Origin: Candidatus Woesearchaeota archaeon
Lineage (GTDB): Archaea; Nanobdellota; Nanobdellia; Pacearchaeales; GW2011-AR1
Length of the DNA: 51,059 nucleotides
NCBI GenBank assembly: GCA_964437455.1
Contig: CAYTGG010000002.1
Span: 1-51,059, forward strand
Direction of reading: 5' to 3'
Positions 1-51,059 of the stretch are shown one piece after another. A program made the translations under genes and the position numbers. Below the pieces are notes generated by a model that saw only the letters and a program-made list of their open reading frames with translations, did no database searches and was not told the origin of the DNA. How positions within the stretch are numbered: the stretch's first letter is position 1; every line of letters begins with the position of its first letter.

Positions 1-324
1 ATTTTAGAAAGAACTAAAGAAATTGGAATAATGAAAGCAATTGGTGCAAGAAATTCTGATATTTTAAAGATATTTCTAATTGAATCTGGTTTATTAGGAC
101 TAGTGGGAGGAATTATAGGAGTTATCTTAGGATATGGAGCAAGTAAATTAATAGAATTTATTATAGTTACTCAATTTAATACAAATCTCCTCTCAGTATC
201 TGCATCTCTACCTTTAATTTTAGGATGTTTGATATTCAGTTTTTTAGTAGGAATCTTATCTGGAATTTTTCCTGCATTTAATTCAAGTAAAATAAATGTA
301 GTAGATGCCCTACGTTATGAATAA
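1..324 (+). CDS. ABC transporter permease, FtsX/MacB-type, C-terminal part (5' end lies outside window)
   Basis: Frame 1 is open from base 1 (ILERTKEIGIMKAIGARNSDILKIFLIESGLLGLVGG...), the conserved FtsX-domain TM region; stop TAA at 322-324. Confidence 0.8.
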   Translation: MLERTKEIGIMKAIGARNSDILKIFLIESGLLGLVGGIIGVILGYGASKLIEFIIVTQFNTNLLSVSASLPLILGCLIFSFLVGILSGIFPAFNSSKINVVDALRYE

Positions 325-391
325 ATAATAAGAAAAAGTTTATAAATTAAATTCTTCTTTAGATTAATTCTAAATTAAAAGAGGAATTAAA

Positions 392-544
392 ATGAAAAGG
401 TGTATTTATTGTGGAGCAGAGATTTCAGATGATAGTATTGTAGATTTTTGTGAAAGATGTGGAATTGGTGTTTTTGGAAAAAAGATGTTTGATGCTATAA
501 TCCAGAATATGGAAGAGGCAAAATTAAGAGGAGATATAAAATAA
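392..544 (+). CDS. small zinc-ribbon protein (50 aa)
   Basis: ATG 392, TAA 542-544, below the ORF-track size cutoff; MKRCIYCGAEISDDSIVDFCERCG carries two CxxC pairs; GAGG motif just upstream. Confidence 0.5.
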   Translation: MKRCIYCGAEISDDSIVDFCERCGIGVFGKKMFDAIIQNMEEAKLRGDIK

Positions 545-588
545 TCAAAAAAGAATAATTTTTTAAATAAACTATTTGTGGCTTATTT

Positions 589-831
589 ATGGAAAAAAAG
601 CCTATTAGAAATAAAGGGAAATTACAATTAAGTAGATACTTTCAAAAATTTGAAAATGGGAATTTTGTTGCAATTGTGAAGGAAATTTCATTACAACCAA
701 GATTTCCTAAAAGATTACAGGGTCAAGTAGGAATAATTGAGGGAAAAAAGGGCAAAGCATATATTGTGAAAATTAAAAATAAAAGATTTCTGATAGAGCC
801 AATACATTTAAAAAAAATAAAGAGTTTCTGA
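589..831 (+). CDS. rpl21e: 50S ribosomal protein L21e
   Basis: 80 aa; FENGNFVAIVKEISLQPRFPKRLQGQVGIIEGKKGKAYIVKI...IEPIHLKK matches the L21e SH3-like core; lies in the L21e-RpoF-DUF655 gene order. Confidence 0.85.
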   Translation: MEKKPIRNKGKLQLSRYFQKFENGNFVAIVKEISLQPRFPKRLQGQVGIIEGKKGKAYIVKIKNKRFLIEPIHLKKIKSF

Positions 832-842
832 AATAAACAAAG

Positions 843-1151
843 ATGATAAAAAATAATAAACCAATTAGTATGATTGAATCTACAGAATATTTAGCTAAAG
901 CTGAAGGAGTTGAGATAGATGAATTAAAGAGTTTTATTAAAAAGTTCTCAGGATTAAATCTAAAAAAAGCTAAAGAATTAAGAAAAAAACTCAAAGAAAT
1001 AGATTCAATAAAGATAAAAGAAGAACATATTGCAAAAATAATTGATTTAGTACCTGAAGATGAAGAAGATTTAAATAAAATTTTTGTTGATATAAGTTTA
1101 GATGAGGATGAAACAAAAGAAATACTTAAAAAAATTAAAGAACTCAAATAA
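843..1151 (+). CDS. rpoF: DNA-directed RNA polymerase subunit F (Rpo4)
   Basis: 102-aa Lys/Glu-rich helical protein at the conserved archaeal position between L21e and DUF655; the call rests mainly on synteny. Confidence 0.6.
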   Translation: MIKNNKPISMIESTEYLAKAEGVEIDELKSFIKKFSGLNLKKAKELRKKLKEIDSIKIKEEHIAKIIDLVPEDEEDLNKIFVDISLDEDETKEILKKIKELK

Positions 1152-1159
1152 AGAAGAAA

Positions 1160-1696
1160 ATGGAGAAAGAAGAATATGCTTTAATATTAGAATATTTGCC
1201 AAATGGATATCCTTTAGAAAAGAGGATGATTCCTTTAGCTCAAGCTGTAGGAGAAAAGAGTTTAATTTTATTAGAATTGGTTCCTCGTAGAGGAATAAAT
1301 CTAGAAATTGGAGAGAGAGTTTATATTGGAGAAGGAAAAAGAGAAAAAATTTATTATATTCTTGGAAGATTATCTAAAGAAAAACTTACAGAATCAGCAA
1401 AAGATCAATTACAAGAATTTATAAAGAGAATAGTAAAAGAAAGAGAAGAAGAATTTGTAGAATTTTTTAATAATTCAACAGCTATAAATAAAAGAATTCA
1501 TCAAATTGAGTTAATTCCTGGATTTGGAAAAAGACATATGAAAGAAATTTTAAATAAGAGAGAAGAAGAGAATTTTAAAAATTTTCAAGATATGAAAGAT
1601 AGAATACAAAATCTTCCAGATCCTGTAAAAGCAATTGAAAAAAGAATTTTTCAGGAATTAACTTCTATTGAAAGATACAATTTATTTGTTCGTTAA
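1160..1696 (+). CDS. DUF655-family protein (predicted OB/HhH nucleic-acid-binding protein)
   Basis: N-terminus EEYALILEYLPNGYP and HhH-like IELIPGFGKRHMKEIL are typical of archaeal DUF655; conserved neighbour of rpoF. Confidence 0.75.
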   Translation: MEKEEYALILEYLPNGYPLEKRMIPLAQAVGEKSLILLELVPRRGINLEIGERVYIGEGKREKIYYILGRLSKEKLTESAKDQLQEFIKRIVKEREEEFVEFFNNSTAINKRIHQIELIPGFGKRHMKEILNKREEENFKNFQDMKDRIQNLPDPVKAIEKRIFQELTSIERYNLFVR

Positions 1697-1697
1697 A

Positions 1698-2171
1698 ATG
1701 GAAAATCCAAAACAAGTTATTTCACAAGTAAAAGAAGAAAGATTAATTAGAATTCTATCAAAAGATATTCCTGGAAATATGAGTGTTTATGCTGGATTGA
1801 TTAGAATAAATGGAATTTCATGGAGTGTTTCTAATGCTATTTGTAAAATTTTAGGTATAGATAAAAGAAGAAAAATAGATTCATTAAGTATAGAAGAAAT
1901 AAAGAAAATTACAGATTTGGCTAAGAAAGAGGGACTTCCTTCTTATTTAAATAATAGAAGGAAAGATTTTGAAACAGGAGAAGATAAACATCTTATAGGA
2001 AGTGATTTAGAATTACAAAAAGATTTTGATATTAAAAGATTAAAGAAAATTAAGAGTTATAGGGGATTTAGGCATATGTCTAATTTACCAGTTAGAGGAC
2101 AGAGAACAAGAGGTCATTTTAGGTCTAATAGAAGAAAGGGAGCTGGAATTAAAAGAAAAAATAAAAAATGA
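1698..2171 (+). CDS. rps13: 30S ribosomal protein S13 (uS13)
   Basis: ATG 1698 preferred to the track start 1668, which overlaps the upstream gene; RILSKDIPGN..., YRGFRHMSNLPVRGQRTRGH are uS13 signatures. Confidence 0.9.
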   Translation: MENPKQVISQVKEERLIRILSKDIPGNMSVYAGLIRINGISWSVSNAICKILGIDKRRKIDSLSIEEIKKITDLAKKEGLPSYLNNRRKDFETGEDKHLIGSDLELQKDFDIKRLKKIKSYRGFRHMSNLPVRGQRTRGHFRSNRRKGAGIKRKNKK

Positions 2172-2641
2172 AAAGAAAACATAAAGCATATTCTAAACCA
2201 AGGAGGCCTTTTGATAAAGAAAGAATAGAAAAAGAAAGAGAATTAAAAAAAGAATTTGGATTAAAAAATAAAAAGGAAATTTGGAGAGCTGAATCAAAGA
2301 TAAAATCAATAAGAGAAAAGGCTAAAAAATTAATTTCCTCTTCTCCTCAAGAACAGAAAGTTTTATTTGAAAGATTAAAAAAAATTGGATTTAATGTAAA
2401 CTCTTTAGGAGATATTTTGTCTTTAGAAGTTGAAGATTATTTGAGAAGAAGACTTCAGACTATTATTCTAAAAAAGAAATTAACGACTACTCCAAAAAGT
2501 GCAAGACAATTGATAGTTCATAAAAAGATCCTAGTTAATGGAAGAATAATAGATAGTCCATCTTATATTGTTCCAATAGAATTAGAAGATAAAATTGAAA
2601 TAAAAAACAAAAAAGAAGTAAAGAAGGAGGATAAAAAATGA
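2168..2641 (+). CDS. rps4: 30S ribosomal protein S4 (uS4)
   Basis: KAYSKPRRPFDKERIEKE N-terminus plus S4 RNA-binding domain (SARQLIVHKKILVNGRIIDSPSY); ATGA overlap with S13. Confidence 0.9.
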   Translation: MKRKHKAYSKPRRPFDKERIEKERELKKEFGLKNKKEIWRAESKIKSIREKAKKLISSSPQEQKVLFERLKKIGFNVNSLGDILSLEVEDYLRRRLQTIILKKKLTTTPKSARQLIVHKKILVNGRIIDSPSYIVPIELEDKIEIKNKKEVKKEDKK

Positions 2642-3027
2642 GTGAAAAAGAAAAAAATATTGAAGCTGTTGTGAACATTTATACTTCTTTTAATAATACT
2701 ATTGCTCATGTAACAGATATGTCTGGAAGAACAATCTCTAAGATAAGTGGAGGAAGAGTTACCAAACACGATAGACTTAAAGCAAATCCTACTATTGCTA
2801 TGTTTATTGCAAAAAGAATTAGTGAAGAAATAAAAGATTTAGGAATTAAATCTTTATTTATAAGAATCCGTGCAAAAACTAGAAATCCTGCTCCTGGTCC
2901 AGGAGTTCATGCGATAGTGAAAAGTTTATCGAGAGAAGGATTCAAAATATTAAATATTTTAGAAACAACTAGAATTCCTCGTGGAGGTCCAAAGAAGAAA
3001 GGTGGAAGAAGAGGAAGACGTCCATAA
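2638..3027 (+). CDS. rps11: 30S ribosomal protein S11 (uS11)
   Basis: AHVTDMSGRTISKISGG..., C-terminus RIPRGGPKKKGGRRGRRP; GGAGG 8 nt upstream; ATGA overlap with S4. Confidence 0.95.
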   Translation: MSEKEKNIEAVVNIYTSFNNTIAHVTDMSGRTISKISGGRVTKHDRLKANPTIAMFIAKRISEEIKDLGIKSLFIRIRAKTRNPAPGPGVHAIVKSLSREGFKILNILETTRIPRGGPKKKGGRRGRRP

Positions 3028-3099
3028 GGTCTTAAGATTATTTTTTAAGATTAAAAATTAAATAAATAAGTTTAAAAAACAAAAAAATTAAAGATTAAA

Positions 3100-3813
3100 A
3101 TGGAACTAAAGGAAAAGAAAGATAATTCAATAAAATTCAAATTAGAAATAGAAGATAGTTTAATTAATGCTATAAGAAGATATGTTAATTTAATTCCTGT
3201 TGTTGCTATTGAAGAAGTTGAAATATTTAGAAATGATTCTCCTTTATATGACGAAACTGTTGCCCATAGATTAGGATTGATTCCTATAAAAAATATTAAA
3301 ATAGATGAAAAGAATCCTCCTCAATTAAAATTAAACAAGAAAAAAGAAGGTTTTGTTTATTCTGGAGAATTAAATGGAAATGCTGAGGTGGTCTTTGGTA
3401 AAATGCCAATCACGTTTTTAAAAAAAGATGAAGAAATAAAACTTACTGCCACAATAGGTATAGGAAAAGGAAGCGATCATTCAAAATTTTCTCCTGGATT
3501 AATATTTTATAGAAATGTTTATGATATTAAAATTGATAAGGATTGTCCAATAGAGATTAGTAATGTTTGTCCAAAAGGAGTTCTAAAATTAAAAGATAGA
3601 AAAGTAATTGTAGAAGATAAAGAAAAATGTGATGGATGTGAACTTTGCCTAGAGGAAAGTAAGAAATTAGGAAAAGATTCTATAAAAATTAGTCCCACTA
3701 ATGAATTAATTGTTACTGTAGAATCTTTTGGACAAATGGAAGCTAAAGAGATATTTAAAAGAGCAATAGAAGAACTGAAAAAAGATTTAAAAGAAGTATC
3801 AAAAAAGATTTAA
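3100..3813 (+). CDS. rpoD: DNA-directed RNA polymerase subunit D (Rpo3) with Cys-rich ferredoxin-like insert
   Basis: SLINAIRRYVNLIPVVAIEEVEIFRNDSPLYDETVAHRLGLIP is the alpha-like dimerisation motif; Cys cluster CP...CPKG...CDGCELC; position after S11. Confidence 0.85.
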   Translation: MELKEKKDNSIKFKLEIEDSLINAIRRYVNLIPVVAIEEVEIFRNDSPLYDETVAHRLGLIPIKNIKIDEKNPPQLKLNKKKEGFVYSGELNGNAEVVFGKMPITFLKKDEEIKLTATIGIGKGSDHSKFSPGLIFYRNVYDIKIDKDCPIEISNVCPKGVLKLKDRKVIVEDKEKCDGCELCLEESKKLGKDSIKISPTNELIVTVESFGQMEAKEIFKRAIEELKKDLKEVSKKI

Positions 3814-3859
3814 TAATTCTAAAGTTTTTTATAGATTGAATAATGAATAAATTTATTGG

Positions 3860-3943
3860 GTGGAGTTGCCGGAGCGGTCAAACGGGACAGCCTCAAGAGC
3901 TGTTGGCTTAGTGCCTACACAGGTTCGAATCCTGTACTCCACA
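3860..3943 (+). tRNA. tRNA-Leu (anticodon CAA), class II with long variable arm; no encoded CCA
   Basis: Acceptor GTGGAGT/ACTCCAC (7 bp) + discriminator A; anticodon stem ACAGC/GCTGT with loop CTCAAGA; T arm ACAGG-TTCGAAT-CCTGT; ~15-nt variable arm. Confidence 0.85.
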
Positions 3944-4094
3944 TAAAAACTTTATTTTTATAGAAAAAAGTACTAAAAATTTTTTATTTCAAATATCATT
4001 AAATCACATAAAATTTAAATAGTCTTATTTTTTCAAAATCTTACCTGCGAGTTAACGCTATAGTGGGAAGTTAATACTTCTTACTAAATTTAAA

Positions 4095-4466
4095 ATGACT
4101 AAATCACAAAATAAAATAAAAAAACAAAGAAATAAGAAAACTAATCCAGAGTTAGTTGAAACCATTAATATTGCAAGAAAAAACAAAAATTGGATTAAGA
4201 TTGCAGAAATTTTATCAAGTTCAAGGAGGAATAGAAAAGACATTAATTTAGATGACATAAACAAAAAAACAAAAGAAGGAGATAGAGTTTTAGTTATTGG
4301 TAAAGTTCTTTCTCAAGGAGAATTAGATAAAAAAATAAAAATAGTTGCTTTGAGTTATTCTAAAAAGGCAAATGAAAAATTATTAAAATCTAAATGTGAG
4401 GTAGTAAAGATTTTAGAAGAAATTAAAAGAAATCCTGAAGCAAAAGGATTGGAAATTTTAGAATGA
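4095..4466 (+). CDS. rpl18e: 50S ribosomal protein L18e
   Basis: TNPELVETI..., DRVLVIGKVLSQGELDKKIKIVALSYSKKANEKL matches the L18e/L15 family core; canonical position before L13. Confidence 0.85.
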   Translation: MTKSQNKIKKQRNKKTNPELVETINIARKNKNWIKIAEILSSSRRNRKDINLDDINKKTKEGDRVLVIGKVLSQGELDKKIKIVALSYSKKANEKLLKSKCEVVKILEEIKRNPEAKGLEILE

Positions 4467-4849
4467 AAATAATTGATGGAAAAGGAGCAGTTTTAGGAAG
4501 ATTAGCTAGTTATTCAGCTAAACAAGCACTTAAAGGTGAAGAGATTGTTATTTTGAATTGTGATAAGATCATAATAAGCGGAAATAAAAGAGATATCAAA
4601 GAAGATTTCAAAGAAAAAAGAAGAAAAGGAGGAAGTAGTCAGAAAGGACCTAAATATTCAATATTAAATGAAAAAATTGTCAAAAGATGTATAAGAGGTA
4701 TGTTACCTAATTTTAGAGAGGGAAGAGGAAGAGTAGCTTATAAAAAGATTAAATGTTATACTAATGTTCCTAAACAATTTGAGAATTTAGATAAAATAAA
4801 AATTAAAAAAGAAGTAAATAAATTTATTGAGATAAAAGAATTAAAATGA
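4463..4849 (+). CDS. rpl13: 50S ribosomal protein L13 (uL13)
   Basis: IIDGKGAVLGRLASYSAKQALKGEEIVILNCDKIIISG and IRGMLP motifs; ATGA overlap with L18e. Confidence 0.9.
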   Translation: MKIIDGKGAVLGRLASYSAKQALKGEEIVILNCDKIIISGNKRDIKEDFKEKRRKGGSSQKGPKYSILNEKIVKRCIRGMLPNFREGRGRVAYKKIKCYTNVPKQFENLDKIKIKKEVNKFIEIKELK

Positions 4850-5247
4850 ATAATAAGGTAATTTCTGGAAAAAGAAAAACATCAACAGCAAGAGCTATTA
4901 TTACAGAAGGAATTGGAAGAATAAGAATAAACAATAGAGATTATCTTAATTTAGAAAAGTTTGATGTTTTAAAGATTGAAGAACCTTTAAGAATTGCAAA
5001 AGAAATTCTAGGAAAAAATAATTTTAATGTAGATATATCTGTAAAAGGTGGTGGAGGAAAAAGCCAGATTGATGCTGCTAGAGTCGCTTTAGCAAAAGCA
5101 ATTGTAGAATTTACTAAATCTAAGAAATTAAGTGAAGCTTTTCTAAATTATGATAGAAATTTATTAGTTGCTGATGTAAGAAGAAAAGAAGCATGTAAAC
5201 CCGGAGATTCGAAAGCAAGAAAGAAAAGACAAACTTCCTATAGATAA
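4846..5247 (+). CDS. rps9: 30S ribosomal protein S9 (uS9)
   Basis: GKRKTSTARAII..., GGGGKSQIDAARVALAKAI, C-terminus KARKKRQTSYR; ATGA overlap with L13. Confidence 0.95.
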   Translation: MNNKVISGKRKTSTARAIITEGIGRIRINNRDYLNLEKFDVLKIEEPLRIAKEILGKNNFNVDISVKGGGGKSQIDAARVALAKAIVEFTKSKKLSEAFLNYDRNLLVADVRRKEACKPGDSKARKKRQTSYR

Positions 5248-5256
5248 TTTCTTAAG

Positions 5257-5427
5257 TTAATAATTTCTTTTACTTCTTTTTGAATGATAGTATTTAGAGA
5301 GATATTTTGCTCTAGCATGCTCTGATTCTCTTATTTTATCATCAAGTGCTAAGTTTCCTGTATGTATATGAATACTATAAGGTTGAGGGTACTTTAATTT
5401 TGAATAAAAATCCTCTCTTTCTCTCAT
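5257..5427 (-). CDS. hypothetical small basic protein (56 aa)
   Basis: Hand-translated: MREREDFYSKLKYPQPYSIHIHTGNLALDDKIRESEHARAKYLSKYYHSKRSKRNY; the only open frame in the 255-bp gap after S9; no family recognised. Confidence 0.25.
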   Translation of the reverse strand: MREREDFYSKLKYPQPYSIHIHTGNLALDDKIRESEHARAKYLSKYYHSKRSKRNY

Positions 5428-5502
5428 TAATTAAAATTAAAAGATGTTTTAAAAATATTTTTATTCTTGAGGATATATTTAAATCTTTTTTATAGTAAAA
5501 AA

Positions 5503-6135
5503 TTATTTTATTCCTAATTTTTCTAATTTATCCTGAACATGATTAAAAAGAGTTGATGAAATTAAAGGTTGATGGCTTCCTTGATGTATTTTTCCATCAA
5601 ATTTAGTTTTTCCTAAATAAGTCTGATTTTTAAGAATTTTTTTTAATCCATTAATAGAAAAATGATACTTTTTTGCTAATTGAGTAAGACTAATGTCTTG
5701 ATTAAGGAAATCTTGAAAAATTTCCTGGATAATATAAGAATCTTCTTTAGGAATAAGTTTCTTATTTTCTATCTTATAACCAGAAGGTGCTCTAGTTACA
5801 ATATTTCCATCTCGAGCTTTTTTATCCATTCCTTTTTTTGATCTTTTTGAAATTGATTTATTAGATTTTCTAAAAGTATCTAAAATTGTTCCATCTATTT
5901 TTTCTTCTAAAAAAATTTTAAATTCCTCTTCATTATCAGGCGCAAAATAGTGACAGATAGAGCAGAGAGTTATTAAATTATCTATGGAATCCTCACCTCC
6001 ATTAACCCTCATATTTATGTGGTGAACTTCTAATTCTTCTGAATTTCCTAAATAACCACACTTTTGACAACGAAATTTGTCTCTGTTAAAAACTTTTGAT
6101 TTTATTTTGGATGATGTTGAGATTCTTTTTGGCAT
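5503..6135 (-). CDS. HNH endonuclease fused to a 'Recombinase'-type DNA-binding domain (no resolvase catalytic domain)
   Basis: N-terminus CQKCGY...EVHHINMRVNGGEDSIDNLITLCSICH (HNH, two Cys pairs); C-terminus APSGYKIENKKLIPKEDSYIIQEIFQDF...LKNQTYLGK...HQPLISSTLFNHVQ resembles the domain following the catalytic domain of large serine recombinases. Confidence 0.7.
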   Translation of the reverse strand: MPKRISTSSKIKSKVFNRDKFRCQKCGYLGNSEELEVHHINMRVNGGEDSIDNLITLCSICHYFAPDNEEEFKIFLEEKIDGTILDTFRKSNKSISKRSKKGMDKKARDGNIVTRAPSGYKIENKKLIPKEDSYIIQEIFQDFLNQDISLTQLAKKYHFSINGLKKILKNQTYLGKTKFDGKIHQGSHQPLISSTLFNHVQDKLEKLGIK

Positions 6136-6137
6136 TT

Positions 6138-6965
6138 TTACAGATTATCTATAGGAGATTTTATTTTTTTTAATTCTTCTGTTGAGATGTGTGTATAAAT
6201 TTGTGTTGTTGATAAGTCAGCATGTCCAAGTAATTCCTGAATTTTTCTTATATCTGTTCCGTTTTCTAAAAGATGCGTGGCAAAGCTGTGTCTTAATGTA
6301 TGTGGAGAAACTTTTTTTTGAATATTTGCCTTTTTTGCTGAATTTCTAATAATCTTTTGTAAATTTCTGTCTGTGAGTTTTTCTTTTGGGCCTGAAAAGA
6401 GATATTTTTGGTTGTTTTCTGTTTGTTTTTTTGCTTGTTTTTTTAAAGATTTTAATAAAAAGACAGGGATATTAAATATTCTGTCTTTTCTTCCTTTTGC
6501 CTGACGCACATAACCAATCATTTCTTCAAAATTCAACTCATTAATTTTTAGATTTATCAGTTCTGAAACTCTAAAACCACAAGCATATATCATAGAGATC
6601 ATAAGCTTGCTTTTTTTTGTGGGTATAGAATTGAATAATCTTTTTATTTCTTCTTTTGTTAGAACAGCTGGAAATTTTCTATCTCTTTTTGGGCGTTTGA
6701 TATTTATTGTAATATCCTTTTGCAAAATTGTTGAGAAAGCATAACGAATTGCAGAAAGAAAAACAATAATTGTTGAAGATGATTTGTCTGTGAGTTTTTC
6801 AGCCATGTAGGATTTAACATCATCAATTGTTATTTCTTCTAGAGTTTTATTTAAAAAATTTAGAAGCTCCTGATTAGCCCTAAAGTAATTGCGAATAGTG
6901 TAATTTGAATTTTTGGAGATTTTTAGTTCTGTTTGAAGTTTTTGGAGGAAATCCTCTTTTTTCAT
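6138..6965 (-). CDS. xerA: tyrosine recombinase, XerA/XerC/XerD-like integrase
   Basis: SAM-like N-domain; catalytic region GFRVSEL...GKGRKDR...HTLRHSFATHLLENGTDIRKIQELLGHADLSTTQIYTH (R..H-x-x-R..H..Y); 2-nt gap to the HNH gene. Confidence 0.9.
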   Translation of the reverse strand: MKKEDFLQKLQTELKISKNSNYTIRNYFRANQELLNFLNKTLEEITIDDVKSYMAEKLTDKSSSTIIVFLSAIRYAFSTILQKDITINIKRPKRDRKFPAVLTKEEIKRLFNSIPTKKSKLMISMIYACGFRVSELINLKINELNFEEMIGYVRQAKGRKDRIFNIPVFLLKSLKKQAKKQTENNQKYLFSGPKEKLTDRNLQKIIRNSAKKANIQKKVSPHTLRHSFATHLLENGTDIRKIQELLGHADLSTTQIYTHISTEELKKIKSPIDNL

Positions 6966-6968
6966 ATG

Positions 6969-7049
6969 ATATATTGTACGAACTTATTTATAAATTTGTG
7001 TTAAAATTAGATGGTTGTGACAATATAGGTTGTACGAAGTTTTTATATA
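6969..7049. repeat. two imperfect ~25-bp direct repeats with core TTGTACGAA(C/G)TT directly upstream of the recombinase gene
   Basis: ATATATTGTACGAACTTATTTATA (6969-6992) versus ATATAGGTTGTACGAAGTTTTTATATA (7023-7049). Confidence 0.6.
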
Positions 7050-7058
7050 TAGAAACTA

Positions 7059-7460
7059 TTATTCTAAACAATTTCCTATTAATTCATTTTCATCTAGATG
7101 ATAAACAGAATATCTAATATTACCCTGCTTTTCTTGAGTCACTTTTAGCTTGCCATCCTTTGTGCGCGAAGGTTGGCTTTGTTCATATAAACCATCACTA
7201 ACTCTTAAATCGTTTGCTCTTTCATAAAATCCCTTTTTAAAAAGCTCTTTATTTGAAACCTCTTTATAACTTTCAAAGAAAGGATTTGTAAGAACTTCTT
7301 TTCTTCGTTCATCTGTACTTAGATTTGTTAAATCTAACCTGTAAGAATTCTCTAACCATTCTAAAGAATGGACATAAATAAAAGTGTTACCTTTTTCAAA
7401 AACCAATCCTGATAAAGAATTACACATAATTTCAATAGGGCTTAACTTTTCTTCTTTCAT
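7059..7460 (-). CDS. hypothetical protein (133 aa, soluble)
   Basis: Clean ATG-to-stop ORF with local codon usage; no family recognised. Confidence 0.6.
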   Translation of the reverse strand: MKEEKLSPIEIMCNSLSGLVFEKGNTFIYVHSLEWLENSYRLDLTNLSTDERRKEVLTNPFFESYKEVSNKELFKKGFYERANDLRVSDGLYEQSQPSRTKDGKLKVTQEKQGNIRYSVYHLDENELIGNCLE

Positions 7461-7577
7461 TATTAAATTGAAATTTTCTTTATTTAAATAAATTATTATC
7501 TTTAAAATATATTTAGGATTATGTTTACTTAGATTACCTTAGTTAATAAATTAATTAATAATATTAATTAGTATCTC

Positions 7578-7856
7578 TTAATAACCATTTTCGTCCTTTA
7601 GATAATGAGAAGTAAGATATATTATAAATATACTTAAAAGAGTTATAAATAAAGAAGTTAAAATGCTTAAAGCTGAAGAATCTTTGATATTTGTAAAAAA
7701 TTTAACGATTGCTAAAGAAAGATCAAAAATTGTCTGACGCCATGTAAAAGCAATTGTGAATCCAAGAGTTACTATTATTAATGTTTTAATTTGTTTCTTA
7801 AATTCTTTCTGAAATCTCTTTCCTTTAATTAGGACATCAATCAATTTTTTTTTCAT
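7578..7856 (-). CDS. small 2-TM membrane protein, paralog of 25844..26110
   Basis: Basic N-terminus then GFTIAFTWRQ...; shares the pattern RF.K.FK..(I/L)......GFT(I/V)AF.WR and a second TM ending in YLK with the 25844 protein. Confidence 0.65.
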   Translation of the reverse strand: MKKKLIDVLIKGKRFQKEFKKQIKTLIIVTLGFTIAFTWRQTIFDLSLAIVKFFTNIKDSSALSILTSLFITLLSIFIIYLTSHYLKDENGY

Positions 7857-7956
7857 TAAAAAAATAAAAAGAGAAGTTTTTATAATTTTGGATTATATTA
7901 AAATTTTATATTTTATTTTAATAGGTTATTTCACTTAGGATAGCTTTGTGAATACT

Positions 7957-8020
7957 CTGTTTATTGGTGTTTGGGTTGTTTAGGGTTGTTTTAAACAGCT
8001 GTTTAAAGAGTTGTTTAAAG
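7957..8020. repeat. iteron-like block 1: six TGTTT(A/G/T) motifs at 8-13 bp spacing, including an 18-bp perfect palindrome TTTAAACAGCTGTTTAAA (7990-8007)
   Basis: ctgtttattggtgtttgggttgtttagggttgttttaaacagctgtttaaagagttgtttaaag; shares 17- and 18-nt exact segments with block 2. Confidence 0.8.
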
Positions 8021-8060
8021 AATTTTATATAATTTTATATAATTTTATATGATTTTATAG
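8021..8060. repeat. 10-bp tandem repeat AATTTTATAT x3 plus GATTTTATAG (AT-rich spacer between the iteron-like blocks)
   Basis: Read directly: aattttatat aattttatat aattttatat gattttatag. Confidence 0.9.
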
Positions 8061-8106
8061 TCGATTAAATATAATCTCTTGAAATTATTTTTCTTAAAAT
8101 ACTTAG

Positions 8107-8171
8107 AGGTTGTTTAGAGGTGTTTGGGTTGTTTAAGGCTGTTTATGGGTGTTTTAAACAGCTGTTTATAG
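8107..8171. repeat. iteron-like block 2: six TGTTT(A/G/T) motifs, with 14-bp palindrome TAAACAGCTGTTTA (8155-8168)
   Basis: ggttgtttagaggtgtttgggttgtttaaggctgtttatgggtgttttaaacagctgtttatag; GGTGTTTGGGTTGTTTA and GTTTTAAACAGCTGTTTA are identical to block 1. Confidence 0.8.
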
Positions 8172-8292
8172 TAAATTTTTAATATAAACAACCTGCTCTT
8201 TTTAGAATTTTAGAGTAGAATTATATAGGTAATGATAGGTTTTTCGACGGAAAAAACAAAATGTTTTTAAAGTAGGTTAAATAATAAATAAT

Positions 8293-8904
8293 ATGTTTTG
8301 GTTTTGGAAAAAGAGGGATATTGAAGAATTAAAAGAAGAAACAAAAAAGAGTTTTGATGCTGTTAAAAAAGATGTAGTCTCTGTAAATGGTTGGATTAGG
8401 CATCTAAATTCAGAAAAAGATCTTCAAAATAAAAATATTTCTGAAATAAAAGAAGATTTATCGTCGATAAAAGATGAAATTGAAAATTTGAAGAATGTTA
8501 TATCTGTTATGGGAAATTTAAAAGGTACTTATAATAAAAAACAAACAAACAAACAGCTGTTTAATAAACAAACAGCTGTTTATGCTGTTCAAACAGCTGT
8601 TCAAACAGCTGTTCAAACACCAAATTTAGACCAATTTTCTATTACAGAGAGAGCAATTATTTGGATATTATTAACTAGTGAAGTAAAGTTAAGTTATGAT
8701 GACTTAGCATCTATTCTAGGAAAAGAAAAAGCTACAATTAGAGGTCAAATTAATCATATAAAACAGAAAAGTGAGGGTTTAATAGAAGAAATAATAGAAA
8801 AAAACAATAAAAAAAGGGTATATATACCTGAAAATATCAAAGAAAAACTGTTAAAAAAGACAAAAGTGAGACTTAAGGGAAGTAAAAAAGAAGAAGAAAA
8901 ATAA
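8293..8904 (+). CDS. coiled-coil + low-complexity linker + C-terminal winged-helix (HTH) protein
   Basis: N-terminal heptad-like EIKEDLSSIKDEIENLKNV; linker with (TAVQ)3 encoded by a perfect 3x12-nt tandem at 8584-8619; C-terminus ITERAIIWILLTSEVKLSYDDLASILGKEKATIRGQINHIKQK is wHTH-like. Confidence 0.7.
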   Translation: MFWFWKKRDIEELKEETKKSFDAVKKDVVSVNGWIRHLNSEKDLQNKNISEIKEDLSSIKDEIENLKNVISVMGNLKGTYNKKQTNKQLFNKQTAVYAVQTAVQTAVQTPNLDQFSITERAIIWILLTSEVKLSYDDLASILGKEKATIRGQINHIKQKSEGLIEEIIEKNNKKRVYIPENIKEKLLKKTKVRLKGSKKEEEK

Positions 8905-8932
8905 AATAGAGTAAATGATCATAAAAAATAGG

Positions 8933-9003
8933 GTAAAAATAATGAAAAGTGAGGGAAAATAGGGTAAAAATAAAGTAAAAATAATGAAAAGTGAGGGAAA
9001 ATA
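8933..9003. repeat. 29-bp perfect direct repeat GTAAAAATAATGAAAAGTGAGGGAAAATA x2 (8933-8961, 8975-9003)
   Basis: Read directly, in the gap between the two convergent paralogs; GAAAAGTGAGGG also occurs inside the upstream CDS near 8765. Confidence 0.85.
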
Positions 9004-9101
9004 TAAAGAGTTTATAAAAGAAGTTTAGGAATAAGAAAGTAAATATTAGAGAATTTAAAAAATAAGAGAGAAGAGAATTAGTTAGTCGTTTAAGAGATTA
9101 A

Positions 9102-9746
<645 letters not shown>

Positions 9747-9776
9747 AATAAATTAAGAAAGAGATTATATAAAAAT

Positions 9777-10046
9777 TTAATGTTGTTTATTCTTATATAT
9801 CCTATAAGTGTTGTCGCTTATTTTCCATCTTGATCTTCTAATATACTCTTTTCCTTTTGGATTTTTTTTAATTTCCAAAACAAGATTTCTTTTTTTTAGT
9901 TCAAAAAGAAGTTTCTTTGTAAACTCCTCGTCTCTAATAATCTCTATTGCTATATGTTTTGTAAAAAGAGGTTTAGGAAATGATAAATATAACAAAGCAA
10001 GAATTTGTTCTAGAATCTTTTCTCTTTTTTCATTAGAAATTTGCAT
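9777..10046 (-). CDS. small winged-helix DNA-binding protein (89 aa)
   Basis: KILEQILALLYLSFPKPLFTKHIAIEIIRDEEFTKKLLFELKKRNLVLEI...KGKEY has a helix-turn-helix plus wing pattern; same strand and tight spacing with flanking genes. Confidence 0.55.
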   Translation of the reverse strand: MQISNEKREKILEQILALLYLSFPKPLFTKHIAIEIIRDEEFTKKLLFELKKRNLVLEIKKNPKGKEYIRRSRWKISDNTYRIYKNKQH

Positions 10047-10080
10047 AGATTCAAAGAAGAGATTATTCTTTTTAAGCTTT

Positions 10081-10482
10081 TTATTTTTCCTTTATGTAAG
10101 GAAGTTTTATATGTAATGGAATAGACAGTTCATCTTCTAATTCCAAAGCTTTTACATTTGATTTTTTTAGAATTAGATTAAATAAAGGTATTTTAAACTC
10201 ATCAGAAATTTTTTTGTCTTTAAACTCTTTTAATAACTTTTTAGAATCTTTCGCTTCAAGAGATACTAAAACATTACCTACAAAATTTAACTTTGCAAAT
10301 TCAGAACCATAATCTATATCATATTTAAATTTAATATTAAGCAATTCTTCTTTAAATTTAAAATCTGATTTAGCTTCTTTAATATCTATAAATTCTATAT
10401 TAGTTTTTAGATCAATCTTATCAATTTTCTTAGGATTCTTCTCTATACATATTTTATCAAAGTTAAAAGATATTAATCTCAT
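10081..10482 (-). CDS. hypothetical protein (133 aa)
   Basis: Clean ORF; alternating beta-like N-half and helical C-half, with only a faint resemblance to SecB-type chaperones; not assignable. Confidence 0.55.
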   Translation of the reverse strand: MRLISFNFDKICIEKNPKKIDKIDLKTNIEFIDIKEAKSDFKFKEELLNIKFKYDIDYGSEFAKLNFVGNVLVSLEAKDSKKLLKEFKDKKISDEFKIPLFNLILKKSNVKALELEDELSIPLHIKLPYIKEK

Positions 10483-10527
10483 TTTATTTTAATTGAGTTT
10501 ATGTTTTTAAATATTTTGATGATAGAA

Positions 10528-10788
10528 TTAGATTAAATCTTCTTCTGAAACTATCACAAAATCCCCTATTGCAATTATAGCACTATGAGGTATTAAAAGT
10601 TCATTAGAGTTGGTTCTTTCTAGATTAAGATTCTTTGTATATGCTGTAGTATCTTTAATGAGCATATTTATTAATTCACCAGATCTTGTTTCAAAAGTGA
10701 TGTCTTTAACAAATCCCAATCTTTTACCTTCCTTAGTAACAATCATTTTTCCTATAAGAGAACTAAATATTTGTTTATTTTCCTGCAT
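10528..10788 (-). CDS. PRC-barrel domain protein
   Basis: LIGKMIVTKEGKRLGFVKDITFETRSGELINMLI...LLIPHSAIIAIGDFVIVSE is the typical PRC-barrel pattern. Confidence 0.75.
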   Translation of the reverse strand: MQENKQIFSSLIGKMIVTKEGKRLGFVKDITFETRSGELINMLIKDTTAYTKNLNLERTNSNELLIPHSAIIAIGDFVIVSEEDLI

Positions 10789-10988
10789 ATCTTGAGTTAG
10801 AGAGGAATAATTTATAAATTTTTCTATATAATTAAATAGCTTTGTAAAATAGACTATTCTGCTAAGAATATTAAAAAAGTGTTAAAAAAGAATTTGAAGT
10901 GTTAAAGATCTGTTAAGATTAAATCATTTTTATTAAAAGAAATTGGAAAGAGTTAGAGATAATTAAATGAAATTTAGATGATTAGACT

Positions 10989-11012
10989 GACCCTATAGTT
11001 TCTCATGGAAAG
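10989..11012 (-). promoter_or_regulatory. ORB-like origin recognition box (inverted orientation, distal side of DUE)
   Basis: Reverse complement CTTTCCATGAGAAACTATAGGGTC aligns with the two boxes near orc1 (core TCCAT-K-AGAAA..T-W-TAGG-G) and resembles the archaeal ORB core TCCAnnGGAAA plus G-string. Confidence 0.6.
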
Positions 11013-11060
11013 CTTTATAAACAAAATTTAGTTTTTGTTTGTTTATTATTTATTTATAAA

Positions 11061-11127
11061 AATTTATATTATATATTATATATTATATTATTTATATATA
11101 CTATACTATACTATACTATACTATACC
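11061..11127. repeat. AT-rich candidate DNA unwinding element with TA-rich and pentanucleotide (CTATA)5 tandem repeats
   Basis: tttatattatatattatatattatattatttatatata followed by ctata x5 (11101-11125), between the oppositely oriented ORB-like boxes. Confidence 0.6.
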
Positions 11128-11163
11128 ATAATAATCTTAATCAAAATCCAACAAGATTTAACA

Positions 11164-11200
11164 AAACCAGTCAATTAACCCATAAACCAGTCAATTAACC
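11164..11200. repeat. 17-bp direct repeat AAACCAGTCAATTAACC x2 (period 20 bp)
   Basis: 11164-11180 and 11184-11200, read directly. Confidence 0.9.
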
Positions 11201-11289
11201 AAAAACTAATTTATTTATTTTATTTATTTTACAAATCATATCTTTTTATTATCTTTAGTAACCTTCTTTGTTATTTATTGATAATTAGC

Positions 11290-11326
11290 CATTCTTGCTA
11301 TTCATTCTTGCTATTCATTCTTATTA
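11290..11326. repeat. 13-bp tandem repeat CATTCTTGCTATT x2 plus partial third copy
   Basis: 11290-11302, 11303-11315, then CATTCTTATTA. Confidence 0.9.
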
Positions 11327-11349
11327 GTCCTCTTTTGTTTATTTTAATA

Positions 11350-11371
11350 TTCTCCATTAGAAATATAGGTG
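11350..11371 (+). promoter_or_regulatory. ORB-like origin recognition box
   Basis: TTCTCCATTAGAAATATAGGTG; near-identical to the box at 11447. Confidence 0.6.
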
Positions 11372-11446
11372 TTTTTCTTTTTTAGTAGTTATAAGTCTTT
11401 ATATAATAAATTCTTTTTTCATCGTTGGAAAAATCTAATAATAATA

Positions 11447-11473
11447 TTTTTCCATTAGAAATTTAGGTGGGTG
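11447..11473 (+). promoter_or_regulatory. ORB-like origin recognition box with G-rich tail, 8 nt before the orc1/cdc6 ATG
   Basis: TTTTCCATTAGAAATTTAGGTGGGTG. Confidence 0.6.
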
Positions 11474-11480
11474 TGTTAAA

Positions 11481-12698
11481 ATGAGTTTAGAATTAGACGA
11501 GATATTTGCAACTTTTGATAATAATCTTATATTCAAAGATAAATCTACTTTGCAGTCTAATCATATACCCAAAGATATTTTTTATAGAGAAGAACAAATT
11601 AAACAAATCGCTTCAATTCTTGCACCAGTTTTAAGGGGAGAAAAGACAAGTAATCTCTTTCTTTATGGTAAGACTGGAACTGGAAAAACTCTTTCAATTC
11701 AGAAAGTAAGAGAAGAACTTTTGAAGAGATTTAAGAAAGAATCTGATTTTAAGCTTAGAATAGAATATTTAAATTGTAAATTAAAGAAAATTTCAGATAC
11801 AGAATATAGGATTTTAGCAGAGCTTATCAAAAAATTAGGAGGTAGTATTCCTCCTACAGGATTGCCTACAGAAACAGTTTATAACAAATTTATAGAATTG
11901 TTAGATTCAGAAAAACAATTGGTTGTTTTAATTCTAGATGAGATTGACCAAACAGTTAAAAAAATTTCAAATGATTTTTTATATAATCTTACTCGTTTTA
12001 ATGTTGAACTTTCTAAATCTCAAATAAGTGTGGTTGGAATAAGTAATAATTTAACATTTTTAGAGGGAATTGATCCAAGAGTAAGGAGTTCTTTGTCTGA
12101 AGAAGAAGTAATATTTCCACCTTATAATGCATTACAATTACAAAAAATCTTAACTCAAAGATCTGGAGAAGCATTTAATAAAAATATACTTCAAGAAGGA
12201 GTTATTGCAAAATGTGCTGCTTATGCAGCAAGAGAACATGGAGATGCTAGAAGAGCCTTAGATTTATTAAGAGTTGCTGGAGAAATTACAGAAAGAGAGA
12301 ATTCTAAGAAAATACTTTTGAAACATATTGATGAAGCAAATAATAAAATTGAAAGAGATAAAATATTAGATGTAATCAAATCTGAACCAAAACAATTCCA
12401 ACTTGTTTTATATTCTATTATCCAGTTATATGAAAAACAAGAAAAAGGAAAAGAAGAACCTATTTTTACAGGAGATGTTTATAATAATTATATAGAACTT
12501 TGTAAAAAAAATAAATCAGAAGTCTTAACTCAAAGAAGAGTTGGAGATATTATTCAAGAATTTGATATGCTGGGAATTATTAATGTAAGAGTAATCTCCA
12601 AAGGAAGGGGAGGAAGAATGAGAGAGATAAAATTAGCAATTACTAAAGAAATAGTAGCAAAAGCTAAAAAAATAATTGAAGATTCTTTTTATTATTGA
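11481..12698 (+). CDS. cdc6: Orc1/Cdc6 replication initiator
   Basis: Walker A GKTGTGKT, Walker B VVLILDEID, VGISNN sensor region, GDARRALDLLRVAG, C-terminal winged helix. Confidence 0.95.
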   Translation: MSLELDEIFATFDNNLIFKDKSTLQSNHIPKDIFYREEQIKQIASILAPVLRGEKTSNLFLYGKTGTGKTLSIQKVREELLKRFKKESDFKLRIEYLNCKLKKISDTEYRILAELIKKLGGSIPPTGLPTETVYNKFIELLDSEKQLVVLILDEIDQTVKKISNDFLYNLTRFNVELSKSQISVVGISNNLTFLEGIDPRVRSSLSEEEVIFPPYNALQLQKILTQRSGEAFNKNILQEGVIAKCAAYAAREHGDARRALDLLRVAGEITERENSKKILLKHIDEANNKIERDKILDVIKSEPKQFQLVLYSIIQLYEKQEKGKEEPIFTGDVYNNYIELCKKNKSEVLTQRRVGDIIQEFDMLGIINVRVISKGRGGRMREIKLAITKEIVAKAKKIIEDSFYY

Positions 12699-12730
12699 AA
12701 TTATATTAAAAATTCATTAAATTTATTAAA

Positions 12731-14341
12731 ATGAAAACAGAAATTTTAAAATTTTGTATGCAGAAAGGTCTTTTACTAGATAAAGAAGTTTTTGATTTAT
12801 TTAATAATATTGAGGATATTGAATCTACTAAATTAATTATTGAAAAAATTAGTAAACAAGTAGGAAAAAAGATTATAACTAGAACTCTTTTTGATGAAAA
12901 TAAAGAAAGTATTCAAGAAATTCTTTCAAAACTTCCTCAAATAAAAGAAGAAAAATTAGAAAACTTAAAAATTAAGTTAGGTCTTAGTATAGAAATTTCT
13001 AAAAGAACATTAGAATCTATAAATTTAGATATAAAAAATGATTCTAATAAAGATTCTAATAAAGATTTTAATAAAAAAGAGATTATAAAAAAAGAATTGG
13101 ATAATAAAGTAAAGATAACTCATATGCCTTTAAGTTTAGGAAGAAAAATTGAAGTAAATGATTTTGTTGTTTATCTTAAAAATAGATTTATACAACTAAA
13201 AAATATTCTTCAAGAACATACTGAATTAAATAATTTAGTTTCTATAAATAAGATCACAGGAAACAAACAAGGAATTTCAATTATAGGAATGGTTTATGAT
13301 AAAAGAATAACTAAAAATAAAAATTTACTTTTAGAAGTTGAAGATTTTACAGGAAAAATAAAGATTCTTATTAATAAAGATAAAGAAGAACTTTATAAAC
13401 AAGCTGAAGATATCTCTCTTGATTCTGTTATAGGTTTTAAAGGTTCAGGAAATAGGAATATACTCTTTGTTAATGACCTTGTTTTTCCAGATTCAAAATT
13501 ATTTCAAAGAAAAAAATCACCTTTAGAAGAGTATGCTCTTTTTATTGGAGATTTACATTTTGGAAGTAAAAAGTTTATGGAAGAAAATTTTTTTAAATTT
13601 ATAGATTATTTAAATGGAAAATTTCCAAAGACTGAAGAAGAAGTTAAAAAAATAAAATATCTTTTTATTGTAGGAGATTTAGTCACAGGAGTAGGTGTTT
13701 ATCCTAATCAAGAAAAAGATTTAAAGATTAAGGATCTAGAAAAACAATTTATTAAAATTGCAGAGATTTTAGGAAGAATAAGAAAAGATATTAAGATAAT
13801 AATCTCTCCAGGAAATCATGAAGGAGTAAGACTTATGGAGCCTCAACCTCTTTATGATGAGAAATATGCTTGGCCAATTTATGATATGGAGAACGTCTTT
13901 CTTACAGGAAATCCTGCTCAGGTTACTATAGCTGCAACAGAAGAATTTTCAGGTTTCAATATTTTGACTTATCATGGATTTTCTTTTCCTTATTATGCAA
14001 ACACCATTCCTTCATTAATTTCAAGCGAAGCTATGAACTCTCCTGAAAAGATAATGTTTTATTTATTAAAGAATAGACATCTAGCACCTGCTCATAATTC
14101 AGTTCAACATTTTCCTTGTAAAGAAGATACTCATTTTATTAAAACAGTTCCAGATATATTTGTTGCAGGACACACTCATAAAAGTGCTGTTTCTTATTAT
14201 AATAACATCTTAGTAATCTCAGTTTCATCTTGGGAGGAAAAAACAGATTATCAAGAAAAATTTGGAAATACTCCTGATCATGGTAAGGTTCCTATGTTAA
14301 ATTTAAAGACTCGTGAAATCAAGATTTTAGATTTTGAATAA
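12731..14341 (+). CDS. dp1: DNA polymerase II (PolD) small subunit DP1
   Basis: Phosphoesterase motifs GDLHFGS, VGDLV, PGNHE, GHTH in the C-terminal half; position between cdc6 and DP2. Confidence 0.9.
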   Translation: MKTEILKFCMQKGLLLDKEVFDLFNNIEDIESTKLIIEKISKQVGKKIITRTLFDENKESIQEILSKLPQIKEEKLENLKIKLGLSIEISKRTLESINLDIKNDSNKDSNKDFNKKEIIKKELDNKVKITHMPLSLGRKIEVNDFVVYLKNRFIQLKNILQEHTELNNLVSINKITGNKQGISIIGMVYDKRITKNKNLLLEVEDFTGKIKILINKDKEELYKQAEDISLDSVIGFKGSGNRNILFVNDLVFPDSKLFQRKKSPLEEYALFIGDLHFGSKKFMEENFFKFIDYLNGKFPKTEEEVKKIKYLFIVGDLVTGVGVYPNQEKDLKIKDLEKQFIKIAEILGRIRKDIKIIISPGNHEGVRLMEPQPLYDEKYAWPIYDMENVFLTGNPAQVTIAATEEFSGFNILTYHGFSFPYYANTIPSLISSEAMNSPEKIMFYLLKNRHLAPAHNSVQHFPCKEDTHFIKTVPDIFVAGHTHKSAVSYYNNILVISVSSWEEKTDYQEKFGNTPDHGKVPMLNLKTREIKILDFE

Positions 14342-14369
14342 TAAATTTAATTTAAAAAATACAACAGAA

Positions 14370-17300
14370 ATGGATACTGAACTTTATTTTAAAAATATTG
14401 AAAAAGAAGTAAGAAAAGTTTATTCTATAGCAGAAGAAGCGAGAGCTAAAAATTTTGACCCTATAGATAAAGTAGAGATACCTCTTGCCATGACCATGGC
14501 TGCAAAGGTAGTTGGATTGATCTCTACAATCTATCCTCAAATGACTGATTCTGGAATTGATAAAAGAATCTTGGAATTGGAGGAACAATATGGAAAATTA
14601 GATGCTACTGTTGTTTTTAAGATTGCAGAAGAAGTTGCTAAGCAAAAATTTTGTAAATTCTCAAATCTTTTAGAATCTATTGATGCAGGAATAAGAATTG
14701 GTTTTGCTTATACTACTTTAGGAGTGGTCTCCTCTCCTATAGAAGGATTTACAGGATTAAAATTGGGAAAAACAAAAAAAGGAGAAGATTATTTTATTGC
14801 TTATTTTTCTGGGCCTATAAGAAGCGCAGGAACTACTGCTAGTTGTTTAGTATTAATGCTTATTGATTATCTTAGAGAGCTTTTTGGATTTGCAAAATAT
14901 GATCCTACAGAAGAAGAAATTAGAAGATATATTACAGAATGTTCTGATTATCATGAAAGAGTTACTAATCTTCAGTATATGGGAACAGAAGAGGAACTTG
15001 AATTTTTATCCAAAAATCTTCCAATACAGATAGCAGGAGAACCTACAGAAAAACTTGAAGTTTCAAATTATAAAAATCTGGAGAGAGTAGATACTAATTA
15101 TATTCGTGGAGGAATGACTCTAATATTTTCAGAGGGTTTAGCACAAAAAGCAGCGAAAGGTTTTAGATTATTAAATGGAGCAAAGAAGAATGGAATAAAA
15201 TCAACAGGATTTGATTTCTTAAAACAATATATAGAACTACATGAAAAAAGAAATATTGAAGGAAAAGATAGTGATGAGAGGCCTACTTACATAAAAGATT
15301 TAGTTGCTGGACGACCGATATTTGGACATCCTTCTAAGTCAGGAGGATTTAGGATGAGATATGGAAGGAGTAGAGTTAACGGTTTTAGTTCAGTTTCCTT
15401 AAGTCCTGCTACTATGGTTATTACAGATAGTTTTATTTCTATAGGAACTCAATTAAAAATAGAGAAACCAACTAAAGGATGCTGTACTACTGTTTGTGAT
15501 TCTATAGAAGGGCCTATAGTTAAATTATTTAATGGGAATGTTAAGAAAATTAAAACAAAAGAAGAAGCGAAAAAACTTTATCCAGATGTTGAGGAGATAA
15601 TATATTTGGGAGATATACTTTTTCCTTATAGTGATGTAGTTAATAGAAATGCACAATTAATAAAACCAGGTTATGTTGAGGAATGGTGGAATTTAGAACT
15701 TGAAAAAAAAGGAGGAAAAGTTGAAGATTACTATAATGTTCCTTTTGAAAAAGCAAAAGAATTGAGTAAAAAATACGAAATCCCTCTTCATCCTCATTTT
15801 ATTTTTTATTGGACTCAAATAACAAAAGAGCAATTTTTAGATTTAATTGAACTGCTTAAATTTTCTTGGATAAACTCCGGAAAACTTATTCTTCCCTTTT
15901 ATAAATCTGAACAAGAAAAGTTTGAGAAAGGAAAAAGAGCTCTTGAAATTTTAGGAGTTGAGCATACAGTTAGTGTAGAACATATTATTCTAGAACCTGG
16001 AACAAGTGAATTATTATTCTCTAATTTAGGATTGGATACTAATCTATTAACTAAAAATGAATTTTTTATTAAAAATGAAATCTCTAAATTAGAAGATAAA
16101 ATTGTAAGAGTAAAATTCCAAAATTCCAAAATTCCTTCAGAGGAAAGTAAAGTTTTATTTTTGATTAATAGTCTTTCTGAGTTTAAAATAAAAGATAAAG
16201 CAGGAGAATTTATTGGAAGTAGAATGGGAAGACCAGAAAAAGCAAAATTAAGAAAGCTTGCTGGAAGTCCCAATATTTTATTTCCTGTTGGAAAAGAAGG
16301 AGGAAGATTAAGAAGTGTTCAAGCCGCATGCGAAGAAGGATATATCAAAAATAATTTTCCTCTTTATTATTGTGAGAATTGTGACAAAGAGACCATTTAT
16401 CCTTATTGTGAAATTTGTGGAAAGAAAACAAGAAAGAAATACTCTTTTTTAGATGGAGAGAAATCTATTAATAAAGTTAGAGGAGAAGAGATAGGAGTTT
16501 CTTATGAAACAAAATCTTTAGATATAAATTATTATCTAAAAAAAGCAAAAGAGCAATTAGGAATTAAAGAACAGGATATGCCTCCTTTAATTAAAGGAGT
16601 TAGAGGAACAAGTTCAGAGGGACATATGATGGAAAATCTTTCTAAAGGAATTTTAAGAGCAAAATATAATTTACAAGTTAATAAAGATGGAACAATAAGG
16701 TTCGATGCTACTGAATTACCTTTAGTTGCCTTTAAACCAAAAGAAATTTCTGTAGATATAAGTAAATTAAAAGAATTAGGTTATGATAAAGATGTTTTTG
16801 GTAATGATTTGATTAATGAAGAACAAATTATTGAATTAATGCCTCATGATATTCTTCTTCCAAGCTGTCCAGAATCTCCTGATGAAAAAGCAGATGATGT
16901 TTTTATTAAAATTTCTAATTTTATTGATGAACTTTTAGTTAGATTTTATAAACTAAAAGCGTTTCATAATGTTAAGAAACGGGAAGATTTAGTTGGACAA
17001 TTAGGAGTTTGTATGGCTCCCCATAATTGTGCAGGAGTTGTTTGTAGGATAATTGGTTTTTCAGAAAGTTTAGGGCTATTAGCAAGTCCTTATATGCATG
17101 CTGCAATAAGGCGTGATTGTGATGGAGATGAAGCTGCTGTAATGCTTTTGTCAGATGTTTTGTTAAATTTTTCTAGAGAATTTTTACCAAGTCATAGGGG
17201 TGGAACTCAGGACGCTCCTTTAGTTCTAAATGCTAAAATAAATGCAGGAGAAGTTGATGATCAAATACTTGATTTTGAGCTTATCTCTTCTCCAGGAGGA

Positions 17301-17879
17301 AGTTATCCTTTAGAACTTTATGAATCTGCTGAAAAAAAGAGACATTCTTCTGAAGTTAAAATAGATTCTATTAAGACTATCTTAAAAGAAGGTAAAAATC
17401 CATTCATTAATTTAGGATATACTCATGAAACTTCTAATTTTAATGATGGAGTTAGATGTTCTAGTTATAAATTTCTTTCTACTATGCAGGAAAAAGTCCA
17501 ACATCAGATGGAATTAGTTGAAAGATTAAGGGCTGTGGATACTGCTGATACAGCTAAATTAATTATTGATAGACATTTCTTGAGAGATATAAAAGGTAAT
17601 CTAAGAAATTTCTCAACTCAATCTTTTAGATGTGTTAAGTGTAATACTATTTTTAGAAGACCTCCTTTATCTGGAATATGTGATAGATGTGGAGGAAAAT
17701 TAATTTTTACAGTTAATGAAGGAGGAATTAGAAAATATCTAGATCCAGCAAGAGATTTAGCTAAGAAATATAATCTTTCTACTTATATCTTGCAAAATTT
17801 AGATTTAGTTAAAAGATTTATAGATAGTATCTTTGGAAGAGAATTAGAAAAACAAGAAGATTTAGGGAAATGGTTTTAA
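14370..17879 (+). CDS. dp2: DNA polymerase II (PolD) large catalytic subunit DP2
   Basis: ATG 14370 (MDTELYFKNIEKEVRKVYSIAEEARAK, a typical DP2 N-terminus) preferred to the TTG at 14334; Zn modules CENCDKETIYPYCEICG and CVKCN...CDRCGG; no intein-sized insert. Confidence 0.9.
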   Translation: MDTELYFKNIEKEVRKVYSIAEEARAKNFDPIDKVEIPLAMTMAAKVVGLISTIYPQMTDSGIDKRILELEEQYGKLDATVVFKIAEEVAKQKFCKFSNLLESIDAGIRIGFAYTTLGVVSSPIEGFTGLKLGKTKKGEDYFIAYFSGPIRSAGTTASCLVLMLIDYLRELFGFAKYDPTEEEIRRYITECSDYHERVTNLQYMGTEEELEFLSKNLPIQIAGEPTEKLEVSNYKNLERVDTNYIRGGMTLIFSEGLAQKAAKGFRLLNGAKKNGIKSTGFDFLKQYIELHEKRNIEGKDSDERPTYIKDLVAGRPIFGHPSKSGGFRMRYGRSRVNGFSSVSLSPATMVITDSFISIGTQLKIEKPTKGCCTTVCDSIEGPIVKLFNGNVKKIKTKEEAKKLYPDVEEIIYLGDILFPYSDVVNRNAQLIKPGYVEEWWNLELEKKGGKVEDYYNVPFEKAKELSKKYEIPLHPHFIFYWTQITKEQFLDLIELLKFSWINSGKLILPFYKSEQEKFEKGKRALEILGVEHTVSVEHIILEPGTSELLFSNLGLDTNLLTKNEFFIKNEISKLEDKIVRVKFQNSKIPSEESKVLFLINSLSEFKIKDKAGEFIGSRMGRPEKAKLRKLAGSPNILFPVGKEGGRLRSVQAACEEGYIKNNFPLYYCENCDKETIYPYCEICGKKTRKKYSFLDGEKSINKVRGEEIGVSYETKSLDINYYLKKAKEQLGIKEQDMPPLIKGVRGTSSEGHMMENLSKGILRAKYNLQVNKDGTIRFDATELPLVAFKPKEISVDISKLKELGYDKDVFGNDLINEEQIIELMPHDILLPSCPESPDEKADDVFIKISNFIDELLVRFYKLKAFHNVKKREDLVGQLGVCMAPHNCAGVVCRIIGFSESLGLLASPYMHAAIRRDCDGDEAAVMLLSDVLLNFSREFLPSHRGGTQDAPLVLNAKINAGEVDDQILDFELISSPGGSYPLELYESAEKKRHSSEVKIDSIKTILKEGKNPFINLGYTHETSNFNDGVRCSSYKFLSTMQEKVQHQMELVERLRAVDTADTAKLIIDRHFLRDIKGNLRNFSTQSFRCVKCNTIFRRPPLSGICDRCGGKLIFTVNEGGIRKYLDPARDLAKKYNLSTYILQNLDLVKRFIDSIFGRELEKQEDLGKWF

Positions 17880-17931
17880 CGAAACATTTATAATTAATAT
17901 TAAATTATTTTTATTATAAAATTATTATAAA

Positions 17932-18543
17932 ATGGTGGATTCAAGAGCTTATAATTATCTTAAGAAATATTCAGGAAAATATAGCATAGAAAATTTAAAG
18001 AAGAAATTAATTAATTCTGGTTATTCAAGAAAAGTAGTTGATGAGGCGATTGTCGCTTTAAGAAATGATTCTCAGATTAAAAAAAAGCCTATAAAAAAAG
18101 TAGTTGTTTCTAACAAGAAAGTTTTGAATAATAAATCTATTCCACAAAAGACAAATAATCCTCCTATAAAAAATCAATTACAGAAGAAGAAAGAGATTAA
18201 TAAAAAACCTTTAACAAATCAAAAAAAGATTAAATTTAATATAGATACTACAGATAATCAAGGAAAGATTAAAACAAATCGAATCAAAGTTCAATCTAAA
18301 GTTGGAAATAATTCACAGGAAAATAAAGTTCAACATTCAACAGTACAAACAACTCCAGCAAATTCAAAATCAATATTAGAAAATTCAAAACAAAAAAATT
18401 CACAAGTGTCGGAAAAACAAACTTCTCAATCAAATTTAGAACAAAATCCAAAATCAGCTTCTAAATTATGGATTTGGATTATTATAATTATTGGAGTTTT
18501 ATTAATAGGTGGAGGAATAGCTGCATTCTTTTTATTAAAATAA
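17932..18543 (+). CDS. tail-anchored low-complexity protein (small helical N-domain, K/N/Q-rich spacer, C-terminal TM)
   Basis: C-terminus LWIWIIIIIGVLLIGGGIAAFFLL is the single TM; long polar repeat-poor spacer. Confidence 0.6.
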   Translation: MVDSRAYNYLKKYSGKYSIENLKKKLINSGYSRKVVDEAIVALRNDSQIKKKPIKKVVVSNKKVLNNKSIPQKTNNPPIKNQLQKKKEINKKPLTNQKKIKFNIDTTDNQGKIKTNRIKVQSKVGNNSQENKVQHSTVQTTPANSKSILENSKQKNSQVSEKQTSQSNLEQNPKSASKLWIWIIIIIGVLLIGGGIAAFFLLK

Positions 18544-19722
18544 ATACCAAATAATTACTGGAAGTAATAAACAACCCATCATATGAGTTCTTCTTACTCT
18601 TAAACCTATACAATATATTCCTGTAAATGTAGATATTATTAAAATTAATAATCCATAAAAACCTGAAATAAAATACACCAAAATTATTAATACCAGTAAA
18701 GTCGAAAGAGATAGAAAAGTATAATTTACTTTTTCTATTCTAGATGAAAAAAATTTTGCTAAGAAAATTGTTAAGAAAAAAGCAATTATTCCACTAAAGA
18801 TTACTGTTAATAAAATTAAAATTAAGATTTCAGTTGAGATTTTTCCAATTATTTCTTTAATTGCAACAGCTGCTCCGGTTCTTGTTTTTGATATTATATA
18901 AAGAGATACAAAAGAGAAACTCATAACTAGAGTATTAGTGGCACCTAATAGAACAAGGAAACCTTTTTTATCTGTCTTAGAGAGGATATTTCCTATAATC
19001 GCTGCTTGGCCAGAACCTAAACCAGGAAGAAAACTACAGAGTGGAGAAGCAATAGAAGCTCCTAATAATGGTTTTATCATCTTAATTTTTATTTTTGAGA
19101 TTTTCTGTTTAGGAATCTCAATTTTATTTTTTATGCTTAATATCAACATGGAACTTCCAAAAAGACCTGTAAGTAAAGGAAGAAGTGGTTGATTTATAGC
19201 TTCGTTATTTAGAACACACAAACCTAGAAATCCAGTAAGAAGGAAAACAAAAAGAGCTTTATCTTTTTTCTTTTCTAGAGAGATTAATAATATAGAAACT
19301 ATAATTAACAAAAAAAGAATAAAATCTTTAATTATTTCGTAAGTTTTTGAAATGAGAAATATAAAAGGAACACAATAGAAAATGAGAATTAATAGGGCTG
19401 CTAAACTTCCATAGGCAGTTAACATAACCGCCTCATAACCTCTTCCTTTTTTTAGTAATTCATGTCCAGGTAAAACACTTAATTCTGTATCTGTATCAGG
19501 ACAACCTAGAAATACTGAAGGAATAAAATCAATAAATGTATGAGTAATTGCCATAGAAACTATAAAAACTATAAGATATATCGGTTCTATTGAAAAAAAT
19601 AAAGAAGATGAAAGAGAAATCAAGAAAAGTCCTATGAGATTTATATGAATTCCCGGAATTAGGCCTGTGAAGGTGCCTACCAATATGCCGAGTAGAACAG
19701 TGACGATAAGTTCCAATAACAT
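18535..19722 (-). CDS. polytopic membrane protein, TctA/DUF112-like
   Basis: About 10+ TM segments; N-terminus LGILVGTFTGLIPGIHINLIG and later LPGLGSGQAAI resemble the repeated G-x-x-PG-(I/L)G motifs of the DUF112/TctA family. Confidence 0.55.
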   Translation of the reverse strand: MLLELIVTVLLGILVGTFTGLIPGIHINLIGLFLISLSSSLFFSIEPIYLIVFIVSMAITHTFIDFIPSVFLGCPDTDTELSVLPGHELLKKGRGYEAVMLTAYGSLAALLILIFYCVPFIFLISKTYEIIKDFILFLLIIVSILLISLEKKKDKALFVFLLTGFLGLCVLNNEAINQPLLPLLTGLFGSSMLILSIKNKIEIPKQKISKIKIKMIKPLLGASIASPLCSFLPGLGSGQAAIIGNILSKTDKKGFLVLLGATNTLVMSFSFVSLYIISKTRTGAAVAIKEIIGKISTEILILILLTVIFSGIIAFFLTIFLAKFFSSRIEKVNYTFLSLSTLLVLIILVYFISGFYGLLILIISTFTGIYCIGLRVRRTHMMGCLLLPVIIWYLF

Positions 19723-19802
19723 ATGCTTTTTACCCTATTTTTAATTTGGATTCCCGAACTAAAATTTGATTTTGTTACTTTATACAATATTTTGAAATTT
19801 AT

Positions 19803-20468
19803 TTATTTTTGTTTTATTCCTCTCCAATATTCATATATTGGTCCTGACAAAAAACCCCAACAGAATCCCCAAAGTAATTCTTCTAAAGGTGCTCCAAGTA
19901 AAATTATTCCTGTTAAATTTCCCAATTTCCACCAATCTTGAATAATTTCTGGAAATATTAAATTATAAATAAAATAAAAGAGAAGCATCACCCCTGCTAT
20001 TAAAATTCCACTCCAAATAGCATTTTTTAGTAAATCTTTTCTCTTGAAAATAATTATTATTCCTAAACCTAAGAAAATAAATGAACTTACATAAATAGAA
20101 TTAAATTTAAGGATAATATTAAAAATTAAGAGGGAAATTAGCCCAATAAAAAAGAGAATTGCAATTGATTTTGAATTATTTCTTTTAGGTTTTTTTATTT
20201 TTTTAATAAAAAATTCTTCATAAATTATAGCAGCTATACCTCCAATAAAAAACGCAAATAATAAATCTTCTAACCCAAATCCAAAAATTTTAATTAAATA
20301 TTCAGGATGCCAATAATCTCTAAAATAAAATATTTCTGATAAGGGCCCAAGAGGGGCACAAAGTAAACTCATTATTAACATTTCTTTTCTTAAAGGTTTT
20401 CTATATAAATATAGGCCAATCCAGATTATTAAAAAAAATATCAATCCTATTAATGCTCTGTAATCCAT
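19803..20468 (-). CDS. membrane protein, possibly lycopene-cyclase-domain family
   Basis: 7 or so TM segments; two motifs, GLEDLLFAFF and GAPLEELLWGF, resemble the PxE(E/D) motifs of CrtYc/d-type domains; tentative. Confidence 0.4.
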   Translation of the reverse strand: MDYRALIGLIFFLIIWIGLYLYRKPLRKEMLIMSLLCAPLGPLSEIFYFRDYWHPEYLIKIFGFGLEDLLFAFFIGGIAAIIYEEFFIKKIKKPKRNNSKSIAILFFIGLISLLIFNIILKFNSIYVSSFIFLGLGIIIIFKRKDLLKNAIWSGILIAGVMLLFYFIYNLIFPEIIQDWWKLGNLTGIILLGAPLEELLWGFCWGFLSGPIYEYWRGIKQK

Positions 20469-20566
20469 TTTATACTTTTTTTAAGTTTTATTCCTTTAAA
20501 TTATTTTTTAAGTTTTGTTTTATTTTTTGTAGCATTTTTGTAACACTTTTTGTAAAATTGAGAAGT

Positions 20567-20638
20567 TTCCGGAATTAGGCCTGTGAAGGTGCCGATAAGT
20601 GTTCCTATTAATAAAACTAAAATTAATTGTATTAACAT
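20567..20638 (-). pseudogene. relic N-terminal fragment (~24 codons) of a second TctA/DUF112-like gene
   Basis: Translates MLIQLILVLLIGTLIGTFTGLIPE versus MLLELIVTVLLGILVGTFTGLIPG at 19722; 25-nt exact match CCGGAATTAGGCCTGTGAAGGTGCC (20569-20593 = 19653-19677); homology then ends and the frame stops after ~50 codons. Confidence 0.7.
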
Positions 20639-20685
20639 ACTCCTTCTTAGACATAAAAATTTAAATTAATTTATGTAATTTGAAT

Positions 20686-20731
20686 ATAGATATAGAAATC
20701 TTTAACAAATGTTAATATTTATCTTTTATAT
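20686..20731. repeat. left copy of ~45-bp imperfect direct repeat (partner 24731-24777)
   Basis: ATAGATATAGAAATCTTTAACAAATGTTAATATTTATCTTTTATAT versus ATAGATATAGAAATCTTTAATAAATGCTAATCTTTATTTTTTTATAT; first 20 nt identical. Confidence 0.8.
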
Positions 20732-20746
20732 TCCCATCTTCTTTAT

Positions 20747-21709
20747 TTACAACTTCTTTATTGCCTTTGAAATTTTATAATGTTTTTTCAAAAGAAGAAA
20801 GAGAATAATAATTGAAATAAAGATTAGAGGAGATAATATAAATAAGAGAAGATTCTTTTTTTCATAGAATTCCTTTTTTTCAATTTTATTCTTATCTAAA
20901 TAAATCAATTTACTAAGATTTTCATTTGAGTTATTTTGATCATATGTAATCTCCTCATAGTTTGATAAAGAATCTAAAAGAATCCACATCATTCCTTCTT
21001 CATAAATTGAATTTTTATTTTCAGAATTTACTGTTCTTAACCATCTTTGTTTGTTCTTATAATAACCCTGAAAAATTCCAGTAGAATAATCTCCATCTAA
21101 TGCAAGTTTTGGAGAAGCTTCAACTGTTTTTTCATAAATATCTTTATATGATTCAAAAAAAATCTTTTTCCACTCATAACCATCAAAACAGTAACCTCCA
21201 ATTTCATAATTTTGTGGATCTCCAGTATATATTTTAAACTGAAGTTCTTTTTGATTCCAGCAATCTAAAGGGATATTGTATTTAATATGATAAGGTTCTT
21301 TTGAATTGGAATCGTATCCCCACTTTACTTGCCATAGAGATCTATCTATTGCTTTTTCTGGTTTTGAATAGTTAATATAAATTAAACCTTTTGTTCCTTT
21401 TATTTCATAATAATAATTTCCTCTATTTTCTCCTCCACAATAATTTAAAATTTTAGAATCTTCTTGATAGCATCTTTTTTCATTAAGATTTTCATATTCT
21501 TTAAATGATATTTCCTCAAAATTATTTTCTTCATAATTTATTTTTTCTGTTGAGAATTTATCTTCTATATCCTCCATTGAAATTTTCTTTTCTTTTATTA
21601 TAGAAACTGTTCCAACCAAAAAAGGATTATAAGCATCTACAGAAGCAAAAACATTTTCAATTAAGATTATAATTAATATAAATAATATTTTATTCTTCTT
21701 AAATAACAT
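20747..21709 (-). CDS. secreted protein with N-terminal signal peptide and C-terminal TM anchor
   Basis: N-terminus KILFILIIILIENVFA; C-terminus LLLFILSPLIFISIIILFLLL followed by KKHYK; Cys/Tyr/Trp-rich ectodomain; 11-nt overlap with the upstream gene. Confidence 0.7.
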   Translation of the reverse strand: MLFKKNKILFILIIILIENVFASVDAYNPFLVGTVSIIKEKKISMEDIEDKFSTEKINYEENNFEEISFKEYENLNEKRCYQEDSKILNYCGGENRGNYYYEIKGTKGLIYINYSKPEKAIDRSLWQVKWGYDSNSKEPYHIKYNIPLDCWNQKELQFKIYTGDPQNYEIGGYCFDGYEWKKIFFESYKDIYEKTVEASPKLALDGDYSTGIFQGYYKNKQRWLRTVNSENKNSIYEEGMMWILLDSLSNYEEITYDQNNSNENLSKLIYLDKNKIEKKEFYEKKNLLLFILSPLIFISIIILFLLLKKHYKISKAIKKL

Positions 21710-24086
21710 TTTCCTTTCTTCTTTTTATCTCTTTATAGATAATTATAATTAAAATAAGTATTAATATATTTATAACACTCATAACTATAATTTTTGATAA
21801 AATGTCTTTTTTCTCTTCTATTGTTCCTTTAGTTAATTGTAATTTTATATCTTTTATTTTATTTATTAATTTCTCTATTTTTGTTTCTTTTTTTTCTGCT
21901 TTATCTACTTCTGAGTTAATAGTTGATCCCTTGTTCTCATTTCCTGTTTTCTTAGAATTAGAGTTGGAAGTTTCATAATCACAATCTATAATCTGCCTAT
22001 ATTCATAAAAACTTTTATTAGAAATTGTTCCACAGGAATTTATATCATATTGAACTAAACTTCTAGATTGATTTAATTTTTTACTTGAAAGACAGGAAAG
22101 ATTTGACCATTCTGACCAAGAAGTATTCACTAAAAGAGGTATACATGTTTCTTCACCAAAAATTTTCTTTATTGAATTTGCATTTAAATTAATAACATTA
22201 AAATTTTCTGAATGTCCTTTATCATTTATATAAATCCATATAGCTCGATTATTTTGATTTTCTTTTGGAATAGAAATTGAATTAGATATTTGTAAGTTTA
22301 TAAAAGAAGTATTTCTTATATCCCACCATTGTTGATCATCTGAATAAGTATACAACTCACTTGAGTTTTCTCCTCCTACCTCGTTTATTGAATTTACTTT
22401 ATATCTATTATTTATCTTGCTTATTTCTCCTGAATAAAAGGTATGTTCTCCTTTAGAATATGGATTTAGAATTCCTAACAACATTTTTTCTAATTCTGAT
22501 AAAATTGGTTTTAAATTTTCTATTTCTTCATTTAAGATATAGGGTCTTACTTGATTTAAAATTGAATAGATTTCGTAATATCCCTCAGAAGATGTAGGAG
22601 ATTCTTCAGGAGAATAAGTTGAGAAACCTTCTAGATTTGTAAAACTTGCAGGATGATCTTTATAAAATAATTTTTCTTTATAGGGATTAAAAATAAAACT
22701 ATGTGCAAGCTCATGTAATAAGATATTTCTTAATATTTGAGAATTATATTTCTCTAAGCTTGTAATCTCATTTTTATTAGAAAATCCATTTAAATAAATT
22801 TCACTTATTATTCCATCAGAATCATCTTTGTTTCTAGAATTATATGGATTTTGATTATAAAAATAATCTTTTATATCAATTATAACTAATATTGCTGGAG
22901 AAAGAATTCCTAGATTATTAACTGCATATTCTCTTGAATTGATCAAGTATGAAGATATATCCTCTTCAGAACTTAAATATTCTGTTTTAAAAGGAGTTAG
23001 ATATATTGTAAAATTAAGAGGATGCTTGTTTTCTGTTAAATTATCCCATTCATGATTTATACTGCTTGCAAGATAGTCTAACCTGGCTTTTTGATCTACT
23101 GTTAAATTAATGCTGTCATCATTTGCAATAAATGGAATTAAATAAACATTAGGCATTTTACCATAAAAATACTTAATTTCTTCTATAAAAGTAGTATTTG
23201 AAATGTCTATTTGGTAATCTCCTGAATTTTCTTTAATCGATTCAATTTTTGCAGGTTCTTCAGAATAAATAACATTAAAATCAGATAACAATAATTCTCC
23301 AGGGCTATCTGATGATATCTTTATTTTCAAATCACAAGGAAAGATTTCACATTCAGATAAATATTGATTTATTGATAAAACCATTTTAGAATTAGTAATA
23401 GGTTCTGTAAAATTAAAAAAAGGATTATCAGCTTTTCTTGCAAGATGAGAAGAAGTTATTGCTTCTGAAAAATCTAAATTACAACTATCTTCAGAAGAAA
23501 AAGTATGGTCTTCATTGCAATAATATGTTGAGCCTCCTTTTGTAACATAAAATCCCGCGAATAAATGATTCTCTAAATAAGGTAAAAATGCATGAATTGT
23601 TTTTTCTTCTGATGTGATTGATATTATTTGAGAATTTATTATTTCTGCAGTGTTTGTTATACCTAAATTGCCTTTTAATTCATTAGAATAAATCTTTACT
23701 TCATTATTCTTTAAATATGCGAGTCCAGTTCCATATGAATCTTTTGACATAGAGCTTCTAATATAAATTTCAGCAGAATTTGGATTTGTTGACCAAGCAT
23801 CTAAAATCTTTGTTATTTCTTCTTTTTCTTCTGAAAAATAGGAAAAATAGCTCCAATCGATTTCAGAATCATCGCATATATCTATTGAAATATTACTTGG
23901 ATAAGAGTCTTCAAAAGGAAGTCCTGTTAAATTAAATGAGAAATAATCAACTTTTTCAAAATTTAGGGGAATCTCTATATATTTGGTTTCTTTTGAATTA
24001 AAAGTTATACTTAGATCTGGAAGAGCACTTATTTCCTGAAAAAGTAAGAACAACAATATCAACAAAAAATAAATTTTTTTTTCCAT
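21699..24086 (-). CDS. large surface-anchored protein with zincin HExxH motif (putative metalloprotease)
   Basis: Signal peptide KIYFLLILLFLLFQEISA; ILLHELAHSF (HExxH) near residue 470; C-terminal TM VMSVINILILILIIIIY plus basic tail. Confidence 0.65.
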   Translation of the reverse strand: MEKKIYFLLILLFLLFQEISALPDLSITFNSKETKYIEIPLNFEKVDYFSFNLTGLPFEDSYPSNISIDICDDSEIDWSYFSYFSEEKEEITKILDAWSTNPNSAEIYIRSSMSKDSYGTGLAYLKNNEVKIYSNELKGNLGITNTAEIINSQIISITSEEKTIHAFLPYLENHLFAGFYVTKGGSTYYCNEDHTFSSEDSCNLDFSEAITSSHLARKADNPFFNFTEPITNSKMVLSINQYLSECEIFPCDLKIKISSDSPGELLLSDFNVIYSEEPAKIESIKENSGDYQIDISNTTFIEEIKYFYGKMPNVYLIPFIANDDSINLTVDQKARLDYLASSINHEWDNLTENKHPLNFTIYLTPFKTEYLSSEEDISSYLINSREYAVNNLGILSPAILVIIDIKDYFYNQNPYNSRNKDDSDGIISEIYLNGFSNKNEITSLEKYNSQILRNILLHELAHSFIFNPYKEKLFYKDHPASFTNLEGFSTYSPEESPTSSEGYYEIYSILNQVRPYILNEEIENLKPILSELEKMLLGILNPYSKGEHTFYSGEISKINNRYKVNSINEVGGENSSELYTYSDDQQWWDIRNTSFINLQISNSISIPKENQNNRAIWIYINDKGHSENFNVINLNANSIKKIFGEETCIPLLVNTSWSEWSNLSCLSSKKLNQSRSLVQYDINSCGTISNKSFYEYRQIIDCDYETSNSNSKKTGNENKGSTINSEVDKAEKKETKIEKLINKIKDIKLQLTKGTIEEKKDILSKIIVMSVINILILILIIIIYKEIKRRKENVI

Positions 24087-24137
24087 TTAATTTTGATTAT
24101 AGAAAAATTTATATACCTTTTTAAAGCCTCTTTTAAG

Positions 24138-24710
24138 ATGGAGATTAATGAAGATAGAAGGAAATTCTTGATAAAATCAGGAAAAATCTTAGGAGGATTG
24201 TTCTTATCTTCTTCATTAAATTTAATTTATCCTAAAAAAGCATTTCCCAATGATTCAATCTTTTTATCTTGGTTTTACAAAGATGTAGATGGAGAAAACT
24301 ACTTTTATAGAATATTTTTTAAAGATAACTTTGGTTCAGGAGTTTTACCTAGTGAAAAGATATATCATGATGAGTATTGTTTTTGGGAGTATCCTGATAA
24401 TGAGTATAGTCATATTTGTGAAGTAAGATTTGATTATCCTTTTTCTAAGAATTTGGTTTATGAATTTTGGACAAAGGCTTATAATGATAATTGTGTTGGT
24501 TCTGCTGATTCAAATCATGTTTCAGCTGAGTGCTCTTCAGGATATTGGAAAGAATATTCTTCTACAGGAGGAGGAGGTAGAACTCCTACAGGAGGAGGTT
24601 CAAGAAGTTTTAATAAAAATAATATAGAGAATTTTTTAGCATTAAAATTAGAAAATTCTAATAAAACAAATTGCTTAAAATCTGTTGGAATAGATAGATT
24701 CTTTTCTTAA
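24138..24710 (+). CDS. secreted protein with twin-arginine (Tat)-like signal
   Basis: ATG 24138 gives MEINEDRRKFLIKSGKILGGLFLSSSLN (RRxFL + h-region); the track start at 24093 is a TTG; Gly-rich GGGGRTPTGGGSR near the C-terminus. Confidence 0.6.
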   Translation: MEINEDRRKFLIKSGKILGGLFLSSSLNLIYPKKAFPNDSIFLSWFYKDVDGENYFYRIFFKDNFGSGVLPSEKIYHDEYCFWEYPDNEYSHICEVRFDYPFSKNLVYEFWTKAYNDNCVGSADSNHVSAECSSGYWKEYSSTGGGGRTPTGGGSRSFNKNNIENFLALKLENSNKTNCLKSVGIDRFFS

Positions 24711-24730
24711 TTAAATTATCTAATATAAAA

Positions 24731-24777
24731 ATAGATATAGAAATCTTTAATAAATGCTAATCTTTATTTTTTTATAT
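24731..24777. repeat. right copy of ~45-bp imperfect direct repeat (partner 20686-20731), ending in the tyrS start codon
   Basis: See the left copy; this copy runs into ATG 24776. Confidence 0.8.
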
Positions 24778-25834
24778 GAATATTGAAGAAAAGATTAAAT
24801 TACTAAGAGAGGTTGGAGAAGAGATAATTGGAGAAGAAGAACTGAGGAAAATTCTATCTGAAAAAAATGTTATAGCTTACGATGGTTTTGAGCCTTCAGG
24901 AAAAATACATATTGCTCAAGGATTATTAAGGACAATTAATATAAATAAAGTTCTAAAAACAGGAATTAAATTTAAAATGTTAGTTGCTGATTGGCACGCT
25001 TGGGCAAATAATAAGATGGGAGGAGATTTAGAAAAAATTCAAACGGTAGGTAAATATTTTATAGAAGTTTGGAAAGCCTGTGGAATGGATGTTAACAAAG
25101 TTGAATTTGTATGGGCTTCTGATTTACTGAATAATAGAGAATATTGGAAAACAGTCATGCAGGTTGCTAGAGCTTCTACAATCAAAAGAATTTTAAGATG
25201 TGGACAGATAATGGGAAGAAAAGAAGGAGAAGTTTTACAAGCATCTCAAATTCTTTATCCTTGCATGCAAACAGCAGATATTTTTCATCTTGGAGCAAAA
25301 ATTACTCAATTAGGAATGGACCAAAGAAAAGTTAATGTTTTAGCAAGAGAGATCGGAGAGAAAATTGGATTTTGGAAACCAGTAATAATAAGCCATCATA
25401 TGCTTAGTGGATTAACTCCTCCTAAAGGAGATCTTCAAGGAATTGAAAAAACAATTGAGCAAAAAATGTCTAAATCAAATCCTGCTTCTTCTATTTTTAT
25501 GACAGACTCGGAAGATGAAGTCAACGAAAAATTTAGAAAAGCTTATTGTCCTTTAGGGCAAATTAAAGATAATCCCATTTTAGAATATTGTAAATATATA
25601 ATCTTTGAAAAAGTAAATAAATTTGTAATTGAAAGAGAGAAAAAATTTGGAGGAGAAATATCTTTTAAAACTTATTCTGAATTAGAAAAAGCATTTAGAA
25701 AAAAAGAGATTCATCCTCTTGATTTAAAGAAAGCATCTGCTAGATATATTAATGAACTGTTAGAACCTATTAGAAAACATTTTATAGAAGATAAAAAAGC
25801 TAAAGAACTTTTAAAGAGAGTTGAGAGTTTTTAG
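24776..25834 (+). CDS. tyrS: tyrosyl-tRNA synthetase (archaeal/eukaryotic type)
   Basis: AYDGFEPSGKIHIAQGL (HIGH-equivalent), LVADWHAW, KMSKS; length and N-terminal EEELRKIL are typical of archaeal TyrRS. Confidence 0.8.
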   Translation: MNIEEKIKLLREVGEEIIGEEELRKILSEKNVIAYDGFEPSGKIHIAQGLLRTININKVLKTGIKFKMLVADWHAWANNKMGGDLEKIQTVGKYFIEVWKACGMDVNKVEFVWASDLLNNREYWKTVMQVARASTIKRILRCGQIMGRKEGEVLQASQILYPCMQTADIFHLGAKITQLGMDQRKVNVLAREIGEKIGFWKPVIISHHMLSGLTPPKGDLQGIEKTIEQKMSKSNPASSIFMTDSEDEVNEKFRKAYCPLGQIKDNPILEYCKYIIFEKVNKFVIEREKKFGGEISFKTYSELEKAFRKKEIHPLDLKKASARYINELLEPIRKHFIEDKKAKELLKRVESF

Positions 25835-25843
25835 GAGAAAATT

Positions 25844-26110
25844 ATGTCCTTAAATAGGTATAAAAATAAAAAAGGTAGAAAAAAAAGATTTACTAAACAA
25901 TTTAAAGAGAATTTAAGAATAGGACTTGCAGCTGCAGTTGGTTTCACAGTTGCTTTTGCTTGGAGAGAACCTCTTATTTTATTTTCTAATGATCTTGTAG
26001 AATTAGTTGCTAAAACCACTCTTCCTTATTCAATTAGTATAATCTCAGCATTTTTAATAACTTTTTTTGGAGTTTTATTTTTATGGATTCTTTCAAGATA
26101 TTTAAAATAG
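25844..26110 (+). CDS. small 2-TM membrane protein, paralog of 7578..7856
   Basis: KKRFTKQFKENLRIGLAAAVGFTVAFAWRE...ILSRYLK; GGAG 8 nt upstream. Confidence 0.65.
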   Translation: MSLNRYKNKKGRKKRFTKQFKENLRIGLAAAVGFTVAFAWREPLILFSNDLVELVAKTTLPYSISIISAFLITFFGVLFLWILSRYLK

Positions 26111-27019
26111 TCATTTAGTCTTAAATTCAATAGTATCTAAATCCTTTAATTTATGCTTTAATCCTACTTTTTGTCCGGGAAATTTAGAACTTGGGCCCCA
26201 AATTCTTGTGTATTCTACTTTCTCTGAGAATCTTTTCAAAATTTTCTCTGCAACATCCTTTATAGTAGAATCTGGAAGAAGAATAATTGGTTTAGGAGAT
26301 TTTTCTTTATGTGGTTCTTTAGTATACACTCTTATTTTATTAAAACTTTGAAAGATTTTATTTTTTAATTCTTCAATTTTCTCATTACTTTTTGAATCTA
26401 GTATAATAAAATTATATTTTTTACTTTGTAGAGTCGCAGAAATTTTTCTTAATAAATTCTTGTCTAGATTAGATTTATTATTAAAAATAATAATCTTTTT
26501 TCCCTTTACCTTTTTTAAATTGTTTTCAATCTCATTTAAATATTCTAAATTATCTAAAATTATTAAAATAGTATCTGCAGTGTTTACTAAACTTTTATCA
26601 TAATATTCAGACTCCACTGCAGGAATTTCTATTAATTGAATTTTTACTTTCTCAAAGAATAAAGTTCCTAAAATTGGTCTTTTTGTTGTGAATTTATATT
26701 CTTTAATTTCTGGTTCTGCATTAGTAAGAAGTTTTAGAATAGAAGATTTTCCAGAATTTGTTTTTCCTATTATCACTGCTTGCATATCTTCTTTTTTTAT
26801 TCCTCCAGAAACTCTTTTTACTGATTTTTTAGATTTTTCTAATTGTTTTAATAATCTCTTTAATCTTGTTCTTAATTGTACTCTTAAATTTTCAGCTCCT
26901 TTATGTTTTGGAACATAAGAAATCATTTTTTCTAAAGCCTTTATTTTTTCTTCTAATGTTTCAGCTTTATTATATTCTTTTTCTGAATTAAGATAATCTG
27001 GATGGGCATTTATGGGCAT
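26111..27019 (-). CDS. DRG/Rbg-type GTP-binding protein with C-terminal TGS domain (G3/G4 motifs divergent)
   Basis: HKGAENLRVQLRTRLKRL N-helix, G1 IIGKTNSGKSS, FTT..P..G, TGS IRVYTKEP...VEYTRIWGPSSKFPGQKVGLKHKLKDLDTIEF; the expected DxPG is EIPA. Confidence 0.75.
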   Translation of the reverse strand: MPINAHPDYLNSEKEYNKAETLEEKIKALEKMISYVPKHKGAENLRVQLRTRLKRLLKQLEKSKKSVKRVSGGIKKEDMQAVIIGKTNSGKSSILKLLTNAEPEIKEYKFTTKRPILGTLFFEKVKIQLIEIPAVESEYYDKSLVNTADTILIILDNLEYLNEIENNLKKVKGKKIIIFNNKSNLDKNLLRKISATLQSKKYNFIILDSKSNEKIEELKNKIFQSFNKIRVYTKEPHKEKSPKPIILLPDSTIKDVAEKILKRFSEKVEYTRIWGPSSKFPGQKVGLKHKLKDLDTIEFKTK

Positions 27020-27052
27020 AATCTTTTAAGTTTATAGAATATTATAAATCTA

Positions 27053-27592
27053 ATGAAATCTAAAATTTCTAAAAACTTTTTTCAGAGAAAAGCAGACTTA
27101 GTTGCTAGAGATATCCTCGGAAAGATTTTAATTAGGAAATTGAAGGGAAAAATTCTGAAAGCAAAAATAGTGGAAACAGAAGCATATTTTGATGAAAATG
27201 ATCCTGCTTCAAGAGCATGTAAAAATGGAGATTTAAGAGAAACAATGCAAATGAAGCCAGGAACTATTCTTGTTTATGGAGTTCATAATAATTGGTTGAT
27301 TAATTTTGTAACAGGTAAAGAAAAAGAAGCTTCAGCAGTTTTAATAAGAGCATTGCAACCATTAAATTTTAATTATAATTGTTCTGGACCAGGGTTGTTA
27401 ACAAAATCTTTACAGATAAATAAAGAATTTCATAAAAAAGATTTGTTGAATTGTAATAATTTAATATTAGAAGAATCTAAAAAATTAGAAGATTTTGATA
27501 TTGTAAGTTCAAGAAGAATTGGAATTAAAAAAGATTTATTACAAAATTTAAGATTTTATATCAAAGATAATCAATTTATTAGCAAAAAATGA
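27053..27592 (+). CDS. mpg: DNA-3-methyladenine glycosylase, MPG/AAG family
   Basis: LVARDILGKIL...AKIVETEAYFDENDPASRA...GTILVYGVHNNWLINFVT...AVLIRALQP...GPGLLTKSLQI follows the AAG-family pattern. Confidence 0.85.
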   Translation: MKSKISKNFFQRKADLVARDILGKILIRKLKGKILKAKIVETEAYFDENDPASRACKNGDLRETMQMKPGTILVYGVHNNWLINFVTGKEKEASAVLIRALQPLNFNYNCSGPGLLTKSLQINKEFHKKDLLNCNNLILEESKKLEDFDIVSSRRIGIKKDLLQNLRFYIKDNQFISKK

Positions 27593-28389
27593 ATAAAAAA
27601 GAATTAATAAAAAAAATAGTTGAAAAAAAAGAATTTTCACAACTTCAGCAGGAAGATGTAGAATTAGCTTTTGAAAAATTTAATAAAGAGGTCTATTGTG
27701 ATGAAGAAAAGATTAAAAAAACTAGAGATTTATTAAGGAAAGTATTCTCTGGTTTTACAAGTCAAAAATTATTGCTTCCTAAAGATAAAGATGAATCTTG
27801 GTTTTTACATAAACATCTTTCAACAAGAGAAAGAAAGTCTAACTATGAAGAAATTTATAAAAAAATTCTAAAAAATTTACCAAAAAAATTAACTATTGTT
27901 GATTTAGGTGCAGGAATAAATGGATTTAGTTATAATTATTTTAAAAAGTTGGATTATGAAGTAAACTATATTGCTGTAGAGAGTATGGGGCAACTTTCAG
28001 AATTAATGAATTCTTATTTTAAAAAAGAAAATATTTTTGGAAAAGCTTATTCTTTAAGTTTATTTAAATTAGATAAAATTAAGGAATTAATTAAAAAGCA
28101 AAAAAAACCTATAATTGTTTTTTTATTTAAGGTTATAGACTCTCTGGAAATGTTGAAAAAAAATTACTCTAAAAAATTAATTTTAGAAATTTCAGATTTA
28201 TCAGAAAGGATGATAGTTAGTTTTTCTATTCAAAGTATGAATAAAAGAAAAAAATTTTTTGTTAGAAGAAATTGGATTCTTGATTTTATAAAAGATACTT
28301 TTAATGTTCTTGAAGATTTCGAAATAAATGGAGAGAGATATATTGTTTTTGATAAGAAAAAGAGAAATTTGTTTAATTCTTTTCCATAA
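27589..28389 (+). CDS. SAM-dependent 16S rRNA methyltransferase of the Rmt/ArmA/FmrO (m7G1405) family
   Basis: Collinear with RmtB as I recall it: HLSTRERKSNYEEIYKKIL (HASTKERL...), TIVDLGAGINGFSY (VLDIACGLNPLAL), FLFKVIDSLE (LIFKLLPLLE), MIVSFSIQS (MAVSFPTRS); ATGA overlap with mpg. Confidence 0.7.
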   Translation: MNKKELIKKIVEKKEFSQLQQEDVELAFEKFNKEVYCDEEKIKKTRDLLRKVFSGFTSQKLLLPKDKDESWFLHKHLSTRERKSNYEEIYKKILKNLPKKLTIVDLGAGINGFSYNYFKKLDYEVNYIAVESMGQLSELMNSYFKKENIFGKAYSLSLFKLDKIKELIKKQKKPIIVFLFKVIDSLEMLKKNYSKKLILEISDLSERMIVSFSIQSMNKRKKFFVRRNWILDFIKDTFNVLEDFEINGERYIVFDKKKRNLFNSFP

Positions 28390-28440
28390 AATTTATAAAA
28401 AGAGTAATCTTTAAGATATTAATTAAATGAGGTTTTTTAT

Positions 28441-28602
28441 ATGGATCAAGAACAACAGGCACCTGTAGTTGAGAAATCTCCAATTTCTTCAAGTCCTTCA
28501 GGAGAAGCTCCAAAAAAGAAGTTTTATTATAGTTGGTGGTTCTGGACTATTTTAATTCTTATTATTCTGGGAATAGTTGCTTATTTTTTAAATTTATTTT
28601 AA
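28441..28602 (+). CDS. small tail-anchored membrane protein (53 aa)
   Basis: MDQEQQAPVVEKSPISSSPSGEAPKKKFYYSWWFWTILILIILGIVAYFLNLF; GAGG upstream; below the track cutoff. Confidence 0.45.
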   Translation: MDQEQQAPVVEKSPISSSPSGEAPKKKFYYSWWFWTILILIILGIVAYFLNLF

Positions 28603-28640
28603 TGATTATATTTATATAGTTTAATTTTTATTTTCCATCT

Positions 28641-29843
28641 ATGAAGATAAGATTTTATAAAAAAATTGTTAAAGGAATAACTATTCTTTTTGAAAAGAGG
28701 AATATTCCAGTAGTTAGTATTGCATTTGCAATTAAGCATGGAGGAATTAATGAATCTCCTTCAGAAAAAGGAATTTCTCATTTTATAGAACATATGTTAT
28801 ATAAAGGGACTGAAAAAAGAAATTCAAAAAAAATTGCAGAAGAGATAGAAAAAAGAGGAGGAGAATTGAATGGACTTACAGATGAGATTTTAACAGCTTA
28901 CTGGTGTAAGTTACCTTCTAAATATTTAGATGTTGGATTAGATGTTTTAGGAGATATGATAAAAAATCCTCTTTTTGATGAAAAAGAAATAGAAAAAGAG
29001 AGAAAGGTTATTTTTGAGGAGATTAAAATGAATGAGGATAATCCTATTCGTTATTCTTTTGATGGAATTCAGAAATTGCTTTACACTGGAACTGTTGGAA
29101 TGCCTCTCGCTGGAACTTACGAAACTATGAATTCTATAGGAAAAGAGAAACTTTTTGAAAAATTTAAAGAGGTATATAAATCTAATAATCTTATCTTAGG
29201 AGTAGTTGGAAATGCTGATTTTGATAAAATCTGTGATTTTGTGGATAAGAATTTTGAATATCAAAAAGGAAAAATTCCCGAACAAGAATTTGATTTGAAA
29301 AATGAATCAAAAATAGAAAAAAGGGCTGGAATAAATCAAACTAATATGATTTTAGCATATCACATACCTATAGCAATAGATAAAAGATGTTATGCCGCAA
29401 GAGTTCTAAATGAAATTCTAACTGGAGGACTTTCTTCAAGATTATTTGAAGAGATAAGAGAGAAAAGAAATTTAGCTTATTCTATAAAAGGAATATCAGA
29501 GATAACAAAAAATTATGCTTATACTCTAATTTATGTGGGAACAACAAAAGAAAGAGTAGATGAAGTTAAAAAAATAATTTTAAAAGAAATAAGAAAAGTT
29601 TATGAAACTTTAACCTCCAAAGAGTTAGAAGAAATAAAAGAACAATTAATAGGTAATTATCAAATATCTATGGAAGATTCTCAATCTCAATTAATAAATC
29701 TTATTTATTCCGAAACTGTTTCAAAAGCAGAAGATTTTTATAATTTTGAAAAAAATATAAAAAATGTTAAACTGGATGAAGTTAAAGATTTAGCTAGAAA
29801 AGCAACTGAAAAATATAGCTTATTTATTCTTATGCCTGAATGA
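28641..29843 (+). CDS. M16-family (pitrilysin/insulinase-like) zinc peptidase
   Basis: Inverted zincin motif HFIEHMLYKGT (HxxEH) with downstream E in EEIEKRGGELNG; about 400 aa, two-domain length. Confidence 0.85.
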   Translation: MKIRFYKKIVKGITILFEKRNIPVVSIAFAIKHGGINESPSEKGISHFIEHMLYKGTEKRNSKKIAEEIEKRGGELNGLTDEILTAYWCKLPSKYLDVGLDVLGDMIKNPLFDEKEIEKERKVIFEEIKMNEDNPIRYSFDGIQKLLYTGTVGMPLAGTYETMNSIGKEKLFEKFKEVYKSNNLILGVVGNADFDKICDFVDKNFEYQKGKIPEQEFDLKNESKIEKRAGINQTNMILAYHIPIAIDKRCYAARVLNEILTGGLSSRLFEEIREKRNLAYSIKGISEITKNYAYTLIYVGTTKERVDEVKKIILKEIRKVYETLTSKELEEIKEQLIGNYQISMEDSQSQLINLIYSETVSKAEDFYNFEKNIKNVKLDEVKDLARKATEKYSLFILMPE

Positions 29844-30682
29844 TTAGTTTTAAAAACTCTTTTTTAATTTCTTTTTTTATGACCTTTATAATAAAAGTTC
29901 CTGGAATAAATGGATTAGGAAAGACTAAGGGATGTGAAAAAGCTCCTAATGAAATTATAAAGAGTCTTAATTTGATCTATTCAAACGAACAGAAAAAGAT
30001 TATAGATTCTTCTCTCTTAGAATTAGAAGAAATCCATCTTGATAATGGAAATCTTGAGGAAACTAATAATTTAATTTATAAAAATTCTTTAAAGGCTTTT
30101 GAAGAAAAGAATAAAATTTTTTTTCTTGGAGGAGATCATTCTATAAGTTATTCTTTAGTAAAAGCATTTTTTGATCATACTAAAAAATTAGACGAAAAAC
30201 CTTGCTTAATTGTATTTGATGCTCATCCTGACTGTATGGAACCTATGAAAGAGCCTACTTTTGAAGAATGGCTAAGAAAATTGATAGAAGAAGGTTTTCC
30301 TGCAGAGAATGTTCTTTTGGTTGGAGTTAGAAATTTCTGGAGAGATGAAATTATTTTTTTAAAAGAAAAAGGAGTACGAATGATGGATATGAATTCTTTG
30401 TTGGAAGACTTGAACGATTCTTGTGATATTTTAATGGAGTTTTCAAATGGAAAACAACTTTATATTTCAATAGATATTGATGTTATTGATCCAGCCTTTG
30501 CACCTGCTACAGGAAATCCAGAACCAGGAGGTTTAACAAGCAGAGAATTTATTTACTTAATCTCAAGAATTAACAAAATGATAAATTTAAAAGCAATTGA
30601 TTTAGTTGAGATTAATCCAGATAAAGATAAAGGGGAATTAACAGTTAAATTGGGAGCTAAGATTCTCGCAGAATTTTTATAG
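29840..30682 (+). CDS. agmatinase/arginase-family ureohydrolase
   Basis: Mn-binding motifs GGDHSISY, VFDAHPD, SIDIDVIDPAFAPATGNPEPGGLT; the true start may be ATG 29879 (MTFIIKVPG). Confidence 0.8.
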   Translation: MISFKNSFLISFFMTFIIKVPGINGLGKTKGCEKAPNEIIKSLNLIYSNEQKKIIDSSLLELEEIHLDNGNLEETNNLIYKNSLKAFEEKNKIFFLGGDHSISYSLVKAFFDHTKKLDEKPCLIVFDAHPDCMEPMKEPTFEEWLRKLIEEGFPAENVLLVGVRNFWRDEIIFLKEKGVRMMDMNSLLEDLNDSCDILMEFSNGKQLYISIDIDVIDPAFAPATGNPEPGGLTSREFIYLISRINKMINLKAIDLVEINPDKDKGELTVKLGAKILAEFL

Positions 30683-30759
30683 CTCTTCAAGAAAATATAA
30701 ATTTTAGATGCTTATTTAAGAAAATTATTAAAGATATTATACTCTTAAGTTAATAGAAT

Positions 30760-31296
30760 ATGGTCCGTGCATTTATCTCAATTGATATTCCTGAAGAAAT
30801 TAGAAAAGAAATTATAAAAATTCAAGATAGTCTTCCTCAATTTATTGGAAAAAAAACAGAATCAGAAAATTTACATTTAACATTAAAATTTTTAGGAGAA
30901 ATAGAAGGAGATAAATTAAAAGAAATTAAAAAAAGATTAGAAAAAATTAATTTTAATAAATTCGAAGCTGAAATAGGAGAAATAGGAACCTTTTCTGAGA
31001 AATATGTTAGAATTATCTGGGTGTCTATAACTAATTGTGAGGAATTACAGATTAAAATTGATGAAATTTTATCAGATATATCTCCGAAAGAAAAAAGGTT
31101 TATGGGTCATTTAACTATTGCGAGAATTAAAAAAATAAAAAATAGGGAGAATTTTTTAAATAATCTGAAAAAAATAGAGATTCCAAAAACAAAATTTATT
31201 GTTAATAATTTTAAACTGAAGAAATCAATTTTAACAGAGAAAAAACCAATTTATGAAGATATAAAAATTTACTCTGCAATAGAAAATATAAAATAA
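30760..31296 (+). CDS. thpR: RNA 2',3'-cyclic phosphodiesterase (2H family, LigT/ThpR)
   Basis: Two HxTx motifs: HLTLKFLG and HLTIAR, at typical spacing in a 178-aa protein. Confidence 0.85.
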   Translation: MVRAFISIDIPEEIRKEIIKIQDSLPQFIGKKTESENLHLTLKFLGEIEGDKLKEIKKRLEKINFNKFEAEIGEIGTFSEKYVRIIWVSITNCEELQIKIDEILSDISPKEKRFMGHLTIARIKKIKNRENFLNNLKKIEIPKTKFIVNNFKLKKSILTEKKPIYEDIKIYSAIENIK

Positions 31297-31386
31297 TAGA
31301 TTATAGAAGTTTTATAACTTTTTCGTTTTTTAAAAGTTATTTTAAAATATATAATCTTTTAAAAATGAAAATTAATATCTGTTTTT

Positions 31387-32496
31387 ATGAAAAAAGAAAT
31401 AGAGATGAAAAGAGATTTTCCTTATAAAAGCGATTTTGAGAAAAAAGTTCTTGATTATTGTAAAGATTTTGGAGGTTTGAAGAATATGCATATACATGGA
31501 GATAGAGCATATACAAGAAAAGATGAATTTTACTCTCATATAGGAAAATCTATTCAGGATTTAGAAAATATCTCTCTTCCTGAAAAACAAAAACTTACAT
31601 GGGCATTACATAAGGGTAGAGCTTTTCATTCTGATTGTCTTAGAGAAAGAGGAGAAAGATTGTTAGATGAATCTATAAAATTTGGAGTTACAGAATTGAA
31701 TACAACTGTTGATATTACTTATAATACTAAACTGAAAAGTTTAGATGTGTGGGAGAAATTAAAAAAAGATTATTCTGAAAAAATTAAAGTAAATATATTT
31801 GCTTATAATCCCTCGGGTTTTAAAGTTAAAGGATTAGATGATGAAAGATATGAACTCTTTGAAGAGGGAGTTAGAAGAGCAGATGGAATTGTTGCTCTTG
31901 CAGAAAAAGATAGAAAAGAAGGGCATATAGGAGAAAGACAGCATAATTTGTATTTAGGTTCTCTTTCTCATAAATTTCAAAAACCTGTTCAGTATCATGT
32001 TGGACAAGAAAATAGGCCTTCTGATAAGACTATAGAAATATTATTAGAAGATTTAGCTTTTTTACAAGATGTTCATTTTAGAGAATCTCCAAATATATTT
32101 CCTAAACAATTTATTGTTCATGGAATTTCTTCTTCTTGCAAATCTGAAGAAGAACTTAATAAAATAATTGATGAGACAGCTAAAAGAGATATTTCTTTGA
32201 TTATATGCTCTAGAGCTGCAGTATCTATGTATCAGGATAAAAAGATATTAGCTCCTATTCATAATTCCATAGCAAAAGCATGGAATTATATTACTAAAGG
32301 CGTTGATACTTTTTTAGGAGTAGATAATTTAAATGATATATTTGTTCCTGCTTCAAGTCCAGATTTATATGAAGAATCAGAGTATCTTGCAAATTCTTTA
32401 AGAGGTTATTCAGAAAGACTTCTTGCAAAGATTTTATGTGGAAAAAAATTTGATGATTTTGATAGGGGAAGTCTAGAAAGAATAATTAAGGATTAA
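31387..32496 (+). CDS. amidohydrolase-superfamily protein, cytosine-deaminase-like
   Basis: MHIHGDRA (HxHxD), VQYHVGQE, FIVHG, LGVDNLND occur in the order of the metal/catalytic motifs of CodA-like enzymes; tentative. Confidence 0.5.
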   Translation: MKKEIEMKRDFPYKSDFEKKVLDYCKDFGGLKNMHIHGDRAYTRKDEFYSHIGKSIQDLENISLPEKQKLTWALHKGRAFHSDCLRERGERLLDESIKFGVTELNTTVDITYNTKLKSLDVWEKLKKDYSEKIKVNIFAYNPSGFKVKGLDDERYELFEEGVRRADGIVALAEKDRKEGHIGERQHNLYLGSLSHKFQKPVQYHVGQENRPSDKTIEILLEDLAFLQDVHFRESPNIFPKQFIVHGISSSCKSEEELNKIIDETAKRDISLIICSRAAVSMYQDKKILAPIHNSIAKAWNYITKGVDTFLGVDNLNDIFVPASSPDLYEESEYLANSLRGYSERLLAKILCGKKFDDFDRGSLERIIKD

Positions 32497-33113
32497 TATC
32501 CCTCCTCAAGAATTCTAAATATTTCTGCCCTTTTTCCTATTACTTTTTTCAATTCTTCTTCAGAAGAATTAAATGTATTTTTAATTGTTTTAAATTCATT
32601 TAATAATTTTCTTGCTGTTTTAGGGCCTATTCCTGGAAAACTCTCTAGAATAAGTTGTATTCTTTCTCTTTTATTTAGAGATTTCTTTTTTACATTTAAG
32701 GGAAGTTCCTTTGCTTCCTTTTTTGCTAGAATGCTAATATATTTTGCAGTATCTTCACAATTCTTTGAAAAAATTATTGGTGTTTTATATTTTAGAATTA
32801 TAGATAACAAAAAGCCTCTTATAGCATTTCCATTAACTCCAGTTTCCTCATCATTATATAATTCTTCTTCATCAATACCTTCTATTATTATTAATCTGTT
32901 TTCATACTGTTGAATCTCTTCTAATTGTCTTAGAATCCTTTTATTAATCATAGAGGAAATAAAATCTTTAACAGTCTTTCTTTCAATTGCGACATCTTTT
33001 ACAAGATAATCTGCTACTTTTAACTCCTTAAACTCAATTTCTAAACCTTCTTTAATAAGTTTTGAAGCTACTAAACAATTTTTCTCTCTATAATCTATTA
33101 TTATTTTTTCCAT
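32493..33113 (-). CDS. ERCC4/XPF-type nuclease with C-terminal (HhH)2 (Hef nuclease module)
   Basis: IIDYREKN...VADY...AIERKTVKDFISS (ERK motif), C-terminus FPGIGPKTARKLL HhH. Confidence 0.85.
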   Translation of the reverse strand: MEKIIIDYREKNCLVASKLIKEGLEIEFKELKVADYLVKDVAIERKTVKDFISSMINKRILRQLEEIQQYENRLIIIEGIDEEELYNDEETGVNGNAIRGFLLSIILKYKTPIIFSKNCEDTAKYISILAKKEAKELPLNVKKKSLNKRERIQLILESFPGIGPKTARKLLNEFKTIKNTFNSSEEELKKVIGKRAEIFRILEEGY

Positions 33114-33115
33114 TT

Positions 33116-34672
33116 TTATTTTAATTCTTTTTGAAATTCTTTCTTCTTTTCTTTTAAATTTTCTTTTATTAAATCAATAGTTTTATACATCTTTTTTTCT
33201 CTACTTCTCGAAACATAATAAAAAGTTTCATCTCTAGTCTTTTTAGTTATTATTATAATCAACCTCCCTTTCATTAATCTAGCTGTTCTTCCTGCTCTTT
33301 GTATGGTTCTTATTGCACTTGGAATAGGTTCATAGAATATTACTGCGTTAACTTCTGGAATATCAAGTCCTTCTTCTCCTATAGAAGTTGCAACTAGAAC
33401 ATTTATATTTCCTGAAGAGAAATCTTCTATTACTTTTTTCTGCTCTTTTTGATTTAATCCAGTTGATTCTTTTCCATTAATTCTTTTTGCTTGTCCAACA
33501 AAAATTTTTGATTTTATATCTTTAATCTCATTAATTTTTCTGGATATAATCAATGCAGTATTTCTAAATTGAGTGAAAATCATTATCTTCATATTTCCAT
33601 TTTTTTCTTTCTCTCTCTTAATTAACTCTACAATTTTTTCAATTTTTGGATGCTCCATTTTCTTTATAAGTAATTCATTTGATGAAGAATAAACAAAATT
33701 AAATTCAGGTTTTGCAACCAATTTCACTACTCCTTTACTTTCTTTATTTTTAGCTTGCTTAAACAATTTATTTAAATATTCATTGAAACTCTCTAAAGTC
33801 TGCGTTTCTAATAACTCTAATGCATGTTGAATCTTTATTGCTTGAGCACAAGCACTTAATCCTAAGAGATAATTATAATTCTTATTTCCTCTAGATAAAT
33901 TACCTATCATTCTTTTTTGTAAATTCAAGAGTTCTATTTTTGAAGAAGGTCCAAATAAAACTCTTCTGTATCTTAATTCTTCCACATAACTTTCAAGAAG
34001 TTTATTCAAGACTTGTCTAATTTCCTCAAACTGAGGAGGGAAGTCTACATTTATCTTTTCAAATTCTAATTTCTGGAGATAACTTTGTACGTCGTCACTT
34101 TCTCTAGTTCTCAATTCAACATCTTCTATATCTAGATTTTTACATATTTCCTTTATCTTTGAGGAATCACTTCCTGGAGAAGCAGTAAGTCCTAAAATTC
34201 TTTGATGAAGAGCCTGATTTTTATATTTTTGAGCTACAAAATTATAATCATAATTTTTTATACATCTATGTGCTTCGTCTTCTACTAAGAGACAAACTTC
34301 TTCTAAATTATAAAGATTGTTTTTTAAATCATTTGCGACACATTGAGGAGTTGAAAATATTATATCTGCTGTCTCAAAAATCTTTTTTCTTTGTTCTGGT
34401 TTTATTCTTCCAGTGAATAATTGTATATCTGAAAATAATTCTGGAAGATGCTTTTTGAAAGTATTTAAATGTTGTTCAGCTAAAGGACGAGTAGGTGCCA
34501 AAATTAAAACTTTTTCTCCAGGAAAACTCTTCATTCTTTCTATAGTCAACATTAAAGCAACTAAAGTCTTTCCAAGTCCTGTTGGAAGCACAACTAAACA
34601 ATTCTTTTTAATACATTCTTCAAAAATCTTTTGCTGATATTCTCTTGGAATAATCTTTTTTAGAAAATCCAT
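33116..34672 (-). CDS. hef: Hef/FANCM-like SF2 helicase (DEAH box)
   Basis: PTGLGKT (motif I), LLVEDEAHR (DEAH), TASPG, inserted helical domain, VATSIGEEGLDIP, QRAGRTAR; 2-nt gap to the nuclease gene. Confidence 0.85.
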   Translation of the reverse strand: MDFLKKIIPREYQQKIFEECIKKNCLVVLPTGLGKTLVALMLTIERMKSFPGEKVLILAPTRPLAEQHLNTFKKHLPELFSDIQLFTGRIKPEQRKKIFETADIIFSTPQCVANDLKNNLYNLEEVCLLVEDEAHRCIKNYDYNFVAQKYKNQALHQRILGLTASPGSDSSKIKEICKNLDIEDVELRTRESDDVQSYLQKLEFEKINVDFPPQFEEIRQVLNKLLESYVEELRYRRVLFGPSSKIELLNLQKRMIGNLSRGNKNYNYLLGLSACAQAIKIQHALELLETQTLESFNEYLNKLFKQAKNKESKGVVKLVAKPEFNFVYSSSNELLIKKMEHPKIEKIVELIKREKEKNGNMKIMIFTQFRNTALIISRKINEIKDIKSKIFVGQAKRINGKESTGLNQKEQKKVIEDFSSGNINVLVATSIGEEGLDIPEVNAVIFYEPIPSAIRTIQRAGRTARLMKGRLIIIITKKTRDETFYYVSRSREKKMYKTIDLIKENLKEKKKEFQKELK

Positions 34673-34708
34673 TTTTATTTGGTAATCTTTCCAAAAATTT
34701 AATTTTAT

Positions 34709-35341
34709 TTAAATACTGAATATAATAAACATCATTCCTATCAATACTAACAAAGACAAAAAACTCCATAAGATAAAACTTCCAAAAAATATCTTATTTC
34801 CATCTAAATCAGATATAGGAAGAAGATTAAACAGAGCATAATAAATATTAAGTTTCGCAAATAAAGGAAGATCTATTAAATAACCTATTATTCCGAATAA
34901 AATGTTTGCAATTATTCCTGACGCAGCTATTAATCCTAAGTGATATTCTGTCATCTCTGAGAAATTATATAAACCATATCTTTTTGCTGCTCTGTAAACT
35001 TTGGGCTTTACATCAAAGACTAAAGAAGCCATCCATACAAAATTACTAAATGGAAATAAAACTATTTTTGAAATTAAAGGAAAAAATGCTCCTGCTAAAA
35101 ATGGCTTTTTAAAATATTCATGAGTTTTAAAGCCATATCTCTTTAATTCCCATAAACTTATCTCTATTTCTGAATCAAGATAAAATGAAGATATCTTTTT
35201 TGCGATTATATTTATTGAGATTATTACAAAAATAGATAAACAAACATAAAGGAAAATTTCAAATGATTTTAAAAGTGTTGTTGCAAATCCTATAATTAAT
35301 GTTATTATAACTATATTGATTATTTCCTTCTGATTCAACAT
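34709..35341 (-). CDS. M50 (site-2 protease)-like membrane protein lacking a canonical HExxH
   Basis: C-terminal NLLPISDLDG fits NxxPxxxLDG exactly; polytopic; the only HE is HEYFK. Confidence 0.55.
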   Translation of the reverse strand: MLNQKEIINIVIITLIIGFATTLLKSFEIFLYVCLSIFVIISINIIAKKISSFYLDSEIEISLWELKRYGFKTHEYFKKPFLAGAFFPLISKIVLFPFSNFVWMASLVFDVKPKVYRAAKRYGLYNFSEMTEYHLGLIAASGIIANILFGIIGYLIDLPLFAKLNIYYALFNLLPISDLDGNKIFFGSFILWSFLSLLVLIGMMFIIFSI

Positions 35342-35467
35342 TTTTAATTTTTTTAAAGATCGTTTTTAGATTAATTTTATTAAAGTCTCTATTTAAAGAT
35401 TAATCTTTTCAATTTAATTGATTATCTCAAGTTTAAATTTCTTATAAAGTTTGTTATATTTTTTAAT

Positions 35468-35785
35468 ATGGAAAATTATTTAAATAGAATATTACATATT
35501 TTAAGAATGAGAGTAAAGAGATTAACAGAAGTTTTGGGAACTAAGGTTTATACAGACTCAGGAGATTTTTTTGGAGAAGTAGAAGAAGCTAATCTTCAAG
35601 AAAATAAAATTGCTGGATGGAGGATAAAAGTTGGAGGAAACATAATTTCTTTAATAGGCGGTGCAAAAGGAGTAATAATTCCTCATCACTTTGTAAAAGC
35701 TATAAGTGATATTTTTATAATAAATAAATCAGCATTACCTAGTCCCGATTCAGAAGTAGAAGAAATGTCTGAGAATTTAATCTAG
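35468..35785 (+). CDS. PRC-barrel domain protein
   Basis: VLGTKVYTDSGDFFGEVEEANLQENKIAGWRIKVGG...GVIIPHHFVKAISDIFII; the start may be ATG 35507. Confidence 0.7.
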   Translation: MENYLNRILHILRMRVKRLTEVLGTKVYTDSGDFFGEVEEANLQENKIAGWRIKVGGNIISLIGGAKGVIIPHHFVKAISDIFIINKSALPSPDSEVEEMSENLI

Positions 35786-35786
35786 A

Positions 35787-36275
35787 ATGGAAACATTATT
35801 GCAACATGAACTTTTAACAAATTTTGTATATCCTTTTCTTTTAATATTCTTTCTTGTTTTTGCTATTCTTGAAAAAACAAAACTTTTTGGAGATGCTAAA
35901 CAACAACTTAACGCTCTTTTATCTTTTGTTGTAGGATTAATCTTCATAGCAGCAGTTAGGCCTAAGATTATGGTAGAAAATCTAATTTTATTTATGACTA
36001 TAGCAATTGTAATTGTTTTTATAGTATTATTATTGTGGGGTTTTATTTCAGGAGGAGATAATGGTTTTAAAATTGAAAATTGGATGAAGTGGTTCTTATG
36101 GGTCTTAGCAGGAGTTGCTGTATTTATTGCTGTTTTGTGGGTAACTGGAATTGAAGGAACTATTATTGATGCTATCTTTGGACAAGATTGGAGTGGAGCT
36201 TTTTGGACAAATCTTATTTTTATAATCATAATTGCTCTTGCTCTAGCAATAGTCTTAGTTAAAAATAAAAAATAA
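35787..36275 (+). CDS. membrane protein (4-5 TM), paralog of 36350..36928
   Basis: NFVYPFLLIFFLVFAILEKTKLFG versus SYVLPFLLIFALVFGILSRIKIFSG; 1-nt gap after the PRC-barrel gene. Confidence 0.7.
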   Translation: METLLQHELLTNFVYPFLLIFFLVFAILEKTKLFGDAKQQLNALLSFVVGLIFIAAVRPKIMVENLILFMTIAIVIVFIVLLLWGFISGGDNGFKIENWMKWFLWVLAGVAVFIAVLWVTGIEGTIIDAIFGQDWSGAFWTNLIFIIIIALALAIVLVKNKK

Positions 36276-36349
36276 ATAATTAAGCTTCTTTAGATTAGAA
36301 AAAAATAAAATATCAAAACTTATTTAAATACATATTTATTCTATATCTT

Positions 36350-36928
36350 ATGATGGAGACTTTACTATTATCATCTTATTCCTATTTTGGAGGAGGAACT
36401 ATAGGAAATATATTCTCTAGATGGGAGCAAGAGGGTTTCTTTAGTTATGTTCTTCCTTTTTTGTTAATATTCGCTTTGGTCTTTGGAATTTTATCAAGAA
36501 TAAAAATATTCTCTGGTAAAAATAAAGATGAACCAAATAATGCAGTGAATGGAATTTTATCTTTTGTTATTGCTTTAATGTCTTTACAATTTGATTTTGT
36601 TCCTGTATTTTTTTCAGAAGTTTTTCCTAGATTGGGTGTAGGTTTAGCAGTTATCTTAATTGCAATAATACTTTTGGGATTCTTTATGCCTAAGAAAGCT
36701 TGGGGAGATTATGTATTTTTAGGAATTGGAGGTATAATCTTCTTAATAATATTAAACAAAAGTTTTGATCTTTTAAGTTGGACTCAATTTATATCTTCAG
36801 AATTTAAAACATTAATAGTTACTTTAATTGTAGTATTTGTTGTTATTGCAATTATAATTGGAGCTTCAAGAAATAATAAAGATGATTCTCCTTCTTCATT
36901 AATGATGAGAGCACTTGGTCAAAGCTAA
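36350..36928 (+). CDS. membrane protein (4-5 TM), paralog of 35787..36275
   Basis: See above; same topology. Confidence 0.7.
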   Translation: MMETLLLSSYSYFGGGTIGNIFSRWEQEGFFSYVLPFLLIFALVFGILSRIKIFSGKNKDEPNNAVNGILSFVIALMSLQFDFVPVFFSEVFPRLGVGLAVILIAIILLGFFMPKKAWGDYVFLGIGGIIFLIILNKSFDLLSWTQFISSEFKTLIVTLIVVFVVIAIIIGASRNNKDDSPSSLMMRALGQS

Positions 36929-36956
36929 TTTTAAATATCTTTTATTTTAATTAGTT

Positions 36957-37706
36957 CTATTTGTTCTTTTTAGAATGTACTTTTAATTTCTTAGAAGTCT
37001 TTTTTTGTCCTTTATTATCTTGTTTAGGAGTATTTTCTTTTTCTTTAGTAGAAGTTCCTCCTGTAATCTTTCTGAAAGAGTCTTGCATCATAGACATTTC
37101 TTTTTTTATACTTGTTAAGTTTTCTCCATAAGAACCCACTTTCTCTAGAATAGCACTTTGTAATCTATCAATTATATTTTCTATTTTCTTTAATCTTTCC
37201 AGTGAGCTTTCCACCTTTGTCTGAAATATTACTTTAAACTCGTTTAGTTCATCTAACTGCTTTTTTATCTTTTTTGTTTTTTCAGAAAAAACTTGTTCTG
37301 AAACTTCCATGATCATATCTGTGTTATTTGTTGAAGAGTAATTCTCATATCCTTCTTGTGGATAATATTCTTGTTCATATCCTGAATCAGCTTGAGAATT
37401 CTGTGAATAACCTTCTTGTTCATATCCTTCTTGTGGATAATATTCTTGTTCATTTCCGTATTGAGAAGAATTATTCTCTCCATTAGTTTCTTTTATTGAG
37501 GGTCTATAAGAACTAAACTCTTTTGAAGAGGGAGGATTTGAGAAATTTGATTCATCTCCACCTGAAACAGCATTTTTTATTTTTGACTGACTAAGAGCAT
37601 CTTCTATTTCTCTTGGTGAAACTTCTCTTTGTCTTAATTCTTTTACTATCTCTTCTTCATTTCTTCCTTCTTTTTGCATTCTTGTTACCTCATCTAAAGT
37701 TCCCAT
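36957..37706 (-). CDS. hypothetical protein: small helical N-domain, Q/E/Y/G-rich repeats, C-terminal coiled coil
   Basis: Repeated EQEYYPQEGYE segments; C-terminus LDELNEFKVIFQTKVESSLERLKKIENIIDRLQ is heptad-like; Lys-rich tail. Confidence 0.6.
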   Translation of the reverse strand: MGTLDEVTRMQKEGRNEEEIVKELRQREVSPREIEDALSQSKIKNAVSGGDESNFSNPPSSKEFSSYRPSIKETNGENNSSQYGNEQEYYPQEGYEQEGYSQNSQADSGYEQEYYPQEGYENYSSTNNTDMIMEVSEQVFSEKTKKIKKQLDELNEFKVIFQTKVESSLERLKKIENIIDRLQSAILEKVGSYGENLTSIKKEMSMMQDSFRKITGGTSTKEKENTPKQDNKGQKKTSKKLKVHSKKNK

Positions 37707-37723
37707 TTAACTTCTTTTCTTTT

Positions 37724-38047
37724 TTATTTCTTTTTATTTATTGGCTGAAATATTCTTGCTTGCTTCGCTAAGATTTCTACATCTTCTTTTCTAGCGAATT
37801 TGGACATTTCATTTGATGCTGTCTCTAAAAAAGAGATTAATCTTTCTACATTTCTCTTTATTATTTCAATCTCTTTTCTCATATTTATATTTCTCTCATC
37901 ATCTTTTTCTTTAATTTCTATAAGATTTTTTCCTATTAAAAGAAGTCTATTTTGAAGAATTCTCTGTTTCTCACTTATATCTTTTATTCTGGTATAAACA
38001 TCTCCAAAAATCTGATTTTGATAATCTTCGTATTCTTCTTCAGCCAT
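37724..38047 (-). CDS. hypothetical coiled-coil protein (107 aa)
   Basis: Almost entirely helical/heptad sequence; co-oriented with 36957..37706 at a 17-nt gap; divergent from the pilus ATPase. Confidence 0.6.
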   Translation of the reverse strand: MAEEEYEDYQNQIFGDVYTRIKDISEKQRILQNRLLLIGKNLIEIKEKDDERNINMRKEIEIIKRNVERLISFLETASNEMSKFARKEDVEILAKQARIFQPINKKK

Positions 38048-38196
38048 AGATTTTATAAGTTAAATGGGTTTAAAATTGTTATGATTAACTTAGATATAAT
38101 AGAGGTAATTTTCTATATTTTATTATCTTAAAATTTATAATTTTAATTAATATCCTGTATACAAAAAATTAAAAACTATTCCTTCTTTTTTAATTT

Positions 38197-40485
38197 ATGG
38201 ATTTTAAAAAAGAGACTTCTCTGTATTCTTCTGAAGTTCGTAGAGAAGGAGGAGAAGATATTCTTTACTTAAATTATTTAGGCGCATCCTATGTTCCTAG
38301 TTTGGCAGATTATCCAGAAATTATGGAAAGAACTATCGATGTTTTAATGCAAAATCCAAATGTTTCTAGAATAGTTTTTGTTCAACAAAAAAATTATAAT
38401 TATGATTTAGAAGAAACACTTTTACTTTTAGAGATAGCACAACTTTATACTTATCTTATCCGACAGGAGAATATTCTTTCACAAAATAAACTAATTACTA
38501 ATATTCCTTCCTTTTTTTCTAAGAGATATAATCAAATATTTTCTTTTTTGCTTTTATTAAAGAGAGATCCTATTGCAGCTTATTTAGAAATAAAAAAAAT
38601 TCTTATAGAATCTAAAATATCTCTTGAGAGAATTGAACCTTTCTACAAAAATGATCAATTAAATTATATAAATCTTGTAGAAGAAGTCTTGAAATTAATG
38701 GAAGAAACAAAATTAATTCAGAAAGCTATTCCTTTTCTTGAGAATTACAAAAAAGGAGATAGAGAGATATACTATAAACTTTTTATTCCAGATGTAATTC
38801 CAAATTTTACTTTTACACGTCTTGTTTCAGATCTTCCAGAAGATGCAGAGATTATCAACCAATATGAAATCTCTTCCGGAGATTATTCTAAATCTTTAAT
38901 TACTATATTAAGGAAAAAAGATAAATCAAAATTAATTTATCATATAAATCCTCCAGAATATTCTCTAAGTGAAGATTCTAATATTCTTCTGAATCTTGCA
39001 AGAGATGTTTTAATTGAACATCAACCTAAGGCAGAAGAATTTACAGATACAGAAAGAATTAGGAAGGTCTTCTTTAATGTTTCTAAAGATTTGTTAAAGG
39101 ATTTAGCTAGTCTAAAAAAAATAAATTTGAGTTATGATGAATTAAATAAATTATCTAGAATTTTAGTGAGAAATACTGTTGGATTTGGACTTATAGAAAT
39201 TTTACTCCAAGATAAAAAGATTCAAGATATTTCTCTAAATGCTCCCATTCCTCTCACACCTATTTTTATAAGACATCAAGATTATGATGAATGTTCAACT
39301 AATATTCTTCCTAGTCAAGAGGATATTGATTCTTGGGCAGCTAAATTTAGAATGGTTTCCGGAAGACCTTTGGATGAAGCAAATCCTATTTTAGATACAC
39401 AATTAGAAGTTGATAATATAAGAGCAAGAATTTCAATAATTCAGAGTCCTTTATCTCCCGATGGTTTAGCTTATTCTATAAGAAGGCATAGAGAAGAGCC
39501 TTGGACTCTTTCTCTTTTCGTAAAAAATAAAATGCTTAATCCTTTTACTGCAGGTTTATTCAGTTTTTTAATTGATGGTTCTAGAACTATGTTAATTGCA
39601 GGAACGAGAAGTTCAGGTAAAACTTCTCTTTTAGGAAGTTTAATGTTAGAGATTATTCCTAAATTAAGAATTATAGTTATTGAAGATTCCCTTGAGTTGC
39701 CTGTAGAATCTCTAAGGAAACTGGAATATGATATTTTAAGGATGAAAGTTAGAAGCGCTTTATTAAAAACAGGAACAGAAGTTTCTGCTGATGATGGAAT
39801 AAGAACAAGTTTAAGATTAGGAGATAGTTGTTTGATTTTGGGAGAGGTGAGAAGTGTAGAGGCTAAAGCTTTATATGAAGCAATGAGAGTGGGTGCTTTA
39901 GCAAATGTAGTAGCTGGAACTATTCACGGTGCTTCTCCCTATGCTGTTTTTGATAGAGTTGTAAATGATTTAGATGTACCCGCAACTTCTTTTAAAGCTA
40001 CAGATATCATTGGAGTTTGCAATCCTATAAAGTCTCCTGATGGTCTTCATTCATGGAAAAGAGTTCTTCAATTGTCAGAAGTTAGAAAACATTGGAAAGA
40101 AGATCCTTTACAAGAAAATGGTTTTGTAGATCTATTAAAGTATAATGTAGAAAAAGACGAACTTGAAGCTTCAGAAGATTTAAAGAATGGAGATTCTGAA
40201 ACTGTAAAAAATATTGCAGCAAATGTAAAAGGATGGGCTGGAAATTGGGATGCTATCTATGATAATATTTTATTAAGAGCTAAAATAAAAAAAGAACTTG
40301 TTGAAATTGCGGAAAAAACAAAAAATGAGAGACTTTTAGAAGCAGAGTTTAATATTTTATCTAATCATATGTTTCATAGATTCTCAGATGAGATAAATAA
40401 AGAAATTGGTCTGCCTTTAAGTGAAAGAGTTTTTCCTGAATGGCAGAAATGGCTAAATAAGGAAATAAAGAAAAGAAAAATCTGA
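38197..40485 (+). CDS. type II/IV secretion-family ATPase (archaeal PilB/ArlI(FlaI)-like), unusually long (762 aa)
   Basis: Walker A GTRSSGKTS, Walker B IIVIEDSLEL, ILGEVRSVEA, His box GTIHGAS, upstream IQDISLN; long extra N- and C-terminal regions. Confidence 0.85.
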   Translation: MDFKKETSLYSSEVRREGGEDILYLNYLGASYVPSLADYPEIMERTIDVLMQNPNVSRIVFVQQKNYNYDLEETLLLLEIAQLYTYLIRQENILSQNKLITNIPSFFSKRYNQIFSFLLLLKRDPIAAYLEIKKILIESKISLERIEPFYKNDQLNYINLVEEVLKLMEETKLIQKAIPFLENYKKGDREIYYKLFIPDVIPNFTFTRLVSDLPEDAEIINQYEISSGDYSKSLITILRKKDKSKLIYHINPPEYSLSEDSNILLNLARDVLIEHQPKAEEFTDTERIRKVFFNVSKDLLKDLASLKKINLSYDELNKLSRILVRNTVGFGLIEILLQDKKIQDISLNAPIPLTPIFIRHQDYDECSTNILPSQEDIDSWAAKFRMVSGRPLDEANPILDTQLEVDNIRARISIIQSPLSPDGLAYSIRRHREEPWTLSLFVKNKMLNPFTAGLFSFLIDGSRTMLIAGTRSSGKTSLLGSLMLEIIPKLRIIVIEDSLELPVESLRKLEYDILRMKVRSALLKTGTEVSADDGIRTSLRLGDSCLILGEVRSVEAKALYEAMRVGALANVVAGTIHGASPYAVFDRVVNDLDVPATSFKATDIIGVCNPIKSPDGLHSWKRVLQLSEVRKHWKEDPLQENGFVDLLKYNVEKDELEASEDLKNGDSETVKNIAANVKGWAGNWDAIYDNILLRAKIKKELVEIAEKTKNERLLEAEFNILSNHMFHRFSDEINKEIGLPLSERVFPEWQKWLNKEIKKRKI

Positions 40486-40582
40486 GATAACCTTTTCTTT
40501 TTTTAAATATCCCTTTTAATTATAAATCTGATTTTTCTCCAAAGATTTATTAATTCTTTTTTATATTTATTCTTATAAAAAG

Positions 40583-42745
40583 ATGGTGGAAAATATTGAT
40601 GCAAAAGATATCTTAAGAAAATATGGTGCTAAAATAGAAGAGCAGATCAAAGTCTCAAAAACTGGAGAATTTAATTATAGTAATGAATATACAAAATTTA
40701 GAGAAGAAGCAGGAAAAGACCTCTCTAGATATGAACGTCTTTGTAATTCTTTAGGTAGAATAATAAAATTAAATATTTCTGAAAAAGATGAGAAAAAACT
40801 TAGAAAGTACATAGAAATTGCGCATTTAAATATAGAGCCCTGGCAAGTTTTAACTTTAAGTGTAATAACTTTTCTAGGAATTTTTTTATTTAGTTTGTTA
40901 TTTTCCTCATCATTAGCTTATTTTAAAGGGAGCATTTCAGAATTTCCTTTTATTTTTTTCTTTTTAATGATTATTTTTTCTGTATTTGTCTTCTATTTTA
41001 TGAATAATTATCCAAAAAGATTAGTAAATAAATGGAGACTTAAAGCTTCTTCTCAAATGGTCCCTGCAATTCTTTATGTAGTAGTCTACATGAGACATAC
41101 TTCTAATTTAGAAAGAGCAATTGCTTTTGCTGCAGAAAATTTACAAGAGCCCCTATCACTTGATTTTAAGAAAGTTTTTTATGATGTTTCCATAGGAAAA
41201 TTTTCAACTATAAAATCTAGTTTAGATAATTATCTAGAGTCTTGGAGAGATTATTCTGTAGAGTTTGTTGAAGCTTTTCATTTAATTGAAGCTAGCCTAT
41301 TTGAGATAGATAATCACAGAAGAATTTCTTCTCTTGAAAAATCAATTCAAATTATTCTGGATGGAGTTTATAACAAAATGTTGAAATTTACTCATTCTGT
41401 TAGAAGTCCCTTGACTAATGTTTATATGCTAGGAGTTGTTTTGCCTACTTTAGCTTTAGCATTACTTCCTTTAGCATCTGCTATGCTGGGAGGAATGATT
41501 CAATGGTATCATGTTCTTATTTTATTTAATTTAATTATTCCTTTTTTCATCTTTTATCTTACAGATCAAATTATGTCTTTAAGACCAGGAGGTTATGGAG
41601 AAACTGAACTTTTAGAAAGAAATCCCTTTTATTATAAATATAAAAATAATAGTGTTTATTTTAAATCCTTTTTAATTTGCTTTCCTCTTTTTATACTTAG
41701 TTTATTACCAATAATATTCCAATTTACTTCTGTTCCTGAATTAATTGGACTTCAAAAGGATTATTCTTTTTCTGATTTAGGTTTAAGTTTTTTAGGAGAT
41801 TCAAATCTCTTTGACTTTAAAGAATCTGGAATAGGAATTACAGGGCCTTTTGGTTTAGGTGCGATTCTTCTTAGTATGTTTTTTCCTTTAAGTATAGCCA
41901 TCTTCTTTTCAATCTCTTATAAAAGTAAAACTAAAGAATTAATAATAGAAAGAGAGAATACCAAGCAACTTGAAGATGAGTTTAACAATTCTCTATTTCA
42001 ATTAGGAAATAGAATACAAAGTGGAATTCCTCTTGAACTTTCTTTTGGTAAGGTTGCTGAATCTTCGAGAGGATTAAGAACAGAGGATTTTTTCAGAAGA
42101 GTTAATTATAATATTCGAAGAATGGGTATGAGTGTTGAGAAAGCTATCTTTAATCCAAGAAGAGGTGCTATAAACTATTATCCTTCTAATTTAATTTCTA
42201 CTAGCATGAGAATTCTGATTGAATCTTCAAAGAAAGGTCTTAGTGTTGCTGCTATAAGTCTTATAAGTATTTCTCAATATATAAAGAATATAAAAGATAT
42301 AACAAATCGCCTTAAAGACTTATTAGCTGAGATTATTTCAGATATGAAAAGTAATATGACTTTTCTAGCTCCTTTGCTTTCAGGAGTGGTTGTGGGTTTA
42401 GCTGCAATGATAACCTCTATTTTCAATCATCTAAAAATAATGGATCTTCAAGAAGTGGATACAGGAGGCTTTGGAGATTTAGGATCTATACTAAACATCT
42501 TTGATTTGTCAAAGATGATTCCTCCTTACTATCTTCAGATAATTGTTGGAATCTATTTAATTCAAGTAATCTTTATTTTAACTCGAACTTTAGTTTCAGT
42601 AGATTCTGGAGAAGATAAACTTGAAAGAGTGTCTAAAACAGGAAAAAATCTTATTAAAGGTATAGGTCTTTATTTTATAGTAGCATTTTTCTCTATTATA
42701 GTCTTGTTTATTTTAACTTTATTTGTTTTAGGAAATTTAATCTAA
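40583..42745 (+). CDS. polytopic membrane platform protein (PilC/TadC/ArlJ(FlaJ)-like), 720 aa
   Basis: Follows the ATPase; clusters of TM helices alternate with two soluble helical domains, the usual platform topology; assignment by context. Confidence 0.6.
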   Translation: MVENIDAKDILRKYGAKIEEQIKVSKTGEFNYSNEYTKFREEAGKDLSRYERLCNSLGRIIKLNISEKDEKKLRKYIEIAHLNIEPWQVLTLSVITFLGIFLFSLLFSSSLAYFKGSISEFPFIFFFLMIIFSVFVFYFMNNYPKRLVNKWRLKASSQMVPAILYVVVYMRHTSNLERAIAFAAENLQEPLSLDFKKVFYDVSIGKFSTIKSSLDNYLESWRDYSVEFVEAFHLIEASLFEIDNHRRISSLEKSIQIILDGVYNKMLKFTHSVRSPLTNVYMLGVVLPTLALALLPLASAMLGGMIQWYHVLILFNLIIPFFIFYLTDQIMSLRPGGYGETELLERNPFYYKYKNNSVYFKSFLICFPLFILSLLPIIFQFTSVPELIGLQKDYSFSDLGLSFLGDSNLFDFKESGIGITGPFGLGAILLSMFFPLSIAIFFSISYKSKTKELIIERENTKQLEDEFNNSLFQLGNRIQSGIPLELSFGKVAESSRGLRTEDFFRRVNYNIRRMGMSVEKAIFNPRRGAINYYPSNLISTSMRILIESSKKGLSVAAISLISISQYIKNIKDITNRLKDLLAEIISDMKSNMTFLAPLLSGVVVGLAAMITSIFNHLKIMDLQEVDTGGFGDLGSILNIFDLSKMIPPYYLQIIVGIYLIQVIFILTRTLVSVDSGEDKLERVSKTGKNLIKGIGLYFIVAFFSIIVLFILTLFVLGNLI

Positions 42746-42801
42746 GAATTTTTTATATTTTCTAACTAAACATTTATTAATTCTCTATTCTAATTCTATT
42801 T

Positions 42802-42963
42802 ATGATGAACATATCTAATAAAAAAGGAGTGATTGCAGATTATTTACCTTGGCTTTTAATTGCAATAGCAATTTTGACAATATTAATGATTTCTATTTTT
42901 GTACTTAAATCCGATGGAATTAATCTAATCGATAAAATTAAAAATTTATTTAAATTTGGATAA
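42802..42963 (+). CDS. tiny pilin-like protein (53 aa), class III-type signal KKG|V + hydrophobic helix
   Basis: MMNISNKKGVIADYLPWLLIAIAILTILMISIFVL; hand-called, below the track cutoff. Confidence 0.45.
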   Translation: MMNISNKKGVIADYLPWLLIAIAILTILMISIFVLKSDGINLIDKIKNLFKFG

Positions 42964-43127
42964 TGGAATTAACTTTTAATAATTTAATAAAGATAATTAT
43001 AGGAATTTTAGTATTTGTTGTTGTAGTTTCTGGATTATATATCTTTTTTAAGGATTATGTGATAGACTTTTTTAAAAATCTTCCTTCAGGAAAAGTTATT
43101 GGAGCATTTTTGAATACATTGAAATGA
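42963..43127 (+). CDS. tiny single-TM protein (54 aa)
   Basis: MELTFNNLIKIIIGILVFVVVVSGLYIFF...; TAATG overlap upstream and ATGA overlap downstream suggest translational coupling. Confidence 0.4.
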   Translation: MELTFNNLIKIIIGILVFVVVVSGLYIFFKDYVIDFFKNLPSGKVIGAFLNTLK

Positions 43128-43612
43128 AAAGTAAAAAAGGTTTTTTATTAGCTGAGGAAACTCTTAAAATAGTTATAGCTATAATCTGTTTAGTTTTTCT
43201 TGTTGGTCTTTTAGTAAAAATTTATTATAATTCTACATATGATGAAGAATTAGAAAAAGCAGAAGCTTCTCTTGAGCATTTAATAGATGAAATAGATTCA
43301 GGAAATGAATATGTTGAAATTTATAACCCTGAAGGATGGTTTATCACTAGTTTTCCTATAAAAGGAGATGTCAAAAAGGAGATGCCTTCAGAATGTTCTT
43401 CTAAAGAATGGAAAAATTGTTTATGTATTTGTAAACCTAAAAAAATAATAGAATTAGTAACTTCCTCAAATCTTAGAGAAGCTTGTGAGAATAAAGGAAT
43501 CTGTAAGGGAAGTGATTACTCTACAGAAGGAGAGAATACTATAAGGATAAATTCACCTCCTTTAATTTTAAATATAAATGGCAGTATTATAACTCAAGAT
43601 GAATCTAGATGA
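43124..43612 (+). CDS. pilin-like protein with bacterial-style G|FxxxE prepilin motif, Cys-rich ectodomain
   Basis: MKSKKG|FLLAEETLKIVIAIICLVFLVGLLV; 6 Cys in the mature part. Confidence 0.7.
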   Translation: MKSKKGFLLAEETLKIVIAIICLVFLVGLLVKIYYNSTYDEELEKAEASLEHLIDEIDSGNEYVEIYNPEGWFITSFPIKGDVKKEMPSECSSKEWKNCLCICKPKKIIELVTSSNLREACENKGICKGSDYSTEGENTIRINSPPLILNINGSIITQDESR

Positions 43613-43700
43613 ATTAATAAAATATCTAATTTGGATTGTATTCTTTGGAGTAGCTTTAACCGGTTTATATTTCACATTTAAAAGATTTGGAGTTTTATAA
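43599..43700 (+). CDS. tiny single-TM protein (33 aa)
   Basis: MNLDELIKYLIWIVFFGVALTGLYFTFKRFGVL fills the junction; its stop overlaps the next ATG (TAATG). Confidence 0.3.
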   Translation: MNLDELIKYLIWIVFFGVALTGLYFTFKRFGVL

Positions 43701-44512
43701 TGAAAATTCAAAGAAATAAAAAAGGAGAATTAACAACTCAGCAATTAGTAGTAATTATTATTTTAATAACTAGCTTTGCGATAATTTTACTTTTAATTTT
43801 TAGATTAGATTTAGGACAAGTAACAAATAAGGAGATCTGTCATAATTCTGTGGTTATGAAAGGAAATTCTAATCTAATGGGAAATTTGGATTGTAAAACT
43901 ACCTATGTTTGTATTTCTGGAGGAGAAGATTGTAAAAGTAGTTATGATATTAAAATAAAGATAAATGCTCATAAAGAACCTGAAAAAGTAAAAAGAGAAA
44001 TTATGAAGGCAGTTGCAGATGAAATGGTTGATTGTTGGTGGATGTTTGGTGAAGGAAAATTAGATTATTTAGGATTGAATATTAAAGGAACAACAATTGG
44101 AGAAAAGAATTGTGCTTTATGCTCAAGAATAAAGTTTAGTAGCGATTTAGAAAATGTTGAGATTACTCAAGATTCTTTTAAAGATTTTCTAAAAGAGACT
44201 AATTTAGATAATGAAATTTCTTATTCTTATTATCTCTATAAAACAAATAATTTAAATGATTTTAAAATAGAAGATATAAATACAAATTCAGGATATTATA
44301 TTCTTACAGGAATTGCTGATAAAGGAGCTTTGATATCTATGAAAGAATCTATCTTTGGTTCAGTAAATTTGATCAATAAAATCTTCTTTAGTTTTGTTTC
44401 CTTACCTAAGTTAAACGAAGAGTATGAAGATTATGGCCCTATTCCAGTTATTCTTAAAAAAGAAGAGGATATAAAAGATTTAGAGTGTGATGAATTTTTA
44501 ACTAGATCTTAA
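43700..44512 (+). CDS. pilin-like protein (270 aa), class III-type signal KKG|E, Cys-rich
   Basis: MKIQRNKKGELTTQQLVVIIILITSFAIILLLIF; 8 Cys in the ectodomain. Confidence 0.7.
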   Translation: MKIQRNKKGELTTQQLVVIIILITSFAIILLLIFRLDLGQVTNKEICHNSVVMKGNSNLMGNLDCKTTYVCISGGEDCKSSYDIKIKINAHKEPEKVKREIMKAVADEMVDCWWMFGEGKLDYLGLNIKGTTIGEKNCALCSRIKFSSDLENVEITQDSFKDFLKETNLDNEISYSYYLYKTNNLNDFKIEDINTNSGYYILTGIADKGALISMKESIFGSVNLINKIFFSFVSLPKLNEEYEDYGPIPVILKKEEDIKDLECDEFLTRS

Positions 44513-44564
44513 TCAATTTTAAATCTTCCAATAATTTTATTAATTCTTTATTCTATTCTTATTT

Positions 44565-45152
44565 ATGATTAAAGATAAAAAAAGAGGAATTTTTCCTTCG
44601 GAAAAAAGAGGAAATATAAAATTTCCTACACTTTTTCCTTCGGAAAAAAGAGGAAATATAAAATTTCCTACACTTTTTCCTTCGGAAAAAAGAGGAATTT
44701 TTCCTTCGGAAAAAAGAGGAAACAAGAAATTTCCTACACTTTTTCCTTCGGAAAAAAGAGGAAACATCCTTACTGAGGACATAATTTTTATTGTTCTTAA
44801 TTTAATTTTCTTTGTGATTATAATCCTTTTTATATCCTCAAAAATGAGTACTGCTGCTATTTTAGAAGAGAAATATTCAAAGCAAATAGCTCTTTTAATA
44901 GATTCTGCTGAGCCTGGTATGAGAATAGAAATAGATATGTCAGAAGGAATAGAAAAATTAGAGAATAATTGGGATAAAGATAAGATAGTAAATTTAAATG
45001 AAAATATTGTAACAATTAAGTTAAAAGAAGAAGGAGGATATTCTTATTCTTTTTTCAACAATGTTGAAATCTCAGACTTAAGTCATTTTGATGAGAAAGA
45101 AAATAAATTTATTCTAATAATTGATAGATATTATGAACAAAAAAGCGGATAA
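44565..45152 (+). CDS. pilin-like protein with ~66-aa repetitive leader (FPSEKRG repeats) before the hydrophobic helix
   Basis: The only ATG upstream of the TM segment NILTEDIIFIVLNLIFFVIIILFI is at 44565; the leader is encoded by the tandem array 44576-44763. Confidence 0.55.
   Translation: MIKDKKRGIFPSEKRGNIKFPTLFPSEKRGNIKFPTLFPSEKRGIFPSEKRGNKKFPTLFPSEKRGNILTEDIIFIVLNLIFFVIIILFISSKMSTAAILEEKYSKQIALLIDSAEPGMRIEIDMSEGIEKLENNWDKDKIVNLNENIVTIKLKEEGGYSYSFFNNVEISDLSHFDEKENKFILIIDRYYEQKSG
44576..44763. repeat. tandem array: 24-nt unit TTTTTCCTTCGGAAAAAAGAGGAA x5 (+ leading half unit) interleaved with an 18-nt spacer x3; every unit and junction is a perfect hairpin
   Basis: Units at 44590, 44632, 44674, 44698, 44740; spacers ATATAAAATTTCCTACAC (x2) and ACAAGAAATTTCCTACAC; stems TTTTTCC/GGAAAAA and AGGAAAT/ATTTCCT. 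Confidence 0.95.
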
Positions 45153-45642
45153 AATAATTTCAGTGTATTGGTTTGCAATTCTTTTGATAGTAACTGCAGT
45201 AATAGTTTATATGGTTCTTGTTTTTTATGGACAGCCATATAATATAAGAGAAGTTGAAGCAGATATACTAACAGATAAAATTTCTAATTGTATCTCAAAT
45301 GGAGGAAAATTAAATGAAAATTGGAAGAATCTAAAAGATAATAATCTACTTGAGATTTGTAATTTGAACTTTAATGTAGAAGATTATAAAAATTGGAAAA
45401 ATTTAGAACAATATTATATTGAAATTAATGATTATAAATTTGAGATTAATTCAGAAAAAGGATTTGGAAATTTAATAAAGACAGTTAAAGCTGGAAACTC
45501 TGAGTTAAAAGAAGACTGTGATAAAAATGATGAAAGTTTTTCTTTTTGTCTTGAAAGAAATTTTTATATCCTACAGAATAATGAAGAACATATAATTAAA
45601 ATTCTTTCAATAATTAAAAAAAATGAGAAAAATATTATTTAA
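45133..45642 (+). CDS. pilin-like protein (169 aa), signal KKA|D + hydrophobic helix
   Basis: ATG 45133 (MNKKADKIISVYWFAILLIVTAVIVYMVLVF); the track start 45121 is a TTG; 20-nt overlap with the upstream gene. Confidence 0.6.
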   Translation: MNKKADKIISVYWFAILLIVTAVIVYMVLVFYGQPYNIREVEADILTDKISNCISNGGKLNENWKNLKDNNLLEICNLNFNVEDYKNWKNLEQYYIEINDYKFEINSEKGFGNLIKTVKAGNSELKEDCDKNDESFSFCLERNFYILQNNEEHIIKILSIIKKNEKNII

Positions 45643-46165
45643 AGGACAAGTTGCTGAAACTATAACATGGATTGTTGCTACTGTAGTTATAATAGTAATT
45701 TTATCTGCTACTTTATCTATAAATGGTTTGAGTGGAGAAACTAAAGAGATTTTAAAATTGGATAAAAAAATAGAGGTTGACAAAAAAGTGGATTTGCTTA
45801 TGACTAAATCTTTTATGAGTTATCTTCTTACAAATGATGGAGGAGGAAGAATCTTTGATCAGTTGAAAGATGTAGAAACTGAATTGTATGCTCCAGAAAA
45901 GATAGTGTTTATTAATAAAAAACTTCTGAGTAAAATATTTCTTAATCTATATGAAGAGGATTTTAGTAGAGAATATATTCTTCTAAGAATTATTGCAGAG
46001 GAATGTATTGAGAATACTGCATGTAAAAATAATAGAAAATTATTAGATATTGGAGGATTGCCTTCTAATAAGTTGGAGAGAAATAAATTTTTCTATGAAA
46101 TAATTGAATTAAAAGATAGAGGAGCTGTAGAGAGAAATACTTTCTTAGAGATAATGCGTAATTAA
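45623..46165 (+). CDS. pilin-like protein (180 aa), class III signal FKG|Q
   Basis: MRKILFKGQVAETITWIVATVVIIVILSATL; 20-nt overlap with the upstream gene. Confidence 0.65.
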   Translation: MRKILFKGQVAETITWIVATVVIIVILSATLSINGLSGETKEILKLDKKIEVDKKVDLLMTKSFMSYLLTNDGGGRIFDQLKDVETELYAPEKIVFINKKLLSKIFLNLYEEDFSREYILLRIIAEECIENTACKNNRKLLDIGGLPSNKLERNKFFYEIIELKDRGAVERNTFLEIMRN

Positions 46166-46166
46166 A

Positions 46167-46556
46167 ATGGAAAACAAAAAAATAAAATTTAAAATTTTTA
46201 ATAAAAATTCTTTAAAAGAGAATAATAAAGCGAATCTTCCAATAACTATTTTTGTAATAGGTGTTATCGCAATTTGTATTTTAACAATCTTTAGTTTTGT
46301 TTTTTCTATTGGAAAAATTTCCTCAAAGAATTGGGGTTTTGAATTGATGGAAGAAGTAAAAGTAGATTTGGAAAAATTTTATTTTTATAAAAATATTGGC
46401 TTCTCAGATGAAGAATCTGCAGAGAAAATTAATGCAAGAGTCTTAGAAGAAGAAATTGAAGGAGAATTAGAAGAATATTTAATTATAAAAAAGAGCTCCG
46501 GAGAAATCGCTAAAGATAGGGTTTTAGTTACTTATAAATTTGCTTTGAAGAGATAA
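46167..46556 (+). CDS. pilin-like/single-TM protein (129 aa)
   Basis: A 22-aa basic leader ending NKA, then NLPITIFVIGVIAICILTIFSFVF; 1-nt gap after the upstream gene. Confidence 0.55.
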   Translation: MENKKIKFKIFNKNSLKENNKANLPITIFVIGVIAICILTIFSFVFSIGKISSKNWGFELMEEVKVDLEKFYFYKNIGFSDEESAEKINARVLEEEIEGELEEYLIIKKSSGEIAKDRVLVTYKFALKR

Positions 46557-46590
46557 TAAACTTTATAAATAAAAAAAACATAGTAACTCT

Positions 46591-47007
46591 ATGAATAAAA
46601 GAGGACAATCATTAAGTACCAGTGCAATTATTCTTATTATATTAGGAGTGGTCATATTAGTAATTTTAATTTTAGGATTTAGTATGGGTTGGGATAAAAT
46701 TGCTCCTTGGATTAATAATCAAAATAATGTAGACACGATAACTCAACAATGTGCAATTGCTTGTAATACAGGAAGTGTTTATGATTTTTGTGGTATGGAA
46801 AGAACATTAAAAGATGGAGATACTGAGATATTAGCTACTTGTTATACTCTTTCTTTAGATGAGAATCTTAAGAAATATGGAATTGAAACATGTTTTTTTG
46901 ATTGTAAGAAATCACAATCTTTAAAGTGTAGTGACTGGAAATATTTTAAGAATGGGAATAGTGAAGAGGTAACATTCGAGGATAAATCTAAATATTGTAA
47001 TCAATAA
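46591..47007 (+). CDS. pilin (138 aa) with canonical archaeal class III signal KRG|QS, 8-Cys ectodomain
   Basis: MNKRGQSLSTSAIILIILGVVILVILILGF; its own intergenic spacer upstream makes it a candidate major pilin. Confidence 0.7.
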   Translation: MNKRGQSLSTSAIILIILGVVILVILILGFSMGWDKIAPWINNQNNVDTITQQCAIACNTGSVYDFCGMERTLKDGDTEILATCYTLSLDENLKKYGIETCFFDCKKSQSLKCSDWKYFKNGNSEEVTFEDKSKYCNQ

Positions 47008-47089
47008 TTTTGTGTCTAATTTTTAAAATCTATAGAGGAGTCTTTTATTATTCCAAAAATATTTAAATTTCTTTTTTCTATTATTTATC

Positions 47090-47206
47090 ATGGCAAAAGG
47101 AGATTTAGAACAGAGAAGAAAAAAGAAGTATAAGAAAAAAGAAAAGAAGAAATATCCTTACAAAAAAGGTGGAAAATATAGAAGTACAGAGATTTCTAAA
47201 AAATAA
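47090..47206 (+). CDS. hypothetical very basic peptide (38 aa)
   Basis: MAKGDLEQRRKKKYKKKEKKKYPYKKGGKYRSTEISKK; the only ORF in a 280-bp gap; could be non-coding. Confidence 0.25.
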   Translation: MAKGDLEQRRKKKYKKKEKKKYPYKKGGKYRSTEISKK

Positions 47207-47288
47207 CACTTCTAAAAATTTACTTTCTTTAAGGTTCTAATATTATTTAATCACTATTTTTATAAATCTGATTTCTTTTTATTTAATT

Positions 47289-48143
47289 ATGTATGAGGTG
47301 ATTTTTTTAATAATAATTGGAATAATCTGGTTTATTTTTGCCAGTATCTCAGATTTAAAAAAAAGAGAAGTAGCTAATTGGGTTAGCTTTTCTTTAATTA
47401 TCTTTGTTTTAGGATTTAGATTATTTTATAGTTTATTTAATAATAATTTCAATTTTTTTTATCAAGGTCTTTTTGGACTTGGAATTTTTTTGATATTAGC
47501 TAATCTTCTTTATTATGGAAGAATGTTTGCAGGAGCTGATGCGAAATTAATGATTGCTCTGGGAACTATTTTACCTTTCTCTGAAAATTTCTTGATAAAT
47601 ATTAAAATCTTTGTTTTATTTTTTATCTTATTTTTATTTGTTGGAGGAATTTACGGATTGTGTTGGTGTTTTAGCTTAAGTTTTAGAAATTTTAGAAATT
47701 TTAGAAAAGAATTTTATAGACAATTTAAAAATAATAAAAAATTATTTTATTCAGTTATACTCTTAGGTTTATTCTTAATGATATTGGGATTTTTTATGAA
47801 TATAACTCTTATATTTTATTCTGGAGTTCTTTCATTTATCCTCTCTTATTTATTCTTGTATACTAAAGCTGTAGATGAAAGTTGTATGATTAAGAAAATT
47901 CCAACAAAGAAATTAACTGAGGGAGATTGGCTTTATAAGCCTATTAAAGTAGGAAAAATCAAAATAAAACCTTTATGGCAGGGACTTTCTAGAAAAGATA
48001 TATATCTTCTAAGAAAATATAAAAAAGAAGTTAGAATAAGAGAGGGAATTCCTTATGTTCCAGTTTTCTTATTTAGTTTTTTAATCTTAATCTATATTTA
48101 TTACTCTAAACTATCTCTTATTCTATGGAATTCTATTTGGTAG
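47289..48143 (+). CDS. prepilin/preflagellin peptidase (A24 family, PibD/FlaK/EppA-like)
   Basis: First catalytic Asp context SISDLKKREVANW and second FAGADAKLMIALG (GxGD-like), in a polytopic membrane protein. Confidence 0.8.
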   Translation: MYEVIFLIIIGIIWFIFASISDLKKREVANWVSFSLIIFVLGFRLFYSLFNNNFNFFYQGLFGLGIFLILANLLYYGRMFAGADAKLMIALGTILPFSENFLINIKIFVLFFILFLFVGGIYGLCWCFSLSFRNFRNFRKEFYRQFKNNKKLFYSVILLGLFLMILGFFMNITLIFYSGVLSFILSYLFLYTKAVDESCMIKKIPTKKLTEGDWLYKPIKVGKIKIKPLWQGLSRKDIYLLRKYKKEVRIREGIPYVPVFLFSFLILIYIYYSKLSLILWNSIW

Positions 48144-48749
48144 TTTAATTTCTAATTTCTCACTCTTTAATTTCTTTTTCTTAATCTCTTTTTTATTAGG
48201 CTTTTTTTCTAATCTTCTTTGAACTTTTTCAAGTTCCTCTTTATTTGTAGAATATCTCTGAGAATTTAGAGTTTCATTTTTGTAAATTGGAAGAATATTT
48301 ATAACACCATGTCCTGCTAAATTTGATAGAGAGATATTTATATCTCTTGGCTTTAATTTTGTTTTAATCTTCTTTGCAATCTTTTTTGTTAATGAAAAAA
48401 CATTCTGAGAGACTTCTTCAATTAATTTATGTTCTTTAGATATAACTAAAACATGTCCTTCTGAAATAGGATTTATCTCTAGAATAGCTATAGCATCTTT
48501 GTTTTCATCTATTTTATATGAAGGAATTTCTTTTTTAATAATTGAACAGAAAATACATTTGTTAGGTTGTTCTTTCTCTAGATTCTGATCCTTTATTAAA
48601 TTATTTTGAATAAGAAATTCTTCAAGTTGAGAATTTTCCATTGATTTAATTCTATCAATTGCTGTTTTCTTTTTATTTTCTGGAAAAGTAGATTCTATTT
48701 GCTGAATTAATTGTTTCTTAATTTGCTCTTCTTGTTCTTTATCTATCAT
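48123..48749 (-). CDS. HIT-family-like protein with N-terminal helical extension and degenerate histidine triad
   Basis: CIFCSIIKKEIPSYKIDENKDAIAILEINPISEGHVLVISKEH is the HIT fold N-half; the triad position reads GHGVINILP rather than HxHxHxx. Confidence 0.65.
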   Translation of the reverse strand: MIDKEQEEQIKKQLIQQIESTFPENKKKTAIDRIKSMENSQLEEFLIQNNLIKDQNLEKEQPNKCIFCSIIKKEIPSYKIDENKDAIAILEINPISEGHVLVISKEHKLIEEVSQNVFSLTKKIAKKIKTKLKPRDINISLSNLAGHGVINILPIYKNETLNSQRYSTNKEELEKVQRRLEKKPNKKEIKKKKLKSEKLEIKLPNRIP

Positions 48750-48810
48750 AGTATCTCCAATTAAAAAGAACTTTTATATTTATTTATACTAATTTTCTAT
48801 TTATAAGAGA

Positions 48811-49083
48811 TTATCCAAAAGCTCTTCTCATATCTATTATTTCTGCAGAATTAACATTCTCTATTTTTCTTAAAGATTCTTCTATTGGCTCAAGAGGAGA
48901 AGATTCATCAATTTCAAAACTCACAATTATTGCTTTTAATCCAAATGCTATTGGCTCTTCTTCAAAATTACAATTTTCTCCATTACCTTCTCCTATTAAT
49001 TCTTCAGCTCTTTTTTTTATTTCTTCTAAATCTGTTTCAGGAGAAATTGGCATTATCTTTATTTTTATTAGTGCTATTCCCAT
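48811..49083 (-). CDS. ef1b: translation elongation factor aEF-1 beta
   Basis: MGIALIKIKIMPISPETDLEEIKK..., EEEPIAFGLKAIIVSF..., AEIIDMRRAFG; 90 aa. Confidence 0.9.
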   Translation of the reverse strand: MGIALIKIKIMPISPETDLEEIKKRAEELIGEGNGENCNFEEEPIAFGLKAIIVSFEIDESSPLEPIEESLRKIENVNSAEIIDMRRAFG

Positions 49084-49168
49084 ATTTTAATCTTAATTTT
49101 TTAATTTATAAATTTTCTTGTTTATTCTAAACAATAATTCTTTTAAACTATCTTAATTCTTTTAGTAT

Positions 49169-50125
49169 ATGGAAGGGAACTATGAAAGGATAATAAAAAA
49201 AATTTCTGAATCTTCTGGTTTGGAAAAAGAGGAAATAGAAAGAAAAATTGAAGCTAAAAAATCAAAATTATCTGGATTTATTAGTAAAGAAGGAGCTGCT
49301 CAAATTATCGCTGCAGAACTTGGAATAAGTTTTGAAGATGAAAAACTCAAAATTGAAGAATTATTACCTGGAATGAGAAAAGTTAATGTAACCGGAAAGA
49401 TAATTAATTTATCTCCAATAAGAAAATTTACAAGTCGTCAAGGAGAAGAAGGCAAGGTATCTAATTTTATTTTAGCTGATAAAACATCAAATATAAAAAC
49501 AGTTTTGTGGGATGTTAATCATATAGCATTAATTGAAAAAGGAGAAATTAAGGAAAATAGTGTAGTTGAGATATTTGGAGGTAGCATAAGAAACAATGAA
49601 CTTCATCTGGGAAGTTTTTCTGAATTAAAATTAATTAATGAAGATATAGGAGATGTTAGAACAGATAGAATAGTTAAAGAAAAAAGTATTTGTGATTGTA
49701 ATATCTCTGATAATGCGAAAGTTCGAGCTTTTGTAGTTCAGATGTTTGGACCAAGATTTTTTTATGTATGTCCAGAATGTAGAAAAAAAGTTGTTTCAGG
49801 AGAAGATGGTTTTATATGTCAAGAGCATGGAAAAGTTATACCAGAAAAAAGAGCTTTAATAAATGTAGTATTAGATGATGGAACAGAAACTATTAGGGCT
49901 GTTCTTTTTAATGAAACTATCTCAAAATTAGGATTTAATGATCTTGAGGATTCTAATAATATTCTCCAACAAAGAGATGAAATTTTAGGTAAAGAAATGT
50001 ATTTTTATGGAAGTATAAGAAATAATAAGTTTTTTAATAATTCTGAGTTGATTGTAGAAGAGATCCAAGAAACGAATATTGATGAACTGATTAAAAAATT
50101 AGAGAATCTTGATAAGTTAATTTAA
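49169..50125 (+). CDS. rpa: replication protein A-like ssDNA-binding protein (OB folds + zinc ribbon)
   Basis: N-terminal helical domain, OB-fold region VNVTGKIINLSPIRKFTSRQGEEGKVSNFILADKTSNIKTVLWD, Zn motif CPECRKKV...CQEHG. Confidence 0.65.
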   Translation: MEGNYERIIKKISESSGLEKEEIERKIEAKKSKLSGFISKEGAAQIIAAELGISFEDEKLKIEELLPGMRKVNVTGKIINLSPIRKFTSRQGEEGKVSNFILADKTSNIKTVLWDVNHIALIEKGEIKENSVVEIFGGSIRNNELHLGSFSELKLINEDIGDVRTDRIVKEKSICDCNISDNAKVRAFVVQMFGPRFFYVCPECRKKVVSGEDGFICQEHGKVIPEKRALINVVLDDGTETIRAVLFNETISKLGFNDLEDSNNILQQRDEILGKEMYFYGSIRNNKFFNNSELIVEEIQETNIDELIKKLENLDKLI

Positions 50126-50146
50126 GAAGATTTAAATAATATATTT

Positions 50147-50752
50147 ATGATTTACTTTATGCTATTAAAAAGAGATCAGATTCCAATACTTATTTTCACT
50201 TTAATTTATTTAATTATTTTCTCACTTGTATTTTTCTTTAGAAAAAATTATGAATTTATAATGTATGTTGGAGTTATATTATTCTTCTTTTTTGTTATAC
50301 TTCTTACAAATAAAAAAGTAAATTATCCAAATATTGTTCTTTGGGGATTGAGTTCTTGGGGCCTATTACATATGTGTGGAGGAGGAATTCTGATTAATGG
50401 AGATGTGCTTTACAAATTGATTTTAATTCCTCTATCATCAACATATGAAATTTTAAAATATGACCAATTTGTTCATATTGTAGGTTTTGGTATTGCAACT
50501 CTTGTTATGTATGTATTACTAGAACCAAAGATAAAGAAACCAATAAAAAAATGGATTTCTATTTCTATAATTGTCATAATGGCTGGATTAGGTGTTGGTG
50601 CTATTAATGAAATTATAGAATTTATAGCTGTAATTATTCTGCCTGATACAAATGTTGGAGGATTTATGAACATGTCCTTGGATTTAGTTTCTGATTTAAT
50701 TGGCGCATGTTTAGCAATGATTTACATTAGAATTAAAAAAGGAAAAATATAG
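50147..50752 (+). CDS. membrane protein (possibly DUF2238/YjdF-like)
   Basis: 5-6 TM; YDQFVHIVGFG and NEIIEF...DLVSDLIGA faintly recall YjdF-type proteins; the start may be ATG 50159. Confidence 0.55.
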   Translation: MIYFMLLKRDQIPILIFTLIYLIIFSLVFFFRKNYEFIMYVGVILFFFFVILLTNKKVNYPNIVLWGLSSWGLLHMCGGGILINGDVLYKLILIPLSSTYEILKYDQFVHIVGFGIATLVMYVLLEPKIKKPIKKWISISIIVIMAGLGVGAINEIIEFIAVIILPDTNVGGFMNMSLDLVSDLIGACLAMIYIRIKKGKI

Positions 50753-50786
50753 AAATTTATTTAAAAATAATTTTACTTTAGGTAAT

Positions 50787-51059
50787 ATGGAAAAGAATCA
50801 GGATAAAGAGTGGAGTAAATTTTTTATTGTGTCTTTTGTTTTAATTTTATCAATATCTCTTATTTCTGCTTTTTCTTTTTCAGATTTTTGGAATAAAATT
50901 ACTGGAAAACCAATTGATTCTGGTTCTTGTTCAACTTATTCTTATATTACACCTATAGACGCTAAAGCGAGCAGTGAATATTCTAGTGCATATTCTGCTG
51001 ATAAAACAATTGATGGTATAATTAAATACAATTATTGGTTTACTAGGTATAATTCTCCT
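50787..51059 (+). CDS. secreted protein, N-terminal part (3' end outside window), discoidin/F5-8 type C-like start
   Basis: Signal/anchor KFFIVSFVLILSISLISAFS; AKASSEYSSAYSADKTIDG...YW resembles the opening motif of F5/8 type C domains; open to the window end. Confidence 0.55.
   Translation, partial: MEKNQDKEWSKFFIVSFVLILSISLISAFSFSDFWNKITGKPIDSGSCSTYSYITPIDAKASSEYSSAYSADKTIDGIIKYNYWFTRYNSP

What the first reader, a model, noticed from the sequence alone, without database searches (positions are those of the whole stretch)
7957..8619. Iteron-like arrays around an AT-rich tandem repeat, sharing the palindrome AAACAGCTGTTT with the linker-coding region of the downstream wHTH gene
Seen in sequence: the 436-bp gap 7857-8292 is large for this compact genome. 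It holds two about 60-bp blocks (7957-8020, 8107-8171), each with six TGTTT(A/G/T) motifs at 8-13 bp spacing. The blocks share exact 17-nt and 18-nt segments. They flank a 10-bp tandem AATTTTATAT x4. Each block contains a palindrome centred on CAGCTG (18 bp at 7990-8007, 14 bp at 8155-8168). The same AAACAGCTGTT core recurs four more times inside the downstream CDS (8551, 8570, 8591, 8603), where it encodes the (TAVQ)n linker. Inference: iterons plus an AT-rich spacer next to a DNA-binding protein gene is the layout of plasmid or viral iteron origins, or of an autoregulated operator array. It lies only about 3 kb from the canonical ORB/cdc6 origin. Operator-like palindromes embedded in the regulator's own coding repeats are unusual.
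Basis: partly seen in the sequence, partly recalled or inferred. Interest (0 to 1): 0.65.

Follow-up and report, generated by a model that had tools for sequence, protein, structure and literature searches.

The report
Binding-site array written into regulator gene
A tiny (DPANN) archaeon keeps a cluster of short DNA motifs in front of, and inside the coding sequence of, an uncharacterised DNA-binding protein gene beside its replication origin; related species keep the same cluster, so it is most likely a binding platform through which the protein controls its own gene, not a plasmid or viral origin.

Summary
Two 64-65 bp blocks each carry six TGTTT units 9-13 bp apart and end in a CAGCTG-centred palindrome. 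The core AACAGCTGTT occurs six times in the 482-kb assembly, and all six are at this locus.

The feature is conserved. In 74 orthologous loci the 450 bp upstream hold 7.3 TGTTT on average, against 1.7 in background. Spacing peaks at 10 and 13 bp.

The four dyads inside the gene are under nucleotide-level constraint. Rare codons are fixed. At four codons the third base stays T at 0.95-0.99 although the residue varies A/G/P. The peptide they encode is predicted disordered.

The gene is a single-copy core gene in a fixed cluster beside ORB/cdc6, so it is not mobile. The AT-rich tandem is not conserved. A TATA box 29 bp before the ATG implies a leaderless mRNA, which puts the upstream arrays outside the transcript.

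Best reading (0.55): a multi-site operator or nucleoprotein platform for the locally encoded Lrs14/MarR-like winged-helix protein. An iteron origin is not supported. No binding or transcript data could be obtained.

The parts
7932..7949 (+). Box 1 (CACTTAGGATAGCTTTGT), a conserved element at the 5' edge of the control region. Family consensus is GTGCACTWAGGTTANCTTAGT.
   Evidence: Single copy in the genome. Present in 53 of 73 orthologous loci at a median of -277 from the ATG.
7957..8020 (+). Array A: six (R)GS-TGTTT-R units spaced 9-13 bp, containing the 18-bp palindrome TTTAAACAGCTGTTTAAA (7990-8007).
   Evidence: It is 88-89% identical to array B (families D2 and D4) and absent as a separate block in the same-genus relative.
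8021..8059 (.). AT-rich tandem AATTTTATAT x3.9. It is specific to this genome and not part of the conserved element.
   Evidence: No counterpart in the 24 orthologous upstream regions that were printed.
8107..8171 (+). Array B: six TGTTT units, ending in the 14-bp palindrome TAAACAGCTGTTTA (8155-8168). This is the block shared with the same-genus relative.
8240..8253 (+). Promoter-proximal CG box TTTTTCGACGGAAA, of the M2 type (TCGWCG).
   Evidence: A TSGWCG box lies at -75..-40 in 45 of 73 loci. Density is 1.9 per 600 bp upstream against 0.15 in background.
8254..8271 (+). A-rich BRE-like stretch plus TATA-like TTTTTAAA (8264-8271), 29 bp before the ATG. This implies a leaderless or nearly leaderless mRNA.
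   Evidence: A TATA-like box starts at -28 to -30 in 57 of 73 loci, and exactly at -29 in 46. Placement of the transcription start is inferred from the usual archaeal TATA-to-start distance.
8293..8904 (+). Gene for a 203-aa protein, here called ccwHTH1. It has an N-terminal MFxWFxxKK motif, a long helix (residues 4-77), a disordered segment (78-111), a winged helix-turn-helix (112-178) and a C-terminal helix (180-202).
   Evidence: ORF. AlphaFold2 model with mean pLDDT 84.9. Foldseek top matches are AbfR2/Lrs14-like, MepR/MarR and ST1889. More than 1900 unnamed homologues in Pacearchaeota/Woesearchaeota/Nanoarchaeota.
8458..8470 (.). M2 palindrome TTATCGTCGATAA inside the coding sequence (codons L56-K60).
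   Evidence: TCG is used at codons 57 and 58 in 94% and 91% of orthologues, against 14% gene-wide. The middle base switches T/A and with it the residue S/T.
8551..8614 (.). Four AAACAGCTGTT(T/C) dyads inside the coding sequence (8551, 8570, 8591, 8603). The first is read in frame 0 (KQLF) and the others in frame +1 (QTAV). The region includes the 12-nt x3 tandem at 8584-8619.
   Evidence: Codon and third-base conservation.
8768..8995 (+). M3 motif AAAGTGAG x4 (8768 and 8863 in the coding sequence; 8946 and 8988 in the downstream intergenic repeats). Found on the + strand only.
   Evidence: These are the only four copies in the 51-kb window. Across 74 loci the density is 2.55/kb in the gene, 3.84/kb in the 300 bp downstream and 0.03/kb elsewhere.
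9102..9746 (-). Convergent paralogue, here called ccwHTH2. Its linker is encoded by (TGTC)9.8 at 9450-9488, which reads as TGTYT-like half-sites on the + strand.
   Evidence: Pfam HTH_11, HTH_36 and HTH_24. Present in 78 of 80 loci. An (ACAG/ACAA)n-encoded linker occurs in most of the 40 orthologues printed, out of 70 detected, using the otherwise rare GAC, CAG and AAC codons.

Best explanation
The two blocks are the clade-specific upstream part of a conserved cis-acting DNA element made of TGTTT half-sites. These half-sites occur as direct repeats about one helical turn apart and as AAACA-SS-TGTTT dyads. The older part of the element lies inside the adjacent gene, in the DNA that encodes its disordered linker.

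The most likely mechanism is as follows. Dimers of the locally encoded Lrs14/MarR-like winged-helix protein bind cooperatively to the upstream arrays (about -100 to -340) and to the four intragenic dyads (+259 to +322). The convergent paralogue may take part as well. The bound sites bracket a leaderless promoter, so the protein would set its own transcription by looping and/or by blocking elongation. Because the coding sequence must keep the sites, the linker peptide KQxF-NKQTxVY-xVQTxVQTxVQT is frozen as a by-product.

Shown here: conservation of the element, its near-uniqueness in each genome, the synonymous-site constraint, the fold of the protein and the position of the promoter. Inferred: that the sites are bound by protein, which protein binds them, and the regulatory outcome.
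For: (1) The array is conserved with the gene. In 74 orthologous loci there are 7.3 TGTTT per 450 bp upstream against 1.66 in background, with spacing peaks at 10 bp (116 cases) and 13 bp (71). The dyad AACA-SS-TGTT occurs 1.2 times upstream and 2.7 times in the gene per locus, against 0.23 in about 6.5 kb of flank.
(2) The site is essentially unique per genome. In 31 relatives about 45 of about 62 AAACASSTGTTT sites lie at this gene, and the remainder equals the reversed-pattern control. In the window's own genome 6 of 7 lie here.
(3) The intragenic dyads are constrained at the nucleotide level. Q is CAA in 284 of 305 motif codons, T is ACA in 273 of 299, V is never GTA (0 of 297, against 205 of 791 elsewhere), A is GCT in 162 of 164 and G is GGT in 90 of 92. 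The rare codons CAG and CTG are used at 0.96 and 0.94 against 0.24 and 0.10 gene-wide. At codons 95, 98, 102 and 106 the residue varies (A/G/P) but the third base T is 0.95-0.99 identical, against 0.57 for variable codons elsewhere. For conserved residues the third-base identity is 0.89 against 0.66 (p = 1e-4). The motif is read in two different frames.
(4) The frozen peptide (residues 78-111) is predicted disordered, with pLDDT 44-56, between a confident helix and a confident winged-helix domain.
(5) The C-terminal domain has a DNA-binding winged-helix fold closest to AbfR2/Lrs14-like and MarR/MepR proteins.
(6) A TATA-like box at -29 in 46-57 of 73 loci places the arrays upstream of the transcript.
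(7) A subfamily with a different recognition helix (VTVRRHINDIKK) carries a different palindrome, CGTTCATGAACG/TGAACGTTCA, at the same linker position. It occurs in several frames and uses rare codons, in 5 of 5 loci. The most distant relatives have no such palindrome.
(8) Dyad centres (GC against GG/CC) correlate between upstream and intragenic copies (Spearman 0.38, p = 0.008, not corrected for phylogeny).
Against: The arrays do not overlap the TATA/BRE or the transcription start, where archaeal repressors usually act. Half-site centres in the dyad are only 5-7 bp apart, which is closer than the roughly 10 bp typical of MarR-type dimers. Twelve or more half-sites is many for simple autoregulation. 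Subfamilies outside this clade have the intragenic sites but no upstream array, so the upstream blocks are not essential to the family. The binder could be ccwHTH2, the 89-aa winged-helix protein or something else. The mapping between recognition helix and motif rests on about three lineages. Q-T and Q-S periodicity in all linkers leaves room for some protein-level selection.
Confidence: 0.55

Rival explanations
1. The element is an origin-proximal chromosome-organising or centromere-like platform. The arrays, the two linker-coding tracts and the bound coiled-coil winged-helix proteins would form one large nucleoprotein complex about 3 kb from oriC. This complex would mark, pair or tether the origin region, perhaps to the membrane through the conserved N-terminal MFxWFxxKK motif. 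Autoregulation would then be a side effect, as with ParR/parC or TubR/tubC.
For: There is one site per genome. The element has many phased direct repeats, like parC, which has two sets of five 11-bp iterons around a promoter (PMC2241845), and like the split tubC (PMC6009700). Its position relative to the PRC-barrel gene, oriC, cdc6 and PolD is fixed in 53-78 of 80 loci. TGTYT-like tracts also lie in the paralogue's linker about 900 bp further on. The aromatic-basic N-terminus is conserved across the family. Lrs14-type proteins act as nucleoid-associated and cell-cycle factors in Sulfolobales (PMC11841832, PMC12847825).
Against: No motor NTPase gene sits in the cluster; the ParA/MinD homologues are on another contig. 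Membrane binding by the N-terminus is pure inference. Conserved synteny may simply be inherited. Upstream arrays are missing in other subfamilies.
Confidence: 0.2
2. The element acts at the RNA level. The palindromes would be selected because the mRNA folds into hairpins in the linker-coding region, giving translational pausing or an RNA-binding site, or because an upstream transcript pairs with them.
For: Region 8536-8625 folds at -30.6 kcal/mol with z = -7.7. The median z across 70 orthologues is -5.6. T-runs often follow the upstream arrays. The third motif, AAGTGAG, is strictly strand-specific.
Against: Central pairs are broken as G.G in 30-33 of 70 species and there are essentially no compensatory double changes. 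Upstream copies carry GG in 26 cases and CC in 5, which is the same sense as the coding copies and not the complement. The arrays lie upstream of a TATA box at -29 and so outside the mRNA. No Rfam family matches. The number and arrangement of units vary between genera as binding-site arrays do.
Confidence: 0.08
3. The arrays are a neutral by-product of repeat dynamics. Slippage and gene conversion of a 10-12-nt unit would spread it between the linker-coding tandem and the upstream DNA, with no function for the arrays.
For: The 12-nt x3 tandem is perfect. Array A is a recent local duplicate of array B. The number of units varies from 2 to 19 among genera. Upstream units sometimes copy coding flanks, for example GCTGTTCAAACAG.
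Against: Slippage homogenises copies within a genome. It does not explain identical synonymous choices across 74 species that share only about 65% protein identity, nor the confinement to one locus and the persistence across an order.
Confidence: 0.07
4. The element is a second replication origin of iteron type, or the origin of an integrated plasmid or virus.
For: In this genome the two repeat blocks flank an AT-rich tandem next to a gene for a DNA-binding protein. Recombinase genes lie 1-3 kb upstream.
Against: The locus is a core, single-copy gene cluster with conserved synteny, and that synteny includes the Xer and HNH-recombinase genes. The AT-rich tandem is not conserved. No Rep_3 or other initiator domain is present. 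The repeat units are 10-13 bp. A separate ORB/cdc6 origin lies 3 kb away. GC skew shows no feature here.
Confidence: 0.03

Closest known systems
R1 parC/ParR (type II partition centromere that doubles as an operator)
   Same: Both have two sets of short direct repeats at about helical-turn spacing (parC: 2 x 5 repeats of 11 bp) upstream of the gene for the small dimeric DNA-binding protein that coats them cooperatively. In R1 the same sites serve autoregulation and a structural role (PMC2241845).
   Different: ParR is a ribbon-helix-helix protein on a plasmid and has the ParM motor next to it. Here the protein is a winged helix with a coiled coil, the locus is chromosomal and next to oriC, no motor gene is adjacent, the arrays lie upstream of the promoter and do not flank it, and further sites lie inside the coding sequence.
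TubR/tubC (type III partition)
   Same: A split array holds two kinds of short iterons. It is bound and spread over by the small DNA-binding protein (TubR) encoded next to it, and the complex covers part of the promoter (PMC6009700). That TubR has a winged-helix fold is from my own knowledge.
   Different: That system is phage- or plasmid-borne and has the TubZ GTPase. There is no sequence similarity and no intragenic sites.
Auxiliary intragenic operators and parS inside parB/spo0J (from my own knowledge, not tested here)
   Same: Binding sites for a DNA-binding protein lie inside coding DNA: lac O2 in lacZ, gal OI in galE, and a parS site inside spo0J near oriC. They act by looping, by nucleation or as a roadblock.
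   Different: Those are single sites that fit within ordinary codon choice. Here an array of four dyads dictates about 25 codons of the binder's own gene, across an order of organisms, and a sister subfamily carries a different palindrome at the same place.
Lrs14 / MarR-type archaeal winged-helix proteins (AbfR2 6cmv, ST1889 2d1h, MepR)
   Same: The closest structural matches are to the C-terminal domain plus its terminal helix. Lrs14 proteins are reported to bind their own promoters and act as nucleoid-associated or cell-cycle factors (PMC11841832, PMC12847825).
   Different: There is no detectable sequence homology: no Pfam match above the cut-off and no PDB sequence match. This protein has an extra 77-residue N-terminal helix, an aromatic-basic N-terminus and a 34-residue disordered linker.

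Membership tests
Iteron-type plasmid/viral replication origin (Rep_3/RepA-like) | An adjacent initiator gene with Rep-type tandem winged-helix domains | tested here: not met
   The Pfam scan finds no Rep family; the best match is a sub-threshold HTH_11. The model has a single winged-helix domain of Lrs14/MarR type.
Iteron-type plasmid/viral replication origin (Rep_3/RepA-like) | Location on a mobile or integrated replicon | tested here: not met
   The gene is single-copy and present in 49 of 61 relatives, including 12 of 12 high-quality genomes. Its flanks are conserved in 53-78 of 80 loci.
Iteron-type plasmid/viral replication origin (Rep_3/RepA-like) | Iterons of about 17-22 bp next to a conserved AT-rich unwinding element | tested here: not met
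   The units are 10-13 bp. The AT-rich tandem at 8021-8059 is absent in the same-genus relative and in other genera.
Archaeal ORB/Orc1-Cdc6 origin | ORB or mini-ORB boxes flanking an unwinding element next to cdc6 | tested here: not met
   ORB-like boxes are found only at 10999, 11350 and 11448 beside cdc6, and not within 7857-8292.
Autoregulatory operator of a winged-helix regulator (MarR/Lrs14-like) | A regulator with a winged-helix DNA-binding fold encoded next to the sites | tested here: met
   AlphaFold2 gives pLDDT above 90 for residues 112-178. Foldseek matches AbfR2, MepR, MarR and SlyA.
Autoregulatory operator of a winged-helix regulator (MarR/Lrs14-like) | Dyad-symmetric sites in the regulator's own control region, conserved together with the gene | tested here: met
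Autoregulatory operator of a winged-helix regulator (MarR/Lrs14-like) | Sites overlapping BRE/TATA or the transcription start (typical of archaeal repressors) | tested here: not met
   In this window the arrays span about -336 to -126 from the ATG, and the family medians for the outermost upstream TGTTT are -408 and -130. The TATA box is at -29. The intragenic dyads lie at +259 to +322.
Autoregulatory operator of a winged-helix regulator (MarR/Lrs14-like) | Demonstrated specific binding and an effect on transcription | not testable with these tools
   This needs EMSA or footprinting and in vitro transcription.
Partition centromere (ParR/parC, TubR/tubC, ParB/parS, SegB) | An array of phased repeats, unique in the replicon, next to the gene of the centromere-binding protein | tested here: met
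Partition centromere (ParR/parC, TubR/tubC, ParB/parS, SegB) | An adjacent motor NTPase gene (ParA/SegA, ParM or TubZ) | tested here: not met
   Matches to CbiA and AAA_31 occur only on contig C1 and not in this cluster. No such gene lies within 4 kb in the 80 loci examined for synteny.

The most novel reading that the evidence does not exclude
The two convergent coiled-coil winged-helix genes and their flanks form a roughly 1.6-kb origin-proximal, centromere-like scaffold specific to Nanoarchaeia. In this reading the DNA that encodes the disordered linkers has been taken over as arrays of half-sites: AAACAG/CTGTT in one gene, (ACAG)n in the paralogue, and CGTTCA/TGAACG in a sister subfamily. 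The linker peptides would then be passengers of the DNA code. The bound proteins would tether the oriC region, possibly to the membrane through the conserved N-terminal MFxWFxxKK motif, linking origin position to the neighbouring PRC-barrel gene; that this gene has a cell-division role is assumed, not tested.
Probability: 0.15. Interest if true: 0.85.

Novelty: new variant of a known kind. Interest (0 to 1): 0.62.

Why it matters
DPANN archaea are uncultivated, and how they regulate genes and handle their chromosome is almost unknown. This locus offers a concrete, testable pair: a conserved protein of unknown function and a probable DNA target. The pair sits beside the replication origin in an order-level clade, and weaker relatives of the protein family occur in 95 of 151 genomes sampled across the phylum.

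It is also an unusually clean case of dual coding. About 25 codons of a gene appear to be fixed by a DNA-level function, and a sister subfamily has a different palindrome at the same place. The case warns that an invariant peptide in a disordered linker need not be a protein motif. It also gives a natural system for studying how binding-site and coding constraints evolve together.

All the tests need only recombinant protein and synthetic DNA.

Tried and rejected
- An Rfam scan of 7400-9200 at E <= 10 gave only sub-threshold hairpin-like hits to unrelated families, so the region is not a known RNA.
- A PDB sequence search with the family profile returned nothing below E = 0.06.
- The GC-skew profile of the window shows no switch at 8 kb or 11 kb and is uninformative.
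- The integrated-element idea (recombinases upstream, r-protein operon cut short) was rejected. The HNH-Recombinase gene is found upstream in 45 of 80 loci and Xer in 29 of 80, and the downstream cluster is present in 66-78 of 80.
- The RNA-pairing idea was tested on 70 orthologues and found no compensatory changes.
- A regulon was looked for. No excess of the dyad occurs outside this locus in 31 genomes.
- I asked whether every coiled-coil winged-helix relative has linker palindromes. The three most distant (L108-L110) do not, so the trait is not an artefact of the architecture.
- Three literature searches found no description of this family or element.
Full report
THE OBSERVATION. The 436-bp gap 7857-8292 lies between a small two-helix membrane protein gene (DUF5654, minus strand) and ORF 8293..8904. 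It holds two blocks.
- Block A (7957-8020) has TGTTT at 7958, 7968, 7977, 7987, 8000 and 8012.
- Block B (8107-8171) has TGTTT at 8111, 8121, 8130, 8140, 8150 and 8163.

The blocks share exact runs of 17 and 19 nt and are 88-89% identical overall. Each ends in a perfect palindrome: 18 bp at 7990-8007 and 14 bp at 8155-8168. AATTTTATAT x3.9 lies between them. The core AAACAGCTGTT(T/C) recurs at 8551, 8570, 8591 and 8603 inside the gene. That is six matches in the window against 0.28 expected by chance. In the whole 482-kb, 26.7% G+C assembly, all six AACAGCTGTT lie here, as do six of seven AACA-SS-TGTT.

THE GENE IS NOT MOBILE. The 203-aa product has one copy in its own genome. It is found in 49 of 61 relatives, including 12 of 12 high-quality genomes. 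More than 1900 unnamed homologues come from Pacearchaeota, Woesearchaeota and Nanoarchaeota assemblies. A profile search finds matches in 95 of 151 genomes sampled across the phylum, and in roughly half of them two matches, adjacent where checked.

In 80 orthologous loci the neighbourhood is fixed:
- the array and the gene;
- a convergent paralogue (78 of 80 loci);
- an 89-aa winged-helix gene (70);
- a 133-aa gene (68);
- a PRC-barrel gene (66);
- an intergenic region, then cdc6 (at least 53) and the PolD small subunit.

The HNH-Recombinase fusion (45 loci) and Xer (29 loci) lie upstream. ORB-like boxes flank an AT-rich repeat region directly before cdc6. The block is therefore an origin-proximal core cluster and not an integrated plasmid or virus.

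THE ARRAY IS CONSERVED WITH THE GENE.
- In 74 loci the 450 bp upstream carry on average 7.3 TGTTT on the coding strand, against 1.66 in background.
- Spacing peaks are at 10 bp (116 cases), 13 bp (71) and 12 bp (25).
- The dyad AACA-SS-TGTT occurs 1.2 times upstream and 2.7 times in the gene per locus, against 0.23 in about 6.5 kb of flank.
- The unit consensus is R-G-S-TGTTT-R.
- In whole genomes of 31 relatives, about 45 of about 62 AAACASSTGTTT sites fall at this gene or just upstream. The remainder matches the reversed-pattern control.

The upstream region has a common plan:
- box 1 (GTGCACTWAGGTTANCTTAGT; 53 of 73 loci, median position -277);
- TGTTT arrays, often on both sides of a TTATCG(W)CGATAA palindrome;
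- frequently a T-run;
- a CG box (45 of 73 loci at -75 to -40);
- an A-rich stretch and a TATA-like TTTTTAAA starting at -28 to -30 (57 of 73 loci; exactly -29 in 46).

With the usual archaeal TATA-to-start distance, the mRNA is leaderless or nearly so. The arrays would then lie outside it. This step is an inference.

The AT-rich tandem has no counterpart in the same-genus relative or in other genera. The same-genus relative has a single array block, so a separate array A is not shared within the genus, although arrays on both sides of the M2 palindrome recur in other genera.

THE INTRAGENIC SITES ARE CONSTRAINED AS DNA. The so-called linker is the most invariant part of the protein. Its codons are nearly invariant too.
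- Inside the motif, Q is CAA in 284 of 305 codons and T is ACA in 273 of 299.
- V is GTT or GTC in 290 of 297 and never GTA, whereas GTA makes up 205 of 791 V codons elsewhere.
- A is GCT in 162 of 164 and G is GGT in 90 of 92.
- In the first dyad the rare codons CAG and CTG are used at 0.96 and 0.94, against 0.24 and 0.10 gene-wide.
- At codons 95, 98, 102 and 106 the residue varies (A, G or P; the majority residue is present in 0.47-0.67 of sequences), yet the third base T is 0.95-0.99 identical. Variable codons elsewhere average 0.57.
- For conserved residues, third-base identity is 0.89 inside the motif and 0.66 outside (p = 1e-4).

The variable positions are exactly the two central bases of the dyad AAACA-SS-TGTT. 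The motif is read in frame 0 once (KQLF) and in frame +1 three times (QTAV). By contrast, invariant residues of the winged-helix domain have free third bases. AlphaFold2 predicts residues 78-111 as disordered, with pLDDT 44-56, between a confident helix (4-77) and a confident winged helix (112-178).

Two further nucleotide-level elements sit in the gene.
- TTATCG(W)CGATAA lies at codons 56-60. TCG is used at 0.94 and 0.91 against 0.14 gene-wide, and the middle base toggles the residue between S and T.
- AAGTGAG lies at codons 159-161 and 191-193. AAA GTG is used at 1.0 against 0.23.

FAMILY COMPARISON. A subfamily with a different recognition helix (VTVRRHINDIKK against STIRGQINxIKQK) carries a different palindrome at the same linker position. 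It reads CGTTCATGAACG, TGAACGTTCA or TTGAACGCGTTCAA, with 6-11 half-sites at about +225 to +347. It appears in several reading frames and uses the rare TCG, TTC and AAC codons. This holds in five loci from different samples, and almost no copies occur elsewhere in those loci. Two intermediate members carry AAACGGA-TG-TCCGTTT and a related repeat. The three most distant relatives have no linker palindromes. The paralogue's linker is (ACAG/ACAA)n with rare GAC, CAG and AAC codons in most of the 40 orthologues printed, out of 70 detected. On the window's + strand this reads as TGTYT repeats. The intragenic arrays are therefore old and lineage-specific, and the upstream arrays are an addition in the clade of this window.

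DNA OR RNA? The mRNA segment 8536-8625 can form two strong hairpins (-30.6 kcal/mol, z = -7.7). Across 70 orthologues, however, the central pairs are G.G in 30-33 species and compensatory changes are essentially absent. Upstream centres are GG in 26 cases and CC in 5, which is the same sense as the coding copies and not the complement. Rfam finds nothing. Together with the position upstream of the promoter and the helical-turn phasing, this favours sites for a DNA-binding protein. Centre composition correlates between upstream and coding copies (Spearman 0.38, p = 0.008, not corrected for phylogeny).

WHICH PROTEIN? The C-terminal domain plus terminal helix is structurally closest to AbfR2 (Lrs14-like), ST1889 and MepR/MarR/SlyA. 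There is no sequence-level match to Pfam or to PDB entries. The gene product is the obvious candidate. The reasons are co-location in every genome, sites inside its own gene, and a different motif where the recognition helix differs. The paralogue or the 89-aa winged-helix protein cannot be excluded.

MECHANISM. I favour cooperative binding to the upstream arrays and the intragenic dyads, which bracket a leaderless promoter. This would give autoregulation by looping and/or roadblock (confidence 0.55). The number of half-sites, the single site per genome and the fixed place beside oriC keep a structural, centromere-like role open (0.2). That role would resemble parC/ParR (PMC2241845) and tubC/TubR (PMC6009700). 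No motor gene is adjacent. A second origin (0.03), an RNA element (0.08) and neutral repeat dynamics (0.07) are less likely, for the reasons given under the rival explanations.

LIMITS. There are no binding or expression data. The organism is known only from metagenome assemblies. The statistics across orthologues are not corrected for shared ancestry. The half-site spacing of 5-7 bp in the dyad is unusual for MarR-type dimers.

EARLIER SCAN NOTES. First readers reported the same array in several other genomes, and one follow-up agent reached a similar reading. I treated these as leads only and derived all the numbers above independently.

Noticed in passing
window 8768-8995; loci L021-L100 and L101-L107: AAGTGAG (consensus AAAAGTGAGRGTT) is a third motif specific to this locus. 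It occurs at two fixed places in the 3' half of the gene (K-S-E and K-V-R codons, and overlapping the stop codon in some lineages) and as 1-6 copies in the 300-700 bp downstream. It is always on the coding strand. Density is 2.6-3.8 per kb against 0.03 per kb elsewhere. Unlike the TGTTT motif it is shared by the distant subfamily. Its function is unknown; a 3'-end RNA signal or a second binding array are possibilities.
   Followed up: partly
window 8458-8470 and 8240-8253; G000 C1:79713, C4:25326, C4:33355, C15:12615: The CG-containing palindrome TTATCG(W)CGATAA, or the TTCGACGGAA box, occurs upstream of the gene, next to its TATA box and inside the coding sequence (rare TCG TCG codons). In many relatives it also lies inside the convergent paralogue's coding sequence. 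About ten TCGWCGR sites exist in this CG-poor genome, several of them in AT-rich, apparently intergenic stretches. This may be the site of a second regulator with a small regulon.
   Followed up: partly
window 9450-9488 (gene 9102..9746, minus strand): The paralogue's linker is a pure tetranucleotide tract, (TGTC)9.8, encoding TDRQ repeats. The tract is kept as (ACAG/ACAA)n in most of the orthologues printed, and is pure and 39 nt long in several. Gain or loss of one unit would shift the frame before the winged-helix domain, so phase variation is conceivable. The tract also resembles the TGTTT half-site.
   Followed up: partly
window 7932-7949: Box 1 (GTGCACTWAGGTTANCTTAGT) is a single-copy element conserved in 53 of 73 loci at the far edge of the control region. 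It has partial dyad symmetry (CACTWAG/CTWAGTG), and no TATA-like box is consistently found upstream of it. Its role is unknown.
   Followed up: partly
window 8293-8320 (protein residues 1-9): The N-terminus MF(G)WFxxKK is conserved across the whole family, including distant subfamilies, but is absent from the convergent paralogue. It looks like an aromatic-basic amphipathic membrane-targeting or partner-binding motif. This is an inference only.
   Followed up: no
window 5503-6965: The HNH-'Recombinase'-domain fusion and the Xer-like tyrosine recombinase upstream are syntenic with this cluster in 45 and 29 of 80 relatives respectively. They therefore belong to the conserved origin-proximal neighbourhood and do not mark an insertion.
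   Followed up: partly
window 8924-9003: A 42-bp tandem repeat (1.9 copies, 94% matches) in the convergent intergenic region carries two of the AAGTGAG copies and GGGTAAAAATAA sub-repeats.
   Followed up: no
L101 2740-2850; L105; L106; L107; L102: Sister-subfamily genes encode their linkers with arrays of CGTTCA/TGAACG half-sites, giving palindromes of up to 16 bp (AACGTTCATGAACGTT). The resulting peptides are of the SFMNV or VERS type in different reading frames.
   Followed up: yes

Follow-up and report, generated by a model that had tools for sequence, protein, structure and literature searches.

The leader of a prepilin is generally regarded as a brief tag of constant length, and the presence of a hairpin-forming tandem array in the leader of a pilin-like gene of a Candidatus Woesearchaeota archaeon, a small DPANN organism of the symbiotic type, raises the question of how such an array arose and what, if anything, it does. 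The gene (44565-45152, forward strand) lies in the 51,059-nt contig CAYTGG010000002.1, the whole of which is referred to here as the window. We consider it moderately probable that the array is an in-frame minisatellite within the leader of a conserved DPANN pilin-like protein.

The array (44576-44763) consists of a half unit (AAAAAAGAGGAA, 44578-44589) and five exact copies of a 24-nt unit (TTTTTCCTTCGGAAAAAAGAGGAA) starting at 44590, 44632, 44674, 44698 and 44740, three of the five being followed by an 18-nt spacer (ATATAAAATTTCCTACAC twice, ACAAGAAATTTCCTACAC once). Exact matching and TRF both recover this layout as it had originally been described, with TRF periods of 42 (2.6 copies, 100%), 24 (2.0 copies, 100%) and 66 (95%). 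The expected number of matches to the unit in shuffles is zero, and no further copy is found in the 51-kb window with up to three mismatches allowed. All periods are multiples of 3, all units are in frame within the ORF, and reading from ATG 44565 yields six K-R-G motifs, each as had been claimed. The region can be resolved into the following features, all on the forward strand (an arrow marks a cleavage site):

44529..44543, + strand: putative BRE/TATA-like promoter box CAATAATTTTATTAA, with exact ATAATTTTATTAA at 44531-44543
44565..44588, + strand: start codon and predicted ancestral short leader MIKDKKRG, from alignment with array-less orthologs
44589..44612, + strand: Module S copy 1 (24 nt, IFPSEKRG), from repeat finding and allele comparison
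44613..44654, + strand: Module A copy 1 (42 nt, NIKFPTLFPSEKRG), from repeats; alignable with long leaders found in other orthologs
44655..44696, + strand: Module A copy 2, from repeat finding and allele comparison
44697..44720, + strand: Module S copy 2, from repeat finding and allele comparison
44721..44762, + strand: Module B (42 nt, NKKFPTLFPSEKRG), its last residues being the KRG that precedes the helix
44760..44765, + strand: predicted class III signal peptidase site G66↓N67 (family consensus KRG↓NILTEN, E at +5)
44763-44834, + strand: N-terminal hydrophobic helix NILTEDIIFIVLNLIFFVIIILFI
44763..45152, + strand: predicted mature pilin-like protein, 129 aa and a stop codon, the same in each of the five alleles

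Openness of the array frame is weak evidence and not diagnostic, since four of the six frames run through the repeats without a stop. A reverse-strand ORF of 80 aa (44540-44782) was taken as a by-product of the palindromes, the -1 and -2 frames being open since the array mirrors itself. ATG 44565 had been proposed as the sole usable start, and indeed no other ATG, GTG or TTG occurs upstream of the helix. The head that it begins, MIKDKKRG, aligns with MIEFRKRG (P0003/L002) and MIKGKRGA (P0004), both from array-less orthologs. The TTATTAA of the promoter box ends exactly 21 nt 5' of ATG 44565; the same distance to the orthologous ATG is seen in 35 of 70 species-level loci, while in another 29 of the 70 an upstream stop codon abuts the orthologous ATG instead. 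The orthologous starts and the constant distance of the box support ATG 44565 as the likely ancestral start.

A TATA-like box (TTATTAA or TTTATAAA) spaced at 21-22 nt also precedes the window genes at 42802, 46591 and 47289, and from standard archaeal promoter geometry the box at 44529..44543 would act as a promoter. Given that it ends 21 nt before the ATG, a leaderless mRNA beginning at ATG 44565 is predicted, and its first 19 nt remain unpaired in the fold prediction. The predicted TSS thereby falls upstream of the array and not downstream of it, the latter being the arrangement that the original prediction had set against a translated array. Transcription would then begin at ATG 44565 and translation would run through the repeats. 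The fixed 21-nt TATA-to-ATG spacing may also be of practical use for assigning starts and delimiting transcription units in such genomes.

The encoded protein belongs to a large DPANN family of pilin-like proteins (901 clusters at 50% identity). The 634 aligned homologues are nearly all 126-135 aa long, with a modal 5-aa leader (MKKRG↓N) and the N-terminus MKKRG↓NILTENIIFIVLNL. Leaders in the family normally span 5-8 residues, the longest outside the window alleles being about 40 aa, and the 66-aa leader of the window is the largest N-terminal extension among the best 150 of 901 family representatives. Because both MIKDKKRG and the last KRG↓NILTED align with the family N-terminus, and so flank the array at the conserved cleavage motif, the array can be placed as an insertion inside the leader.

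The resemblance of K-R-G to positions -3 to -1 of a prepilin site holds for the last copy, which aligns with the conserved positions of the family directly before the helix. The G/A at -1 and K/R at -2 typical of class III substrates stand right before the hydrophobic segment (EKRG↓NILTED), and a hydrophobic helix of about 20 residues follows, both in the sequence and in the AF2 model. The leader itself, at 44-66 aa across alleles, exceeds the few to about 30 residues of class III substrates. Positions -2, -1 and +1 matter most to archaeal SPase III (PMC3387779). Cleavage would be expected at the last site only, after G66. The AF2 model (pLDDT 86.4) has a long N-terminal helix (model residues 7-35 and 38-55) followed by a beta domain, an architecture compatible with a pilin. 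Profile and structure searches did not recover a pilin: neither Pfam nor NCBIfam gave a pilin hit, a PDB profile search gave no significant pilin match (E = 0.73), and the best Foldseek hit against PDB (E = 0.025) is not a pilin.

The surroundings are those of an archaeal type IV filament locus, in which genes for an ATPase, a platform protein and an A24 peptidase lie nearby:

38197-40485, + strand: type IV filament ATPase (T2SSE 5e-12; FlaI/TadA-like models 1e-35 to 1e-37)
40583-42745, + strand: polytopic platform-like membrane protein, 720 aa (position and hydrophobicity)
45133-45642, 45623-46165 and 46167-46556, + strand: three downstream pilin-like genes, overlapping or abutting
47289..48143, + strand: prepilin/preflagellin (A24) peptidase (PF01478 2.5e-11; FlaK_Arch 1.9e-9)

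A T2SSE/FlaI-like ATPase and a PF01478 peptidase occur in the window and in every syntenic locus, and the gene order is kept in loci L001-L008 and L090-L093. The 720-aa protein is the putative platform, judging from position and hydrophobicity, and the A24 peptidase is presumed to process the array-bearing precursor. The downstream pilin-like genes have the N-termini MNKKA↓D, MRKILFKG↓Q and ...NNKA↓N, and the leaders of the neighbouring pilin-like genes span 5-22 aa, close to the 5-25 aa first estimated. No promoter box was seen before any of the three downstream genes, which probably share a transcription unit with the array gene.

Comparison of closely related strains bears directly on how the array behaves. 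Six assemblies of one population, with 0-3 mismatched nt across 5.4 kb of flanking DNA, carry five array layouts: S-A-A-S-B (the window), A-C-B-B, S-A-B-B (four contigs), S-A-S-B-B and S-A-B. The allele proteins are 173-195 aa long, with leaders of 44-66 aa and an identical 129-aa mature part, and the units of 24, 36 and 42 nt are all multiples of 3, such that every allele is in frame. The suggestions that the array is an expandable leader and a slippage hot spot are directly supported by these five alleles in a near-clonal population. The array recurs in every one of the independent assemblies, at least six in number and drawn from at least five samples, and is therefore not itself the assembly artefact that had been feared. 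The source samples are JGI 3300001335, 3300001533, 3300077201, 3300077563 and 3300077566 and the one behind the present MAG. The differences between alleles were read from short-read metagenome assemblies, in which repeats of 42-66 nt can be mis-ordered or collapsed, and exact copy numbers are therefore uncertain.

By sequence, the 14-aa module is an amplification of a long-leader element that the family already possessed. Long leaders (16-30 aa) are present in about 15% of orthologs, whereas about 80% have 5-12-aa leaders without any hairpin; a one-module leader aligns with the former, which are of the type FFxYxFxPKNxKG, and strings of the unit's DNA recur in L012, L018 and L035. The nearest array-less relative, which is syntenic and has the same upstream region, reads ATGATTGAATTTAGAAAAAGAGGAAATATTCTT. 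Perfect stems of at least 7 bp occur in 62% of long leaders; in short-leader orthologs, judged over their first 69 nt, the figure is 7% (Mann-Whitney p = 1.6e-4; against shuffles, Fisher p = 1.5e-4). One ortholog (L005) has a separate two-copy, 30-nt in-frame tandem in the same leader, each copy with its own hairpin. The long leaders are scattered over an NJ tree built from the short mature domain, and the tree is too noisy to separate repeated gain from repeated loss. The association of hairpins with long leaders, and the survival of the module in species that have diverged, may indicate that the hairpins are under selection and not just tolerated.

There is reason to think, with moderate confidence, that the array is a slippage-prone but tolerated expansion of a cleaved cytoplasmic leader, the n-region of a class III signal peptide. 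The ancestral leader of the lineage would have been short (MIKDKKRG) or one module long (MIKDKKRG-NIKFPTLFPSEKRG). The 14-aa (42-nt) module would have supplied a Phe/Pro patch encoded by T-runs and then a second K-R-G encoded by an A/G-run, and with these runs the DNA alternates inverted copies, GGAAAAAAGAGGAAAT and ATTTCCTACACTTTTTCC. The proposed mechanism is that replication slippage or unequal recombination between direct copies, probably assisted by the hairpins, would have multiplied the module, with shorter deletion derivatives (24 and 36 nt) appearing as well, giving the present 3-5 modules and leaders of 44-66 aa. The window leader is basic (18 K/R vs 6 D/E) and the last KRG alone abuts the hydrophobic helix; because of these properties and of units in multiples of 3, N-in insertion and an A24 cut after G66 are expected. 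The same mature pilin would be released at every copy number, and expansion would be nearly neutral with fast turnover.

The folding of the array can be read in more than one way. All three hairpin types originally claimed are predicted, every one of them individually weak: TTTTTCC/GGAAAAA within the unit (7 bp, -4.4 kcal/mol), AGGAAAT/ATTTCCT at the unit-spacer junction (7 bp, -6.1 kcal/mol; at the third spacer 6 bp, -4.3) and AGGAA/TTCCT at the unit-unit junction (-4.3 kcal/mol). The sense strand of the array also folds better than shuffled controls, the comparison that had been proposed as a check (-54.5 kcal/mol vs -43.3 +/- 4.1; z = -2.77, none of 200 shuffles equalling it). The picture of about nine consecutive hairpins as one fixed chain does not survive, the MFE structure being a nested long-range fold with an ensemble frequency of 0.0002. 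The antisense strand folds more strongly than the sense strand (z = -4.53), and the signal is therefore one of palindromic design at the DNA level and not specific to the sense strand. A terminator-like scan returned 0 sites, and among Rfam covariance models there was no match to the array, a tRNA-Leu being the only match in the whole window; a bacterial-type terminator and a known RNA family were set aside on these grounds.

It might nevertheless be supposed, in line with the RNA-level regulator of the original prediction, that the modules with their hairpins and T5 tracts, located between +20 and +200 on a leaderless polycistronic mRNA, form a regulatory rheostat that tunes expression of the gene and of the three downstream pilin-like genes through transcription read-through, mRNA stability or translation initiation or elongation. 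Heritable changes in copy number would then give graded expression, a contingency locus without frameshifting. With the TSS predicted at the ATG, the array does come to lie near the mRNA 5' terminus, behind an unpaired stretch, copy number is variable in a clonal background, and hairpins are enriched in the long leaders of the family, where they begin 9-34 nt past the ATG. The two diverged copies in L005 both keep the hairpin, an inner pair being T-A in one and C-G in the other, consistent with compensatory change, and L018 has the CC-TTC-GG core of the window with the A and T arms swapped. The array also holds 5 T5 tracts in 199 nt, compared with 4.3 per kb (T5 or longer) in coding sense strands of the genome. 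However, such tracts are routinely read through in a genome of 26% GC, the hairpin element is dispensable for the gene given the roughly four-fifths of orthologs with hairpin-less leaders, single hairpins of -4 to -6 kcal/mol are weak and the ensemble diffuse, and the stronger antisense folding and the empty terminator and Rfam searches also speak against it; a rheostat is thus somewhat unlikely. Doubtful, in our judgement, is a frame-neutral contingency locus in which gain or loss of modules tunes the amount or processing of the four pilin-like proteins, which it would do by RNA structure, T-tracts or internal decoys competing for the peptidase. Copy number does differ among very close relatives, as judged from short-read assemblies, and the units of 24, 36 and 42 nt leave no frame-based ON/OFF switch. 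If such a contingency locus exists, it would provide an episymbiotic DPANN population with standing variation in pilus composition, and long leaders with hairpins would, across the 901-cluster family, double as coding and RNA elements in a disposable signal peptide.

The array might instead impair the protein, the basic leader of 44-66 aa or internal KRG↓N decoys blocking insertion or misdirecting the peptidase, with the result of partial loss-of-function alleles of a dispensable minor pilin or of internal cuts releasing small peptides. Modules A and B do copy the true site from -3 as far as +1/+2 (KRG↓NI, KRG↓NK), which include the key SPase III residues (PMC3387779), and the leader is far beyond the family range. 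Impairment is quite improbable, given a mature part that is 100% conserved, a frame kept in every allele, a variant that persists across samples, and internal sites that are without the hydrophobic helix that follows every family site. We regard as highly improbable a set of operators in which five 7-3-7 inverted repeats past the TSS bind a dimeric DNA-binding regulator as a roadblock: the perfect dyad TTTTTCC-TTC-GGAAAAA is present five times at +26 to +199 and wHTH proteins are encoded in the window, but the dyad is absent elsewhere in the 51 kb, orthologs conserve the presence of some hairpin and not its sequence, and the locus has no linked regulator gene.

A misassembly, or else a non-coding insertion (MITE, CRISPR-like) with the true start at ATG 44844, is effectively refuted as an explanation. 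The sequence is of low complexity and repetitive, and one contig (L092) breaks near the array, 74 nt upstream of the pilin-like gene; against this, six independent assemblies carry the array, and a start at 44844 would lose the invariant helix and the cleavage motif that define the 901-cluster family. A CRISPR-like array was ruled out by spacers that are identical or near-identical 18-mers and by the lack of cas genes, and a MITE or other dispersed element by the lack of dispersed copies in the window (up to three mismatches), the genome contigs and the metagenome and viral collections. The sole metagenome hit (L009) is unrelated purine-rich low-complexity DNA matched by chance. A protein search with the array alone missed the array's own protein, presumably through composition filters, and its sole match (P0124) is an unrelated protein with (TSASRRTLFPSEKR)x3.

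The natural series of leaders of 8, 22, 44, 58, 62 and 66 residues, with up to six recognition motifs before an otherwise identical pilin, constitutes a substrate panel for asking whether an archaeal prepilin peptidase reads the motif, the motif plus helix, or the distance from the N-terminus. A cleaved leader may be a 'safe harbour' in which hairpin-forming minisatellites arise and turn over quickly. Pili are thought important for host contact in DPANN archaea, and that these uncultured organisms vary pilus gene expression via such arrays is a testable idea.

The original prediction knew of no described equivalent, and literature searches on repeats in prepilin leaders found none either. There is a general likeness to archaeal class III signal peptides (FlaFind-type; FlaK, PibD, EppA), which share the K/R at -2, the G at -1, the helix of about 20 residues that comes next and a locus that also encodes an ATPase, a platform protein and an A24 peptidase; those described are short, whereas the leaders here are 44-66 aa, built of tandem cleavage-motif modules and variable among strains. 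Bacterial type IVb and Tad/Flp prepilins (TcpA, CofA, BfpA) have long leaders of about 13-30 aa, and resemble the array-bearing precursor in a long basic cytoplasmic leader, removal by an A24 peptidase (predicted here) and Glu at +5 of the mature protein. Their leaders, unlike the array, are unique sequences of fixed length and are not repetitive, hairpin-encoding or polymorphic in copy number.

Slippage-prone repeats in the 5' leader-coding part of a gene, with copy number varying among close relatives, are familiar from Neisseria opa (CTCTT) and Helicobacter oipA (CT), where tracts in the signal-peptide coding region make surface proteins phase-variable. Their units of 2 or 5 nt switch expression ON or OFF by frameshift, whereas those of the array are multiples of 3 and always in frame. 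The (CTG)n Leu repeat of human CNDP1 and the Leu repeat of PCSK9 are in-frame signal-peptide polymorphisms that are tolerated and can modulate secretion efficiency, and they share with the array a copy-number polymorphism confined to a cleaved signal peptide (cleavage being predicted here). They are trinucleotide runs of a single amino acid in a class I hydrophobic core, in contrast to cleavage-motif modules of 24-42 nt in a prepilin n-region.

The pil1 locus of Streptococcus gallolyticus likewise combines variable repeats in a translated 5' leader of pilus genes with a stem-loop: its leader peptide contains GCAGA repeats, and the position of the ribosome over the hairpin controls expression by attenuation (PMC3894217). 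At pil1 the leader is encoded upstream by a small ORF of its own, has a single strong terminator and switches in a frame-dependent manner, and the stem-loop of the related pil3 reaches -28 kcal/mol (PMC3894217). In the array, by contrast, no terminator follows, and weak hairpins lie inside repeats that form part of the pilin precursor itself.

The array protein, a 195-aa product of ORF 44565-45152, is encoded in an archaeal type IV filament locus, in a genome of 26% GC whose closest relatives are Woese-, Pace- and Nanoarchaeota (DPANN) MAGs. The locus includes the following:

38197-40485, FlaI/TadA-like ATPase
Polytopic membrane protein of 720 aa
Row of small proteins whose N-termini are K-[KR]-[GA] plus a helix
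47289-48143, A24 peptidase

Homologues number 634 in a 90%-identity collection and form 901 clusters at 50% identity. Nearly all are 126-135 aa long and begin M-K-K-R-G, followed across the cleavage site by N-I-L-T-E-N-I-I-F-I-V-L-N-L with Glu at +5, which is the archaeal class III signal peptide in textbook form, namely K/R at -2 and G/A at -1 ahead of a hydrophobic helix (PMC3387779). In alignments, residues 1-8 of the window protein (MIKDKKRG) pair with MIEFRKRG and MIKGKRGA from the closest orthologs lacking the array, and its last KRG, with the NILTED that follows, pairs with the family cleavage motif; since both match the family N-terminus, the array is an insertion exactly within the leader. 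The mature part gave a confident AF2 model (pLDDT 86.4) with a long N-terminal helix and a beta domain. Neither the model nor the sequence of this part matched solved pilins, and the putative label 'pilin-like' thus rests on signal peptide, helix and genomic context. The peptidase gene holds an exact 9-nt x3 repeat, TTTTAGAAA (47681-47707), read as FRNFRNFRK and invariant across the six assemblies of this near-clonal population. In L002, a syntenic array-less relative, a RadA/Rad51 gene (17160-19688) downstream of the pilus locus is interrupted by an intein that includes a LAGLIDADG domain.

The repeat anatomy of the original prediction was confirmed in the sequence. Five exact copies of the 24-mer TTTTTCCTTCGGAAAAAAGAGGAA (44590, 44632, 44674, 44698 and 44740) are preceded by the half unit AAAAAAGAGGAA, and 18-nt spacers follow three units (ATATAAAATTTCCTACAC twice, ACAAGAAATTTCCTACAC once); the TRF periods are 42, 24 and 66 nt, at 95-100% matching. 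No other copy of the 24-mer was found in the 51-kb window with up to three mismatches allowed, zero matches being the chance expectation. The intergenic region, array and helix-coding part are enclosed by a perfect 12-nt inverted repeat, GAGGATATAAAA / TTTTATATCCTC (44465-44476 and 44828-44839, arms 351 nt apart), which by eye is not kept in L002.

The closest homologue belongs to a 90% cluster of four sequences, which together with the window give five leader alleles, assembled from four modules:

Module S, IFPSEKRG, 24 nt
Module A, NIKFPTLFPSEKRG, 42 nt
Module B, NKKFPTLFPSEKRG, 42 nt
Module C, KFPTLFPSEKRG, 36 nt
Window allele, S-A-A-S-B, leader of 66 aa
Contig L001 allele, A-C-B-B, leader of 62 aa
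Contigs L090/L091 and two further contigs, S-A-B-B, leader of 58 aa
Contig L092 allele, S-A-S-B-B, leader of 66 aa
Contig L093 allele, S-A-B, leader of 44 aa

The 129-aa mature part is the same in all five, and across the flanks, 2.4 kb on the upstream side and 3 kb on the downstream side, the total difference from the window is 0-3 nt; with flanks near-identical and layouts different, the array turns over far faster than its surroundings. The three unit lengths are all multiples of three, so every allele remains in frame. Because the array leaves four of the six frames open, the case for translation is carried by this multiple-of-three rule and the conserved start, not by openness of frame. 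The alleles come from short-read assemblies, in which 42-66-nt repeats can be mis-ordered, so the precise copy numbers are uncertain; the presence of the array and the 36-nt variant are robust to this. The contig with S-A-S-B-B begins just 74 nt upstream of the gene (L092 position 1-75), a hint that assembly tends to fail in or close to the array, probably owing to strain heterogeneity. Sample 3300077563 holds both L092 and L002.

Elsewhere in the window, a (TGTC)x9.8 tract (9450-9488) lies inside a winged-HTH protein ORF (9102-9746, minus strand) and is read as (TDRQ)3; because one 4-nt unit gained or lost would shift the frame, this gene is a candidate phase-variable regulator. The gene next to it (8293-8904) has an exact 12-nt x3 repeat at 8584-8619, read as (AVQT)3, and the intergenic spacer between the two (8903-9009) contains overlapping 11/22/31/42-nt repeats of AAAATAGGGT-like units.

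Related leaders may inform the origin of the modules. About 15% of orthologs have long leaders of 16-30 aa with the pattern basic - F-F-x-Y-x-F-x-P - K-N-x-K-G, and a one-module version of the window leader (MIKDKKRG-NIKFPTLFPSEKRG) aligns with them. The window unit has DNA strings in common with three distant species: CTACACTTTTTCTTC with L012, AAAAAAAGAGGAATTTTT with L035 and CCTTCG...CTTTTTCC with L018. Perfect stems of at least 7 bp occur in 62% of long leaders (n = 13) versus 7% of short-leader orthologs (n = 55, first 69 nt of each), a hairpin enrichment with Mann-Whitney p = 1.6e-4 and Fisher combined p = 1.5e-4 against dinucleotide shuffles. In L005, a Hainich groundwater Nanoarchaeota contig, the ortholog leader independently contains an in-frame tandem of two 30-nt copies (3029-3088), each copy with its own 10-11-bp hairpin (ACGATTTTTTT/AAAAAAATCGT and ACAATTTTTC/GAAAAATCGT). 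Partial leader duplications are present in other family representatives, and duplicated KRG motifs (e.g. MQKRGKRG and MKRGFKKG) are common. Together, the long-leader hairpins, the L005 tandem and these duplications make the lengthening of leaders through hairpin-containing duplication a recurrent theme of this family; the window lineage is its extreme, its N-terminal extension exceeding all others in the best 150 of 901 representatives. A neighbouring pilin-like protein (46167-46556) has a 22-aa leader, MENKKIKFKIFNKNSLKENNKA followed by N, with a basic-aromatic-basic pattern like that of the family's long leaders. The array-only protein search returned P0124, an unrelated 110-aa protein that starts (TSASRRTLFPSEKR)x3, has TLFPSEKR in common with the window module and continues into a weak DXP-synthase/transketolase-like N-terminus; its repeat may represent this hairpin unit in another gene, or the resemblance may be coincidental.

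The three local hairpin types proposed earlier are all predicted, though each is weak (-4.3 to -6.1 kcal/mol). As had been anticipated, the sense array RNA folds better than its dinucleotide shuffles (-54.5 vs -43.3 +/- 4.1 kcal/mol, z = -2.77); its ensemble is diffuse (MFE frequency 0.0002), and the antisense folds more strongly than the sense (z = -4.53). Both strands fold well because a single motif recurs along the array in alternating orientation, GGAAAAAAGAGGAAAT and its inverted copy ATTTCCTACACTTTTTCC, and the design is therefore a DNA-level palindromic one, not sense-specific RNA.

Of 70 species-level loci, 35 have a box, (C)AATAATTTTATTAA, whose end lies exactly 21 nt ahead of the orthologous ATG; a further 29 instead have the upstream stop codon directly against that ATG. 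The corresponding regions are:

44529-44543, TATA-like box, the putative promoter of the array gene
42781-42801, 44529-44564, 46557-46590 and 47256-47288, box-to-ATG regions in the window; orthologous loci, L002-L089

Similar boxes (TTATTAA or TTTATAAA) at 21-22 nt spacing precede window genes 42802, 46591 and 47289, which would imply leaderless transcripts and a pilus locus split into several transcription units. In standard archaeal promoter geometry the TATA box is centred ~26 nt upstream of the start site. From this geometry and the box position, the array-gene mRNA is predicted to be leaderless and to start at ATG 44565, with its first 19 nt unpaired in the predicted fold; a predicted four-gene transcript would carry the array at its 5' end. 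This counts against a start beyond the array, an objection foreseen in the original prediction. Leaderless mRNAs predominate in several archaea (PMC4983044).

The array is probably a slippage-prone minisatellite, tolerated within a disposable portion of the protein. The leader is strongly basic (18 K/R vs 6 D/E), which is compatible with N-in topology, only the last KRG adjoins the helix, and the A24 peptidase would free an identical mature pilin from every allele. The modules plausibly arose by inverted duplication of a Lys/Arg/Gly-coding run via the palindromic A-run/T-run design, and the same design plausibly drives slippage. Impaired or decoy processing of the precursor is a minor alternative: in modules A and B the residues at -3 to +2 of the true site recur. 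An operator array is likewise minor. An artefact or mobile element is effectively refuted, as the array is present in six assemblies and no dispersed copies of the unit were found in the window or in genome, metagenome or viral contigs.

The main rival, which we consider doubtful, is that the leaderless mRNA carries, at +20 to +200, hairpin and T5 modules that tune expression, with copy number as a rheostat. Hairpin enrichment across the family's long leaders favors such tuning, but ~80% of orthologs do without the element, the hairpins are weak, the antisense fold is the better one, terminator-like sites were absent in the scan and T5 tracts are abundant in coding DNA (4.3 per kb). The chance that the array truly is a frame-neutral rheostat of expression is modest.

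The window protein has the motif, helix and context of archaeal class III signal-peptide precursors, but its leader breaks the rule that these be short. The bacterial contingency loci opa and oipA are similar in position, in the signal-peptide coding region, and in variability; frameshifting, however, is their defining feature, and the window array lacks it. Eukaryotic examples of repeat polymorphism that stays in frame within a signal peptide are CNDP1 and PCSK9. Variable leader repeats with a hairpin are also found at pil1 of S. gallolyticus, but there they lie in an upstream ORF of their own, a single strong terminator is involved, and switching depends on the frame (PMC3894217). No description of a repeat-built or hypervariable prepilin leader was found in the literature searched, and a 2026 survey of archaeal TFF systems mentions no such leader in its passages on DPANN and class III signal peptides; the word 'leader' is absent from the survey. 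The feature is real, well delimited and now mostly explained; its alleles form a natural series for studying prepilin processing, and the array is an example of fast minisatellite turnover within a leader predicted to be cleaved.
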